NCBI GenBank assembly: GCA_000004695.1 | Contig: CM000153.2 | Coordinates: forward strand, 1,824,001 to 1,888,000 | From: Dictyostelium discoideum | Taxonomy: Eukaryota | Direction: 5' to 3' | DNA length: 64,000 bases | Shown here: one piece after another, positions 1-64,000 of the stretch | Layout: the number at the start of each line of letters is the position of its first letter | Position numbering within the stretch: position 1 is the first letter of the stretch | Translations under genes and position numbers: made by a program | The notes under the pieces: model-generated | What the model was told of the DNA's origin: nothing | Seen by the model: the letters and a program-made list of their open reading frames with translations, nothing else | Database searches by the model: none

Positions 1-2276
1 TCAATTAAATTATCAAGAATAAATTGAACACCTTCAAAATTTAAAAGTTCGATAAATGTTTGCAATAAAAAAGAGGTTTCATTTGGAAAGTTATTGAAAT
101 TGACTTTAATTTTAGAGAGATTGATTATTTGACATGTTTGTTGAGTTGGTATTTTGTATTCTTGGAATTTTTCATTTTCATGATAACCTGCTGAATAGTC
201 CCAATTCTCTCCTTGATCGAGGTATGAGTTAATATAAAGCCTTCTTAAATTGTAATTTAAAGTTTTAATTACTAAAGTACCCCAACCAGTATAGTCCACC
301 AATAACTCGTCTATAGAATCACAAATAAATCTTAGGTATTTCATTGAATTTCTTGAACCAAATTGAATTACTTGAATCATATAATACTTAAATAAATCTT
401 TATTGTCATTAAAGTTTGATTGGTTTAAACCATTGATTAATGATTCAATATCATCATGAGTACGTAAAATGTGAATATTACACAACTGTTTATTTGAATC
501 TAAAATTGGTAGTACTTGCTTAAATTTGATTCTTGCATAATCTAATAATTCCGATGTACTAAAATCAAGTTTCATTTGTTTTAATTTTGAATGTAAAGCA
601 TTTCTTATATTTAAAATACTACAACCACCTGTTTCTATATCTGATAGCCAATCGATTGTTTCTTTATCTTTAATTGTAACAATCATATCATTATCAATTA
701 GATTTGAAGTAATTTCTTTCCATTTCGATGATGATTTATAACCTAAAATTGAACGTACTTGTTTATTACCCAAATCATTAAGTTTCTTTGTTGATATTAC
801 ATCATTTAGTGGCTTTTCATCAAAATATTCTATAATGATTGATTTTTGTGATGTGTAGATTTTGTAGAACATAAAAATATCGTTTATATTAATATGATTA
901 TTTTTGAATAAAATATCGAAATATGATTCACAAATATATTTTGAATCTAATTTTCCAACATTGATTTTTAAATTTTTTTTCAATAGATACTTTAATATAT
1001 TGGTGTTATAGGTTTTTGTCATGTAATATATTAATAATAATTGAACTTCTTCATTGAGTTGAATGGTATCAATTGGTTCATTATATTTTTTTAAATAAAA
1101 TGCATATAAAATAATTGATTTTGATTCAATGATTAATAATTGAAATAATTGTTTAATTGATTGAGATATTGTACAACGTCTATGTTTACCATTTTCAATT
1201 ATTAAATCAATTTGAGTTTGAATTGATGCTGGTATACTTTTTGAATTACTATAATAATCATTGTTGCAATAATACAATTTAAAATATAATAAAACTGAAT
1301 TGATAGATAAAGAGATACACTCAAAATTTCCTTTAACATGTTTTATGTAGTTATAAATAGCATAATCAAATTCAAAACAAAGACTAGAAAGCATATTTAA
1401 ATGAATTATTCTATAAACAGAACGCCCAATATTTTCATTTCCCAGCTTATCAATAGAGAAAAAATCCCATGAAATTCCATTAGAGAGACTAAATCTTGTT
1501 TGAATATTCTTAAATCCAAAAGGTATTGATTTTTGATATTTTAGATAACAAGCTACATCCGCACCTCTATATATACCTGAAAATATTTTTTTGGAATCTT
1601 GAAATATTGAAGATGGCGATATTGGAATACTCGATATTATTTTCATCTTTTCTTTAAAATCTTCACTACTGATTCCATATTCACAATAATATAAACATTG
1701 ATTAATGAGATAATTTCTTTCATTTTTGGTTAAAGTAAATGGTTTATTATGATTGATGGACTCTTCAAAAAATTTTAAAACCCTTTTTATTAATTTTGGA
1801 TGATTTTTTTCGAAGATTGAGTCTATATGTGTTGTAATATTAAAGGTTTGCAATTCTTCTGGCCTATATTTTATATATATATCAAATAAACCCACTGATT
1901 TGATACCCCAAATCTCTCTGAATAAAATCTCTGGATCCTCTCTAGTATATAGATAACCCTTAAAAAGTAATAATGAATATACCTCTTTGAATACTTCTAT
2001 ATCTTCTATTTTATTAATGATTTCATTATATCTATCATCATTATCATAAGGATTGAAATCAACATTTCTTTCTATTCTCTTAAAAATTAAATTTTCATCT
2101 GCTTTTAATTTACATATCAAGAGTTGGTATTGTTTATGTTTTATCATTGAACCTATGGATGTAATTGTTTTAAATTTTTTACTTTTATGACAACATTTAT
2201 TTTTTAAAATATAACTTAATAAATATTTATTTTTAAAAACTTTCCAAAATAATAATTCATTATATTCATTATTCAT
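1..2276 (-). CDS. Hypothetical protein, 5' part of gene (C-terminus lies beyond window start); no recognisable domain by eye
   Basis: Minus-strand frame is stop-free for about 2.27 kb in 80% AT DNA. ATG at 2276-2274 in A-rich context (MNNEYNELLFWKVFKNKYLLS...). The frame runs uninterrupted off the left edge, ending ...LQTFIELLNFEGVQFILDNLI, so it is absent from the ORF track only because it has no stop inside the window. All other frames are stop-dense. Confidence 0.55.
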   Translation of the reverse strand, partial: MNNEYNELLFWKVFKNKYLLSYILKNKCCHKSKKFKTITSIGSMIKHKQYQLLICKLKADENLIFKRIERNVDFNPYDNDDRYNEIINKIEDIEVFKEVYSLLLFKGYLYTREDPEILFREIWGIKSVGLFDIYIKYRPEELQTFNITTHIDSIFEKNHPKLIKRVLKFFEESINHNKPFTLTKNERNYLINQCLYYCEYGISSEDFKEKMKIISSIPISPSSIFQDSKKIFSGIYRGADVACYLKYQKSIPFGFKNIQTRFSLSNGISWDFFSIDKLGNENIGRSVYRIIHLNMLSSLCFEFDYAIYNYIKHVKGNFECISLSINSVLLYFKLYYCNNDYYSNSKSIPASIQTQIDLIIENGKHRRCTISQSIKQLFQLLIIESKSIILYAFYLKKYNEPIDTIQLNEEVQLLLIYYMTKTYNTNILKYLLKKNLKINVGKLDSKYICESYFDILFKNNHININDIFMFYKIYTSQKSIIIEYFDEKPLNDVISTKKLNDLGNKQVRSILGYKSSSKWKEITSNLIDNDMIVTIKDKETIDWLSDIETGGCSILNIRNALHSKLKQMKLDFSTSELLDYARIKFKQVLPILDSNKQLCNIHILRTHDDIESLINGLNQSNFNDNKDLFKYYMIQVIQFGSRNSMKYLRFICDSIDELLVDYTGWGTLVIKTLNYNLRRLYINSYLDQGENWDYSAGYHENEKFQEYKIPTQQTCQIINLSKIKVNFNNFPNETSFLLQTFIELLNFEGVQFILDNLI

Positions 2277-2630
2277 TATTAACATTTATTATTATTAATA
2301 TTTTGAATATTTAAATATTGATTATTATTATTTTTATTTTTGTTTGGGTGAAAAAAAAAAAAAAAAAAAAAAAAAAGAAAAAAATGGAAAAAATGGGAAA
2401 TTGAAAAGAAAAAAATGAAAAAAAGAAAAAAAAAAAATTTTGTCTTAGATGCAAATAAATCTTTTTTTTTCTTTTTATCTTCAAAATTCATTTCAATGAT
2501 CAATTAAATTTGAATGAAAAATCTTTGATATATAAATTGAAATTTTATTTTATTATTAGAAAATAAAAAAAAAATAAAAAAAAAAGCTCTAAATTTAAAT
2601 CTTTTTTAACAAATAAAGATTTTTTTTTTT

Positions 2631-2690
2631 GACAATTAAATAAAATCTTTTTTTTTTTGACAATTAAATAAAATCTTTTTTTTTTTTTGT
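2631..2690. repeat. Perfect 30-bp tandem direct repeat (ttgacaattaaataaaatcttttttttt x2) in the promoter region of the gene starting at 2276
   Basis: Seen directly at 2631-2660 and 2661-2690. Lies about 360-415 bp upstream of the minus-strand ATG at 2276. Confidence 0.6.
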
Positions 2691-3184
2691 TTTTTATTTT
2701 ATTTAATATTATTATTATTATTTAATAAATTATCTCTTAAATGATTTTTAATTCATTTCGGTTATTATTATTTTATTATTTTTATTATTTTTTTTTCATT
2801 GGTATTATTTTATTAAATTAACAAATATCATTTATTTTATATTTATATTTACTATGTGGTAAAATTTATATCGATAAATATCTTTTTTTTTTTTTTAATG
2901 TTGTAAATTATTTAATAAATTTTTTTGTGAATGATTAAAAAAAAAGAAAAAAAAACAAATAATAAAATTAAAAAATAACAAAAAAAAAAAAATTATTACT
3001 CTATATTACTATTATTTTTTAATTGTTTTTTTTAATTATTTTTTTTTTTTTTTTTTTTGTTTTAATTATTTTATTTGGTCAGTCTTTAAATAAAAGTAAG
3101 AAAAATAAAAGGAGTTTTTTTTTTTTTTAAAATTTATTTATTTTCTGATTTTAATTACACATATTTTTAGTTTAATAAACAAAG

Positions 3185-4798
3185 TTAACTTATTGCTTCG
3201 AAAACATAAGGTTCGTGTGTTTGTCTTATGATTACTATGATTGCAATTAAAATAAATACCAAAAATCCAAAGATTGAGAAAGCAACTTCCACAGAATTGA
3301 ATAAACGTCTTGAAAAGCTAGTTGGTTTTGTTAATATTAAATCATCGTCATCATTACTACTACTATTGCTATTGCTATTATTATTATTAGATGATTGATA
3401 CTGTTTTAAAGCCTCGGTAATTTGTGATAAATTGCTGTAAGAGTTTACTAACAACATGTTTTTATCTTCCATATCACTAAGTTTATTATTTTTATTTTGT
3501 AGTAAAAGTTTTAGTGATTTATTTTGCTCTAAAACTGTTAAAAGTTGTAATTGATTTGAAGATGTTGTATTTTTATCATTATTATTATTATTATTATCAT
3601 TATCGTTATCATTGTTACTATTATTATTATTATTATTTTTATTATTATTATCTTTTTCATTATTTACTAAAGTTTGTTGATGTAATTGTAAAGTTTGTTG
3701 AGTTTGAGCTAATTCGATTTGTAGTTTTTGTAATTTTGAATTTAATTTCGTAATGATATTATTTTGATCATTATTTTCTTCGGATAGTGATTTATTACTT
3801 TCAACTTGTGTCTTATTAAATGCTTGAAGATTAACGATTTCAGCTTCTAACATTTCAATCTTTTGAATTAATTCCATATGATGTTGATCATTTGTAACTG
3901 TTGATTGAGTTAAATTATTATGTGCCATTATTTTTGATTGTAATCCAAATGTTGATTCTCCTAATTGATTATTATTATTATTATTATTATTATTTGATTG
4001 AAGTTGTGAAACATTTAAAATATTTTTAGATTGATTTAAAGAATTTGGTTGGGATGAAGTAAGTGGTGGTGTATTTTGTTGTTGTTGTTGTTGTTCTTGT
4101 TGTAGTAATAATTGTTTTTGTTTTTCATTTTCCATATTTATAATTTGATTAAAATATTCTTCAGATTTTTGTGATAAATTATTAAATTTATTTGTTATTG
4201 ATTTTAAATTCTTTTCAATTTCTAAATTTTTTATAATTAATTCTTCTTTTTCTTTTTCAACCAATAAAACTTTTTGTTTTTCTTCTTTATTATTATTTCT
4301 CAATGTAGATAATTGTTTTTTACATTCTTCTACCTGTTTAGCTAAATCATTTTCTTTTTTCTTATATTCTTCTAATTCAGTTGCCATTTGATAATCTCTT
4401 TTCTTTTTTTCTGAATCTTTTAAATTTGATAATTCTTTTTTATTCTTTGTATTCTCTTCTTGAATAGTTTTAATTTCTAAGCAAAGTTTTGCTTGTTCCT
4501 CTTCTAATCTTTTATTTTTTATTTTAATTTCTCTATCATTCTAATGAGAATTATTAATTATTAGTAATATATTAAATACATATGTAAAAGTTAAATAAAA
4601 AAAAATTAAATTAATATGAATATTTACATCTTTATAGTTTTGTAATTCCCTTTTTGTTTGGTATAATTCTTCTTGAAGTTTTTGAATTTGCTCAGGTTGA
4701 TAATAACTCTCACCAAATGAACCACTTACACCTTCAAATTCACCTGAATTACCATAAATTGATGTTGAAAAATAAGCAGGCTTTTGTTGTGGTTGTGG

Positions 4799-4874
<76 letters not shown>

Positions 4875-5946
4875 GGTTGTGGATGTGGTTGTTGTAATTG
4901 AAGTGGTGAATGAGTTAAATTGTTATTACCTTCATTATTGGTATTGTTATTATTACTATTATTGTTGTTGTTGTTGTTGTTGTTACTATTATTAGTATTA
5001 TTATTGATTGAATTTTTCCCATCTTTATAATCACCTAAATTATTAATTGGGTGATTTTGAAAGTCATCAACCTCTAAACTATCATTTAATGATTGTTTAT
5101 CTTGTTTTTCCATTAAACTAATGATAACACTATTTGATACGTAACCATCATCAAATGGAATTCTAAGTAACATCTCTTGAAGCATATCTTCTTCTATATC
5201 TGGAAAAAGATCGAATAGAATATACTTTAATTCAGTTTCTGACGTTTTATTATCTGGATTATCTAAAATGTATTGGAATTTCAATTCTGATGATTGATTC
5301 ATCTCTGATTGTTGCTGTTGTTGTTGACTGTCGAAATAATAATTTTGAGGTGTTTGAACAAAACTTGATGGTTTTGCTGGTGTATTTGACGGGAACATAA
5401 TTTGACTATTATGATTCTTTTTAACTGTATAATGTGGTGAAGGTGGTACTATATTATTATTATTATTATTATTATTTACATTATTATTATTTGTTGTGGT
5501 TGTTGTTGTTGTTGATGATGTTGTTACTGTTGATGATGATGATGATGAGTTGCTACTAAAAATTGAAGATTTAAGAGCAGATGAAGGTTTTTTTACACTA
5601 TTTGCCATATTCTCACTAAATGTTCTAATTAAAATATTTTTTGAAGGTGATTCATATGGTGATCTTAAAAGTGAGGAAGAACCCGAATAGTTGGTTGGGT
5701 GTAATTGTAAAGAAGCTCTTTTGTTTGATGAACCACTGTTTCCCTCTAAATCGCCTAACTTTAACTCCTTTGAATCAAAACTATCACTGTTTCTCTTTGA
5801 TTTCATTGTTGACGACGAAGATGAAGTTGTTGCTGTAGTTGCTGAGGATGTTGATGTAACAAATACTTGTTTATCTAAATCTAAAAATTCATTTTCATTA
5901 TATTTTACAAATTTATTTTTATATGTTTCAATGTTATCATTATTAA

Positions 5947-5977
<31 letters not shown>

Positions 5978-6211
5978 GTTTTCATTATTTGTATTATATA
6001 AAGGAATAGAGGTTGAGTTAGAATTTGTAGATGGTGATGATGAATTTAAATCTATTATAGTTTCATCGTTATTTGAATTTGTAGTTATACTTTTTAGATA
6101 GAAGTCGCTAGTACTATTGTTTGTGTTGTTATTTGAGCTCATTATGTTTATGTTATTATTATTTTCGTTTGGAGTTGTAGGTGTTGAATCTGTTTGTGAT
6201 ATTATATCCAT
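3185..6211 (-). CDS. Two-exon gene for a ~979-aa protein: N-terminal Ser/Thr/Asn/Gln-rich low-complexity half with a poly-Q tract, and C-terminal coiled-coil half ending in a single hydrophobic transmembrane segment (tail-anchored, golgin-like)
   Basis: ORFs 4541..6211 and 3185..4387 are in the same frame and separated only by TAG at 4541-4543. An 87-nt AT-rich intron (GTAAAT at 4627 ... TTAG at 4541) removes that stop. Exons are 4628..6211 and 3185..4540. Exon 2 continues the coiled coil upstream of the annotated Met (…IKIKNKRLEEEQAKLCLEIKTIQEENTKNKKELSNLKDSEKKKRDYQMATELEE…). (GTT)n at 4796-4874 gives poly-Q on the minus strand. The C-terminus VAFSIFGFLVFILIAIIVIIRQ is followed by a short tail. 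Confidence 0.6.
4796..4874. repeat. (CAA/TTG)n trinucleotide tract (~26 units) encoding poly-Gln inside the 3185..6211 gene
   Basis: Visible run of gttgttgtt... on the plus strand. Confidence 0.9.
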
Positions 6212-6669
6212 TATTTGTATATATTTATATATGTATATTTTATATGATTATAGTTTATATTTTTTTCTCGACCCCTCTTTACCACTTATTATATTATTAT
6301 ATTATTACTATACAATTGATAGATAGAAATATATTTATTATTTGTTTATAAAATGTATGAAAAACAATTTAAAAGCTTACGCGCTCTTTTTTTATTATTA
6401 TTTTATTTTTTTATTTATTTGTTTATTTATTTATTTATTTATTTATCTATTTGTTTTTTTATTTATTTATTTATTTATTTATGCGGGTGTGTTGCTTTTA
6501 TTATAATAATACACAAAAAAAAAAAAAATTTTATTTTGGCAAAATAAAAAAATAAAAAAAAAATGAAAAAATTTAAAAAAATAAAATTAAAATGTGTAAA
6601 AGAGGTGTTTTAATTAATTGATAATGCCAAAGATAGGTAAAGACACTAAAATAGAAACAAATGCAATTT

Positions 6670-6705
<36 letters not shown>

Positions 6706-8325
6706 CAAAATTCTTTTTTTTTTTTTTTTTTTTTTTTGGGTCCAAACATGACCCCCTTTTTAGGGCCCCAAAAATTTTTTTTTTTTTTTTTTTTTGAAAC
6801 CCACATTTTATACTTTTTTTAATTTTATTTTTAAAAAAACCTTTTAAAAATTTTTTTTTTTTTTTTTCCTTTTTTCCTTTTTTTTTTTTTTTAAAAAACC
6901 ATTTTTACTTAGTAACTATATTTTAAATTTGGACATTCAACAATTTCCTAAAAAAAACATTGGTTTTTGGTAATAAAAAAAAAAAAAAAAAAAAAAAAAA
7001 AATAAAAAATAAAAGAGAGTGGGGAGAATTGTAAACTTAATTTTTTTTTTTTTTTTTTTTTTTAATTAAAATTAATTAGAGTAGCGTAATGCATATGTTC
7101 TTATAATAGATTTAAAATAAAAATCTTAAACACTATTTCTTTTTCAAAATGTTTTTTAAAAAAATTAAAACTATAAATACTCATTTTTAATAATCATTTC
7201 AAAACAATATTTATTAATTGTACCATTAAAAATGTTATTCAGTATCATTTCTATTTTGTTTACTACTTTATTTGAATTTATAAAAAAAATGATTGAATAA
7301 ATTATTTAAGTAATAAAAAAAATTAAAAATAGTTATAAAAAGAAATAAAAAATTTATATAATTTAAATGGTAAACTTTTTTTTGTTTTGGGAATTTATTA
7401 GTAAAAAAAAAAGAAAAAAAAAATTCTCCATGGATCTGTGTTTAATTTTGTTTTAAATATTGTGTGTTTGATGTTTTTGAAATTTGCAAATTTTACAAAA
7501 CAAACAGATTTTGACATTTAGTATTAATTAAAAAAAAAAAAAAAAAAAAAAGTGACCATTTTTTCTTTTTTTTTCTCCCCCCCCCCTAATAATAATTTTG
7601 AATATAACTTAATTAAAGATCATTAATATAATTTAATGTTTTTTTTTTTTTTGTTTAAAAAAATAATATCTTTTAAAAATTAATGTTTAAAAAAAAAAAA
7701 ATTTAAACAATTAAAATTAAATAAAACTTATTTAATTTTGTAAAACTAAAAAAAAACAAAAAATTTTATTAAGTTTTTAAATAAAATAACAATATTAATT
7801 TTTTAAAAAAATAAAACAGGTAACTTTTAAAATTAATATTAATAAAATTTAAAAAAAAGTGAATAAAAAAAAAAAAATTTAATGTTATTTTTGAATCCAT
7901 TCAATCAATTGTCAAAATCATCATCAAACTCTAAAGCGATGCCAACCTAAATTGAAAATCTCAAACTATGAATATGTTATTTAATTATTGGATAATGCCA
8001 AAGTTTTGAATGGCAACAAAGGAAACAAAAATCAACATTTTGGGTGAGAATCTCCATGATGCCAATTAAATAAATCACTCACTTTTTTAAAATAAAAATT
8101 TAAATAAATTATTTTATTAAAATTTAATTGTAAACAATTTTTTTAATTATTTTTTTTTTAAAAAAATTATTTATAACCAAACATTGTTTTTTTATTTAAG
8201 TAGTTCATTAAAATGATCCTGGTTAAATTTTTTTTCTGTTTTGACAATTTTATTTTATTATAAGATTTCAAACAAATTATGTTTTCTCTCTCGAGAACAT
8301 TTAAATCTAATATTTTATAGATTTA

Positions 8326-8367
<42 letters not shown>

Positions 8368-9466
8368 GAAATTTTATTTAATTATATAATTGTTTTTTTT
8401 TTAAAAATTAAAAAAAAAAGTGTATAAAAACCAAAAAAAAAAATGAAATAATAATCCAATACTTTATTTAATTAAAACTAAAAAAAATGTTATTCAGTAA
8501 GTTTTAAAAAAAATATATGAAATAATAATGAAAAACCTCTCTAATACTGTTTTTTTATAATAGAATCATTACAATTAATTTCATTGAAATCATCATCATC
8601 AAACTCAAATACTACATTTGGAAATGTTTTATTAAATGGACAATATCAAAGTATCAACAACGTTACATTCTTAGATCATACCAAGGCTTTAGCAGATAGC
8701 GCAAAAAATAAACTCAATGCTGCAATGCATAATCTATAAAAAATAAATAAAATTTATTCATTTATAAACCATTCCTATTGGTGGATCCATGCCATCTGAA
8801 CCAAAATCATTCCAATTTAATAATAACAGTTAAATTAAAATATTTTTACTAATTATTAAATAATTTATCATTTAGATGTAAGATTTATCCTTAGATGTAA
8901 GTTTCTTGGTTCATCAATATCTTTTTAACCAAGTTCATTTTTACCCTCGAAGAATTATTATTTTGATTATTTTGATTATTTGGATCTCTCTTTATTTACT
9001 ATTTGATTTTGACTATCACCTTTTTTTTTTTTTTTTTTTTTTGAATTGGATATTGCAATCGTTAATATAATTTTTAAAAAATTTTCATAATAAAAATAAT
9101 AAAAAATAAATGTATAAAGAAATATGTGAATGAGTAAAATAAAAAAAAAAAAAAAAAAATATAAAATTTCTTTTTATTTCATTTTTTTTTTTTTTCGAAT
9201 TTCAAAACCCGTAAAATTTCAACGTTTTAAAACAATTAAATTAACCTTGGGTTTCAAAATAAAAATAAATAAAAAACCCCCCCCTGTAAAAATTATTAAA
9301 AAAAAAAATAAAATCAAAATTAAATAGGGCACCAAATGAAAAAATAGTAGTTACTAGGATTTTAAAAAAATAAAAGAAAAAAAAAAAAAAAAAAAAAAAA
9401 AAAATAAAAAATTAATTATTCACTTTTTTTCACAATTAACATCAATAAAGGCCGAAAATACAATGA

Positions 9467-9907
9467 ATACCCACTACTACAACTACTACTCAACCAATTC
9501 CATTTGATTATGAAGAAAGAAGAAGAATATTATTTATTGATCCATATGATAAAGAAAGAATTGATGGCTATAACAAAGAACTTCGAAATTTATATAAATT
9601 TCAATTATTGGAAAGAGTTGCTTACTTGGCAGTTCAAGAACCATATTATGTAGATATGTTCTCAAAATTAAATTACAAAGGTACATGTATAAACTGTAAA
9701 ACAAGTGCAAAGTATGTTATTGAAAAGTTCATTTGCAACAAATGTCAAAGATTAGTAAATAAAAAGAGAACTGAAGAAATAAATGCAAAAGACAAAGAAT
9801 ACTTTAGGATCTTGACTCAAAAGAAATCTCGTGAGCTTAGAAGAGCTGCAGAGGCAGAAGCAGAAGCAGAAGCACTCAAGAATCAATATAATCAAATTCA
9901 AAAATAA
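9467..9907 (+). CDS. Small protein with a CxxC-x12-CxxC zinc-ribbon-like motif and a C-terminal coiled coil (EAEAEA); 5' end unresolved
   Basis: Open frame from just after TGA at 9464-9466 to TAA at 9905-9907 (…CINCKTSAKYVIEKFICNKCQRLVNKKRTEEINAKDKEYF…). The ORF-track start at 9608 is a TTG. The first in-frame ATG is at about 9653 (MFSKLNYKG…). The well-contexted ATG at 9463 (caatgaatacc) is in the +1 frame and terminates after 14 codons. No GT..AG is available to splice the two frames. Confidence 0.4.
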   Translation: MPTTTTTTQPIPFDYEERRRILFIDPYDKERIDGYNKELRNLYKFQLLERVAYLAVQEPYYVDMFSKLNYKGTCINCKTSAKYVIEKFICNKCQRLVNKKRTEEINAKDKEYFRILTQKKSRELRRAAEAEAEAEALKNQYNQIQK

Positions 9908-10113
9908 CTTCATTCAAATTTTAAAAAAAAAAAAACAAAAAAAAAAACAAAACAAAAACCCTCCCCTCCCACTGTATTCACCATCTCTTTACTCTTTATA
10001 AAGGAAAATAAAAAATAAATTATTAACATCTTTATTGTTTTTTTTTTTTTTAAATTAATAAAGTTATTTTCATTAAACGATTGTTTTATTAAATATTTAA
10101 TTTTGAAATATTA

Positions 10114-10675
10114 TTAAAATCTTATACTTTTAATAATTATTGGTGGTAGATTACTATTTTTTAAAATAAATCCAAAAGTGTATGGGTCTTCTATCGGTAG
10201 GATACCATCAGCAAAATCAGGAACAGTAATTTCTTCAAACTCTTTTGAATAACGAGCATTCCAAATTGCTGATGATTTTAACATTGCAAACTTTTGAACA
10301 CCTAAAACAATTTTTTTAATTCTAACACCACAAATATTTGTAATTGTTCCTTTAAATTGTGCAGAGTCTGGCCATGCACCTTCATTTGTAATATTTACTT
10401 GAATAATTGTATATGCTTGTGCTATTATTATTATTATTATTATTTTTATTATTTTTAAAATCAAATATATTAAATTAAATTAAATTATAAATCAAAATAA
10501 CTCTCTATATATATTTATTTTACTTACCTTCTGGTCTACAAACTGCTGTTGTTTGAAGTGAAACACAAAATGAACCATTTTTGCAACTTCTTGGTCCACA
10601 TAATTCTAATGAAAATGTGTAATTTATAAATAATAAAGAGAATATTAAAAATAATCCGAAAGCTGTTAGTTTCAT
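10114..10675 (-). CDS. Small secreted protein (~151 aa), two exons, N-terminal signal peptide
   Basis: Exon 1 is 10528..10675 (MKLTAFGLFLIFSLLFINYTFSLELCGPRSCKNGSFCVSLQTTAVCRPE, phase 1), with donor GTAAGT at 10527. A 106-nt intron ends AATAG at 10422. Exon 2 is 10114..10421 (AQAYTIIQVNITNEGAWPDSAQFKGTITNICGVRIKKIVLG…KSIRF*). The ORF track translates the 3' intron end as MILKIIKIIIIIII. Confidence 0.5.
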
Positions 10676-10744
10676 TTTAAATTAATAATATTTTAAAAAA
10701 ACTCTTTAGTTTTAGATAAAGATTTATTAAAATTAAAAAAATAG

Positions 10745-10777
<33 letters not shown>

Positions 10778-11572
10778 AAAACAAGTGAGATTTTATAATT
10801 AAATAAATAAAATTTAAAATCAAATAATTTTATTTTATTTTTATTTTTTTTATTTTTTTTTTTCATCAATTAAAAATGTTGAATAATTCTTTTTTTAACT
10901 TAACAACATCTTTATAATTTTAAAAAAAAAATTATCTCTTAAAAATTTTATAAAATTATTACCTTTTTTTTTTAATATTTTTTACCAAAAAAACACCCCA
11001 ACATAATCATTTTTAAAAAAAAAAATATAAAATAATAAATTTGTTTTTTTTATTTTGTAAAAAGAAAATATTTCAATAAAAACATATATACATTAACCTA
11101 TTTATAAATATAATTTGGTTATTAAAAAAAATTTTAAACCATAATTCCTTTTTAGGTTTTTACAAATACAAAATCAGAAAAAAAAAAAACCTAATTTTAA
11201 AAATACATAATGTTTTTCTATTTAATAATTATTTTTTTATTTTATTCTTTTTTTTTTTTTCTTTTTTTTTTTATGATTTTTTTTTTTTTATGACTTTTTT
11301 TTTTTTTTTGGGGGTTTGGGACTTTTTTTTTTTTTTTTTTTTTTTTGGGAAGGATATCCACAGATAGTTGTAAAAAAAAAAAAAAAAAAAAAAGAAAATG
11401 GTGGTTTGGGGGTACATATATACGATGCGAGTTTGTTTATACAATAAAAATTAAGTTGGCAATAGCTATAAAGTTAACGTCTAGTTTTAAAAATAAGATT
11501 GTAATCTTCCATAATCTCATTTTCTTTAAGACTATAAACAATGGATGGCGCTAAATTTAAAATAATTGTTAG

Positions 11573-12471
11573 TTACTGATTCCAATGAACAAAGTGTTTT
11601 TTTTTTTTTTTTTTTTTTTATTTTAAAAAAAAAGAAAAATAATAATAATAATAATAAAATAACATACGATTTTGTTTTTTCTTTACAGATACAGGTTGTT
11701 GTTGAGTGTTTGGTTGTTGAGTTCTTCTTCTTGTTCTTGTTGTTATTCTTGATTCATTGTCGACCATTCTCATTGATTCTTTTTCTTCTGAAATTCTCTT
11801 TTGTCTCTCTGATAGGGTAGTAACCATTTTCTCTCTGAGATGAGTTGCCTCTTCTTGATGTTCATCTTCGTATTGTTGTCTTTCGGCTTCATACATATTC
11901 ATAATACTTTGAATTTGATAATTTTTCCAATTCTCTGCGATCATTAATTTTTTATCTTTTTTATTCTCTAATTCTCTTATTCTTTCTTGAAAACTAATAT
12001 GTTCACCTATTTTTTGAAAAAAAGAAATAATAAGTATATAAAATAAAACTACTAAAATCTATATTATATAATATATTTACCTAATTTTATCTCGTCAATT
12101 TCTTTTTTTAATTGAGTTAATTTATCATTAAAGAATTTTTCTTTTAAATCGGTAAACTCTTTTTCTAATTTTTCCATATTTCCCAAACACTCTAAACGTT
12201 TCTTTGTTTCTAAATCAGCTTCTTTGTTTGCACTATAACTACTCTTTGCGATTGAAACCTCTTGATTCCTATCTTTTGCGAAAACAGATTCATACTCTTC
12301 TTCCATATCATCGTCATCATCGGTTACACTATTAGTTACACCATTTGATCCTACATTTTTCGGTGATGTTACCACTATATTATCTGACATTGTCTGTCTC
12401 TTTTTCTCTAATTCTTCTTCAATCTTTGATTTATCAACTTCTTCATATGATTCTCCTCCATTTTGTTTTTC

Positions 12472-12504
<33 letters not shown>

Positions 12505-12773
12505 GTTGGTAGTTGTATTCGAATTATTTGGAGGCGTTGAAGGAGATGGAGCTGTTTTTTCTTTATTCTTTAAATCTATATTACTATTTGATTCTATATT
12601 AATTGGTGAATCCCTTCCTTTTTCTTGTGTACCATTTGTATTATTATTATTGTTATTATTGTTATTATTATTATTAGTATCAGTTTTTGTTGATACTGAT
12701 TCATCTATAACCATCTCCTCTTTATCATCATTTATTATATTTTCAAGTTTTTTATTTTTATCATTGTCATTAC

Positions 12774-12845
<72 letters not shown>

Positions 12846-13830
12846 TACTATTATTACTATCTACATTTTTATTTTCTTTTTCATTATTATTATTATTATC
12901 ACTACTATCTATTATTGGTGGTGATGATTCTTTACTTAATTCTTCTTTACCATTAATATTTTTTACATTTTCTTCTTGTTTCTTTTCTTTATCTACATTT
13001 TCAAAGTTTTTGTTATCTTTTTCTTCTAATTTTTCTTCAGGCTTTTCTTGAGGTTTATCTTGAGGTTTTTCTTGAGGTTTTTCTTCTGACTTTTCTTCCT
13101 TTTCTTTTTCTTTATCCATTTCCTTTTCTTTTTCCTTTTCTACCTCTTTTGTTTCATTTTCTACTTTTTTTGTTTCCTTTTCTACCTCTCCTATTTCCTT
13201 TTCGACTTGTTTTGTTTCTATTTCTTTTTCTACTTCTTTTTCTTTTTCTTTTTCCTTTTCTTTTTCTTTTTCTTTTTCTTTTTCTTTTTCTTTTTCTTTT
13301 TCTTTTTCTTTTTCTTTTTCTTTTTCTTTTTCTTTCTCTACTTCTTTTTCTTTTTCTACTTCTTTATCTTTATCTTGTTGGTCTTTCATTACCTCATCCT
13401 CTTTTTCCTTTTTATCTTGTTCTTTTTTCTCATCTTTTTTTTCTTCAACTTTTTCCTCAATTTGTTGTTTTGGTTTTTCCTCAACATTAGTTTCATCTTT
13501 TTTCTCCTCTACTTTTTTTTCTGTTTCTTTCTTTTCTTCTTTAGATTCACCTTTTTCATCGGTTTTTTCTTTTTCATCTTTACCATTAACAGAGGTGTTG
13601 TTATCGTTTGTTTGATTTTCTTGTTTACTATCATCTTTTTTTACATCTGTTGTTGCTGTATCATCACTCCCACTACTCTCTTTTTTATTTTCTAAATCTG
13701 CAGTTGTTGAATCAGATGCTGTGGCATCTTTTTTTGGTTCATCAACTTCCATTTTTTGTTCTTTTTCGCCATTTAATATCTCTTTACTACTATCTTTTAA
13801 TTCTTTTGATTTCTCTTCATCTGATTTCAT
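11573..13830 (-). CDS. Sds3/BRMS1-like (Sin3-HDAC corepressor subunit family) protein with a very long N-terminal Lys/Glu (KEKE) and Asn-rich region
   Basis: Exon 1 is 12081..13830 (MKSDEEKSKELK…(KE)n…poly-N…KKRLECLGNMEKLEKEFTDLKEKFFNDKLTQLKKEIDEIKL, phase 1), with donor G|GTAAAT at 12080. A 74-nt intron precedes exon 2 at 11687..12006 (G-EHISFQERIRELENKKDKKLMIAENWKNYQIQSIMNMYEAERQQYEDEHQEEATHLREKMVTTLSERQKRISEEKESMRMVDNESRITTRTRRRTQQPNTQQQPVS). This matches the Sds3-like coiled-coil domain pattern (RLECL…LEKxF…KLxxLKxExxEhxxGxHxEF…). A canonical GTAAAG donor at 11686 suggests a final stop-only exon (acceptor AATCAG|TAA at 11573-11575); this last exon is tentative. Confidence 0.6.
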
Positions 13831-14118
13831 TTTTTTTTTTTTTTTTTTTTTTTTATTTTCTGTTTATTTTTTTTTTTTTTTTTTTTTTGACAATAAATTA
13901 TTTTTATATTTTTTTATAATATTTATTAATAATTATTTAATTATTGTTATTATTATTATTATTATTATTTATAAAAAAAGAATGAATAGATTGCGATGAA
14001 CTTCATTCGCATGTGTTTTATGAAAAAATATATTAAATGAAAAAAAAATTAAAAAATTAAAAAAATTAAAAAAAAAAATTAAAAAAATAAAAAAAAAAAA
14101 TAAAAATAAAAATAAAAA

Positions 14119-14156
<38 letters not shown>

Positions 14157-15036
14157 GAAATACAAAGATAGTTAAAAAAACATCTAACTGTTATTTAATT
14201 ATTTTTCCTTATTTCTTTTATATTTTTGATGTAATTTTTTTTTTTTTTCTTAATACATTTATTTTATTTATTGTTTTTTTCATCCCATTTCATTTCTTTT
14301 TTTTTTTTTTTTTTTTTTTTTAATTTTTTTTTGAAATTAACGGTATTGAAAATACACAAAAATAGTTTTAAAGAAAACTAATTAAAGCAATTAAATATCT
14401 TACATTAAATCTTTAAACTATTATTGTTGTTACTATGTACTATTTCTATTATTATTATTATTATTATTTATTATTTATTATTAAAATGTTGGTTGTGTTT
14501 TTGTGATGTTATTTTATTGGTGGGTGTTGCGTTTTTGTTATTATTTTTATTCTTTATTACTATTACTTATATAATATATTTTTAAATCAGTTCTGTAGTA
14601 TTGTTAATTTTGTTTAAAAATATCTCTTTTGATTATTTGTATATCAGTTTTATTATATTTTGTTTTTTTTTACTTTCATATAATCTTTTTTTAATTGTTT
14701 TTAGTTTCTCTACCTAAATCATCACTCATCACTAATATCTGATCTTCTTTTTTAAAAAAAATATATTGTTACTCTATTTTATTTGATTCTTTTTTTTTAA
14801 AAAATTAAATAAATATTGCTTTGGTTGTTGATGTTTGGTGAATATTTTTTTTTTTTTAAATTTTATTTTTTTAATTTTTTATTTTTTTATTTTCATTTTT
14901 TTTTTTTTTTAAAATTTTTTTTTTTTTATTTTTTTTTTTTTTTTTCTTTTTTCATATTTTTTTTTTTTTTTTTTAAATACCCAAAAAAAAAAAAAAAAAA
15001 ATCTTAAATATAAATGGAAATAACAAAAAATAAAAT

Positions 15037-15499
15037 TTAAAATTCATCATCAATTGAATTATTTTTATTACTTTTTTGGGAATTTGTATGTGAAGAAATT
15101 TGTTTTGGAACAGTAAAGAAGCCACCTTGGACATTATTTGAATGATCTAAAATATGTTCATGGTCTTGATTTACTGTTGTTTGTTCAAAGTGTAATGTTA
15201 ATTGTGTATCCTCTAAAATTGAATGAAGTGGTCTAACATTCTCTGTATTTACTGATTGAATTGATTCAACAGAATTTAAAAATCCACCTAAATCATCACA
15301 ATATTGTTCAACTTTATCTTCAGGTATGGACAACATTGCCAAATTTGATAGTTTTTTTAATCTATCTTTACTAATTACTGATGATTCATCATTATCCTTA
15401 TTTTTTAATAATAATTCCTTAACTGACCAACTGTCATCCCATCTCTAATTCCAAGTAAGAAAATAAAAAAAATAAAAAAAATAATAAAATTAAATTCAA

Positions 15500-15535
<36 letters not shown>

Positions 15536-15767
15536 AGAAAAAAAAAAAAATGATTAAAATAAAATTCAAAATCAATATATTAATAAAATTATTATAATAA
15601 TAATATTACTATTATTATTAAATACAAATAAAAAAAATAAAATAAAAAATTTTAAAAAAAATAATTACAATGTTTGATGAAAAATATCTTGAATTTTGGA
15701 AAATATTATTAATATTTATTTTATTTTTTCGTACAAAATTGGTTGACAATAAATATCTTGAGCACAT
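15037..15767 (-). CDS. Small (~169 aa) hydrophilic protein with an N-terminal basic/hydroxylated presequence (putative mitochondrial targeting); two exons
   Basis: Exon 1 is 15669..15767 (ATG in aaatcATG context; MCSRYLLSTNFVRKNKININNIFQNSRYFSSNI, phase 0), with donor GTAATT at 15668. A 223-nt (ATTT)n-rich intron ends TTAG at 15445. Exon 2 is 15037..15444 (RWDDSWSVKELLLKNKDNDESSVISKDRLKKLSNLAMLSIPEDKVEQYCDDLGGFLNS…IDDEF*). The frame upstream of the ORF-track Met (15342) stays open exactly to the acceptor AG. Local GC content is clearly above the intergenic background. Confidence 0.35.
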
Positions 15768-15888
15768 GATTTATTTTTTTTTTTTTTTATTTTATTTTTA
15801 TTTTTTTTTAATTTTTTTTTTTTCATTGACACAGAAAAGTGAAAAAAAGTGGAAAAAAAACAAAATAATCAAAAAAAAAAAAAATGAT

Positions 15889-15925
<37 letters not shown>

Positions 15926-16027
15926 ATAAAATTAAATAAAAAAAATAAAAAAAATAAAAAATTTCGTACAATCTAACGAGTTATTGTTATCATTTAATTT
16001 AAGTTAATAATATCCTTTATTTCAATT

Positions 16028-16069
<42 letters not shown>

Positions 16070-16170
16070 CAATTTGAAGGTGTTATTATTTCTATTGTTT
16101 CTATAATTTTGGTTTAAAAAAAAAAAAAACAAAAAAAAATATAAATATAAATTATTTTTTAATTTTTATA

Positions 16171-16203
<33 letters not shown>

Positions 16204-17130
16204 CCGGTTATTTTCAAAAGGGGGTTTGATTTGAATTAAATTATAATAACCCGTTTAATTTTTTTTTTTTTTTTTTTTTTTCTTTTTATTTTTTTTTTTT
16301 TTTTTCAAAAAATCTATATCCAAAGACAAAATTGTGGTTTTAAAAACAGTAACATAGGATTTTTTAATTTTATTTTTTTTTTTTTTTTTTAATTTTTTTT
16401 TTAGCAATTAATAAAAAAAAAAATTTTAAAAAAATACGAAATTGAGGCGCTTGCACCATATAATCCAAAAAAAAAATTAAAAAAAAAACAAAATAAAATT
16501 AAAAAAAATAAATTAAATTAAAAACGTATTTTAAAAAAAAAAAAAGCTATAATGATATCTGGTTTTTTATGCCATTTTTCGTTTTTTTTAAATTAAATTT
16601 TTTTCTTTTTTTTTTATTTTTTTTTTTTTAATTTTTGATTAATTATATTAAAAAAAAAAAAAAAAAAAAAAAATTATATTTAAAATTTCATTTGTCACAT
16701 TAGCAAAAATTTATTAATATATCTAGTCGAATAAAAAAAAAAAAAAATATATATATATAAATATATATATAAATATTTTTTTTTCCATATTAATATTTAT
16801 TTCTAAACAATTCTATTTTTTTTAAAAAAAAAAAAAATCAATCTTTAAATTAAATACCTATTATTTTTAATATAAAAAAATTCGCCTAATTTAAAAAAAA
16901 AAAATTAATTTAAAAATTATAGAAAAAAAAAAAATATAAAAAATTATTATTTTTTTTAATCAATACCAAATTAAAATTATTACAATAAAAAATAGCCTTT
17001 TTTTCTTTTTATAATAATTAATTAATAATTAATAATTAAAAAAAAAAAAAAAAAAAAAAAATAATATTTTCCCAATAAAATAAAATTAATAAATTAAAAA
17101 CCGAAATTTTTAATATTAAAAAAAAAAAAT

Positions 17131-17161
<31 letters not shown>

Positions 17162-17188
17162 TAAATAAAAAAAATAAATAAATAAAAA

Positions 17189-18791
17189 ATGCAAGAAATA
17201 ATAACAAATAATATACCAACATTTAAATTACAAAATGATGTTGATATGGTTGAAGAAACTCAACCAACCACACCAACTACCCAACCAACCACACCAACCA
17301 CAAATACTATTTCCACTACCACTAATACTATCACATCAACATTAAATACAAATAATATTTCACCAATTTTGGAAGAAAGTGAAGAAGAGGATTCAAATGA
17401 ATTAATAATTGAAACTGATGAAAATAATACATCTGTTTCTGCTACTGGTACCACTCCAACATCATCATCATCATCATCATCATCATCACCAACAAACACA
17501 ACTACCACCACCACCACAACAACAACAGCCACAACTGCCAATAATGATTTTAAAAATATAACCAGTAATAATATTAATAAAACAAATTCAAATGTAAATA
17601 CAAATTCTGAAATTAAAAATATTGACAACTCAATTATGAATAGTTTGAATAGATATAATAATATTACAACCGCTTCACCAAGTAATAGTACAATGATTAC
17701 AATGAAATCAGCAATTTCCTCATTGGACGAAATTGTAAAAAATACAATGAAAGCTCAAAGAGAAAGTTTTATTGCCAATGAAGATAAAGAGTCACTTCCA
17801 GAACCTCAAACAAATTCCAATGTTAATGGAAACGAAGAAGCAAAAGACGAAAAGTATGTATTTTTTTTTTTTTATTATTACTTCAATATCTTTTTTTTTT
17901 TTTTTTTTTTTTTTTCCAACCCCAAACCGTAACTTTTTTTCGTTTTTTTAATATGTGGAAAAAAAAAAAAAAAAAAAAAAAAATTCCAACCCAAAATTAA
18001 TTTTTAATTTTTCTAATCATTTTTTTGAAATTTTTTCAATTTTTTTTTTTTTTTCCAAAAAAAAGGGAAATTCATTTATTAGCTAAAATCTTATTAAATT
18101 TTTCATCCAATGGAATTGCTGTACCAAATTTATCAGAAAGTTCACCAGCAGTATTGAATACTAAATTAAAGGATAGCTCAAACTTGGTTCCATACGGTGG
18201 AGATTTAAATACCAGTGTAAATGGAGTTGTTGGTAATTCCAGTGGTATGGTCGACCTTAGTGCTAGTACTGGCGATTTATTAGGTTCGTTAAATGCTGCC
18301 AATAAAAAGAAAAGACAAAGAACTAGTCCAGAACAATTGGCCATTTTAGAACAAATTTTTGAAACTGATAAAATGCCAAGCCAACAAATTAGAGTAAGAT
18401 TAGCCAATCAATTGGGTATGTCATCTAGAAGAGTTCAAATTTGGTTCCAAAATAAACGTGCTAAAGTAAAGAGAGGTGGTCCATTTGGAAAAGGTGATGA
18501 CAATGATGATTTATTCGCTGAGGGTGAAGATATAATTGATGAAGATGAAGATGAAGATTCATCTTTAACAATTGATGAAAGTGGTAATAATAATAACAAT
18601 AGTGGCAACAACAACAACAACAATAATAATGGAATCATGGGAGGCCATGGTATGTTATCATCATCTCCAACCAATTTAAACACATCATCTGATAATATTG
18701 TACCATCAATTTCACCAATGTTAACTTCAATTAATATAAATTCATCATCATCAACACCAACTTTACAATCTGTAAATTTATTAAATAATAC

Positions 18792-18861
<70 letters not shown>

Positions 18862-19317
18862 CATACTACTACCACAACTACAACTACTACTACAACTACA
18901 ACTTCATCATCACCACCATTAACTTCATTTAATTTCCAATTAAATCAATCATTAAATAAATTAACATCACCACCATCACCACCATCAATAGTACCATCAC
19001 CAAATAAAAAAACCAAACAAATGGGTGGCTTCAGTTTAAATTCAACTGCTTCTTCTTTACCATCATTCCCACAAATTAAATTAAATTCAAGTTCAAAACA
19101 TATTCCAACTGATAAACAAAATAATTCAGATTTTTCAAATTTTAATAATAATAATAATAATAACAATAATAATAACAATAATAATAATAACAATAATAAT
19201 ATTAATAATAATGGTAATAATAATAGTAATAATAACGATAGTAATAATAATAATAACAAATCCAATTTTTCCGATTATCAACCTTTAAAATTTCATAATA
19301 GTATTGTAAAAAATTAA
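17189..19317 (+). CDS. Homeobox (homeodomain) transcription factor, two exons, with long poly-Asn and poly-Thr tracts
   Basis: Exon 1 is 17189..17853 (MQEIITNNIPTFKLQ…EEAKDEK, phase 2), with donor GTATGT at 17854. A 212-nt intron ends at the acceptor AG at 18064-18065. Exon 2 is 18066..19317. A 60-aa homeodomain is present: KKKRQRTSPEQLAILEQIFETDKMPSQQIRVRLANQLGMSSRRVQIWFQNKRAKVKR (WFQNKRAK helix-3 signature). (AAT)n tracts at 18791-18870 and 19141-19260 encode poly-N. Confidence 0.75.
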
Positions 19318-20040
19318 AAAAAAAAAATATTGTAATTTTATAAATATATATTTTTTTTTTTTAAAAAATTAATATTGTAATGATTTTTTAAAAAGTAGTA
19401 ATAGTAGTAATAGATATATAGCTGTAATAGTCAATGCGTGACTAAGAGAATCCTCCACCACAAATTTTTTCAAATATTTTTTTCAACTCCCGCCTTTATT
19501 TTCCTCAACATTTTCCTTATGATTCCATTTCAAATTTTTACATTTTTACCATCAACAACCAAAAAAAAAACAAAAACACCAAACACTCAAAAACCAAAAA
19601 ATCAAAAAAAAAAAAAATTTATATATAATAATATAAAAAAAGTGTAATGATAAATTATTGTAAAATTTTTTTTTATATGGAACATTCACCAAATTTCTCA
19701 TTTTTTTCTAAACATTTCTCTTCATATCTCTTTTATAAATCTCAATAAAAAGAATTATTTAATATTTTATTTTTAAAAATTTTTTTCATTTTTTTTTTAT
19801 TTTTTTTATTTTTTTATTTTTTTATTTTTATTTTATCTTTATAAATCTCAAAGGTCATTTTTAAAATAAAGGCAGGTTTTTTTTTTTTTTTTTTGAAACT
19901 AGCCAACTTAAAAAAAATATATTTTCCATACAGTTTTTTTTTTTTTTATTTTGGATATTATTGGTCAAAAAGAGTATGATTGATTTTTTTTTAATATTTT
20001 TAAATCGTTAGTGAAACTATGTAGATATTTAAAATTTTTT

Positions 20041-20110
20041 TTATATTTTTTTTATATTTTTTTTATATTTTTTTTATATTTTTTTTATATTTTTTTATAT
20101 TTTTTTTATA
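20041..20110. repeat. Tandem repeat of ~12-bp unit (ttttatattttt/ttttttatattt) x6 in the promoter region of the GH9 gene
   Basis: Seen directly in the sequence upstream of the ATG at 20275. Confidence 0.5.
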
Positions 20111-20274
20111 ATAAATAGGAATTATTTTTTTTATTTTTTTTTTTTAAAAAAAAAACATTTATTTTAAAGATTAAAGTAATATATAATATATTTAATATAT
20201 TAATATTTATACTTTTATAAATATATTAACTTTTTTATATTATTGTTTAATTTTTTATTTTTTTATTTTACAGA

Positions 20275-21881
<1,607 letters not shown>

Positions 21882-21965
21882 ATTCTTATGTTTTAATATT
21901 GTCAAATTATCATTATTCGACTCTCAAAAAATAAACTATATATTATTTATTATAATTTTGTTTAA

Positions 21966-22094
<129 letters not shown>

Positions 22095-22273
22095 CAATAA
22101 TATTATTATTTTTTCTTTTAAAGTTTTTAATTTTAATTTTAATTTTAAATTAAAATTAATTAATAATATTTTATTAAAGAAATAAATAATTTTACAAAGG
22201 TTTAAATTTAAATTTTTTATTATTTTAATATTACTTATTTATTTTATTTTATTTTATTATACTATTTTATTTT

Positions 22274-22999
22274 TTAATTATCATTATTATCAAAATTATG
22301 ACGACGATGATGACTATGATGGGTTGATGGTTTATACATATAGAGAGCAACCAATAAAAAGGTTATCATGAATATAATCAATAGAATAGTTTGATTTTCT
22401 AAAAAAAAAAAAAAAAAAAAGGAATATAGGTTAATAAATAATTTAATTTTTTTTTTAAAAATAAAATAAAATTAAAAATTAAAAAAACTTACTTGATTTC
22501 TTTTTTAAATTTTTTAATTTTGATTCATAGGTAATTAATTTTAATTTCATTTCATCCATTTGTTTTGAAAGTTCTTGAGTTGCACCAATTGTTTCCATTA
22601 CTAAAGCTTCATTTTTAATTACTAAAAGATTTTCAATTTCTTGGCCATTTACATTCTTATTACCAATGGTACGTACTGCATTTGGTAAAATTCTTTGAAG
22701 ATCTTGGGCGATAACACCTCTATCACAATTATCTAAATATGGATCCCTACCATTCATATGAGTCCATTGTGGATTATATTTATAGTCGTAAAGTTTCATT
22801 CTATTTACATTGTCAAGATTTGATTTTGAGTCGATCGATTTCAAATCATATTTTATTCTTAAATCTGATGGATGATAAACACCTTCAGATGCATAGATTG
22901 TACCTTGAACTGAAAGTGCATATGCTGGATTCTCTACATTAATACCAACTTTACCATTATATACAATTGATTTTTCTGTGTCACCTGAATTCCAATGAC

Positions 23000-23033
<34 letters not shown>

Positions 23034-23242
23034 TTGATTATTATGTTGATTATTAATATTATGATGATTATTATTATTATTATGTTGATTATTATTGTTA
23101 TGTTGATTATTATTATTATTATTTATATTATTATTAAAACAATTTATTCTACCATTTAATAAACTACTACTTGTTAACATATTACTATTATTATTATTTA
23201 TATTACCTAAACTATTATTATTACTATTATTATTATTATTTA

Positions 23243-23320
<78 letters not shown>

Positions 23321-24115
23321 GATTTTGAGTTAAACGTAAAATATTTGTTTGACCTTGACTAGTTAATTGTGATAAAGGACGTGGTGAAGTTGGTGAATGA
23401 CCAGGTGATACTATATTCATTGTTGAAAAATCTATATTTGATATAGTTGGACCAAAACAATTCATATTATTACTACCACCACCATTGTTACTACTTGTAC
23501 CAGCATAATCAGGGGTATGAACAGGTGATAGATCACCAGGTGGTGTTACTTGAGTTGCTGTACGAACAATGAGAGCAGGTGAAACGTAACTTACGATACA
23601 ATATTCTTGACCCATACAACGACCATACAATGATACAACCAATTGATTGAATTCTTGATGTGGATTTGGTTGACCATGTCTTCTGGCATTGTTAAGTGTT
23701 GCCTTTCTAAAATGTAATCTTTGTATACTAACCAATGAACCGAATTGAATTGCCACTGGTTTTGGTGCATGTTCACCTTGTTTCTCACGTTTTGAATTGG
23801 TTTGGAATAATTCCACCTCACTCTCTTGTTGTGACATATCAGCACGATTCTTTATACCTTTAATGGTAAGAGTTAAACCATTGATTGGTGTTTTCACACC
23901 ACTAATTAACATATAGGATGGTGTTTGAGTTGGATCGACTGATGATGAACTATTTGACAATGTAACTCCATTATGTCCATATTGTGTCTCTTGAAAAAGT
24001 TTTGGATAAACTGCTGTAATATCCAATTGAAAATGATTTCTTCTACAATAAATCCATTGTCCACCAATATATGAAAAACCTTTTGATGCCATAATATTTA
24101 AAAGTGGTACTGGCC

Positions 24116-24175
<60 letters not shown>

Positions 24176-25159
24176 ATAAAATGAGTTAATTATATATGTA
24201 TAAAAAAATAAAAAACATTAAAAAAAGATAAATAATTAATAACTTACATTTCATCACCATTTGTATTAAAAGTAGTATACCATGGTTCAGATTTATAATC
24301 GGTCCAAGTAAAAGGTGGATTTTCATTATATTGTGTCATTGGTGAAGGTGGATCAGAATTTTCATTCTCTGATCCAATCATTAAATAGTTATCAGTTGGT
24401 AAATGTGGTGATTGAATTGGTGAATTAGTTGGTGAAAGATTTGGTGATGGATTTGGTGATATACTACGTGGTGTATAACCTGATTGAGTATTTGTAATTG
24501 AAATTTGAGGTATTATACCTGGATATAATGATGATGATGATAATTGACTTGGTGTATTATTTGCATTAATTGTTAATCCATTATTTGTAGTTGTAGTTGT
24601 AGTTGTTTGAAGATGATTATGATTATTATTATTATTATTATTATTATAATTATTGTTATTATTTATATTATTATTATTTATATTATTATTATTGTTGTTG
24701 TTGTTATTATTATTATTATTTATATTATTATTACTATTGTTATTATTTATATTATTATTACTATTGTTATTATTATTTATATTATTATTATTATTGTTAT
24801 TATTATTAACTTGACTTGAATTTAAAGAAAAAGAAGGACTATTTACAGAACTATTAAATTGAGCTATTTGTTGTTGTTGATCTTGTAATTGTTGTTGAAG
24901 CATTAAAAAACTACTATCTAAACCACCATTACTACCAACCAATGAATTTGGAGAATAAGGGATCTCTGAATATGTACCGTCTTCATTCTTAATCTTTCTC
25001 TTTTTTAAATTTGAATCATCAGCTGATAATGGTGTAAATGTTGAGAATGAATTTGATCCTTGTATATTGATTGGTAAAGATGCTGATTGTTGGAGCATTG
25101 TTCCAAATCCGCCATTACTAATACCCAATAATTGATTATTTGAACCATTCATTGGTTGC

Positions 25160-25204
<45 letters not shown>

Positions 25205-25299
25205 GGGCTATGTAAAATACCACCCGATGAACCTAGATTCATTTGGTGTTGTTGTTGTTGTTGTTGTTGTTGCTGTTGCTGTTGGTTATACCCATCCAT
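22274..25299 (-). CDS. mrfA: MrfA-like (myelin-regulatory-factor family) membrane-tethered transcription factor: Gln/Asn-rich N-terminus, NDT80/PhoG-type DNA-binding domain, peptidase S74 intramolecular-chaperone autoprocessing (ICA) domain, C-terminal transmembrane helix
   Basis: Three exons re-join three ORF-track pieces. Exon 1 is 24248..25299 (MDGYNQQQQ…, AAAAATG context; phase 2, donor GTAAGT). A 133-nt intron containing (AAT)n precedes exon 2 at 22493..24114, which begins M-PVPLLNIMASKGFSYIGGQWIYCRRNHFQLDITAVY… (NDT80-type core) and continues to …SDLRIKYDLKSIDSKSNLDNVNRMKLYDYKYNPQW…ETIGATQELSKQMDEMKLKL (S74/ICA signature); phase 1, donor A|GTAAGT. A 94-nt intron precedes exon 3 at 22274..22398 (K-NQTILLIIFMITFLLVALYMYKPSTHHSHHRRHNFDNNDN*), which carries the transmembrane helix. 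The symbol is assigned from the domain architecture only; I could not run a search to confirm it. Confidence 0.7.
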
Positions 25300-25404
25300 T
25301 TTTGTTTAGTTTGTTTGTTTGTTTGTTTGTTTTTTTTTTTTAATCTTTTACTAAAAAATTTTTAAAAAAAATTTTTTTTTCCCTTCTCCTTAAAATAATA
25401 ACGA

Positions 25405-25442
<38 letters not shown>

Positions 25443-25584
25443 CTTGAGATTTTTTTTTTTTTTTTCCAAGAGATAAATGTTAATACAAGTACTCTATATT
25501 TAGCTAAATTTTGTCTTTTAATTAATTGTTTTTGTTGTTAGTATTTAATTTTTTTTTTTTTTTGTGTTATTGGGTTTGTTGTGG

Positions 25585-25652
<68 letters not shown>

Positions 25653-25658
25653 CCCCCC

Positions 25659-25731
<73 letters not shown>

Positions 25732-25956
25732 AGTATTAAAATTACCAAATAACTGTATTATTTCAAAATTAATATTGTAAAATAGTGATTGTGTTGAAAA
25801 AAAAAAAAAAAAAGTAATAACAATTAAAAATAGGATGTATTTTTATTTTTATTTTTTATTTTTTTTTTTTTTTATTTTTTTTTTTTTTATTTTTTTTTTT
25901 TTTTATTTTTCTATTGGTGTATGTGAGTGGAATCTGGTATATCAAAGATTTTGAAA

Positions 25957-25995
<39 letters not shown>

Positions 25996-26130
25996 ATAGT
26001 TAAATTAAAAACTGAATAAAAAAAAAAAATAACATTAAAGTAAAAATAGAAACAAGAATAAGAAAAAAACTGACAAAATATTTAAAAAAAAAAATAATAA
26101 TTAAAAAAAAAAAAAATAATAAATAATAAA

Positions 26131-26165
<35 letters not shown>

Positions 26166-26444
26166 TTAAAAAAATAAAAAATTAACTGTTGGGGGGCACC
26201 ATTTTTGTTTTAAATTAAATTCTTTAAAAAAATAATTAATTACAACAACAAAATATAAATAATTATTAAGTATATTTATAAATAGCAATTACACACACCA
26301 GAACACACACCAAACTCTAACCTCTCACCAACTCAACAAATCACACTCCCACCACCCTCAAAAAATAAAAATAAAAAAAATTTATATTATTATTATTATT
26401 TTTTATTATTTTTTCCATCATTTTTTTTTTTTTTTTAAGTTTGC

Positions 26445-26486
<42 letters not shown>

Positions 26487-26730
26487 AAATTTTTTTTTTT
26501 TTTTTTCTTCAAATGGGTCATGAATCAAGATGACGAATGTGGTAAATTGAGCGAGGTTGTGTGTGATTGAGCGAATAGGTGTTTTTATTTCTTTAAAAAA
26601 CAAAACAAAATAAAAAAAAAATATTCTTACATCCGATAAAAAAAAAAAAATAAAAAAAATAAAAAAAAAGGTGTATTTGAACTAACTGTTATTATTTTTT
26701 TTATGAAAAAGATCATAGCCTTTAATAAAC

Positions 26731-26763
<33 letters not shown>

Positions 26764-27043
26764 GCAATTATTTGGGAATCCAAATGGTGGTGACAATATG
26801 TTTAAATTAATAAAAATTTTTACTTTTTTTTCTTTTTTTTTTATATGTATATGAAAAAAACAATATAAAATATAATTTAAATTTAGACTATAAATGTAGA
26901 TTTGTTATAAATATATAAATATATATAAATATAAATATAAATTTAATGTAAATATCTTTTATTAACTATAAAAATACAAATTGTACTGATATTGACAACG
27001 AATATGAATAAAGAAAAGAAAAAAAAAAGTTTTTTTTATTTTT

Positions 27044-27080
<37 letters not shown>

Positions 27081-27675
27081 TGCTTGAAAATTAAAATTAA
27101 AAAATTAAAAAAACTTTTTTATACGGTCACTTGATTTTGAAAAATATCTTCAAAAATCTTTGCATTTTTCATATAAAAATTTTCTTGCCAACTGCTAAAT
27201 CTCTTTTTATACTTTCATGGCTTAAAGAAAATTTTTTTTTTTTTTTCAGTTGCACTTCCATTTTCTATTTCTTTTCATAAAGGCATAATACCAAATAAAT
27301 AAATAAATAAATAAATAAAAAAAAAATAAAAAATAATAAAAAAAATAAAAATAGAAAGCATTTGCAATAAAAAAAAAATAAATTAATATTTTAAAAATAA
27401 CTTTTTCTTCTTTAATTATTAAATTTATTTATTTAACCAGATTCGGGAGTCCCTAAATTTTATTGGTTTTCATTTTATTTTATTTTATTTTATTTTTTTA
27501 TTTTTATTTTGGTGACAAGCCATTGAGAAAATTAAAAAAAATAAAAAAAAATATTTTTTTTTATTTTTATTTTTTTTAACAAAAATACTTTTTTTTAAAT
27601 TTTTTTTTTTTTTTAAAAGAAACAAATAAAATCATATTTTTTTTAAAAAAAAAAAAAAACCCCACCACCACAAAA

Positions 27676-30468
27676 ATGAAATCCTCAAATGGTGTCGGTT
27701 GTACCGATTCTGTAAGTGTGTCTAATCTATTCAATTAATATAAATCTATAACTATTTCTAACTCTTATTTTATATATTTTTTTTATACATTTATTTTATA
27801 CATTTATTTTCGTATATCATAAATTTTATTAATTTAGATACAAGGATATTTATTTAAAAAAGGAAATTCATCTCTATTATCTTCATCATCAACATTATGG
27901 AAGAAGAGATGGTTTTCTTTAGAAAATGGTAGTACAACATTAAAATATTTTAAAAATTCAAGCGATGAATCACCAAAAGGTTCAATTAATATTCAATTAA
28001 TTGAATCAATTGATATTTTAACAACAACTACCACCACCACCACAACCACCACTACATTTGGAAATAAAGATAATACTAATAACAACAACAACAACAACAA
28101 CAACAATAATAATAGTAAATATTATTTCGATTTAAAAATTAAATCAAGAGTTTATCATTTATATTCTGAAACTGAAAGAGAAAGAGATTATTGGAATGTA
28201 AATTTAAATTTATCAATTTTAAAATCAAAAGAACCCTCACCCTCACTCTCACCACAATCACAAGTAAGACCAAGATCATACACTTTACCATCACCAACAC
28301 CAACAATTGTATTAGCAGAACCATCACCATCACCATCACCAACACCACTTCCACCACTACCAATACCACCAAATAATAAAACTAAACCTCCTCTTCCGCC
28401 AAAACCAATTTCACAACAACAACAACAGCCTGTACAACAACAACAACACCAACAACAACAACAACAACACCCAACAACAAATACTAATACCAATGGTAAT
28501 AGTAATAATAATAATGTAATTTTAAATAAAAAACAACAACAACAACAACAACAACCTGTAAAACAAAAAGAAATTGAAAATGAAGAAAATTTCGAATATG
28601 AAGATGATGATATTAGTTTATGTGGAGCAAAAAGAAAAGATTTTATAAAGAATCATTCTAGTGGATATATTACAAGTATGGTAGGAGTTACAAGATCAAA
28701 GATATGGTGTGGAGATTCTCAAGGTAATATTTGCACTTTCACATTGAGTAGAAATGGAAGTGGTGCTAATGGAATAACGGATAAAGTTAAGAAAGGATCA
28801 CAATGGAAAGAACATACTCTTATGGTAACCTCATTGGTTTATGTACCATCTCAAAAATTAGTTTACAGTTCATCATTAGATGGTAAAATTTGTGCTTGGG
28901 ATAGAACTGATTATAGTTTACTATTCTCTCATTCAAGTAAATTCCCAATTTATGATATGTTATTTAGTAAAAATGATTTATTAGTTTATTGTGGTGGTAT
29001 TTCATCATCACAACAACAACAACAACAACAACAACAAAATCAAAATCTACAAAATCAAAATCAAAATTTATCATTATTTGATACAGTTACAAAAGAAGAG
29101 ACAGAAATACCATTTCAATCATTTTTACCAAATTTATATAACAATGGTAATAGTGGGAATAAAAAAAGAAAATTTATAAAAATGGTAAAATTTGATGAAA
29201 AAATTATAATTTGTACAGATAGATGTGAAATTATAGTTTGGAGTCCATGGGATAATGAAATTTGTAAATATGTTAAAATTAATAATTCATATGATATTAC
29301 TGCAATGAATGTTGTTGGTGAGAATCTATGGATATGTACAACATCAGATACGAATGGTAATATATTTTCAACAACGAATCCGTGTTTGGTGATAGTGTTA
29401 TCAATTAAAACAGCATTGAAAAGGGTTAAAAGTTTTGAGTGTAGACATCCAATATCGCAATTTACATTGGTCAATGGTTACGTTTGGGCAATCACTCGTG
29501 ATTACATAACAGTTTATGAACAGAATACAGCTCAATTAGCCTATGAAACAATTATACTTAAAGAAGATATGAACTTTAAATTATTATATAATTTTAATAC
29601 TGTTTGGGTTGGTGGTACTTGGTTATTTAGATTTCAAATATTTAATAATTGGATTAGAGATAATTTAGAATATACAACTAACTCATCATCATCACCGGAT
29701 AAATCAGCAGCATCATCATCAGCAATTTCAATTAATATTCAACCAATTTCAGATTATTCAGATTTTGATAATGTTTTAAATGTTTTAGAATTAATTAAAG
29801 AGAGATTACAATATGATCATTGTAATCAACTTTATGATATTCTATTGGGTATTTGTGAGAATGATCAATTGAATTTAACAGATTTTAAAATATTAACATC
29901 AAAAAGTTTTAGATGGTTTGGTAGAAATCAATGTTCTTCAGTTATGCGTGAGTCAATTGTATCTGATAATAATAGAGTTTATAGAATTTCAAGAGTTTTA
30001 TCAAACTATTTACAACAATCAAATATTAAAGACTATTATATAAATATTAGAGAAAGTAGTAATAATATTACAATTAATGGTAGTGGTAGTGGTAATGGTA
30101 GTATTAATAGTAGTAATGGTAGTATAAATAATAGTGGTGGTAGTAATAGTAGTGGTTATAATAGTAATGTCATATTCATTTATGAAACATTAAAAACTGT
30201 TGAATATTTAGTTTCAAATTTTGATAAATTTTCAAAACAATTTCAAATTCAACAACAATTCATTGAAACTATTATTAAATTTACAACTCTATCATTACCT
30301 TCAAATAGATTAATCGTTTCAATTTCATTAATAATTTTATATCATTTATTAAATTCAAATGGTAATAATTTATTAAATATTTCATCCTCATCATCATCAC
30401 CCTCATCATCACCAAATCTATCAATAAATGATGGTTTAATAACTACTACTCCAACTTCAACTAATAAT

Positions 30469-30511
<43 letters not shown>

Positions 30512-31620
30512 ATAATTCAAGTTCAAGTGTAACAAAAAAAATTAAAGAAAATTTTAAAGTTAATAAAAATAAAGATAAAGATAAAGAAAGTAAAGGAAAT
30601 AAAGAAATTAATAACAATAGTAAAGATAATATAAAAGAGAATACTATAAAAGATATTGGTGGTAATAGTTTATATAATAATTTAAAAGATAAAGTAAAGT
30701 TATATCTATCAGTATTCTTTGATCAATCAATTGATGATAAAACTAAAATATCAATAATTAATGTTCTTTCAAGATTTCCAACAGAATTAAAAGAACAATT
30801 TAAAAAAGAGCTTTATTTAAATTCAACTTTTCAATTATTAAATCAAGGTATATCATTGGTTTGTAATGATTTAATTATAATCATGAATCAAATTTTAATT
30901 GATTCACCAAAAATTAAAGATCAAATTATAAAATATGTACCAAATTTATTAAATTTATTAGATCAAAAACAACAACAACAACCAATTAATGATAGAATTA
31001 GAATTTTTCAAATTATGTCAAATCCAACATTTATTCAAAGATCATATAATAATAATAGTATTGGTAATAATAATAATGATAATAAAAAATTAAAGAATAG
31101 AAAAGTTATAATTTCAAGTAATTTTAAATCACCAATTGAAAGTATTTTATTCACTATAAATTCAATTTTACATTCATTAAAGAGTACATCATTTAGGGGT
31201 TTAAAAATTACGATTTTAGATATAATTGTACCAAAAGAATTTAATCAAGATTTATTATCATCAATTAATGGTTCGATAATAAATTTAAATTTCATTTTAC
31301 CAAATCAAAGCTTTGTTTCAACAATTAAATTTAAATTTAATCCAAAGGATTTAGCAATTAAAGTGGCTTTTCAATTGGGTGTATCGGTTGGTGAGACCAC
31401 AATTTCAAATTTCTCAATCACTGGTGATCTTCAATTAGGTTTCACTCTAGGTACTGCTAAACCTGAATATATCTCTTTCTTGGAGGATCCAATCATTAAC
31501 TTTGATTTCGATTCAACTGGTGTTATCAATTTAATTGATAAATTTGTTAAACCAATCTTAAAAAAATCAATTAGAAAGAGATTAGTTCATCCAAATAGAT
31601 TTTATTTACCAAGTTCTTAA
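27676..31620 (+). CDS. Large (~1270 aa) PH-domain protein with proline-rich linker, WD40-like repeat region and long low-complexity C-terminal region
   Basis: Exon 1 is 27676..27711 (AAAAATG; MKSSNGVGCTDS), with donor GTAAGT at 27712. A 126-nt intron ends TTTAG at 27837. Exon 2 is 27838..31620, open the whole way (the ORF track starts only at the first Met, 28678). The PH-domain pattern is GYLFKKGNS…WKKRWFSLENGSTTLKYFKNSSDESPKGSINI…YYFDLKIKSRVYHLYSETERERDYWNVNLNLSI. WD-like segments include VTSLVYVPSQKLVYSSSLDGKICAWDRTDYSL. Confidence 0.65.
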
Positions 31621-31899
31621 TAGGAAGAAAAAAAATAAAAAAAAAAAATAAAAAAAAAAATAAAAAAATAAAGAGTTAAAAAGAAAAAAACAATTATTAT
31701 TTAAAAAGAGTTGACGGTTGAAATTCTCAGAGTTTTTTTGATTTTTACCAAAAAAAAAAAAAAAAAAAAAAAAAAATATCTAGATATTTTGAAGTTTTTT
31801 TTTTTTTTTTTTTTTGAATTTTATTTCAAAAATTTTGATCAAAATTTATTTATTTTTTTTTTTTTTTTTGGATTTTATGTTTTTTTAGTTTATTAAAAA

Positions 31900-32142
31900 A
31901 TGAAATCAATTTCTTTTATTTGTTTATTAATTATTGGATTTTTATTAATTGGAAATAGTTTTGCTAACGATTCAATTAAATCAGATGAAATCACATGTAA
32001 TTTGTGTAATGCTATTGTAGGATTTGCAGAAAAATATGTTACTACAAATGCTACTGAACAAGAATTAATTAAAAAACTTGATGACTATTGCGGAATATTA
32101 CCATCAGAATTTAGTCAATCTGTATTTATCATCTTTTTTTTA

Positions 32143-32187
<45 letters not shown>

Positions 32188-32883
32188 AATTCCATTTTAT
32201 TTATTTTATTAAATTTTTTAAAGTGTGTTGAAACAGTTAATAACTATGGTGTATTAATTATTAGATTATTAATTAATAAAGAAGATGCAGATAATATTTG
32301 TATAATGATTGAATTATGTCCAAAATCATCATCATCATCACCATCATTATTTTTAATTAATGAGAATAATAGTAATAGTAATGGCACAGATTGTGAAATT
32401 TGTACATTCATTACTAAATATGCTGAAAATTTATTAGAAGCAAATAAAACAATTGAAGATATTGTAAAAGTTGTTGATGATTTCTGTAAAGTTTTACCAT
32501 CTCAATATAAGACTGATTGTGTTGCCATGGCTTCAAATTATATTCCAGCAATTGTTAAAATGTTGGAGAACAATTATAATGCAGAACAAGTTTGTCAAAA
32601 GTTAAGTTTTTGTTTACCACCACCACCACCATCAACTGAAGGTACCACTCTATGTGATCTTTGTTTAGATTTCGCTAATGATGCTATTGAAATTGTTGAA
32701 AATTCAGGTGATGTTGAAGCACAACTTTTAAAAGAATGTAAATACTTTTTCTCATTCATACCAACAATTGAAAATCAATGTGAAAAAATTATAAGTGAAA
32801 ATTTTGATGCAATTGTTAATGAAATTCAAGATCACATAAATCCAACCTCTCTTTGCCAAAATTTCCTCCATATTTGTAATTAA
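31900..32883 (+). CDS. Secreted saposin-like (SAPLIP, amoebapore-like) protein with three saposin-B domains; signal peptide
   Basis: Signal peptide MKSISFICLLIIGFLLIGNSFA. Three six-Cys saposin-B patterns are present (CNLCNAIVGFAEKYV…DDYC…CVETV…NIC…ELC; CEICTFITKYAENLL…DDFC…CVAMASNY…QVC…SFC; CDLCLDFANDAIEIV…KECK…CEKIIS…SLC…HIC). An in-frame 102-nt A-rich intron (32122..32223; donor GTATTT is non-canonical; acceptor TTTTAAAG) removes the ORF-track FIIFFLQKKKKKKK segment. Exons are 31900..32121 and 32224..32883. Confidence 0.65.
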
Positions 32884-33620
32884 TCATTTGATTAATAAAT
32901 ACAAATATATTTATATCACTAAAATTTAAAATAAAATAAAATAAAAATAAAAGTGAAAATAAAAACATTCTTGGTATTGTAAAAAACCTCTTACATATGT
33001 CGCACCTGGCTATATAGTCCTTGGAAGCCTTCTTCTGTATAAAAAAACATTTAAAAAAAAAAAAAAAATTAAATTATTTGACAAAATGGATGGCAAAAAT
33101 GTATATTTAGATATGTATTTATTTTTTTTATTTATTTTCTTTTTTTTATTTTTGGATTTAAACTTTTTATTTTTTTTTTTTTTTTATGAATATTTATTAT
33201 TTTAATTTTTTTTTTTTTTTTAATTATATATTTAAAATATTTTATTTTTAGAAATTTTACTGACCTTACCTAGTTTTTATAAAATTGGAGCACAAAAATA
33301 TGGAAAATGTAATAAAATTTAAAAAATGTGGATGTAAATAATTTTTAATTAAAAAAATAAAAAAATTCAAAAAACATTCATTTTTTTTATATTTTTTATG
33401 ATTTTGTGTATTTTTGAGTGCTCTATTTATCCATACTAATTCCATATTAAAAATAAATAATATTAAATCTTTATTTTTAAAAAATAAAAATAAAAATAAT
33501 AAAAAAAAAAAAATGAAATTGTTTATTTTTTTTTTTTTTTAATTTTCATTTTCATTTTTTAATTTTTTTTTTTTTTTTTTATTTTTTTTTTTTTTATTCA
33601 TTTTTTATTAGACACATTCA

Positions 33621-34168
33621 ATGATTTCATTTAAAACTTTAAATAAATTAAAGATACAACAATTATTTTCTATAAAAAATAAGAGTTTTTACTCAACATC
33701 TTCACCTATATCATCAACAGTAAATAGTAGTGGTAATGATAATATTGATATTGAAAATGACAAAGAAATAAAAAAAAAGAATAGATTGATTGTAAAGGAT
33801 TTATATAAGCAAGTATGTTTTTTTTTTTTAAAGAAATAATAAATAATAAAAATAATAAAAATATTAATAAAATGAAATTCTAAAAAATAAAAACAAAAAA
33901 AAAGTTAATGTATCTTGGAAGAGTTGGATTTTTAGGTGTTGATTATATAAGAGATAAAGCAAAACCACAATTTATTTCAAATGCAAATTTAACAGATAAT
34001 AATAAAATAAATGAATGTATAGAAAGAACAAAATATGTAATCAAAGAGATCGAAGCAATGAATAGGTTTCATAAATATAGAAATTTAAAAAAGTCATATG
34101 ACCTTGAATTTCAAAAAGTAAATGATAATTTTTTAAATTTAGATAATGATCAAAATAAAATAAAATAA
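33621..34168 (+). CDS. Small (~151 aa) protein with a predicted mitochondrial presequence; weak LYR-motif / Complex1_LYR-like resemblance
   Basis: Exon 1 is 33621..33812 (MISFKTLNKLKIQQLFSIKNKSFYSTSSPISS…KNRLIVKDLYKQ), with donor GTATGT at 33813. A 92-nt intron ends at the acceptor AG at 33903-33904. Exon 2 is 33905..34168 (LMYLGRVGFLGVDYIRDKAKPQF…QNKIK*). The LYK…R…F spacing is only suggestive. Confidence 0.5.
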
Positions 34169-34814
34169 AATAAAATAAAAATTGTTTATAAAAAAAAAAA
34201 AGAAAAAACTAGATTTTAAGATATTTTTAAAAAAAATCATTTGACAAATTTTGGTTGGGTGAATAAATGATGATTTTATTTTCGAAAAAAAAAAAAAATT
34301 AATTAAAATTAATTAAAATTAAATATAAAAAGATTTTTTTTGGATGATGATTGTGGAATTTTTTCATTAAAGTTCTTTGCAGATTTGAGAGTAAAAATAA
34401 AAAAAAAAAAAAAAAATTAAAAAAATAAAAAAAATAAAAAATTGAAATGAAAATGAAAAAAAACAATTATTTTAGATATTTTTTAAACAATTGATCAAAA
34501 TTTTTTTTTTTTTTTATTTATTTTTTTTTTTTTATTTTAAAAAAAATCTTTTTTTTTTATTCACCCTTCATTTTTTTTTTTTTTTTTTTCCTACAATTTA
34601 TCCATAGGCACTATGTTTTTATAGAAAAATTCCCTTTTATTTACAAAAATTTTTTTTTTTTTTTTTTTTTTATTTTGCTGTGATCGTTTTTTTTTATTTT
34701 TTTTGTTATCAAAAATTAAAAAAATTAATTATAAAAAAAAAAAAATAATAAAAATAGAAAAATAAAAATAAAACCACCCACTCACACCAAAATATTATAA
34801 AAAAAAAAAAATAG

Positions 34815-34845
<31 letters not shown>

Positions 34846-34930
34846 ATAATATTAAAATTGCACACACACTCACTTACTCACTCTCACATCAAAAAATAAT
34901 AAAAATAAAAAACAAATAAATAAATAAATA

Positions 34931-35145
34931 ATGGCATTAAAATATTTTAATTATGATGTTATACATTTAGTATTATCATTCCTATATTTCCTTGTATCTA
35001 TATTTTGTGTATTTAGTTTTATAAAAAGACCTAAAAAACAACAAAATACACAGCAATTCATTTTTTATCCTCTACTCTTTTTAGGGGTTATAGGTAAGAG
35101 TCATAACTTTTCTCTCTAAAAACAACAATAATAATAATAATTATT

Positions 35146-35230
<85 letters not shown>

Positions 35231-36087
35231 TATAATTCAATTAACATATTATATTTATTATTTATTATTTATTATATAATAGTTAGATCAGTATTTATGT
35301 TTTTACAACCATTTGTTAGAGAAAAGTCAATAGTTATACCAAACCAAGCTAATGTATTATTGAATACATTACCATCATTTACATTTTTTTCAACATATTT
35401 AATAGTATTATTTATATGGGTAGAGATTTATATGATCTCATATGGTTCAATGATGAGATCAATAAAGAGTTTACCAATCATTTTCAATATATCCACATGT
35501 ATTATGTATATTGTATTGATAATTTTGTATATATTGGATTTTACATTGTATAAATTGGACTACAGTACAGTCTCAACCTTTACAACATTACCAGAGATAA
35601 TCATTGGTTATTATGATGTTGGTTGCTTTATTTTAGCAAGTTTTTTATTTTTATTTTTTGGTATTAGTTTAGTAGTAAAATTTAGACATCAACAAAAGAA
35701 TTTTGCTGAAGATAAAAGAAAAGTAATCTTACGAAGAATCACTTTTTTAACTGGTTTAATTTGTTGTTGTTTCCTTTTACGTGCTGCTATAACTTGTTTT
35801 GCTCTTATTGATTTACATTTAATTTCTGGGGTAATCTATCTATATATATATAAAATTAATTAATTAATTAATTAATAATAATAGGTGTGTAAAAGTAAAA
35901 TAAAATATTAACTTTTTTATTTTTTAATTTTTAGTATTGGTGGTGGTTTGATGGAGCTTATTTTACAGTTTTAGAGATTGTACCATTATCGATTATGCTT
36001 TATTTACTTCAAATGGATAGAAATAAAACTAGAATACCATCGGAATATAACGAAAAAACTTCTTTAATTAATTCAAACTCTGCATAA
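34931..36087 (+). CDS. Seven-transmembrane protein of the TOM1/THH1 (DUF1084, tobamovirus-multiplication-protein-like) family, three exons
   Basis: Exons are 34931..35093 (donor G|GTAAGA), 35283..35830 (donor GTAATC) and 35935..36087. Intron 1 is 189 nt and contains (TAA)n at 35141-35230. About 287 aa with multiple hydrophobic helices. The conserved C-terminal segment YWWWFDGAYFTVLEIVPLSIMLYLLQ resembles the family signature YY..VEI.PS.LVLFILR. Confidence 0.6.
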
Positions 36088-36276
36088 TAACCATAGTTAA
36101 AGTTATAATGTTAAACATTTTAAAACAAAGAAAGAAAAAAAAAAAAAAAAAAAAAAATAATAATAATAATAATGTATAAAGTAAAAAATAAAAATAAAAA
36201 AAAAGTATATATATTATATATATATATAAAATAATATAAAACTCTTTTTGTTTTTTTAATTTTTTTTAATTTTTTT

Positions 36277-37465
36277 TTAAATAATATTATAATTTGAGGA
36301 AATTGGTTTATTTGAAGTTCTAATTGCAGTTCTTAAGATAGCAGATTTTGATCTTGGATTCCATTCGAGCTCTTCTTTACTTGGGAAAATAGGTGATTTA
36401 TAGGTTGGAGAGAATTTAAAAGTTGGTTCTTCAATTGTTGTATATTTATTTAAATATTGTTTAACAATTCTATCTTCAATTGAATGAAATGAAATTGCTA
36501 ATAGTGGTGAATTTGGTTCTAATAATTGTTCACCTTGAGTTAAACCAATTTTAATTTCATTCAATTCATCATTTACAAACATTCTCAATGATCTGAATAC
36601 TCTTGATATGGTTTTTAATGCCATTGGATAAGGTATTGATGATTCTACAATCTTTACTAAATCACTTGTATTCTTTATTGGTTCAATCTTTCTCTTTCTT
36701 AAAATTTCATTTGCTATATTTTTAGTATGTTTCTCTTCACCATAATAAAAGAAAATATCTCTTAAATCTTTCTCTGAAAATGTATTAATTATATCATATG
36801 CAGTAATTTGTGAACTATTTTGATTCATTCTCATATCTAATGGTCCTTCTAATTCTTTTCTATAATTAATTATTTATTTATTTATTATTAGTATATATTT
36901 TCTGTATGTCTGTGAGTGTGTGTGTGTTTATATTATTAACTTACTTAAAAGAGAATCCTCTATCAGCTGTATCAATTTGATAACTTGAAACACCAAAATC
37001 ATAAAGGATACCAGATATTTTAAGATGATCTAGGTTTTTTTCTTTTAGCGCAGATCTCATTGAACTAAATGTACTATTTATAGTGATTAAACGATCTTTA
37101 AATTCTGATCTTAATGGTTTTGTCATTTCAAAAACTTTTGGATCTCTATCAAATGCAATCACATAACAATCTTTACAAGTTTCTAAAATACCTCTTGAAT
37201 GTCCACCCATACCAAATGTTGCATCTATATAAACTTTATTTGGTTGTGGATTTAGTATCTCTAAAACTTCTTTAATAAAAACTGGTTTATGAATTTTATA
37301 ACTTTCATATTCTTTATTTACATATTGTTGAACTAATGTATTATTATCATTACTACTATCAATATTGATATCCTCTACATTTTTCACTTTTTTATTTGAA
37401 TAATTTCTTTTTAATATTTGTTGAAATCTAATTAAATTATTATTATTATTAAATAATTTTATCAT
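36277..37465 (-). CDS. 16S rRNA (cytosine-N4)-methyltransferase RsmH/MraW family (mitochondrial METTL15-like), two exons
   Basis: Exon 1 is 36945..37465 (MIKLFNNNNNLIRF… IDATFGMGGHSRGIL …AFDRDP… ILYDFGVSSYQIDTADRGFSF, phase 2), with donor GTAAGT at 36944. An 85-nt intron precedes exon 2 at 36277..36859 (K-KELEGPLDMRMNQNSSQITAYDIIN…SFHSIEDRIVKQY…). The hallmark RsmH motifs DLGVSS.Q.D…RGFSF and GPLDMRM are both present. About 367 aa. Confidence 0.8.
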
Positions 37466-37655
37466 AATTTTTTAAAAAATAAAAATAAAAAAAAAAAGTA
37501 AAACGAAAAAAAAAAAAAAAAAAAAAAAATAAAATAAAATAAAATAAAATAAAATTAATTTCTTACCAAAAAAAAACCACTAAATTGGGGATATTAAGTG
37601 TGATATTATTATAAAATATGAAATTATTTGAATTATTTTTAGGTTTTATTTATTT

Positions 37656-37709
<54 letters not shown>

Positions 37710-38285
37710 AGTATAAAAATAATTTCCTTTTTCGAAATTAATTTTTTTATTTATTTATTTATTTATTTTTTTTTTTAATTTCATATTCAAATTTTGTAGA
37801 TCTGTTGTTGATTTTATTTGTTTTGAATTCAGTTAAAATTAAAATTAATTTTTTTTTTTTTTCTTATTATTTTTTCAAATAATTTATTTTCAATTAACAG
37901 TAATTCTTAACATTATTTTTTAAAAAAAAAAAAAAAAAAACACATACATATATATACTAAAAACCCATATTAAAATTTATTTATTATGAACTATAAAAAA
38001 AAAATAAATAAAAAAAAAAATTATTTGAAATATTATTTATTTATAAAAATTTTTAAATTTTCAATATTAAAATAATATTTAAATAATATTTGTTTTTTTT
38101 TTTTATCTATATTGTTTTTTTTTTTTTTTTTATCTATTTTTTTTTTTTTTTTATATTATAATTTTTTAATTTATATTTAAAAGTAATAATAATAATAGTA
38201 ATAATAATAATTTTTTCTTTTTCTTTTTTTTAAAAACACACATATAAAATAATAAAAATAATAATAAATAATAGTAATTTAAGAA

Positions 38286-39782
38286 ATGTTTTTAACAAGT
38301 ATATTATATACAATTATAATAATTTTAATATTCTATAAAGGTTTAGAAGTAAATTATTTTTAATTAATTAAAATTCATATATTTTTTTTTTTTTTTTTTG
38401 AAATATAATTTCTAACATTTATTTTTTTATTTTTAGTATTTAATTGAAAAAAGATCATTCCCTTTAGTACACCCAATTAAAGGTGTTATGAATGGTACAA
38501 AACCATATTTTATATTTGGTGATTTACCATTTCAAAGATTATTAAACCTTAAACCAAAATTAAAAGAACTAGGAAGTATTTATTTTAGATGGTTCTTTTG
38601 GTATCCAATAGTTGAAATTAAAGATATAAATGCAATTCAATATGTTTACAATGAAAAGTCAAATAATTATAGTCTTTATTGGAATTTAAATAAATCTAGT
38701 AATTTCATTTTAACAGGTTCAGAAATTAAAAGATTCTTTAGAATTTATTATTGTGCATTCAATTGTAAAGATTCATTACAAAGAATTATGCCAGTTATAA
38801 AATCACAAGTTTTTGATTTCATTCATTCTCACAAATTTCAAAATTCAACATTATCAACAAATGATGATGTTACAAATGTAATTTTTTTCAATTATTATTA
38901 TTAATATTATTAATATTATTTATTAATTTTTTTTTTTTTATTTCGAAAAAGTTTATGTTAAAATTATTAAGTAGAGTTTATTTAGGTAGTAGTGATGAAG
39001 CATATCATTGCTTTAAAGCAAATTATAAAAAATTTAATAAGAGTTATTTAGACTTTTTTCATTATTTATTTCCAACATTATTAAAGATACCAAGTAAATT
39101 CTCAAGAAAATATATAAAGAATAAGAATAAGAGAGCTTTATATCAAGTGTTAGCAATGAAAGCTTATTATGGTGTTGTTAAACAATCAAGTGATGATCAT
39201 ATTGAAGAATCAATGATAAATATAATAGCAGAGACAAGTTATAATGATAAAGAGGGGTTATCTCTTGAAGAGATAAAAATGCCATCCTATTTATTAAATG
39301 CATCCTCAATTAAAGGCCCAATGATAATGGTAGAGAATTTAATGTTTCAATTGATAGAAAAATCAGAGATTGAAAGTAAAATTCGTAAAGAGATTAAACT
39401 TGTATTTGAAAAGAATGGTAAAGATGTAAATTCATTTGATTTTGATGATATAATGGAAATGAAATACTTAGAAGCAACATTGGATGAAATTAATAGATTA
39501 TATCCACCATTTCCAAAATTAATGCCACGTCAAACTAAAGAATCTGATAGAATCTTAGGATATCATATACCAAAGGGTACCATGATATCATGTCCTGTCG
39601 CTGATATACTTAGAGATCCTTCCAATTTTCAAGACCCATTAACATTTAAACCAGAACGTCAATTAATTTTCTCAAATCCTAAATTTGCATCACCATCGAT
39701 TACTTCAATTCAAGAAATTAATGGATTAAGTAGTTCTTCTTCAAATTCATTTGCATTACATCATAGATCATTACCATCAATT

Positions 39783-39858
<76 letters not shown>

Positions 39859-40421
39859 GCAATAACAACAGCATCAACGGTAACAATAAAAACAATAATA
39901 GAAATTGTATTCAATCTTTTAATAATTCAGCACTTAAAAAATCATTTTTATCTGATAGTTCCTCAATTATTGATAATATAGTTGGTACAAATCGTGTTGA
40001 TAAATTAAAATTAGATTCTTTAAATGAAAATAGCAATATTAATAATAATAATAATAAAGATTTATTAAATGTACCAAATATAATTGAAATTAATAAAAAT
40101 AATCCAATTTCAAATAATAAATATAATTCTTATAATAATTTAACAATTGAAGAAAGAAATCAAAGAATTATTAAAAATTTACCATGGGGTATTGGTAGTA
40201 AAAAATGTTTAGGTAAAGAATTGGCAAAATTAATAGTAAAAACAATAATTGTCATACTTTATTCTCAATATACTTTTGATAAACATCTCGATGAAAATGA
40301 TGAAGAATTATGTGATACTAATAATCAACCTAAAATTCAAATAACTTTTAATCCAGAAATTAAACCACCTTTATTACTTAAATCAAGAAAATTATTTTCA
40401 ATTTCTCAACCAAAACAATAA
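38286..40421 (+). CDS. Cytochrome P450 monooxygenase, three exons, with a ~35-residue poly-Asn insertion before the haem-binding loop
   Basis: Exon 1 is 38286..38348 (MFLTSILYTIIIILIFYKGLE, membrane anchor; donor GTAAAT). Exon 2 is 38437..38877 (…PLVHPIKGVMNGTKPYFIFGDLPFQ…; donor GTAATT). Exon 3 is 38952..40421. Motifs: I-helix IIAETS, K-helix EATLDEINR (ExxR), haem-binding PWGIGSKKCLGKELA (FxxGxRxCxG type). The (AAC)n tract at 39784-39860 encodes poly-N. Confidence 0.75.
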
Positions 40422-40683
40422 ATAAATAAAAATAATAAAAATAAAAAAAAATTATTATTTCTGTAAATAATTTATAAAAATGTGTATATATTGTTTTTTT
40501 TTTTATTTATTTATTTAATTTTTTAATTTTTAAATTTTTTAATTTTTTATTTAATTATTTAATTATTTAATTATTTAATTATTTTTTTTTAATTATTTAT
40601 TTATTTATTTATTTTATTTCTCTTTTATTTCTTTTTTTTTATTTTTTTTTCTATTTTTTCTAACCTACTCTTAAATCAAGAAG

Positions 40684-40716
<33 letters not shown>

Positions 40717-41072
40717 GTTTTTTCAAGCAATTTTTGTTGTTAGAGTGAAAAATTAGGTTTTAAAATTTTTTAAAAAAAATAATTTAAATAATTTTTTATT
40801 ATTATTTTTATTTTTTTTTTTTATTTTTTTTTTTCAAATTTTTTTTTTTATTAAATAGTTTTAAAACACATTTTTTTTTTTTTTTGTTTTTTTTCTTCAT
40901 AATAATATCTTTTTTATTTTATTTTTATTTTATTTGTATATATTAAAAGTTTATTTATTTTTTTTTTTTTTTATTTTTTTTTTTTTAGAAATTAAAACAA
41001 ATACTTTGGACGATTCATAAAAACCAAAAAAAAAAAAAAAGAAAACCAAAAAAAAATCCAATACAACTAATA

Positions 41073-42634
41073 ATGGGTGATGTTAATTTCTTACAAAAAG
41101 CAATTCAAATTGTTCAACAAGCAACAGAACAAGATAATGCAAAAAATTATGCAGAAGCACATAGATTATATATCCAAAGTTTAGAATGGTTTACAACAGC
41201 TTTAAAATGTTTGTATTAACCTTTCTTCTTCTTCTTCTCTTCTTTCTTCCTTTCTTATTATTTATTGTTTTTTTTTAAAATATTAATTTTTTATTTTTAA
41301 ACTTTTAAAAGATGAAAAAAGCGAAAGATCAAAAGCAACAATTAAAGCAAAAACATTAGAATATCTTCAAAGAGCAGAACAATTAAAAGAATATTTAGAT
41401 AAATCAAAGAATAAGAAACCAGTAGCAGTTGGTGGTAATAAAAGTAATAGTGCTGGTAGTGCAAATGGTGCAGGTAAATCAGCAAAAGAGGATGATGAAG
41501 ATATGGATCCAGAGGATAAAAAAAGAAATGATTCTTTATCCTCTTCAATTGTAACAACAAAACCAAATGTTAAATGGGATGATGTAGCTGGTTTATATCA
41601 AGCAAAAGAATACTTAAAAGAAGCTGTTATCTTTCCAATTAAATTTCCACAAATGTTTACAGGTAATAGAAAACCATGGAAAGGTATTTTATTATATGGT
41701 GTAAGTAAATTTAAAATATTTAAATATATATATATATATATATATATGAAATAAACATGAAATAAACATGAAATAAATAAATTATTAACTAATTTATTAT
41801 TACTACTATTTATTTATAAATTAGCCACCAGGTACAGGTAAATCATATTTAGCAAAAGCAGTTGCAACAGAAATTTCATCAACATTTTTTTCAATTTCAC
41901 CATCAGATATTGTTACCAAATGGTTAGGTGATAGTGAAAAATTGGTGAAACAATTGTTTGAGATGGCAAGGGAAAAGAATAATAGTGTAATTTTTATTGA
42001 TGAAGTTGATTCTTTATGTTCATCACGTAATGATCAAGAATCTGAATCAGCAAGACGTATAAAGACAGAGTTTCTCATTCAAATGAATGGTGTTGGTAAT
42101 GATTCCGATGGTATATTGGTATTGGCAGCAACAAATATTCCATGGGGTTTGGATTTAGCAATTCGTAGACGTTTTGAAAAGAGAATATATATCGGTTTAC
42201 CAGAACCACAAGCAAGAGCCAAAATGTTTCAAATTCATATTGGTTCAACTCCAAATACATTAGTTCAAGCAGATTATAAAAAGTTGGCAGATTTAACCGA
42301 GGGTTACTCGGGTTCAGATATTGGTTCATTGGTAAAGGATGCAATTATGCAACCAGTTCGTGCAGTTCAATGTGCAACTCATTTCAAACAAATTAGAGCA
42401 CCCTCTAGAGAGGATCCTTCAGTTATGACCGATTATGTCACACCTTGTTCACCTGGTGATCCATTGGCTCAAGAGATGACTTGGATGGATATTGACCCAA
42501 CTAAATTAAAAGAACCTGAAATTACAATCGCCGATTGTTTAAAGAGTTTAAGAGTTATTAAACCATCTGTTAATAAAGCTGATTTAGATAGATATGTTGA
42601 ATTCACTAATGATTTTGGGCAAGATGGTGTATAA
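41073..42634 (+). CDS. vps4: Vacuolar protein sorting-associated protein 4 (Vps4/SKD1 AAA-ATPase, ESCRT-III disassembly)
   Basis: Exons are 41073..41208 (MIT-domain start [45 protein letters not shown]; phase 1, donor GTTTGT), 41312..41700 ([29 protein letters not shown]…[45 protein letters not shown]; donor GTAAGT) and 41826..42634 ([16 protein letters not shown] Walker A, …[11 protein letters not shown]…, C-terminal Vps4_C segment …DFGQDGV*). Near-colinear with yeast and human Vps4 by eye. Confidence 0.85.
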
Positions 42635-42925
42635 TAAAATTAAAAAAAAAAAAAAAAAGAAGAAACTTTTTTTTTTTTTTGTATCTTTTAAAATTTTAGA
42701 ACAATGTAAAAAAAAAAAAAAAAAAAAAACAAAACAAAAACAAATAAAAAAAATAATAAAAACAAATAAAATAATAATAACTTTTTTTTAATTAATAATT
42801 TTAGAAAATTAATCTTTTTTTTTAGTTTTTTTTTTTTTCGTTTTATAAATAACTTTTTTTTTATTAATATATATATAACTATAATTTATAATTTTTCTTT
42901 TTTTTATTTTTTTTTTTTTTTTTTC

Positions 42926-44766
42926 CTATAAAGTAACATCATTATCAAAAGAAAATGAGAAATTATCAATTTCATTCTTTGAAAATTCATAACTAAAAAT
43001 ACTTTTTGGGATATTACATTTTGAAATTAATTTTGAAATTTTATTCATATTTTCATGGTAAATTATTTTTGATAAAACACCTTTATCACCTAATATAGAT
43101 TTCGATATGAAAAGTGTAGTTTTTAATAAAAATGTTGGATGTACAATATTAAAATCTTTTAAATAATTATTATACCTAAAATTAATTAATTAATTATAAA
43201 AAAAACAAAAAAAAAAAAAATTAATTATTATTATTTTTTTATTTTATTTTATATTTATATATTTATTTATAAAATAAAATAAAAAAAAAAAAAGAAAAAA
43301 AAAACTTACTTTAATTCAAAAATTTCTAATAATTTTTTTAACCAAGATAAATCTGGAGATTGTTGAGATGACATATTTGAATGAAAATAAATTATTGAAA
43401 AATTACCTCTTTGAATGGTTTGTTCTAAAACTCTAATTAGGTAAAGTAAAACTTGATCATATAAATCTTTTCTAGAATTTAATTGTGAACCAATGATAAC
43501 TACTATTGGTCTATTTTGATCATCAGTTGTTTGAAGAGTGAAATTTAAACGAGATACATCTGATAAATCTTCAACCTTTGATCTCGTTAATAATGTTTGA
43601 AATTGTGCTTTCAATTTTTCATTTTCAATTTGTTTTTCAGATTTCTTTGAAAATTGTCTTCTCTTTTCAATATCTGGATCCTCTCTTTTTAACATGAATG
43701 AATCATTATCCATAGTTGCGTCATATGGTGATGAACTAAAATTTGATGAAAATGGATTCAATATCTTATCAATTGAATCATATTTATAATTATTAAATTC
43801 ATTTTTATTATTTTTTTGAATAATATCAATATTATTACTACTACTATTATTATTATTACTATTATTATTATTACTATTATTATTATTTACATTATTTACA
43901 TTATTATTATTATTATTATTGTTACTATAAAAACAATTATAATCTTCAGGTTCTCTTATAATTGTTGATGGTGTTTCAATAATTCTAATTTTTCTACTTT
44001 CTACAATTGCTTCACCATTTTCATCACCAACATCTTTTGGTAATGATATTTGAGAGAATTTAAGTTCTTGTTGATTTCTTGGAAAATAGATTGGTAACAT
44101 TTGTTCATATAGTCTTAAATCTTCAAAAGTATTGATAGCTAGAATTACTTTTTCAAATGATTTACTAAATGGTTTTTCTAAAAATCTACGAATTGTACGT
44201 AATGCTATATGACAACCACCAACTGATGGAAATTGTCTCTTTTCAGAATGAAGTGTTGAGAATGAGATTGATTTGGATTTTACATCCATTGATAAATGAA
44301 ATGCCGATCTGTAACAACTATTGAGTGCATTCTCTGCCGCTGATAAATATTTTGGATTATATGTTGGACAAACTGTATGAACCACAAATCTCGATGGTAA
44401 ATTGCCGCCTGATGTTATGATGGACTCACCATATCTGCATTCACCATTCTTTTGAATATCATTCATCATTTCGCTACCGCCATATTTAAAGATTTTGTCA
44501 GAGATGGTGTCACTTTCTGTCAATGTTTTACTATTACTATAAACTATTGTATCAGTATTTAAATTACAAATATCTCCCATCCATAAACAAATTCTTGAGT
44601 TAATTTCTGTATCAATTTTGAATTGTATTGGACCATTAATATGAAAATTTTCAATTGGTACTTTATCTTTATCATTCACTAAATTCTTTTCATCAAATTC
44701 AGTTTGATCCCATGTTTTAATTTCTTTATAATCAATTTTACCACTAAAAATTGGTGTGGTTGTCAT
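42926..44766 (-). CDS. GDAP2-like protein: macro (ADP-ribose-binding) domain plus C-terminal CRAL-TRIO/Sec14-like domain; two exons
   Basis: Exon 1 is 43310..44766 (AAAAAAATG; MTTTPIFSGKIDY…RICLWMGDICNLNTDTIVYSNSKTL…GGSEMMNDIQKNGECRYGESIITSGGNLPSRFVVHTVCP, macro-like; …RPIVVIIGSQLNS…LSWLKKLLEIFEL, CRAL-TRIO-like; phase 2, donor GTAAGT). A 134-nt intron precedes exon 2 at 42926..43175 (K-YNNYLKDFNIVHPTFLLKTTLFISK…DNDVTL*). About 568 aa. Confidence 0.65.
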
Positions 44767-45032
44767 TTTTTTATAATATGAAAAAAAATTTTTTGTGTGT
44801 TATTTTTATTTTTTTTATTTTTTTTTTTAAAAAAAAAAAAAAAAGATCAAATGATTTTCTTTGCTTTGGTTTCAAAATAAATTTTTTTTTAAAAAAATAA
44901 AAAAAAAAAAAAAAAATAAAATTAAAAATAAAAAAAATAAAAATAAATATAAAAAAAAAAAAACGAGATAACATGGAATTAAAAAAATCTCAAGATAAAT
45001 TAATAAATTAAATTAATTATTAAATATGGTCC

Positions 45033-45065
<33 letters not shown>

Positions 45066-45210
45066 TTTTTTTTTTTTATAAATCTAGATTAATTTTTTTG
45101 GGTTTCCTTTGCTAAAAAATTTTATTTTGAAATTTAATGAAATATTTAATGAAAATTCATTACCCCCAAAACACATATGTGTTTACAATATGTATTAATT
45201 TTTTGTTTAA

Positions 45211-45276
45211 AAATAAAAATAAAAATAAAAATAAAAATAAAAATAAAAATAAAAATAAAAATAAAAATAAAAAAAA
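45211..45276. repeat. (AAAAAT)n hexanucleotide minisatellite (~11 units) in the divergent promoter region between the GDAP2-like and SDR genes
   Basis: Seen directly as aaaaataaaaataaaaat…. Confidence 0.7.
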
Positions 45277-45346
45277 TTAAATAAAATATAAAAAGGTGAG
45301 TAAAGAAAAAAAAAAAAAAAAAATATTAATATTTATTGTTTATATC

Positions 45347-45379
<33 letters not shown>

Positions 45380-45384
45380 CAATT

Positions 45385-46278
45385 ATGGATTATTCAAAAA
45401 AATTATGTGTAATCACTGGTGCATCATCTGGATTTGGTGAAGCATTGGCCAAAATTTTATCTAAAAGTGGATATAGTTTATTACTTTTAGCTAGAAGAAT
45501 TGAAAAAATGCAAGAATTTAATCTACCAAATTGTATTTGCCAAAAAGTTGATGTTACAAATTATGATGAATTTGAAAAAGCTGTCAGAGAAGCAGAATCA
45601 TTTTTTGGTTGTAAAACTGATTTAATGGTCAATAATGGTAATCATTATTTTATCTCCGCTTTTTTTTTTTTTTTTTATTTTTTATTTTTTTTTTTTTTTT
45701 TTATTTTTTTTTTTTCTCTAATCTTCCATAAATAATTTAATTAAATTTTAATAATATAATCACAATTATTTATATAAAAATAAAATTCATAAATAGCTGG
45801 CGTTATGTTATTAGGACATATTTGGGAGCAAGATATGAAAGATTGGGATAAAACATTGGATGTAAATGTTAAAGGTGTATTACATGGATGTAGAATAGTT
45901 TTAAAGGATATGATGGATAGAAATGGTGGAACAATTATTAATGTTTCATCAATTGCAGGTTTGGATCCTTATGAATTACATTCAGTCTATGGTGCATCTA
46001 AATATGGTGTTCATTGTATCTCAAATACAATTAGAAAAGAAGTTGCTCAAAAAAATGTAAGAGTAATGATAATTTCACCTGGTATTGCTGAAACTGAATT
46101 ACTATCACATAATAAATCCAATGAAAAAGTTTTCAACACATATAATAGTTGGAAAGATACATTAAAAGGTCAATCAATGAATCCATACAATGTTGCAAAT
46201 TCAATTAAATTTATGTATGAAATGCCTCAAGAAATTACAATTCGTGACTTGATTATTTGTCCAACTAAACAAGAATAA
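45385..46278 (+). CDS. Short-chain dehydrogenase/reductase (classical SDR), two exons
   Basis: Exon 1 is 45385..45637 (MDYSKKLCVITGASSGFGEALAK… with TGxxxGxG Rossmann motif; ends …MVNN-G phase 1, donor GTAATC). A 159-nt intron ends AAATAG at 45796. Exon 2 is 45797..46278. The junction regenerates the NNAG motif (NNAGVMLLG), followed by the catalytic S…YGASKYG (YxxxK). About 244 aa. Confidence 0.8.
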
Positions 46279-46804
46279 AATTCGAGTGTTCTATACAAAT
46301 AAAAAAAACAAAAAAAAAAAAATTTAGTTTTAAAAAAATAAATATTTAAAAAAAAGGTGGTGTTAGACGTTAAGATATTTTCATTCCAGACTACCCCTTT
46401 GATAGAATTTAAAAACCAATTTAATAATGATAAAATTTAAAAACCAATTCAATAAAAAAAAAAAATAAATAAGTGGAGGGAATAAATAATTTATTAATTT
46501 TTTTTTTTTCCCAAATCGGATTAAATTTAACCATTTTGATTTTTCCATTTTTTTTTTTTTAATATTATTTTTTAACACATAATTGATTTGTATCAAAAAA
46601 AAAAAAAAAAAGTACTATTTAAATTAATAAAATTATTAATATCAAAAAAAAAATAATAATACTATTAAAATTAATAAAATTATTTATTTAGTTTTCTTTG
46701 TTTTTTTTTTATTTTTGTTTTACATTTATATAATTATATTTATATATAATTAATAATAAATAAATTTTTTTTTATTTTTTTATTTTATTTTATTTTTTAA
46801 TAAA

Positions 46805-47835
46805 TTATTTTTGATTCTTTTTATCTTCTTTTTTTAATTTTTCATCTTTTTTTAATTTTTCATCTTTTTCTTTTTTTTGTTTTCTTTGATTATCTTCTAT
46901 GAGGGCTTTATATTTTTTAGCTTCTTCAAGATTACCCATTTTTAAATGTTTGATATCATCACGACGACCACTATCGGTTGGAAGTGTTGTTTCAGGATCA
47001 CGATAGATTACACCATGTGGTATCATTCTAATATTCCAATATTCGACTTGATCAATTAAGAAAGAGGTTAACCAAGTACCTTCCATTTTGCATAATACAT
47101 CATCAGGGTTGATTTTATCACAATTTCCGTCTTTGATTTTGTTATTGTTAATTCTAAATATTCTACCATCGATTGTATCACATGGAGTTTTTTGTTTTGA
47201 AAAGAAACTTTTAACGAAACCTAATGCATTTGGGTTGAAAATCAACTCACAAGCCAAATCATTCTTTTCATCAGTGAATAGCATTTTACCGCAAAATTCA
47301 GTGACCCTATCACCCCAAAATATACCCTTGATTAAAACATCAGGATATGTGAATGCTATATTTGTACCATCGGCAAACTCAATATTATGGGGACCCTTTA
47401 AACAACCCTTGACTACATTACCACGACAACCAGCTGACCAAATGAAATGACCAGTGTACTTGTATTTACCATCTTTTTCCAATAGTTTCCAACTTGAAAT
47501 TGGTGGATGATGTGAAATCTGTTCACAAAATGCACTTGATCCATCGGCTAAATCACATTCAAACGTTTCACCTAGCAATGGATTAAATGGTTTAGCAATT
47601 GTAGTTGTCAAATGTAACCCAGATACAACAAATGATGCAACCATTTTCATTCTTTCAATTGGATCATTGGTTTCAGCTGCTGCCTTTAAATATAATGGAC
47701 CAAATGCCATTGTATCCGTAACTTTCTCTAAAAATGATCTTGCTTCAAATAATTCAATTGGTAAACATGTGCTTGTTAATTCTTTACCTTCAATAATACT
47801 ATTACCCACACTTTTAACTAATGACCAACAAACTC

Positions 47836-47879
<44 letters not shown>

Positions 47880-48189
47880 TTATATTTTTATATTTTTATA
47901 TTTTTAATTATAAATTAATTAAAATAATTATTTACCCTCTTTGTTTTTTTAATTCAATATCATCAACAAATTTCCAACCACCATTTGAATGTCTTGAATT
48001 TTGTCTAAAAATTTTATCTTGTAATTCTTTACCATTTCCTTTACCACTAAAACTATAGCATTGTGATAAAATTGGTATTGATTTAATGTTTGTATTATTT
48101 GTTGTTGAGGAAGAAATAGAAGAAGAAGAAGATGAAGGAGATAGTGGCATTTTAATTTCACCACTTGTAGTAATAGATTGAACTTCTGT

Positions 48190-48192
<3 letters not shown>
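46805..48192 (-). CDS. Oxysterol-binding protein (OSBP/ORP) family member, short ORD-only type; two exons
   Basis: Exon 1 is 47936..48192 (MTEVQSITTSGEIKMPLSPSSSSSS…KFVDDIELKKQR-G, phase 2), with donor GTAAAT at 47935. A 101-nt intron is closed by a poly-T acceptor. Exon 2 is 46805..47834 (VCWSLVKSVGNSIIEGKELTS…CEQISHHPPISSWKL… = canonical OSBP fingerprint EQVSHHPP; K/E-rich C-terminal tail). The ORF-track 'M' at 47809 is a GTG. About 428 aa. Confidence 0.75.
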
Positions 48193-48225
<33 letters not shown>

Positions 48226-48490
48226 TGTACAATTTGAAATTATTTATTTATTTATTTTTTTTGAATTATTTCTTGATTTTTTGATTTTATTATATTAATT
48301 ATTAATATTGATAAATATATATATATATATAATTCGGAAAATTAACACAAAAAAAACAAAAAAAATAAGATAATTAAATAATTTTTCACAAAAAATTTAA
48401 TTCCATTAAAAACCAAAAAAAAAAAATTAAATTTAAATTTAAATAAAAAGGAATTTAATATATTAATTATTATAAAAAAAAAAATAATAA

Positions 48491-48528
<38 letters not shown>

Positions 48529-49266
48529 AAATTAATAAAAAAACAAAACAAAAAAAAACAATAAATCCTTATCTGGGTGTGTTTTTAAATTTAAATTATT
48601 TAAAATAATATATAATAAATAAATAACGGTGAGTGTGGTTGTGGGAAGGGTGAATACAAAAATTGAAAAATAAAAAAATAAAAAAAAAATTTAAATTATA
48701 TATTAAAATGGTTACAACCACAAATAATGCTTAGTTTTATAAATATATTTTTTTTTTTTTTTTAGATATTTAAGATTTTTTTTTTAAAAATATAAAAATT
48801 TAAAATTATTATTATTATTTTTATATATATTTTAGAGTTGAATTGAAATTGAAATTGAAATTATTTTATAAAATAAAAGTACAAATAAAAAAATGAAATT
48901 GAAAATGAAATTATTTTATTTAAATATTTATAATTATTAAAAAATAAAAAAAAAAAAAGAAAAAAAAAAAAATAGAAATTAAAACATATTTTAAAATTAT
49001 ATTTTTTTAATATGATTTTTTTAAAAAATATTTTAAATAATTAATATGAGTATTTATGAACCTTTTTTCAAAGTTTGAGGTAACCTCAGTTTTAGGATTT
49101 TCGTTAATTAAAAGGTTTTTTTTATTGGTTACATGATAATATTAAATTTTATTGTTTATAATTTTTAAAAAATCATAAAAAAAAGATTCAATCTCAAGTG
49201 TCACAATTTTAGGGTTTTTATTTGGTACAACATCATAACCCCTCTGCCATACAACCATTATAATTT

Positions 49267-49307
<41 letters not shown>

Positions 49308-49433
49308 AAATTTTAATTTTAAATTTTAAATTTTAATTTTTTTTTTTAATAACAATATCAAAAAGACTAAAATAACTTCTTTTTTTTTTTGTTTTATTTT
49401 TAATTTTTTTTTTTTTTTGTTTGTTTTTTTTTT

Positions 49434-49483
<50 letters not shown>

Positions 49484-49788
49484 ATTTAATACTAAAAAAA
49501 AAAATTAATATTAGTTTTTTTTTTTATTGGATATTGTTATTGTTTTTTACAATTAATTAAATTAATATTTTGTAAAATAATTATTTCAATTTGAAATTTG
49601 TAAAAATATTATTTCTTAGGATCTAATTTTCTTGGGATAATAATATTAAATTTGTGTTTGATTTCCAATTTTTAGGAATAAATAATTTTTTTTTTATTTT
49701 TTTATTTTTTTATTTTTTTTTTTTTTTTGGAATTTCCAAAATTTTTTTTTTAATTTTTTTTTTTTTATTATTTTATTTATTCACCCAA

Positions 49789-51934
<2,146 letters not shown>

Positions 51935-52302
51935 ATATTTATTAAAAAAATATTATAGAAACAAAATTTTATTCTTTTTTTATTTTTTTTTATTTTTTTT
52001 ATTTTTATTTTTATTTTCTATTTTTAGTTTTATTTTTATTTTTTATTTTTTATTTTTTTTTAAGTTATGTGGTTGGAATGCCCTTTGGGTCTTTTTTTTT
52101 TTATTACCAGAGAATAAATAAATTGACCCCCCAACACACAATTTATTTTTTTTAATTTTTTTTTTTTTTTTTTTTGTTCTATTAATTAATTTTTTTTTAA
52201 ACTGATTGTTGGTTTTTTAATTTTTTTTATTTTTTTTTATTTTTTTTATTAATATAAATATTTATAGATAATTAAATTATTTATTTAAATAATAAAAAAA
52301 AA

Positions 52303-54098
52303 ATGATAATTTTTAAAAATTTATTAAAATTATTAATAATTTTATTAACAATAAAATTATATTTTTGTATTGAAATTAAAAGAGAAGAACATTTAACAAT
52401 TTTAAATGAATTAAATGAAAATAGTGATGTGATTCAATATTCAATTTTACCAGGTAATAATGAAGAATATGAAATTGTTAAAGGTATTCAAGAAGATGCA
52501 ATAGTTTATGGATATTATATGTCAAATGTTGAAGTCAATGGTTGGGCTTATTTATCATTAGTATCAAATGATAAATACAATGATTCAACACAGTCAAGAG
52601 CATTTGGTTATTTAGAAGGTTATTTAACAAAAGATTTAATTTGGAATTCAAAAGTGAATTATTATAAAAATGCATTCAACTCTTCAGAAATTCCAAATAA
52701 ACTTGATGATTGGTTAACTGAGAATATTGAAAGTATTCACACATTCATTGTAAATAATAGAAAAAGTCGATATTGGAATCAGATTACATTGGTTATGGAC
52801 CAGATTAACGGCATGCTCGATGGGTACAATGAGGCAAACACGAATTCCAGCGAGACGTTATCATTGCATGATTTTTTTGTGTTGAATATGTTTGGCGATT
52901 TATTCGATTTAATGCCTGCTTTAAATTTGGATAAAGAGTATAAATATTTCCAAAAGGATTTAAACGATATTCAAGACTGGTTTAAAAGATCCCAACATTG
53001 TTCTGCATTGATTAAAGTGTCAAGCGACTACTCTGAATTATATTCCGGCCATACTACATGGAGTGGGTATTATACAATGTTGAGAATATTCAAGAGTTAT
53101 AACCAACAATTCTCATCAGATGTTTCAGGTACACTTTCGAAAAGAAATATTTTCAGTAGTTATCCTGGTGCTTTAATTAGTGTTGATGATTTCTATTTAT
53201 TGGGTGATACTAGAATGGTTGTAATTGAAACCACAAACTCTCTAGTCACCAATGACCTCTACCATTTAATTAGACCAACTACTGTTTTATCTTGGATGAG
53301 AGTCATAGTTTCAAATAGAATGAGTACAAATGGTAAAGAATGGTGTGAAAATTTCCAACGTTATAATTCTGGTACTTATAATAATCAATGGATGATTGTA
53401 AGTTATAATTTATTCGTCCCATATAATGAATTAAAAGATGGTGCGCTTTATGTTTTAGAACAAATTCCAGGTTATATTGAATTGTAATTATTTATTATTG
53501 TTTTTATTTTTTTTTTTTAAATTTCTTTTTAAAAATTATATATTAATTTTTTATTTTTTTTTGAAAAAGTTCTGATCAAACTCAAGCATTAAGACAAGGT
53601 TGGTGGAATTCATATAATATACCATTTTATGAAACAATTTATGATGCATCGGGTTATAATAATTATACTGCTAATAATTATAGTGATAGTACAATTTATT
53701 ATATGTCTTATCAAACTTGTCCAAGAGCTGAAATATTTAGAAATTTCGCAGGTTATGTTGAATCACTTGAAGATTTCCAATCATTATTAAGATATAATGA
53801 TTTTGAATATGATCCACTTTCACATAAACTTCCATTCTATGCCATAGCATCACGTTACGACCTTTCAAAAAAGAATCCTTCTCCATTTGGTGCAACTGAT
53901 ACAAAAGTAACTTGTAACTCTATGATTGATCAAAATACAATTGTCGCAATTAGTGGTCCAACTACATCAAATGGTCAGCCAATATTTGAATGGAATTCAA
54001 AAATTGATTTTATGGAGTCAACTTCACATTTAGGTTGCCCTGAAAAATATAATTTCCCATGGGTATCTTTCTCAGATACAACTTTTAGAAATCTTTAA
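52303..54098 (+). CDS. Phospholipase B-like (PLBD/LAMA family) secreted protein, two exons
   Basis: Signal-anchor start MIIFKNLLKLLIILLTIKLYFC. Exon 1 is 52303..53483 (…YNNQWMIVSYNLFVPYNELKDGALYVLEQIPGYIE, phase 2; donor TT|GTAATT). An 86-nt intron precedes exon 2 at 53570..54098 (F-SDQTQALRQGWWNSYNIPFYETIYDASGY…CPRAEIFRNFAGYVESLEDFQSLLRYNDFEYDPLS…GPTTSNGQPIFEWNS…). The NQWMIV, GYWNSYNIPF and CPRAEIFRR-like blocks are characteristic of PLB-like proteins. About 569 aa. Confidence 0.75.
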
Positions 54099-54262
54099 TA
54101 TAAATAGTTTTTTAAAAAAAATAAAAAAAAATAAATCACACAGTATATATACATAAAATTTAGTTAGTTCTTTCCCATTCATAATCGATTTACTTTTTTA
54201 TCATTTTCAAAATTGTATTTAATACACTAACATTTCATTGTTAAAAACAAAATTTTCTATTA

Positions 54263-54436
54263 TAAACAAATTTTTTTATTAAAAACTTTTTTTTTTAATT
54301 GAATGCTCAATCCATTTTTATTTTTTTTTTGAATTGGATAACGCAATTATTATTTGCTTCTCCTTGTGATGCTAGATCTCATTTTATTTTATTTTTTTTT
54401 TTTTTTTACAGGGTCTCTAAAAGAGGGGTTGGTTTA

Positions 54437-54484
<48 letters not shown>

Positions 54485-54775
54485 TTTCGAATTTTGAATG
54501 TATTATTACTTTTGATTAAAACATCTTTTTTGTTCAAACTTTTTTCTAAATCTTTTTTTATTTTATCGTCTGGTTCGTGATTGATGTTTATGACGTATTT
54601 GAATTGTTTTTTTTTTAATTGAGTTTTATCCACAATTTCGCTTATTTTTTGTAGGCATTTGTGTTGCTTAATATTTGTGGTGTTGTTTGTGATTTTCATT
54701 TTATTTTCTTTCTATTTTTTTTATTTTTCTTTAAAAAGTTAAAAATCTGGAAATTTTCTGATTAACTTGGGTTCC

Positions 54776-54837
<62 letters not shown>

Positions 54838-55522
54838 TTATTTATAGAAAGTACTGAGTGAATTATTGTATTTTTTGAGATGTTTAGGAAGTTCTATTGC
54901 GTGGAGAGGTGAGTTCCATTGTCTGCTAAATTGTAATAGCTTTAGCGAGATTAGTGAGTCTAATTTATTTTGTTCTTCTGGCCGTTGCTTTGATTTGATT
55001 CTTAATGTTTTGTTTATAACCGCTTGTGTCCTGTCCCATGCAGCTCTTTGTGTTTTAATTAGTTCACGTATGACTTGTTGTCTGTGAATTATTATTTCTT
55101 TTTCATCGTGAATGAGTTTATTTCTTTTGTGCCAGATTTTTTCGAATATAATAGCTATTAAATTGGCGACTAGTGCAATTTGTAGATGGTTTAAAATCTT
55201 CACATTCCAGGTGTGAGTGGTGTGTCCACACTTAGTTAGGGTGTAGTTGAAGATTTCTTGTGTGTTTTTGATGTGGGCTTTGCAGTTGAAGAATATATGT
55301 TCTGAAGTCTCATCTTCCCCACACTGTTGGCATGGCATGTTGTATTTTTTTGGTAGTGCTTTCAGTGTGTATCTCCATAATAGATCTCTACCTTTCATGT
55401 TTATTATTTTTTTGATTTCTTTAAATGGAAGGTGTTTGCTATTAATTTTGGTCATTATTTCTTTTTGGCCAGGAGTTGGTATGAATTTGTTGTGTTCAGG
55501 AGATTGAGTTGTCATCATTTTT
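54263..55522 (-). mobile_element. 5'-truncated non-LTR (TRE5-type, tRNA-gene-targeted) retroelement fragment: ORF2 C-terminal region with Cys/His zinc-knuckle, followed in the minus sense by A-tracts and short 3' modules
   Basis: Minus-strand ORF 54838..55533 (…LPKKYNMPCQQCGEDETSEHIFFNCKAHIKNTQ… = CX2C…HX4C-type motif typical of non-LTR ORF2 C-termini; also has a higher-GC, coding-like composition). Plus-strand poly-T runs at 54781-54836 and 54431-54484 are poly-A in the element sense, separating about 296-nt and about 130-nt 3' modules. The insertion is bounded by a 22-bp direct repeat (ttaaaaacaaaattttctatta at 54241-54262 and 55524-55545). The right junction lies about 44 bp upstream of tRNA-Ile, the canonical TRE5 position (about 48 bp). 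Confidence 0.55.
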
Positions 55523-55565
55523 ATTAAAAACAAAATTTTCTATTAAAAAAAAAAATCCATCGAAA

Positions 55566-55638
55566 GCTCGATTAGCTCAGTCGGCAGAGCGTGGTGCTAA
55601 TAACGCCACGGTCGCAGGTTCGATCCCTGCATCGAGCA
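55566..55638 (+). tRNA. tRNA-Ile (anticodon AAT/AAU), 73 nt, no intron
   Basis: Clean cloverleaf by hand. Acceptor stem GCTCGAT/ATCGAGC (7 bp). D-arm GCTC-AGTCGGCA-GAGC. Anticodon stem TGGTG/CGCCA with loop CTAATAA (anticodon AAT). Variable loop CGGTC. T-arm GCAGG-TTCGATC-CCTGC. Discriminator A. A-box and B-box (GGTTCGATCC) are present. Confidence 0.85.
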
Positions 55639-55667
55639 AGTTTTTACATGATGTTTACACATATCGC

Positions 55668-55678
55668 AGGTTCGACTC
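55668..55678 (+). promoter_or_regulatory. ex-B box (extra, downstream copy of the tRNA B-box) about 30 nt 3' of tRNA-Ile
   Basis: GGTTCGACTCC at 55668-55678 duplicates the internal B-box GGTTCGATCC. Downstream ex-B boxes are a known feature of Dictyostelium tRNA genes and the landmark used by TRE3-type elements. Confidence 0.5.
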
Positions 55679-55992
55679 CTTACTTGGGATTGAGGTCCTC
55701 TTAAATAAAATAGATAAAAACACAAGTGTGGCACCCTAACCCTTTTTGAGACCAAATAAAAGGGTTGGGTACTTCTCTTTTTTTTTGTGTTTATTTTTAT
55801 TTTTAAACAATAAAAAAAAATGAAAAAAAAAAATTAAATAATTTTAGGGTTTTAAAAAATATATACACAAATAAGTTAATTTTAAAACTATCATTATAAG
55901 TTAATTAAACATTTATTAACAAAAATATATATATATTAAAAAAAAAAAAAAAAAAAAAATTAAACTCCTATTATTTTTTGAAAACTAACCAA

Positions 55993-56841
55993 TAATCAAA
56001 AAAGAATGGATACCACTCAAAAGAATAAAATTAGATAATAATATAAATTATAATAATAAAATAATACCAAGATACATTTTTATTAATATTATTGAATCAA
56101 TAATTAATTATTTATGGTTAAAAAGAAAACTTGATAATAATATTATTTATAATTATGAAATAAAATATTATTATTATATTAATGAAATAATAACATTATC
56201 ATTGGTATCAAAAGATTGGTTTAAAATTATATCAAAATTACTAAATAATATAATTGATAATAATAGATTAGAATATTGGTTCAATATTTTTTGTATCATG
56301 TCCTTGTAAATTCCATTTATATTGTGTTTGTAATGATTTTCAAACTAAATATCAAGATTATATTAGAAATAATGATTATAATCACAATGATGAAAATTTA
56401 AAAAAAATTTTTAATATATTAAAAATAATTTCAAATGGTATTAAATCATTATTGTCTTCAACATCATCATTGGAATATTTCAAAATTAATACATCAATTG
56501 TACTTTGTAATGATACATTCTCTAAATTAAATGAAAATAAATCAATTAAAACCTTAGTATTTGAAAATGGGTTTAAATATAAAGGAAAAGATACAGAAAA
56601 TGAACAATTCCACAAAAATCATTATTATGGTATTATTCAATATTTAATAGAAAATGTATTCAGTGTAGCAACTTCAAATATTTTCTATAGAGAAAATTAA
56701 ATTCATATACAATCAATATTTAAATTAATTTTAAATCATATAAATACAATTCAATTATATTCAATCAAAATAAAAATAACTGAAAATATTTTAGAATCTA
56801 CATTGGATGAAATTGTTAATCTATCAGATAAATTCTCTGAA

Positions 56842-56906
<65 letters not shown>

Positions 56907-56997
56907 CTCAAATCTATCATTTAAGAATTTAGTTGAATTTAAAATCATTGTTGTCAAAGACTCTGAAATTGGTAATACTAAACAATATCAATTATAA
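55993..56997 (+). pseudogene. Fragmented F-box-like ORF string (possible pseudogene or gene with unresolved introns)
   Basis: Three consecutive stop-free stretches, each in a frame +1 of the last: the ATG at 56006 (MDTTQKNKIR*); 55993-56318 (…IPRYIFINIIESIINYLWLKRKLD…ITLSLVSKDWFKIISKLLNN… = F-box-like LP..I…I….L…..L..VSK.W..I); and 56292-56997, the last interrupted by one TAA at 56698 and ending in a (CAA)22 poly-Q. No ATG heads the F-box frame. Confidence 0.25.
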
Positions 56998-57382
56998 CTA
57001 AAAGAAAAAAATAACAAACTTTGTCATTTCGCTGTTTCAGTTTTACATCATAACAACAGATAATAAAAATACATATTATAAATTAATTAAAAAAATAAAT
57101 AGTTTTATTTTAAGAAATATATATATATCTATATTTGGTTATTTTTATTATTATTAATGAAATTGAAATTCCAAATGGTGAAAATTGGCCAATTAGTGAG
57201 CATAGTGCTTTCAATTTACAAAAAAAAAGAAAAACCAATTCTTTGAGATAATATTATTAATAATTGTGAAAAATAAAAGAAATAAAAAAAAAAAAGATTA
57301 CTCTGTATTATTAATTAATTTAATAAAAGTTTATTTATTTTGCTTTATTTTTTTATTTTGTCTTTATTAATATTTATTTTTG

Positions 57383-58817
57383 TTATTCAATTTTTTGAAT
57401 TTTTGAAGTAACAAAAATTTCTTTATCATTTAAATTAAGGAATTGTTCAATTGGTGGTAATTGAGAAAATCTTTCATCTTCTTCATCTTTATCTCTTAAT
57501 AAAATTGAAAATTCTTCTGGCAATGTTGGAATATCCCAATTATTATCTTCCATTGCCAAGGATTCTTTAGTACTTTCTAAATATTGGAAAAGATCATCAA
57601 TAGTTTCAACTGGACAAAAGACGCCCGAGGATGAATAACCGTCATAGACTGTTTCGAAGCATTGTGTCATGTAACGATCGAAATTTTCTTTTTTCCATTG
57701 TGGACCATATGGTAGTGATCTATCTTTTGTTGATTGATTTAGAATTGTTTCAATCTCTTTATTATACTTAGCGGCCAATAGTAATTGGAAACCAGACATA
57801 TACTCACTCATTGTAGATTTATCTTCTGTATTGAAATGGTTGACTATATCTTGAATAGCTGGAGTATTATGATAATGAATATCATAACCTCTTGATAGAT
57901 ATTTCAAAAGACGACGTTGATATTGATTACCACCTCTGATTCTATATGAAAATTGTGAAGCGATATTAATACGATGATTGACAGCCAATAAACCACGTTC
58001 CAAAGTCCAAACATCGGTACCATCGAATGCAAAACAACTACAATCGATATCGACACCCAATAGTACTTCATTGATGTCTTTGAATTGATAAATATTGAAT
58101 TGAACAGTTCTATTTGGATGTTGTAATGAGAAAACTACATGACCACCCATTGCATGAATTGAATAACCTTTATCTTCATAATCCTCACCGAAAATATTTT
58201 CAACCTTACTAATATAGGCGGATTCGAAACTTTCATTTGAATCGCCTAACATTAAAACGTCGATATCAGAGCTTTCAAATCCTTGTGCTTGACCAGTTAA
58301 ACACGATGTAATTAAACCTCCAATAAATAAGAAACCCTTTGGTGTATTACCATGTTCATCTTTAAATAATCCTCTAGTTTCTCTATGAAAATTTGCCAAA
58401 AACTCCTCTTTTGGAACTATAGATGGTGATCCATCAACTAAATCCTTTGATTTCACTTCAGATTTAAATAAACGATGTCTAATCTCTGATTCACTTGATA
58501 ACTCTTTAAATTTGAATAATTCATAATTATCATAAACATTGATCTTACTATCATTACCACTAATGTAAACATCATCTTCAACTTGCATTTCATAATTATT
58601 TCTTAACCAAGTATCTTTTTTTAAAGCTGATCCAATTAATACATTTAATGTAAATAATTTCTCTTTTTCATCTTTTGATATCTCCTTATCATTATACAAT
58701 GCCCAAATTATAAGATATCCAATTGGTCTATCCTCTAATAAACAATATTCAATAAATTGTTCTTTTAAATCAAATGGTAATGATTTAATTTTTTTTAATG
58801 TATTTTCTTTATCACTA

Positions 58818-58858
<41 letters not shown>

Positions 58859-59622
58859 TTTATAAATAAATAAATAAATATTTTAATTTTAAAAAAACAT
58901 ACATTGAAAATAATTGTTTTAAAGTTGAAAAACAAATTTTCTTATAGGATGGTATAAATGGTGAACCTTTTGGACCATCAAATGATGAATAACTACCAAT
59001 TTTAAATTTAACCTTATCATAATTTGTAATATCAGAACATGGCATTAATTTTGAAATAAAACTATTTTCTACAGATTGATTATCATTTTTTGAAACTCTA
59101 ATAAATTTTCTATGACAATATGAATTAGATCTTGATAATTTAATTTTTGAATATTTATAAGATTGTGCATAGCTTCTAGCAGAGTAAACTAATGAATCAA
59201 TATAAATTGAACCATCTTCATCAATTTTAATTAAATCATATTTTTTTTTATCAAAACTTGACATAATGTTTGAACTAAATAATTCTTTATATCCCTCTGG
59301 CTTATAAATATATAAAAAATATATAAATTAATAAAAATTAATAAAAATAAATAAAAATAATAATAAAATTACATACATTAAAATAAACACAATTAGTTAA
59401 TGATTTATATAGTTCACCAGATTTATCATGTTGTGATTTTTCAATTTGAAAACTAATTGGATCTCTGTCTCTATGTCTTATTTTTTCTTTTAATTTTGTA
59501 AGAATTGGTGGTTGTTGAGAATCTTGAAGTGGAAATGTAATTAGTAAATCACCTTCAAAACATTGATTATGGTCAATTATTTTAGGTGGTTCTTGTTTTT
59601 CTTCAAGTTTTGTTCTTGCCAT
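57383..59622 (-). CDS. Hypothetical ~691-aa protein carrying a Pol-beta-superfamily nucleotidyltransferase motif (hGG-x14-SDIDV … VDID); three exons
   Basis: Exon 1 is 59377..59622 (MARTKLEEKQEPPKIIDHNQCFEGDLLITFP…NCVYFN; donor GTATGT). A 76-nt intron precedes exon 2 at 58903..59300 (PEGYKELFSSNIMSSFDKKKYDLIKIDEDGSIYIDSLVYSARSYAQ…TLKQLFS, phase 2; donor GTATGT). An 88-nt intron precedes exon 3 at 57383..58814 (I-DKENTLKKIKSLPFDLKEQFIEYCLLEDRPIGYLIIWALYNDKEI… …PKGFLFIGGLITSCLTGQAQGFESSDIDVLMLGDS… …VLLGVDIDCSCFAFDGTDVW… …KIE*). The GG…[DE]h[DE]h plus downstream acidic triad is the minimal NTase signature (PAP/Cid1, OAS, Mab21/cGAS classes). The ORF-track 'M' at 58699 is a TTG. Confidence 0.6.
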
Positions 59623-60052
59623 AAAATCTCTTTTTTTTTTTTGTGTGTGTGTATCTGTGTGTTAAAGAACTTTGAAAAAAAAAAAATGAAAAGAAAATAA
59701 TTGTAAAAAAAAAAAAAAAAAAAAAAAAAATGAGAATGAAAAAATGGAAATATCTTGGGATTCAATTAAAAATTAAATTTATTGTAAAAACTTCAATTTT
59801 CTTTGAAATTTATTATAAAATTGATGCACCCATACCCTCCTTTTTTTTTTTTTAAAATTTTTATTTGATCAGTTTAAATTAGACTTATAGAAATAATATA
59901 TAAATAGATCTTTTATTTTTTTTATTTTTTTTTTTTTATTATTTAAATAGTATTTTATTTTTGTTTTTTTTTTTTATTTTTGTTTTTTTTTTTATTTTTA
60001 TTTTAATTATACAATTTTTGATTTTATGATTTTATTTTGAGAAATGAGAAAT

Positions 60053-61252
60053 TTAATTTGACAAAGACATTACCATAGATTTAACAACACCCATTTGAAC
60101 ACCTAATTGAGAAGCATAATCAGCTCCAGTAAATGACCACCAATCAAAACAACCTTTTGGATTTAATTCAGTTTCCAATGCTTGTGGATATAATATTATA
60201 ATATTATTTGTCTCAGCGATTTCATTGTAACCTGTTTTTGTATAAAAATTATCACCAATTGTTGCAACAGTTTGTAAACAACCATGAAAAGCAACATGAA
60301 TTGAACATACTTTATTTTTAAAAAAAAAAAAATTAATTACTTAAATAAATATTAAAATAAATAAAGAATAAAAATAAATTAATAAATAATAAAAAACTTA
60401 CAAGATTTATCATTTTTACAAGAAGTTGGAATATATGCATATGCAAAATTATTTAAACCAGCTGTGATTGTTGTATATCCAATTGGTATGAATGATGATT
60501 GATCAATTGTAATAATCTAAAAAAATATTAAGTTAGTAAAATTAAATTAAAGAAAATAATAAATAATAAATAAATAATAATAATAATAATAATAATCTTA
60601 CATTTTCAGTTAAATTATTTAAAGATGGTTGATTTAATTCACCATAAAATTGTGATAAAAAGTCCCATGGTGCATTGAAATTACAATTATTTATATAATC
60701 AGGACCTAAGTACGTACAATTATTACCAAATGAGTTTGTGATGAAAGCATGTTCTGATTGAATATCGAACATGGTTTTAATGTTATCATTATTGACATAG
60801 TTTGAATAGTATTCAACCAATTTTCTCATTACACCCGGTACAACAACTGTATCATTCATACCAGAGTATAACCAAACTTGACTATTCTTTAAATTGGATG
60901 GATCGTCAATTGTTAATGAAGTTGCTGCAAATTCAGTTGCACCAATTAATTCTGTGATGCTAATTAGTTCTGGTGCTTTCATACAATCCAATTGTGCTGT
61001 GATTACACTAGATTTTGCACACCAGTATGGTCCACCCGCTAAAATTGCCGCACCTCTTACCATTGATGAGAATGCAACATGGAATTGTACTGCCATATAA
61101 CCACCACTGCTAATACCTGATACTGTAATTTGGTCACTCGACTTTACATTATTTTTAAAAACTTTTATACATAATATTGGTGATATAAATATTAAATTTA
61201 AAATTAAAATTATTGATAATAAAATATAATTATATTTATTATTATTATTCAT
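60053..61252 (-). CDS. Secreted alpha/beta-hydrolase of the PHB-depolymerase / Esterase_PHB (CE1-like) family; three exons
   Basis: Signal peptide MNNNNKYNYILLSIILILNLIFISPILC. Nucleophile elbow GISSGG (GxSxG). Exons are 60602..61252 (donor GTAAGA), 60412..60526 (…TSCKNDKS, phase 1; donor GTAAGT) and 60053..60309 (LCSIHVAFHGCLQTVATIGDNFYTKTGYNEIAETNNIIILYPQAL…KGCFDWWSF…*). The HGC.Q and CWDWW-type blocks match the PHB-depolymerase esterase family. About 340 aa. Confidence 0.7.
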
Positions 61253-61440
61253 TTTTTTTTTTTTTATTTATTTTGTTTTGTTTTTTTTATTTTGTTTTAC
61301 TGACTTTTAACACAAAAAATAAAAAAAATTTTCACATTTTTTAATATTAAAAAAAAAAAAAAATTTCAAAAAAAAAAATAAAAAAAATAAAAAAAAAATA
61401 AAAAAAATAATTAAAACAGTTTTATTGATTGTAAATTGAT

Positions 61441-62948
61441 TTATTGTAATTCTTTTAATTCATGAAATTGAAAAATGAGGGATTCAACAAATTTATTTAT
61501 TGTTTGAATTATTTCCGGAGGTTGATTTTCTGGATTTTTACATTCTAATTCCATTTCATGATATTCACGGTGCAGAGAATATGAATTTAGTATTAAATCA
61601 AACAAACCACCTAATATAAATAATTTAGTATACGAGTGGGAAGAGCTACCTCTAATTGTAGCATAGTAACGTTTGTCTGTGATGTCTACAAGGTTGTACC
61701 AGAAAATATATTGATCATGAATCATTTGGGAACGATTCTGATGAGTACCAATAACTTTTATTTTTAAATCTTGTAGTTCCTTCTTGGAATAATTTTTGTT
61801 TTTATCATATATCCCACCATCTTGAGTGCTATCCAATGGTTCTAATATTTTTTTAATTTTGTCGTTTTTGTTAAGATTGTTGTTTTCTTTTTTGTATTTA
61901 TCATTATATATTTGAGCTATGTGTTCAGCTGATAATTTCTTCAACATTTGTTCGTTCCAAAAAGGACCACATGGTGGTTTTACAAAGTTAGTTTTATATT
62001 TGCCATTTAATATTTCCAATGTTGTCCCATGCAGTGTCTCACCAACAAAAATTAGTTCTAATTCTTTTTTTGAAAAACGAAATAAATTTCCAATAGTTGC
62101 AAATTGTTCTATATTTAGATTATTATTAATTTCCACATATGGGTTTGAATATCTTGAATATAGATTTGTTGCAATGCAATTGATATGACCAGCGGTATTT
62201 TTGGTATACTCGTACAATAGTCCTGTGCTTTCATCATAAAAAAGGAATGTTTTATGTATGGTTAATAAAGGTTTGACGAATATTTTAATTTCTTGAGGAA
62301 CAGTCACGCCACTCTTCCTTGTTGAGGATAAAATACGACATTTCAATTCATCTAAACATTCTTTATTATTTACTAATGCAAAGGCACTATCGCAACATAC
62401 GATTAAGTTATTCCTTGGATCCTCCCAATTATATTTTGAATGTAAATTATCCAAAAGGGTTTTTAATGAATTGAAAGGAGATTGACAGTTTTCTGGTGTT
62501 CTTGGACCATAACTAATTACATATGGACAATTACTAATATTCAATTTGGTTGTTAGACTATATGCTTCAATTCCGACTGAATGGGGTTTGCTATCATTAT
62601 TAATCAATATATGATCTTTAATAGCATCTTTCCCATAATATGCGTATATTGTTTCATCACAATTGAGAACGTTACCAATATTAATATATTTCAATGCACT
62701 GTTCATAAATATTTCACAATATTCTTCAAATCTATGACTTTTCATATCCAAAACATTATGTACTGCTGAATATCTATTGTGATCCATCATTTTTAAATTA
62801 ATTAATTCAGGTGGTATCTTATCATTGTTTTTATTTGAATAAATATTTTTTAAATAATCAGTTATAAATTTCCAGAATGTAATATCGGTTAAATCATTTA
62901 ATCTTGAAATATCCTTCCCTTTATCTAATTTTTTTCTCCCTCTCATGT
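61441..62948 (-). CDS. piggyBac-transposase-like (DDE_Tnp_1_7 family, PGBD-like) protein; main exon, with probable short 5' exons at ~63035-63167 and 63291-63382
   Basis: Main exon ORF 61441..62946 shows, by eye, piggyBac-type blocks: N-terminal …FWKFITDYL…; first acidic block LNCDETIYAYYGKDAIKDHILINNDSKPHSVGIEAY (DE…KGR..….KP.K.G.K pattern); second block LIVCCDSAFAL (D..F.S); and YDESTG… No C-terminal Cys-rich domain. The ATG at 62946 has a poor context (gacATG). Upstream, a well-contexted ATG at 63382 (aaaATGACAAAAAAA; MTKKSEKINKESNISKTIITNAQIDQKMRNE) is followed by a GTATGT donor, and an acceptor at 63168 opens an in-frame 44-codon segment (EAEKLFWIFNNKVRPINYSEIVENTTPRKSSINREKIESENNG). Joining to the main exon at AG|AC-ATG needs a weak GTCAGG donor (phase 1), so the 5' structure is tentative. 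Confidence 0.6.
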
Positions 62949-64000
62949 CTAAGATTTGTATTAATTAATGAAATTAAAAATTTTGATAAATCTTCATTTA
63001 ATAACAATTTAAAAAAAAATAATTCATTATAAACCTGACCATTATTTTCACTTTCAATCTTTTCTCTATTTATTGATGATTTTCTTGGTGTAGTGTTTTC
63101 AACAATTTCGCTATAATTAATTGGTCTAACTTTATTATTAAAAATCCAAAATAATTTTTCAGCTTCCCTTTTTTAAAAAAATAAAAAATAATACAACAAA
63201 TTATATAAAAAATTGAAAATGTTATTTAATGAAAAATAAATTTAATAATTATAAATTTTAAAAAACAAAAAAGATCACAAATTAACATACTCATTTCTCA
63301 TTTTTTGATCAATTTGGGCATTTGTAATTATTGTTTTTGAAATATTACTTTCTTTGTTTATTTTTTCTGATTTTTTTGTCATTTTATTTATAGAATGGTT
63401 AAATGTTCAATAAAAAAAAAAAAAAAAAAAAAAATACACACACTTTCATTTTAATATTTGTTTTCAAAAATAAATATCTGAATTTTTATTAATTTTTTTT
63501 TTTTTTTTTAATTTTTTAAGGCGTAAAAAAATGTGAAAAATTTTTTTATTTTTTGTGTTAAAAGTCAATAAAGAAAATTTAAATTTTCAATTAAAAAAAT
63601 AAAATAAAGTGTGATTGTAAAATAAAAATAAAAATCTCTTTTTGATTAGGAAAAAGGTAAATCACTTTTTTAATTTTTTATTTTTTTTTTTTTTATTTTT
63701 TATTAAATTCATAGGGAAAAAAAAAAAAAAAAAAAAAAGCAATCACTTTTATTAAAAAGATTTTTTTTTTTTTTTTTTTTTTTCTATCACCTTCATCCCA
63801 ACTTCCAAATTTTTTTTATTTTTTATTGTCACGTTTGGGTTCGTTTTTTTTTAATTTTTTACGGAAAATATTTTTTTCATTTTTTTTTTTTTTTTTTTTT
63901 TTGTCAATTTTCGCTCAATAAATTCTAAAATTTTTTTCATTTTTTTTTCAAACCAAATACCAACAAATTGTAAGTCTATATAATTTCAAATAATATTTTT

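Follow-up and report, generated by a model that had tools for sequence, protein, structure and literature searches.

A three-exon gene, very probably Dictyostelium discoideum mrfA, encoding an ER-tethered, self-cleaving transcription factor of the MYRF class

The minus-strand gene at positions 22274–25299 of the window (the whole 64,000-nucleotide stretch of DNA that was analysed) is, with a probability of roughly 97%, mrfA of Dictyostelium discoideum (AX4-type). Its three exons encode a 932-residue protein that is tethered to the endoplasmic reticulum (ER), cleaves itself by means of a Ser767/Lys772 dyad and enters the nucleus in a regulated manner. Senoo et al. (2013, J Cell Sci 126:5247; PMC3828593) had already characterized D. 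discoideum MrfA and its mechanism. The present analysis contributes the gene model, the domain assignments, the dyad, the transmembrane (TM) helix and the identification with mrfA. All of this has been in print since 2012–2013, so that the locus adds nothing new. Reportedly, a paper on MrfA by Senoo et al. in Int J Dev Biol 56:325 (2012) preceded the 2013 study. mrfA is of interest as the amoebozoan prototype for MYRF-class proteins, membrane-tethered transcription factors that are freed by a phage-derived self-cleaving domain and that are relevant to myelination and to human MYRF-linked disorders; in addition, the three-exon gene was correctly rebuilt from raw sequence alone despite its long poly-N/poly-Q tracts.

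A plain list of open reading frames (ORFs) breaks this gene into ORFs of 351 and 537 amino acids, the third exon being too short to appear in it. The sequence-only reading had anticipated this splitting and had joined three ORF fragments through two GTAAGT introns into one gene. The joined exons indeed form an intact frame, a spliced coding sequence of 2799 nt with no internal stops that is translated into 932 residues, and the gene can be laid out exactly as follows.

25299–25297, minus strand: ATG start codon, with its A at 25299, in the context AAAAATG
25299–24248, minus strand: exon 1, 1052 nt, codons 1–350 and two nucleotides of codon 351; it contains the ATG, stretches of poly-Q, one of poly-N and the outermost N-terminal part of the DNA-binding domain
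24247–24115, minus strand: intron 1, 133 nt, GTAAGT...AG, 6% GC, acceptor AG at 24116–24115
24114–22493, minus strand: exon 2, 1622 nt; it contains the NDT80 core, a poly-N/His linker, the β-helical stalk, the intramolecular chaperone auto-cleavage (ICA) domain and a coiled coil
22492–22399, minus strand: intron 2, 94 nt, GTAAGT...AG, 7% GC, with a long T-run leading into the acceptor AG at 22400–22399
22398–22274, minus strand: exon 3, 125 nt; it contains the TM helix, a 19-residue His-rich tail and the TAA
22276–22274, minus strand: TAA stop codon, last base at 22274

The two introns interrupt codons 351 (AT/G, Met) and 892 (A/AA, Lys). Intron 1 allows just three further in-frame GT/AG combinations, giving proteins of 921, 927 and 917 residues; these were rejected since they either lack GTAAGT or move the serine away from position 767. 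A perfect 3-nt microsatellite (24116–24174) runs through part of this intron and extends into its acceptor. The window as a whole has a GC content of about 22% and carries long AAT/CAA repeat tracts, as is usual in dictyostelid genomes. ORFs of 40–70 residues on the plus strand of the locus (poly-I, poly-Y and poly-L) were dismissed as artefacts arising from wrong-strand translation of these repeats.

The distinct 351-residue and 537-residue ORFs of the mechanical list, together with the AAT/CAA repeat that makes up much of the locus, might be taken to mean that the fragments are separate genes, or ORF noise in AT-rich repeats, and that the spliced model is an artefact. The probability of this is negligible. 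Homology to the DNA-binding domain (DBD) of MYRF covers residues 327–538, so that the alignment passes unbroken over codon 351, where exons 1 and 2 join. Both junctions lie within ungapped, collinear alignments with orthologues from three other dictyostelids, namely Polysphondylium violaceum (P0001), a EukProt dictyostelid (P0002) and Cavenderia fasciculata (P0003): at the exon 1/2 junction NTNGDEM/PVPLLNIMASKGF pairs with the orthologous NTNGEEMPTPQLQIIASKGF, and at the exon 2/3 junction LKNLKKKS/KNQTILLIIF pairs with INSLEQKKTKKCTLLTIIL. Exon 3 on its own would amount to a short peptide. The complete published ORF was obtained from cDNA by amplification between a primer in exon 1 and another in exon 3, and its product is 104 kDa in size (PMC3828593), which places exons 1 and 3 on one mRNA and contradicts three separate genes. 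The reading as a single spliced gene is therefore retained.

The identification with mrfA rests in the first place on the oligonucleotides published for that gene, which map to the window as follows.

25273–25299, minus strand: published 5' ORF primer, exact match, at the ATG
22277–22302, plus strand: published 3' ORF primer, exact match, adjoining the stop codon
22858–22880, minus strand: published S767A primer, mismatched solely in the engineered codon (TCA to gct)
22836–22865, minus strand: published K772A primer, mismatched solely in the engineered codon (AAA to gca)

Each of the four primers has one match in the window and none in 100 shuffles. The published properties of the protein agree as well. 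Senoo et al. (2013) assigned the dyad to S767 and K772, identified the peptide DLRIKYDLK by LC-MS/MS and reported a 104-kDa precursor, cleavage fragments of approximately 85 and 19 kDa and a ΔTM construct from which the last 38 codons (4.6 kDa) are dropped. In the spliced model SDLRIKYDLK starts at residue 767 and places a lysine at 772. The calculated masses of precursor and fragments come to 104.3, 84.8 and 19.5 kDa, with 4.62 kDa contributed by the last 38 residues. The residue numbering equals that of published MrfA through two long, length-variable poly-N/Q tracts. No difference from D. discoideum MrfA was thus detected in a comparison that covered primers, numbering, peptide, masses and the TM deletion, both where it lies and how large it is; the model may depart slightly from the deposited mrfA model, for example in a repeat tract downstream of residue 772. 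The sequence-only reading had described the protein as MrfA-like. Its architecture is that of MrfA, but mere likeness understates the case: primers, numbering and masses point to MrfA itself.

There is only a very small chance that the locus belongs to a sister species, as an orthologue of MrfA, or represents a paralogue, rather than being the characterized D. discoideum gene. Two observations could be read in this way. An identical protein was not recovered, the exact 932-residue sequence having no entry in a collection of 15 billion proteins, and dictyostelids possess a second group of MRF paralogues (P0004–P0007; approximately 40% identity). Word-indexed searches, performed both with the full-length protein and after removal of low-complexity sequence, found dictyostelid and metazoan homologues with identities of at most 78%, and neither search returned a MrfA entry from D. 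discoideum or D. purpureum. An exhaustive search of representatives gave a best identity of 72%, and the D. discoideum MrfA entry was absent there too; the family comprises 284 clusters at E ≤ 1e-10 among 1.84 billion representatives. Against a different species or a paralogue stand the exact matches of 26–27-mers at both ends of the ORF and the shared numbering through the variable tracts. The neighbouring exon at 52303–53484 is 100% identical over 393 residues to PlbD of strain AX4 (Q54PS7), compared with 97% for two other D. discoideum isolates and 87–96% for D. citrinum, D. dimigraforme and D. cf. discoideum; with a single isolate standing for the last of these, the range is 87–93%. The same look-up that lacked the 932-residue protein matched this exon to the AX4 cluster, and the collection therefore does include AX4 proteins. 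The protein also groups with the MrfA-type orthologues, apart from the second paralogue group. A tblastn search with both paralogue types matched the mrfA locus alone, with no second MRF copy in the window. Identity with AX4-type mrfA is thus the reading on which the following description is based.

The upstream conserved domain of the protein is predicted to bind DNA.

23553–24059, minus strand: NDT80/PhoG-type DNA-binding domain, residues 370–538 (Pfam PF05224)

In a Pfam search with the 932-residue protein, PF05224 (NDT80_PhoG) was matched with an E-value of 3.5e-33 and 115.8 bits, compared with a cut-off of 27. The sequence PVPLLNIMASKGFSYIGGQWIYCRRNHFQ, from which this core had been recognized in the sequence-only reading, is present and begins at residue 352, directly past the codon at the exon 1/2 junction. 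A sequence search of the PDB matched the region to the MYRF DBD structures 5yhu, 5zhu and 5h5p with E-values between 1e-17 and 2e-15, and this homology begins earlier than the Pfam domain, at residue 327 in exon 1 (position 24321 of the window). Judged by these matches, the protein has the NDT80/PhoG-type DNA-binding domain that is required of the MYRF/MRF family.

Downstream of a long linker, the remainder of exon 2 corresponds to the autoproteolytic part of the protein.

22521–22997, minus strand: predicted β-helical stalk, S74/ICA auto-cleavage domain and putative C-terminal helix, residues 724–882 (by comparison with PDB 7dc3)
22866–22868, minus strand: Ser767 codon TCA, nucleophile and cleavage site, the only codon altered by the S767A primer
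22851–22853, minus strand: Lys772 codon AAA, general base of the dyad, altered by the K772A primer and aligned with the Lys of DLRAK in 7dc3

The closest solved structure is the ICA domain of MYRF with its stalk (PDB code 7dc3), which aligns over 159 residues with an E-value of 2.5e-26; by this alignment residues 724–766 would form a stalk directly upstream of the ICA domain, and the match runs on to residue 882, through the putative C-terminal helix. The S74 segment picked out in the sequence-only reading, SDLRIKYDLKSIDS, begins at residue 767, where PF13884 (Peptidase_S74) matches residues 767–832 with an E-value of 8.8e-12 and 45.6 bits (cut-off 22). Of the Pfam families expected for such a protein, PF05224 and PF13884 were therefore found above their cut-offs; PF13887 (now MYRF_ICA, formerly MRF_C1) was not, scoring 19.7 bits over residues 848–875 against a cut-off of 24.1. 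The segment HP-S767-DLRI-K772 has HP(A)DLRAK as its counterpart in the 7dc3 chain. Among the aligned dictyostelid homologues the Ser-x4-Lys dyad does not vary, and the residue preceding it is a proline in all except P0004, which has a threonine. On the strength of these alignments, the protein possesses both an S74/ICA domain downstream of the DBD and a proline-preceded Ser-x4-Lys dyad, as the MYRF/MRF family demands.

The last exon was expected to supply a hydrophobic anchor of 19 residues, and such a segment is present.

22334–22390, minus strand: predicted TM helix TILLIIFMITFLLVALYMY, residues 895–913, the hydropathy maximum of the protein

This stretch of 19 residues has a mean Kyte–Doolittle value of 2.55, the highest of any window in the protein, is preceded by a basic patch and occurs at the same place in all of the homologues compared. 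The prediction draws on hydropathy and conservation together with published fractionation, and with it the protein shows, at the level of sequence, the one TM helix C-terminal to the ICA domain that is characteristic of the family. The final 38 residues (4.62 kDa) begin precisely at the first residue of the helix and leave just 19 residues beyond it, which amounts to a tail-anchored type of layout.

Retention of intron 2 in some transcripts would remove this anchor. The resulting isoform, soluble and 895 residues long with the end ...KKKSSKFF, would lack the TM helix and bypass the ER; the frame stays open for just four codons into the intron before a stop, and the published ΔTM form is still cleaved and functional (PMC3828593). 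We consider such an isoform highly improbable, as the intron begins with a consensus GTAAGT donor and closes with a long poly-T tract followed by an AG acceptor, and the TM helix is kept in all dictyostelid homologues. The membrane-anchored, 932-residue form is accordingly the product discussed below.

The architecture had been proposed to be that of MYRF, and the domain order of the spliced protein bears this out. In common with metazoan MYRF (7dc3, 5yhu, 5zhu, 5h5p), MrfA combines an NDT80-type DBD, a stalk, an ICA domain with a Pro-Ser...Lys arrangement, a coiled coil and a single TM helix; S767 and K772 of MrfA have their counterparts in S587 and K592 of MYRF and in S911 and K916 of K1F endoNF. 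The comparison with Dictyostelium MrfA and metazoan MYRF that had been suggested at the outset thus gave agreement on both sides, with MrfA in primers and numbering and with MYRF in 7dc3 and the DBD structures. There are also differences. The N-terminus of MrfA is rich in poly-Q and poly-N, whereas that of metazoan MYRF is Pro-rich. Unlike metazoan MYRF, MrfA has a linker of approximately 185 residues between the DBD and the stalk, consisting mostly of poly-N/His, a feature that has been remarked on previously (PMC8326128). Beyond the TM helix MrfA has 19 residues and lacks MYRF_C2, compared with 739 residues in a fly homologue; a Pfam search of the 932-residue protein gave no match to this luminal domain up to an E-value of 0.1, and the short C-terminus without a C2 domain was already noted by the MrfA authors (PMC3828593).

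Phage tailspikes and endosialidases resemble MrfA in their S74 domain, in the Ser-x4-Lys dyad and in self-cleavage directly N-terminal to the serine. The residue before the serine is a proline in MrfA and a threonine in the phage endosialidase, and in contrast to a phage tailspike MrfA is eukaryotic, contains introns and releases a transcription factor. Membership of the phage group was accordingly rejected for this locus, with its spliceosomal-type introns, 22% GC eukaryotic genome and NDT80 fusion. Yeast Ndt80 and fungal PhoG share the NDT80_PhoG DNA-binding fold with MrfA. To our knowledge, Ndt80 has no ICA domain, no TM helix and no proteolytic activation.

In the mechanism best supported for this gene, the single C-terminal helix (residues 895–913) anchors the 104-kDa precursor in the membrane of the ER, and most of the protein faces the cytosol. 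The module formed by the stalk and the ICA domain (about residues 724–882) would gather the chains together, and the Ser767/Lys772 dyad then cuts the bond just before Ser767 without any external protease. The freed 85-kDa N-terminal fragment bears the NDT80-type DNA-binding domain, and a 19-kDa stub remains bound to the membrane. Cleavage is constitutive and the regulated step is the entry of the freed fragment into the nucleus in prestalk-A cells, leading to activation of ecmA.

Much of this scheme has been established experimentally for MrfA. The precursor enters the ER via its C-terminal TM helix and is constitutively self-cleaved just before S767 by the Ser-Lys dyad; S767A and K772A mutants are uncleaved, are retained in the ER and do not enter the nucleus, and the ΔTM form undergoes cleavage nonetheless (PMC3828593). 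[quoted passage not shown] Self-cleavage and nuclear release, as put forward in the sequence-only reading, are hence on record for mrfA; trimerization, the remaining element of that MYRF-style scheme, we infer by analogy with the MYRF and phage homologues, in which case assembly through the ICA coiled coil would be the trigger for cleavage.

Two features of the protein, neither of which is discussed in Senoo et al. (2013; PMC3828593), are the tail-anchored layout described above and a basic island amid the low-complexity N-terminus.

24946–25011, minus strand: conserved basic island NLKKRKIKNEDGTYSEIPYSPN, residues 97–118

The MrfA-type orthologues P0001, P0002 and P0003 share the island, whereas it is not conserved in the second group of paralogues; NLKKRKIKNEDGTYSEIPYSPN is a candidate nuclear-localization or regulatory element. 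We tentatively suggest that it may act as a regulated nuclear-localization switch gating the entry of the cleaved fragment, and that the TM helix may be tail-anchored and inserted post-translationally; this combined proposal is possible rather than likely. If true, the island would account for the developmental gating of the fragment's entry into the nucleus, and insertion of MrfA into the ER would be post-translational, unlike that of metazoan MYRF with its long luminal domain. Within the island, the core KKRK(I/V)KNEDG(T/S)(Y/F)(S/T)E (residues 99–112) is the sole conserved element of the low-complexity N-terminus among the MrfA-type orthologues.

Comparison of MrfA with its orthologues from Polysphondylium violaceum, Cavenderia fasciculata and a further dictyostelid (EukProt) revealed a conserved island, NLKKRKIKNEDGTYSEIPYSPN, amid an otherwise low-complexity N-terminus.

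Conserved N-terminal island of MrfA (orthologue comparison)
24946-25011, minus strand: NLKKRKIKNEDGTYSEIPYSPN, MrfA residues 97-118

The island is common to MrfA-type orthologues only and is a candidate nuclear localization signal (NLS) or regulatory site. Dictyostelids also possess a second group of MRF paralogues (P0004, P0005, P0006 and P0007, all from dictyostelids other than D. discoideum) with about 40% identity to MrfA. In contrast to MrfA, these proteins lack the KKRKxKNEDG island, carry approximately 16 extra residues in the coiled coil preceding the C-terminal transmembrane helix and have longer, Ser/Thr-rich tails of 49-124 residues after this helix. Both types occur in C. fasciculata and in P. 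violaceum, with a single protein of each type per species, and a tblastn search of the 64 kb window with both paralogue types found no gene of the second type.

Downstream of mrfA lies a gene for a glycoside hydrolase family 9 enzyme (cellulase), represented by three ORF fragments matching PF00759.

Cellulase gene and its fragments
20275-21881, plus strand: glycoside hydrolase family 9 (cellulase) gene, three ORF fragments matching PF00759
20275-21390, plus strand: fragment 1, PF00759 profile positions 1-324
21433-21711, plus strand: fragment 2, PF00759 profile positions 326-397
21744-21881, plus strand: fragment 3, PF00759 profile positions 408-444

Since the fragments cover consecutive parts of the profile, they belong to one gene with two short introns. 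This gene and mrfA are convergent, with approximately 390 bp between their stop codons, and most of the short intergenic gap at their 3' ends is taken up by a near-perfect (TTA)n microsatellite (21971-22110; ∼47 copies, 97% matches). A second, perfect 3-nucleotide microsatellite (24116-24174, ∼20 copies) is located in intron 1 of mrfA, where it leads directly into the 3' splice acceptor; its coding-strand unit is AAT, which also encodes the poly-N tracts.

Upstream of the mrfA start codon are a T-run of about 60 nucleotides (25406-25465) and an A-run of about 141 nucleotides (25592-25732), in which a C7 block interrupts the adenines. Beyond the 5' end of mrfA, the nearest long ORF is divergent from this gene.

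Nearest long ORF upstream of mrfA
28678-31620, plus strand: ORF of 980 amino acids, divergent from mrfA

The ∼3.4 kb between mrfA and this ORF are extremely AT-rich and constitute a putative promoter. Elsewhere in the window, the plus-strand ORF at 52303-53487 represents the first exon of plbD, as its product matches phospholipase B-like protein D (PlbD) from D. discoideum AX4 (Q54PS7, 569 amino acids) with 100% identity over residues 1-393.

What the first reader, a model, noticed from the sequence alone, without database searches (positions are those of the whole stretch)
54241..55760. tRNA-Ile locus as a retroelement landing pad: 5'-truncated TRE5-type insertion with 22-bp target-site duplication about 44 bp upstream, ex-B box and a 9-bp-stem hairpin downstream
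A non-LTR ORF2 C-terminal fragment (Cys/His knuckle) with two internal A-tracts ends 44 bp upstream of the tRNA 5' end. It is bracketed by a perfect 22-bp direct repeat (ttaaaaacaaaattttctatta). Thirty nucleotides after the tRNA there is an ex-B box (GGTTCGACTCC). At about 55728-55760 there is a hairpin, AACCCTTTT-N11-AAAAGGGTT. The geometry matches position-specific tRNA-targeted retrotransposition. The TSD is unusually long and perfect, suggesting a recent event.
Basis: partly seen in the sequence, partly recalled or inferred. Interest (0 to 1): 0.5.

Follow-up and report, generated by a model that had tools for sequence, protein, structure and literature searches.

The report
Truncated TRE5-A retrotransposon beside tRNA-Ile
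This is an ordinary, already well-described kind of event: a dead, front-truncated copy of the Dictyostelium discoideum retrotransposon TRE5-A sitting in its usual place and orientation just upstream of a tRNA gene, with one small oddity at its tail end.

Summary
The window is D. discoideum AX4 chromosome 4, next to plbD. tRNA-Ile(AAU) lies at 55566-55638. On the minus strand there is a 5'-truncated TRE5-A.1. It consists of the ORF2 C-terminal zinc-finger part (55518->54841), an A-tract, the 3' B-module (carrying the first 70 ORF1 codons), a second A-tract, the C-module and oligo(A). Its 5' end faces the tRNA, 47 nt away. The two "internal A-tracts" are normal module boundaries.

The perfect 22-mer (54241-54262 / 55524-55545) is real. 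Two other strains labelled D. discoideum have the empty site. One other strain and public read assemblies carry the same insertion. A D. cf. discoideum strain has an independent TRE5-like insertion at the same tRNA gene.

One caveat applies. The 22-mers are not flush with the element. 58 nt of non-TRE5-A DNA separate the oligo(A) from the left 22-mer, and 5 extra nt lie at the 5' junction. Four other natural copies have flush 12-15-bp duplications. The repeat is therefore either the duplication of a composite (read-through) insertion or that of an older small insert. This is unresolved.

The ex-B box is conserved in five loci. The hairpin (really at 55738-55766) is lineage-specific, with no sign of function. 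This is a known kind of element and of low interest.

The parts
55566..55638 (+). tRNA-Ile (anticodon AAU), the target gene. The internal B box GGTTCGATCCC is at 55618-55628 and a T5 terminator follows directly after the gene.
   Evidence: ARAGORN. Rfam RF00005 at 64.1 bits. The same gene is present at the orthologous position in L002, L003, L004, L007 and L008.
55524..55545 (.). Right (tRNA-proximal) copy of the perfect 22-bp direct repeat. It is followed by 20 nt of native flank (A10 TC CATCGAAA) and then the tRNA.
   Evidence: The native character of the 22-mer plus A-run plus CATCGAAA is supported by the parallel arrangement in the empty locus L007.
55519..55523 (-). Five extra nucleotides (TAAAA in the element's sense) between the right 22-mer and the first TRE5-A base. 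They are either untemplated or template-switch nucleotides, or the right copy of a short flush duplication TAAAA(ATG).
   Evidence: Homology to other TRE5-A copies starts at 55518. The 8-mer CATTTTTA occurs at both edges of the element proper, at 54313-54320 and 55516-55523.
54841..55518 (-). TRE5-A ORF2, C-terminal 226 codons with a CCHC-type zinc knuckle. It is 5'-truncated: there is no A-module, no ORF1, no endonuclease domain and no reverse transcriptase domain. The stop codon is at 54838-54840.
   Evidence: 99% identity to P0001 and P0002. The longer copy P0001 continues upstream of the truncation point. Pfam zf-RVT gives E 0.016.
54780..54835 (-). A-tract 1 (56 A in the element's sense), the boundary between ORF2 and the B-module. 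Its length varies between assemblies and between copies.
   Evidence: It is 23 nt shorter in L004. An equivalent tract is present in L001 and L005.
54484..54779 (-). 3' B-module (296 nt). It carries the ORF1 start codon at 54699 and the first 70 ORF1 codons.
   Evidence: 97.6% identity to the 5' B-module that precedes ORF1 in L005. 69/70 amino-acid identity to the 444-aa ORF1. Published structure AB-ORF1/ORF2-BC with a B-module of about 290 bp (PMC3159450).
54439..54483 (-). [quoted passage not shown]
   Evidence: It is 14 nt shorter in L004.
54331..54438 (-). C-module, ending ...gcgttatccaattc, with the published 3' stem-loop region.
   Evidence: Bases C38, A35, C26 and T15, counted from the 3' end, match the mutants named in PMC3159450. 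Each is paired in one of two predicted stems. The same 3' end is found in L001, L005 and L009, and in L006 with an internal deletion just upstream.
54321..54330 (-). Oligo(A) tail, A10. It may be A10-T-A5 if 54315-54320 is counted as well.
   Evidence: Other copies have tails of A10 to A17.
54263..54320 (.). S1: 58 nt that are not TRE5-A, lying between the oligo(A) and the left 22-mer. It contains a degenerate third copy of the target motif (54261-54287, 23/27 to 55524-55550), a T10 run, AATTGAATGCTCAATCCA, and on the minus strand an AATAAA 12 nt before its end. Its origin is unresolved.
   Evidence: Four other TRE5-A copies go straight from the oligo(A) into their flank or target-site duplication. 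Similarity to native upstream DNA: p 0.0013 (L003), 0.04 (L002), 0.009 (right flank). Similarity to the B- and C-modules is not above chance: p 0.15 and 0.35. The same segment is present in L004 and in read assemblies L010 and L011.
54241..54262 (.). Left (distal) copy of the perfect 22-bp direct repeat.
   Evidence: It is orthologous to the motif that follows the shared left flank in the empty alleles L002 and L003.
55668..55678 (+). External B box (ex-B), GGTTCGACTCC, 29 nt after the tRNA 3' end.
   Evidence: The block TCGCAGGTTCGAnTCCTTA is conserved in all five orthologous loci while the surrounding DNA is not (alignment A2). An ex-B box is described at about 80% of D. discoideum tRNA genes (PMC5911963).
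55733..55770 (+). Inverted repeat (a 9-bp perfect stem, 13 bp with one bulge, and an 11-nt loop), followed by a T-run. It is lineage-specific and no function is indicated.
   Evidence: -21.1 kcal/mol, z -2.0, 9 of 200 shuffles fold as well. It is not alignable in L002, L003, L007 or L008. No Rfam match at E<=1. No other copy in the window or in the fetched loci.

Best explanation
A TRE5-A.1 non-LTR retrotransposon RNA was reverse-transcribed at the target (target-primed reverse transcription) upstream of this tRNA-Ile(AAU) gene in the lineage leading to AX4.

From the TRE5-A literature, the element's ORF1 protein contacts TFIIIB on the tRNA gene. This fixes the insertion about 47 bp upstream, with the element's 5' end facing the tRNA.

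cDNA synthesis, or joining of the cDNA to the target, stopped early. Only the last ~1.2 kb was installed: the ORF2 zinc-finger tail, the 3' B-module, the C-module and the oligo(A). The copy has no promoter module, no complete ORF1, and no endonuclease or reverse transcriptase domain. It is therefore inert. At most it retains the weak antisense promoter and CbfA-binding C-module.

The perfect 22-mers are the staggered-nick duplication of an insertion event. That event installed the TRE5-A fragment together with a 58-nt 3' extension. The reading I favour is a read-through transcript ending 12 nt after an AATAAA, that is, a 3' transduction. In that reading, the 5 extra nt at the 5' junction were added by template switching.

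Shown here: the element's identity, its architecture, its orientation, its distance from the tRNA, the insertion polymorphism and the duplication.

Inferred: the TFIIIB-guided mechanism (from the literature) and the origin of the 58 nt.
For: Identity:
- The ORF2 tail is 99% identical to D. discoideum proteins.
- The stretch 55518-54315 is 95% identical to another copy in L001, across both A-tracts.
- The module between the A-tracts is 97.6% identical to the 5' B-module in L005 and encodes ORF1 residues 1-70.
- The C-module bases C38, A35, C26 and T15 match the published mutants and lie in stems (PMC3159450).
- Only TRE5-A has a 3' B-module (PMC3159450, PMC5006619).

Placement:
- The first element base is 47 nt from tRNA position +1, and the 5' end faces the tRNA.
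- The literature gives 47+/-3 bp and a strict orientation (PMC5391098).

Insertion:
- L002 and L003 are empty alleles.
- L004 and Logan contigs carry the same junctions.
- The copy has 0.54% private substitutions.

Duplication:
- The 22/22 repeat was seen in 0 of 100 shuffles.
- The reconstructed empty site (flank, 22-mer, A10, TC, CATCGAAA, tRNA) parallels L007.

Composite insertion: an AATAAA lies 12 nt before the end of the 58-nt segment.
Against: - The 22 bp exceed the 10-16 bp reported for tagged TRE5-A (PMC9012585). They also exceed the 12-15 bp flush duplications I saw in L001, L005, L008 and L009.
- No 3' extension was seen in four other copies.
- There is no A-run between the 58-nt segment and the left 22-mer, as a polyadenylated read-through RNA would predict.
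- The 58 nt resemble the local target DNA more than chance allows (p 0.001-0.04). A foreign transduced flank does not explain this.
- An 8-nt repeat, TAAAAATG, sits flush at both ends of the TRE5-A proper.
- Measured from the genomic junction, the composite block is 42 nt from the tRNA, outside the 44-50 core window.
- No progenitor locus could be searched for.
Confidence: 0.5

Rival explanations
1. Two nested events. First, a small 58-nt insert of unknown source (possibly an orphan or extremely truncated retro-copy) landed 42 nt upstream of the tRNA and produced the 22-bp duplication. Later, the TRE5-A.1 fragment inserted at the canonical -47 position, 5 nt inside that insert, and produced its own short flush duplication TAAAA plus 3 nt (ATG) of microhomology.
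For: - The 8-mer CATTTTTA (TAAAAATG in the element's sense) sits flush at both ends of the TRE5-A proper, at 54313-54320 and 55516-55523.
- The first TRE5-A base is exactly 47 nt from the tRNA, the modal position (PMC5391098).
- Stacking of successive TRE5-A insertions at one tRNA gene is seen in L005.
Against: - It needs two events, each with a duplication length outside the reported range (22 bp and 5-8 bp, against 10-16 bp).
- The 58-nt insert has no recognisable TRE 3' end. Its similarity to the C-module gives p 0.35 and to the B-module p 0.15.
- No intermediate allele was seen in any of the assemblies examined.
- TAAAAA may simply be the end of an interrupted oligo(A) tail, A10-T-A5.
Confidence: 0.3
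2. The 58-nt segment and both 22-mers are native, pre-existing repeats of the tRNA upstream region. The TRE5-A fragment simply inserted between them at -47 with a 5-8-bp duplication. On this reading the 22-mer is not a target-site duplication at all.
For: - The empty alleles L002 and L003 already contain two copies of the core motif AAACAAAATTT in their 61-62-nt upstream region.
- The left side (22-mer plus 58 nt, 80 nt in total) is colinear with the whole upstream region of L003, including the T-run and xATxGAAx (p 0.0013).
Against: - A 22/22 perfect match next to sequence that is only about 70% similar is not what a single older duplication would leave.
- A tandem duplication of the 80-nt unit would repeat the 58 nt after the right 22-mer, and that is not seen.
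- The implied upstream region (124 nt) would be twice the length found in any other strain.
- L007's compact native arrangement matches the right side alone.
Confidence: 0.12
3. The element is a TRE5-B, TRE5-C, TRE3 or other non-LTR family member rather than TRE5-A.
For: No repeat consensus library could be queried directly. TRE5-C has a related C-module that is 78% identical (PMC3159450).
Against: - A 3' B-module is present and carries the ORF1 start. TRE5-B and TRE5-C lack a 3' B-module, and TRE5-B lacks a C-module (PMC3159450).
- All four published C-module positions match TRE5-A.1.
Confidence: 0.02

Closest known systems
TRE5-A.1 (formerly DRE), the tRNA-gene-targeted non-LTR (LINE-like) retrotransposon of Dictyostelium discoideum
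   Same: - The ORF2 C-terminal zinc-finger region.
- The 3' UTR built of a B-module (with the ORF1 start) and a C-module (with the published stem-loop bases), followed by an oligo(A) tail.
- 5' truncation.
- Head-to-head orientation, 47 nt upstream of a tRNA gene.
- Presence/absence polymorphism between strains.
   Different: The flanking duplication is 22 bp and not flush. It also encloses 58 nt of non-element DNA at the 3' end and 5 nt at the 5' end. The other natural copies examined here, and the tagged elements in the literature, have flush duplications of 10-16 bp.
TRE5-C and TRE5-B (sister families in D. discoideum)
   Same: Both are upstream-of-tRNA, orientation-specific non-LTR elements. 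TRE5-C also ends in a C-module.
   Different: Both lack a 3' B-module, and TRE5-B has no C-module. Here the B-module is present at 97.6% identity to a TRE5-A 5' B-module.
LINE-1 3' transduction and orphan transductions in mammals
   Same: If the 58-nt segment was carried on a read-through transcript ending after a downstream AATAAA, the architecture is the same as in LINE-1 3' transduction: element, A-run, flanking DNA, then the duplication.
   Different: There is no terminal poly(A) after the extra segment. No source locus has been identified. To my knowledge 3' transduction has not been reported for TRE5-A, whose C-module is thought to be recognised at the RNA 3' end.

Membership tests
TRE5-A | Non-LTR ORF2 ending in a zinc-finger (CCHC) domain | tested here: met
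   The 226-codon ORF tail is 99% identical to D. discoideum 'reverse transcriptase zinc-binding domain' proteins. The motif CX2CX8HX4C is present. The Pfam zf-RVT match is weak (E 0.016, below the cut-off).
TRE5-A | 3' UTR composed of a duplicated B-module (~290 bp, containing the ORF1 start) followed by a C-module (~134-137 bp) | tested here: met
   The 296-nt module is 97.6% identical to the 5' B-module of L005. Its ORF matches ORF1 residues 1-70 at 69/70. The C-module ends in ccaattc, as in four other copies.
TRE5-A | C-module 3' stem-loop with bases C38/A35 (stem I) and C26/T15 (stem III), counted from the 3' end | tested here: met
   All four bases match, and each is paired in one of two predicted stems at 22 C (positions from PMC3159450).
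TRE5-A | Integration about 47+/-3 bp upstream of a tRNA gene, with the element's 5' end facing the tRNA 5' end | tested here: met
   The first TRE5-A base is at 55518 and tRNA +1 is at 55566, leaving 47 nt between them. The orientation is opposite to the tRNA. From the inner edge of the 22-mer the distance is 42 nt.
TRE5-A | Oligo(A) tail directly followed by a 10-16-bp target-site duplication | tested here: inconclusive
   The A10 tail is present. The flush repeat is only TAAAA(ATG), 5-8 nt. The perfect 22-mer lies 58 nt beyond the tail. The comparison copies have flush duplications of 12, 15, 12 and 15 bp.
TRE5-A | A-module promoter, ORF1, and the APE endonuclease and reverse transcriptase domains | tested here: not met
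   These are absent because the copy is 5'-truncated at ORF2 codon ~-226. Truncation is a normal state for members of this family and is not evidence against membership (PMC5391098).
TRE5-A | Best match to the deposited TRE5-A.1 consensus compared with TRE5-B, TRE5-C and TRE3 | not testable with these tools
   No Dictyostelium repeat library or genome DNA search was available. Identity was established indirectly, through other genomic copies and published features.
TRE5-B / TRE5-C | No B-module in the 3' UTR (and, for TRE5-B, no C-module) | tested here: not met
TRE3 | Integration 40-150 bp downstream of a tRNA gene, in the same orientation | tested here: not met
   The element lies upstream of the tRNA and in the opposite orientation.
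ex-B box of D. discoideum tRNA genes | A B-box-like GGTTCGANNCC motif a few tens of nt downstream of the tRNA | tested here: met
   GGTTCGACTCC is at 55668-55678. The block is conserved in five orthologous loci. The motif class is described in PMC5911963. TFIIIC binding was not tested.

The most novel reading that the evidence does not exclude
The 58-nt non-element segment between the oligo(A) and the left 22-mer is a 3' transduction. A TRE5-A transcript read through its C-module into flanking DNA, ended after a downstream AATAAA, and was still used for target-primed reverse transcription. This would be the first documented 3' transduction by a Dictyostelium TRE element. It would show that the C-module stem-loop need not sit at the very 3' end of the RNA.
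Probability: 0.35. Interest if true: 0.3.

Novelty: already known. Interest (0 to 1): 0.12.

Why it matters
It matters little beyond annotation. TRE5-A at tRNA genes is a textbook case of safe-site targeting in a compact genome. 98 of the 405 tRNA genes in the AX4 reference are reported to carry a TRE5-A (PMC5391098), and this copy is very probably among them.

Three points have modest value:
- The locus gives a clean filled, empty and independently filled series across strains for one tRNA gene.
- The ex-B box is conserved while everything around it turns over.
- The atypical 3' junction could be a rare example of read-through (3' transduction) or of nested micro-insertion by a TRE element. 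That is worth a genome-wide look at TRE5-A 3' junctions.

Tried and rejected
- **Is the 58-nt segment part of TRE5-A?** No. Four other copies end at ccaattc plus A10-A17 and go straight into their flank.
- **Is it a fragment of the B- or C-module, or a TRE5-C-like 3' end?** A 16-nt exact match to the B-module and a 12/16 resemblance to the C-module end looked tempting. Against AT-matched random segments they are not significant (p 0.15 and 0.35). A 4-error fuzzy search finds many such matches.
- **Is it a decayed long duplication made by this same insertion?** No. The element has only 0.54% private substitutions, whereas the segment differs from the native flank by about 15-30%.
- **Is there an intermediate allele (58 nt without TRE5-A)?** None was found in L002, L003, L004, L007, L008 or the Logan contigs.
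- **P0006 as a possible TRE5-C.** It turned out to be another, older TRE5-A at a tRNA-Glu gene.
- **Look-ups that failed.** An exact look-up of a neighbouring ORF and of AX4 PlbD found nothing on record.
- **Is the hairpin a known RNA or a repeat?** There is no Rfam hit and no other copy. The one BLAST hit, at 63666-63753, is low-complexity.
- **Is there a second copy of the segment's GC-containing core elsewhere in the window, as a wider duplication would leave?** No.
- **Literature.** A full-text search for 'ex-B box' found nothing, and one paper (PMC1636787) is not held.
Full report
**What is there.**
ARAGORN and Rfam both call a single tRNA gene in the window: tRNA-Ile(AAU) at 55566-55638 on the + strand. 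The 22-mer TTAAAAACAAAATTTTCTATTA occurs exactly twice, at 54241-54262 and 55524-55545. None of 100 shuffles gave two matches.

Between the two copies, on the minus strand, lies an ORF tail with a CX2C...HX4C knuckle. It has no stop codon over 226 codons (55518->54841). Pfam gives only a sub-threshold zf-RVT match. A protein search returns D. discoideum proteins at 99% identity, some of them named 'reverse transcriptase zinc-binding domain-containing'. The flanking gene is plbD (phospholipase B-like D). The AX4 protein matches the window's exons exactly, so the window is AX4 chromosome 4.

**Which element.**
I fetched other genomic copies through their predicted ORF2 fragments (L001, L005, L006, L009). 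A copy upstream of tRNA-Met (L001) aligns to window 55518-54315 at 95%, straight through both long A-tracts.

In L005, a copy next to tRNA-Thr has the layout A-module, A-tract, B-module/ORF1. Its 5' B-module is 97.6% identical to the window's module between the two A-tracts. The 97-codon ORF in the window's module matches the first 70 residues of that 444-aa ORF1 at 69/70.

This is the published AB-ORF1/ORF2-BC structure of TRE5-A. The literature states that TRE5-B and TRE5-C lack a 3' B-module and that TRE5-B lacks the C-module (PMC3159450, PMC5006619).

The last module ends ...gcgttatccaattc. Counted from that final c, the bases at positions 38, 35, 26 and 15 are C, A, C and T. These are exactly the bases named in the published C-module mutants (C38A, A35C, C26A, T15C). 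They fall in two predicted stems.

Their lengths differ between assemblies. The copy lacks everything upstream of the ORF2 tail, so it is a dead, 5'-truncated TRE5-A.1.

**Placement.**
The element's 5' end faces the tRNA 5' end. The first base with TRE5-A homology (55518) is separated from tRNA +1 by 47 nt. This matches the reported strict orientation and the modal 47+/-3 bp position (PMC5391098, PMC5911963).

**Is it an insertion?**
Using members of the PlbD protein cluster, I retrieved the orthologous locus from other assemblies.
- Two assemblies labelled D. discoideum (L002, L003) have tRNA-Ile about 180 nt after the plbD stop, with no element. These are the empty allele.
- A third assembly (L004) has the same insertion with the same junctions. 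It differs by three homopolymer-length changes, one 1-nt insertion and one substitution.
- Short-read assemblies from public runs (L010, L011) show the same left junction.
- A D. cf. discoideum assembly (L008) has a different, ~450-bp TRE5-like fragment at the same tRNA gene. It has the same orientation, a flush 12-bp duplication, and lies 41 nt from the tRNA. The site has therefore been hit at least twice independently.

The window's copy carries 6 private substitutions in 1102 aligned positions. It is young, but it is not private to the laboratory strain.

**The 22-mer is not a simple target-site duplication.**
Four other natural copies go from ccaattc plus A10-A17 directly into a flush duplication of 12-15 bp. 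Tagged elements give 10-16 bp (PMC9012585).

In the window, A10 is followed by 58 nt (54263-54320) that are not TRE5-A, and only then by the left 22-mer. At the other end, 5 nt (TAAAA in the element's sense) separate the first TRE5-A base from the right 22-mer.

The 58 nt are not explained by the B- or C-module (p 0.15 and 0.35). They do resemble the native tRNA-upstream DNA more than AT-matched random segments do:
- p 0.0013 against L003;
- p 0.04 against L002;
- p 0.009 against the window's own right flank.

The segment includes a 23/27 third copy of the target motif.

An 8-nt repeat, TAAAAATG, sits flush at both ends of the TRE5-A proper. Three of its bases are also element sequence, and the TAAAAA may just be the end of an interrupted A-tail. 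The 58-nt segment carries an AATAAA 12 nt before its distal end.

**Readings of the junctions.**
A 22/22 identity next to poorly matching sequence is the signature of a staggered-cut duplication around inserted DNA. I therefore take the 22-mers as a real target-site duplication, and the 58 nt as inserted material.

This could have happened in one step: a read-through TRE5-A transcript, that is, a 3' transduction. That fits the AATAAA and the fact that the filled allele parallels the compact native arrangement in L007.

It could also have happened in two steps: an older small insert with the 22-bp duplication, followed by the TRE5-A at exactly -47 with a 5-8-nt duplication.

I favour the single event slightly. 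The two-step model is supported by the flush 8-mer and the exact -47 position. A purely native origin of both 22-mers is less likely. Neither the progenitor search nor a search for an intermediate allele could be completed with the tools available.

**Downstream features.**
The ex-B box GGTTCGACTCC (55668-55678) lies 29 nt after the tRNA. It sits within a block, TCGCAGGTTCGAnTCCTTA, that is conserved in all five orthologous loci while the flanking DNA is not. External B boxes are described at about 80% of D. discoideum tRNA genes (PMC5911963).

The inverted repeat is at 55738-55766 and extends to 55733-55770. It folds at -21.1 kcal/mol, with a z-score of only -2.0. It lies in a stretch (about 55690-56100) that cannot be aligned to the other four lineages. 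It has no Rfam match and no other copy. I see no evidence that it is functional or connected to the element.

**Verdict.**
The kind of event is already well known. The only unusual point is the non-flush, 22-bp duplication that encloses 58 nt of extra DNA.

Noticed in passing
L008:5768-6216 (tRNA-Ile at 6257-6329): In a D. cf. discoideum assembly, the same tRNA-Ile gene carries an independent ~450-bp TRE5-like 3' fragment. It has the same head-to-head orientation, a flush 12-bp duplication TTCGCCGACTTT, and lies 41 nt from the tRNA. Its C-module-like end reads gcgttatttcattc.
   Followed up: partly
L007:5340-5430: In another D. cf. discoideum assembly the region upstream of the same tRNA is rearranged. 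It contains TTTTTTTGAATTGG (identical to the reverse complement of a TRE5-A 3' end plus tail), a 13-bp inverted repeat and a long C-rich tract. It may be a relic of a lost insertion.
   Followed up: no
window 55690-57280: The DNA between the ex-B box and the next conserved gene differs greatly between strains. It is 1.6 kb here, about 2 kb in L002 (85% similar over part of it), and only about 0.5 kb in L003. The region includes a small polyQ-containing coding stretch (about 56450-57000) that is absent from L003.
   Followed up: partly
window 54439-54483 and 54780-54835: The two homopolymer tracts are 14 and 23 nt longer in this reference sequence than in an independent assembly of a near-identical haplotype (L004). 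These lengths should not be trusted, or they are genuinely unstable.
   Followed up: yes
L005:1790-5260: A stacked array lies at a tRNA-Thr gene. A TRE5-A.2-type copy (duplicated A-module, B-module, 444-aa ORF1, shortened BC) has a flush 15-bp duplication. It sits tRNA-proximal to an older 5'-truncated TRE5-A.1. This illustrates repeated hits at -47 that push older copies outward.
   Followed up: partly
L002:7940-7983 and L003:7935-7977: The empty alleles already contain two copies of the core of the 22-mer (AAACAAAATTT), about 36 nt apart, in the native tRNA upstream region. The target motif is therefore intrinsically repetitive at this locus.
   Followed up: partly
PlbD cluster: Assemblies labelled D. 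discoideum (ACTFIR, ACTFIW) differ from AX4 by 12-13 residues in the first 394 residues of PlbD, and by about 8-9% in the adjacent intergenic DNA. That is large for one species.
   Followed up: no

Follow-up and report, generated by a model that had tools for sequence, protein, structure and literature searches.

Copy comparison identifies sslA1 of Dictyostelium discoideum as the probable transposase gene of a recently mobile piggyBac-type transposon

RESULTS

Sequence comparison of its copies indicates that a gene near the end of a 64,000-nucleotide stretch of Dictyostelium discoideum DNA (the window) is the gene for the transposase of a young piggyBac-type transposon, mobile in the recent past, and not a domesticated host gene. 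By the same sequence evidence the gene is SslA1, 'suppressor of smlA' (UniProt SSLA1_DICDI): the repaired window product is identical to the protein P0008, whose sequence agrees with AX4 SslA1 (P0007) from the start methionine of P0007, which lies later, and the neighbouring gene, XP_638581.1, is the one adjacent to sslA1 (XP_638582). sslA1, for long catalogued as a regulator of aggregate size and termed 'novel', is hereby re-identified, together with sslA2, as a mobile-element transposase. Positions 61300–63568 of the window very probably constitute a single copy of a class II (cut-and-paste) DNA transposon, of autonomous type and belonging to the piggyBac superfamily, that has moved recently.

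Extent and ends of the element

The complete transposon copy, with the sslA1 transposase gene inside, spans 61300–63568 on the minus strand (2,269 bp, (C/T)TGAC...GTCAG), and both ends lie where six further copies, each at an unrelated locus, cease to resemble it. The sequence-only reading of this DNA had seen no flanking terminal inverted repeats (TIRs), which are in fact present as two arms of 43 nt, TTGACTTTTAACACAAAAAATAAAAAAATTTTTCACATTTTTT at the 5' end in gene orientation (63526–63568, minus strand) and CTGACTTTTAACACAAAAAATAAAAAAAATTTTCACATTTTTT at the 3' end as read on the plus strand (61300–61342). The arms differ at two positions, one of them the terminal T/C; their local alignment score was 124 against 36 ± 6 in shuffles, and the TIR pattern occurred twice within the 64-kb window with none expected. 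piggyBac-like elements usually carry TIRs of 12–19 nt, a range that the 43-nt arms far exceed, which counts against the piggyBac reading; one 50-bp case is on record (PMC5381638).

The junctions of the window copy read TTA/TAA. On the 5' side, TTA on the gene strand (63569–63571) is a candidate target-site duplication that is imperfect in this copy, and comparison of junctions across copies places TAA on the gene strand (61297–61299) on the 3' side. Among the six complete copies, TAA is exact at both ends in L006, L013 and L014 and has one mismatch in the window copy, L004 and L012; it forms the first 3 nt past GTCAG in five of the six, and also at a seventh 3' end, that of L002. The canonical 3' junction is GTCAG-TAA in nearly all copies, not GTCAG-TTAA, and the G ahead of TAA is invariant. 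On the 5' side the four flanking nucleotides are TTAA in three of the six (L006, L012 and L013). In these alignments the young canonical copies appear not to have a clean 4-bp TTAA as their target-site duplication, which likewise counts against the piggyBac reading. Another model, in which cleavage falls at a TTAA lying 8–10 bp inside each end and the target is the palindrome TGACTTTTAAAAGTCA, was considered and rejected. No empty TGACTTTTAAAAGTCA palindrome was found in the window or the compared loci; the outer segments, TGACTT/AAGTCA, are absent from empty alleles and are thus part of the TIR.

Other copies and empty sites

Six complete copies of 2.21–2.27 kb have identical ends and unrelated flanks (about 50% identity on both sides), and their similarity stops within 1–3 nt of the TIR termini. 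L006, which the same strain has on a different chromosome, departs from the window copy by 0 substitutions and 3 indel positions over 2.27 kb; three copies from another strain (L012–L014) show 0–3 substitutions and have a TGT>TGA nonsense codon in common at unrelated loci. At least three copies are present in one strain and at least five in another, and their positions also vary between strains. The sequence-only reading had proposed an exapted, PGBD5-like gene and had named near-identical TIR-bearing copies among the observations that would speak against it, and such copies are what the comparison found. In L004, an odd inverted partial end abuts the 5' TIR. DDE_Tnp_4 genes were seen beside or fused with some copies (the neighbour of L002; P0014 and P0012).

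The window locus is empty in L007, L008 and L009, of which two come from further strains of D. discoideum and one from a strain of D. cf. discoideum. The orthologous spacer measures about 1.08 kb in these three strains versus 3.28 kb when occupied; the empty alleles have T-TAA-C at the matching point and contain a T-rich spacer of about 72–75 bp that the occupied allele lacks. The divergent copy L001 is a second polymorphic insertion. Its site is empty in L010 and L011 and there contains TTAA only once; the inserted copy has TTAA at either border. TTAA is present at the junction in both empty sites.

A unique flank shared by sslA2 (L003) and the window, of the kind left by segmental duplication, was examined as a candidate and rejected, the similarity having shrunk to about 30 nt of low complexity. 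This bears on an alternative explanation, the multiplication of the copies by segmental duplication or gene conversion in place of transposition, which could accommodate the unclean window insertion, where some 75 bp of the spacer found in the empty alleles is lacking, and the inverted partial end of L004. It is extremely unlikely, since in addition to the vanished shared flank the similarity among six copies with flanks of about 50% identity ends 1–3 nt from the TIR termini, and TTAA/TAA stands at the junctions.

The purifying selection detected between subfamilies (dN/dS 0.15–0.22, compared with 1.06 for the decaying sslA2 copy) matters for a different alternative, that another transposase moves the TIR unit, for example a PIF/Harbinger-type DDE_Tnp_4 enzyme making 3-bp TAA/TTA duplications, and that the ORF is a passenger or a dead relic. 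The canonical 3-bp TAA repeat, with no clean 4-bp TTAA, would suit such an enzyme, as would the DDE_Tnp_4 genes that adjoin or fuse with copies. The ORF, however, is the only one in the unit, keeps its catalytic tetrad and is under the constraint just given. TTAA moreover occupies the 5' flank of three of the six copies, both empty-site junctions and both sides of the L001 insert, and the fused DDE_Tnp_4 gene has the appearance of a nested insertion that gene prediction joined on. We give this alternative a very slim chance.

Gene structure and a false intron

Exon 1 (63291–63382, minus strand; MTKKSEKINKESNISKTIITNAQIDQKMRNE) begins with the ATG at 63382, and its peptide is kept in P0002, a copy of 81% identity; a helix predicted at residues 21–41 of the structural model (pLDDT ~89) spans the junction of exons 1 and 2. 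Intron 1 (63168–63290, minus strand) has 123 nt, 90.2% AT and the borders GTATGT...AG. Read unspliced, the exon-1 frame meets a stop 5 codons into it, and the junction ...MRNE/EAEKL... is found in all annotated full-length models. Judged from such signals it is the sole credible upstream intron.

Exon 2, the ancestral long exon (61441–63167, minus strand), is split by a frameshift into a 5' part in the exon-1 frame and the 501-codon ORF at 61441–62946 on the minus strand, which the sequence-only reading had rightly pointed out. The +1 frameshift lies in an A7 homopolymer (62929–62935, minus strand) that is A6 in intact copies, and deleting one A gives a 605-aa ORF identical to P0008. The occurrence of A7 in an independent assembly (L005) as well marks it as a genuine allele, not a sequencing error. 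A premature stop at 62921–62923 (minus strand) follows and limits the product to 112 aa, and the frameshifted window copy is therefore non-autonomous; conceivably, it makes instead an N-terminally truncated protein from an internal ATG.

Two upstream introns had been proposed from the DNA alone, and the first of these, after the ATG at 63382, is the GTATGT...AG intron described above. The 'second intron' (about 63038–62951) is, as far as sequence can tell, an annotation patch across the A7-versus-A6 frameshift, and it deletes a conserved piggyBac motif. The public gene model excises as 'intron 2' the conserved N-terminal coding motif YNELFFFKLLLNEDLSKFLISLINTNL (62951–63031, minus strand), which pairs with YDPLLCFKLFFTDEIISEIVKWTNAEI of piggyBac in the profile alignment and through which P0002, P0007 and P0008 read without interruption. 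sslA1 thus provides a concrete case of gene prediction making up an intron to bridge a frameshift, and the upstream introns, one of them an artefact of that frameshift, lose their value as a sign of exaptation.

Family, fold and catalytic residues of the transposase

Searches with single sequences against Pfam, NCBIfam and, by phmmer, the PDB were empty; the protein itself had no Pfam hmmscan match at E ≤ 1, and phmmer with its relative P0025 found nothing in the PDB. A profile (A1) retrieved 44 distant relatives. Two relatives, P0025 (38.7 bits) and P0023 (27.1 bits), exceed the 22.4-bit gathering threshold of PF13843 (DDE_Tnp_1_7), a model that 10 of 31 alignment members match. A family profile (A2) matched piggyBac (6x67) with E = 1.9e-9, its DE block falling on D268 and its VD..D block on D447. 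An AF2 model built from a shallow 5-sequence alignment was discarded (pLDDT 31.8); the predicted model has the piggyBac transposase fold, an RNase-H-like core with an insertion domain. The DDE_Tnp_1_7 assignment made from the letters alone is consequently upheld through the family profile, transitive Pfam matches and the predicted fold, while a direct match of the SslA protein is absent from hmmscan and phmmer.

The first catalytic Asp, D201 of the 605-aa protein (NCDETIY; 62656–62658, minus strand), is equivalent to piggyBac D268: it is invariant in A2 and in the core sub-profile A3, pairs with LTIDEQ of 6x67 and is predicted to lie in strand β-1. The second, D290 (VCCDSAF; 62389–62391, minus strand), is likewise invariant in both, S following at +1 and F at +3, and comes right after strand E285–289 of the model. 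Since the alignment of A3 with piggyBac covered the first Asp block alone, D290 is matched to D346 (CDNWF) by motif and topology and is its probable equivalent. The third and fourth, D525 and D528 (VDITD; 61675–61686, minus strand), correspond to D447 and D450 (VDTLD). D525 is at least 90% conserved over 31 sequences, pairs, in a weak second domain of the profile match, with GGVDTLDQ of 6x67 and is predicted to start helix 523–534. In the numbering of the 501-codon ORF, D201 and D290 are D97 and D186, both invariant in the 31-sequence family alignment, and the DE and CDSAF blocks singled out earlier do hold conserved Asp. The catalytic residues are thus kept, with residue-level pairing to piggyBac for D268 and D447 only.

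The C-terminal Cys-rich domain (CRD) is absent, as the earlier reading had noted: the final 90 residues contain a single Cys. The Cys-rich tail is likewise missing in all of the ~40 relatives, which makes its lack a trait of the clade and deprives it of meaning as a sign of exaptation. Members of this CRD-less SslA clade occur in dictyostelids and on many unassigned eukaryotic contigs. The CRD is common, not universal, in the piggyBac superfamily, PGBD1 and PGBD5 having none (PMC5381638).

DISCUSSION

The element consists of two 43-nt TIRs around a single gene with two exons and one 123-nt intron, and the intact gene encodes a 605-aa DDD transposase of piggyBac fold without CRD, presumably catalytically active. 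By analogy with piggyBac, an intact copy, such as that on another chromosome (L006/P0008), would make the transposase, which would bind the TIRs, excise the element and reinsert it at T-TAA/TTAA sites; defective copies may be mobilised in trans in the same way. The window copy appears to have inserted very recently, upstream of an esterase gene on chromosome 4 of the AX4 type, and has since gained the +1 frameshift (A7), which would leave only a 112-aa N-terminal fragment as its product. Copies identical to one another, polymorphic insertion sites and the one intact 605-aa ORF (P0008) are indirect signs that the element may still be mobile. An intron is unusual in an active element of the piggyBac superfamily (PMC5381638) and counts against this reading.

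The literature carries sslA1 as a species-specific gene of multicellularity, and PMC4931340 counts it among developmental genes, its product being a 'novel protein' whose molecular function is 'unknown'. A sentence in that paper cites Gao et al. 2007 (Eukaryot Cell 6:1538) for an effect of SslA on host development, which a purely selfish reading does not predict and which, as far as the citing sentence goes, counts against it. It favours a piggyBac-derived gene domesticated by the host, with SslA recruited for aggregate size and the TIRs left as relics, as do the origin of the name in a genetic screen and the response of its level to counting factor, both as reported by way of PMC4931340. Coding constraint (dN/dS 0.15–0.22), retention of all catalytic Asp and the combination of an intron with a missing CRD, as in PGBD5 (PMC5381638), point the same way. 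The constraint between subfamilies, however, is equally expected of an active transposase lineage, and the missing CRD is clade-wide. The locus is empty in two D. discoideum strains and one D. cf. discoideum strain, the number and position of copies vary by strain, the TIRs are intact and identical copies sit on different chromosomes; copies with nonsense or frameshift mutations, the window copy included, spread or persist, and sslA1 is given as restricted to D. discoideum in PMC4931340. We therefore regard domestication as highly unlikely. Multiple near-identical TIR-bearing copies, empty sites, the spread of defective copies and the frameshift in the window contradict exaptation and leave sslA1 as the gene of a mobile element.

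In the searchable literature, whose scope does not include Gao et al. 2007, we found no paper that calls SslA1 a transposase or a transposon, and according to a 2026 preprint there is no report of piggyBac from D. discoideum. The re-identification alters the reading of the sslA knock-down phenotype, of the 'paralogues' and of the restricted phylogenetic distribution. Clear membership in the piggyBac superfamily, near-identical copies and insertion polymorphism together qualify the element as a candidate for a cut-and-paste system native to a model organism. A bolder proposal, speculative and on balance doubtful, is that the protein of a still-mobile transposon alters host group size via the counting-factor pathway and that the CRD-less, long-TIR, intron-bearing clade is an undescribed piggyBac branch; if so, natural differences between wild strains in whether, and in how many copies, they carry the SslA element would add to variation in multicellular group size.

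Glockner et al. reportedly catalogued in 2001 the D. discoideum DNA transposons Tdd-4/5, DDT-A/B/S and thug-S/T, with which the SslA element shares the host and a class II organisation with TIRs; it may be one of the catalogued DDT or thug elements. Tdd-4/5 have integrase-like (Ginger2) enzymes and 5-bp target-site duplications (PMC2836005), and a 2017 review holds that the transposases of D. discoideum DNA transposons resemble no known transposases (PMC5633606). dictyBase flags the ORFs of catalogued transposons with '_TE' (PMC12405889), a mark that sslA1 does not carry.

Like PGBD1-5, PiggyMac/TPB2 and Kobuta (PMC5381638), SslA belongs to the common transposase superfamily and also has a reported host phenotype, the latter as cited in PMC4931340; PGBD5 further resembles it in lacking the CRD and having introns (PMC5381638). 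Whereas such domesticated genes are single-copy, syntenic, TIR-free and fixed across large clades, the SslA gene is multi-copy, bounded by TIRs, polymorphic for presence and absence within the species and disabled by mutation in many copies.

Also close to the SslA element are piggyBac (IFP2, Trichoplusia ni) and piggyBat (Myotis lucifugus; PDB 6x67/6x68, 9c0f), which have the same catalytic Asp and the motifs DE...Y.G...KP..YG, DS.F/DNWF and Y..VD..D in common with SslA, and which are likewise one-gene elements of ~2.3–2.5 kb with TIRs and TTAA at insertion sites, as at L001. SslA differs from piggyBac in sequence (12–15% identity only) and in lacking the CRD, and its element in the length of the TIRs (43 nt versus 13 nt), the one spliceosomal intron and the canonical duplication TAA. 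In the work behind 6x67, the Cys-rich domain of piggyBac is said to bind the transposon ends. With that domain missing throughout the clade and TIRs of 43 nt, end recognition must differ from that of piggyBac, which is of mechanistic interest for the engineering of piggyBac-type tools.

Identity of the locus and structure of the gene

The 501-codon ORF on the minus strand (61441-62946) matches an annotated D. discoideum protein of 575 aa with 100% identity, and exact-sequence look-up showed that the cluster of this protein contains 'Suppressor of smlA' SslA1 (SSLA1_DICDI) and SslA2 under their NCBI/UniProt names. The element is adjoined by an esterase gene, also on the minus strand (61252-60053, reconstructed with two introns), which is XP_638581.1 of AX4. 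Since the immediate neighbour of that gene is XP_638582, sslA1, the window comes from a chromosome 4 of AX4 type and spans the sslA1 locus. The 90% cluster of the esterase is represented by a 690-aa protein (exact look-up). When two D. discoideum proteins served as queries, word-indexed searches for homologues missed the D. discoideum clusters of the queries themselves. At 55566-55638, about 5.7 kb away from the element, there is one tRNA-Ile (AAT) gene; tRNA genes are targets of Dictyostelium TRE retrotransposons.

Two upstream introns had been proposed from the sequence alone, and one of them stands. An ATG at 63382, exon 1 (63382-63291, minus strand) and intron 1 (63290-63168, minus strand, 123 nt, 90% AT, GTATGT...AG) are credible: read unspliced, the exon-1 frame meets a stop 5 codons into intron 1; the 81%-identical copy has conserved the peptide of exon 1; and the predicted model has a confident helix across the exon 1-exon 2 junction. 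The second 'intron' was rejected as the artefact of a frameshift, and the segment it skips codes for a piggyBac-aligned motif. The window has A7 at 62929-62935, as does an independent assembly, while intact copies have A6. The segment spliced out in the public model P0001 encodes YNELFFFKLLLNEDLSKFLISLINTNL, aligning with piggyBac YDPLLCFKLFFTDEIISEIVKWTNAEI, and the same segment is spliced out with a different donor in the GenBank SslA1 entry P0015. In the window the exon-1 frame ends at a stop (62921-62923) after 112 residues, and this copy is therefore non-autonomous; deleting one A from A7 gives a 605-aa ORF identical to P0008, the intact protein from another chromosome of the same strain. 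One frameshift has thus been given two different donors in public models, similar in-frame gaps occur in the P0002, P0004 and P0005 models, and frameshifts or deletions of decayed copies are bridged by invented introns in gene predictions and one GenBank submission, among the public models P0001-P0005 and P0015.

The protein belongs to the piggyBac superfamily

The SslA protein itself gave no match in Pfam at E<=1, in NCBIfam, or by phmmer against all PDB sequences. A profile built from the five D. discoideum paralogues, used in an exhaustive HMMER search, retrieved 44 distant relatives. The nearest belong to two dictyostelids, Synstelium polycarpum and Tieghemostelium lacteum, and the one from T. 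lacteum bears the UniProt name of a piggyBac-derived-domain protein. Two relatives exceed the curated Pfam threshold for PF13843 DDE_Tnp_1_7 (38.7 and 27.1 vs 22.4 bits), the domain is matched at E<=0.01 by 10 of 31 aligned family members, and a profile of those 31 sequences matched, at E=1.9e-9, the piggyBac transposase of T. ni, whose structure is solved (6x67/6x68). The piggyBac assignment of the sequence-only reading, missed by standard scans, is thereby borne out.

The acidic DE and CDSAF positions which that reading had taken as kept are indeed so: D201 and D290 are invariant across the 31 sequences. A third aspartate, D525, is conserved in at least 90%. In the profile alignment the NCDE block falls on D268 of piggyBac, and D447 is covered by the Y..VD..D block; HMMER left the D290 block unaligned to piggyBac, and from the motif (DS.F vs DNWF) and topology we infer that D290 is the equivalent of D346. 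In the predicted model D201 lies in beta-1, D290 just after beta-4, and D525 at the opening of the helix after the inserted domain, a modelled placement that corresponds to the RNase-H-like DDD arrangement. The C-terminal Cys-rich domain (CRD) is missing, as had been noticed, and it is equally missing in all ~40 relatives; its absence is therefore a mark of the clade and no evidence of exaptation. Most of these relatives (P0025-P0064) are full-length (~560-590 aa) and come from Logan, ENA or JGI assemblies, where their contigs measure ~2 kb; one cluster occurs on at least 20 contigs. Their occurrence on many contigs indicates that the CRD-less clade is widespread in unidentified eukaryotes.

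sslA1 is carried by a recently mobile element

The family had been named correctly from the sequence, but the lifestyle had not: a domesticated host gene with no visible TIR was proposed, and the flanks contain a 43-nt TIR at 61300-61342 and 63526-63568 (local score 124 vs 36 +/- 6 for shuffles), a motif with no further occurrence elsewhere in the 64-kb window. Nor is the gene single-copy. The window and the paralogue loci together have six complete copies of 2,211-2,269 bp, starting with (C/T)TGACTTTTAACAC and ending with GTGTTAAAAGTCAG; their flanks are unrelated, with ~50% identity, as random AT-rich DNA would give. Between the window copy and L006, the intact copy that the same strain has on another chromosome, there are three indel positions and 0 substitutions in 2.27 kb. 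Three copies in a D. cf. discoideum strain are 0-3 substitutions apart and have one TGT>TGA nonsense codon in common, so a defective copy was spread, presumably in trans. Comparisons between subfamilies give a dN/dS ratio of 0.15-0.22, and the decaying sslA2 copy has 1.06; this is how a transposase lineage behaves that is kept functional while single copies decay.

At 63430-63443, in its 5' UTR, the element has a long run of T as well as a (GT)n/(AC)n microsatellite, and these hold the sole differences besides the frameshift among the window, its allele L005 in the independent assembly (5 T fewer) and L006 (one GT unit fewer). At L004:4800-4830 (D. cf. discoideum, JBTAPH010000042.1) the 5' TIR is directly preceded or followed by 19 nt of the element's own terminus in inverted orientation; the junction TTTTTTGTGTTAAAAGTCA-AT-TGACTTTTAACACAAAAAA is a perfect palindrome, which could be a hairpin-processing footprint or two ends joined head to tail.

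Empty sites also speak against a domesticated gene. Between the two genes that flank the element, the spacer measures 3.28 kb in the window's strain; in three other strains, two of D. discoideum and one of D. cf. discoideum, the orthologous spacer is gene-free and ~1.08 kb long. In two strains the orthologous spacer also lacks the older, 81%-identical copy L001 (2,925 bp vs 776 and 748 bp); at that site the empty allele reads ...AAAAT-TTAA-ATTTTCG... and the occupied allele has TTAA on either side of the insert, which is the piggyBac signature. Young canonical copies have TAA at both ends: three of them exactly, and three others, among them the window copy (TTA/TAA), with one mismatch. Three copies have TTAA immediately 5' of the element, and the 3' junction reads G-TAA in nearly all, with the G invariant; the canonical subfamily either makes a 3-bp duplication or has a 3' terminal base that takes the first TTAA position. 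TTAA also occurs 8-10 bp inside each TIR, and belongs to the TIR because the outer segments are missing from empty alleles.

At the window site, comparison of 61253-61299 and 63569-63650 with the empty alleles L007:5890-6000 and L008:5900-6000 showed that the occupied allele lacks a T-rich spacer of about 72-75 bp (CAGATTTT...TTTT), which in all three empty alleles separates the left flank from the T-TAA-C site. This difference and the ~13% divergence of the empty alleles make the window junction ambiguous on duplication; the difference is either an insertion-linked deletion or a pre-existing allele difference.

Gene prediction has fused an SslA copy to a PIF/Harbinger-type DDE_Tnp_4 ORF in P0014 (ACTFIZ_004225, 833 aa) and P0012, where the SslA element seems to lie inside the DDE_Tnp_4 ORF, after ...IIENVF. 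The L002 copy has another DDE_Tnp_4 gene (L002:8749-10045) at a distance of 2 kb. These cases indicate that transposons are nested and that the genomes contain a second DNA-transposon family, separate from that of SslA.

Comparison with known elements

The literature treats the sslA1 transposase gene as a developmental gene of the host: SslA has been described as a 'novel protein', and sslA1 is listed as developmental, of unknown function and D. discoideum-only (PMC4931340). Among the papers in the library searched, none ties SslA to a transposon, and the repeat may already have a catalogue entry with a different name, such as DDT or thug. According to a review, no transposase of the D. discoideum DNA transposons is like known ones (PMC5633606); a 2026 preprint gives piggyBac as unreported in D. 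discoideum, and Entamoeba is the sole Amoebozoa entry in a 2017 piggyBac survey (PMC5381638). The feature is very probably a CRD-less, long-TIR, intron-bearing transposon of the piggyBac superfamily, recently mobile in D. discoideum.
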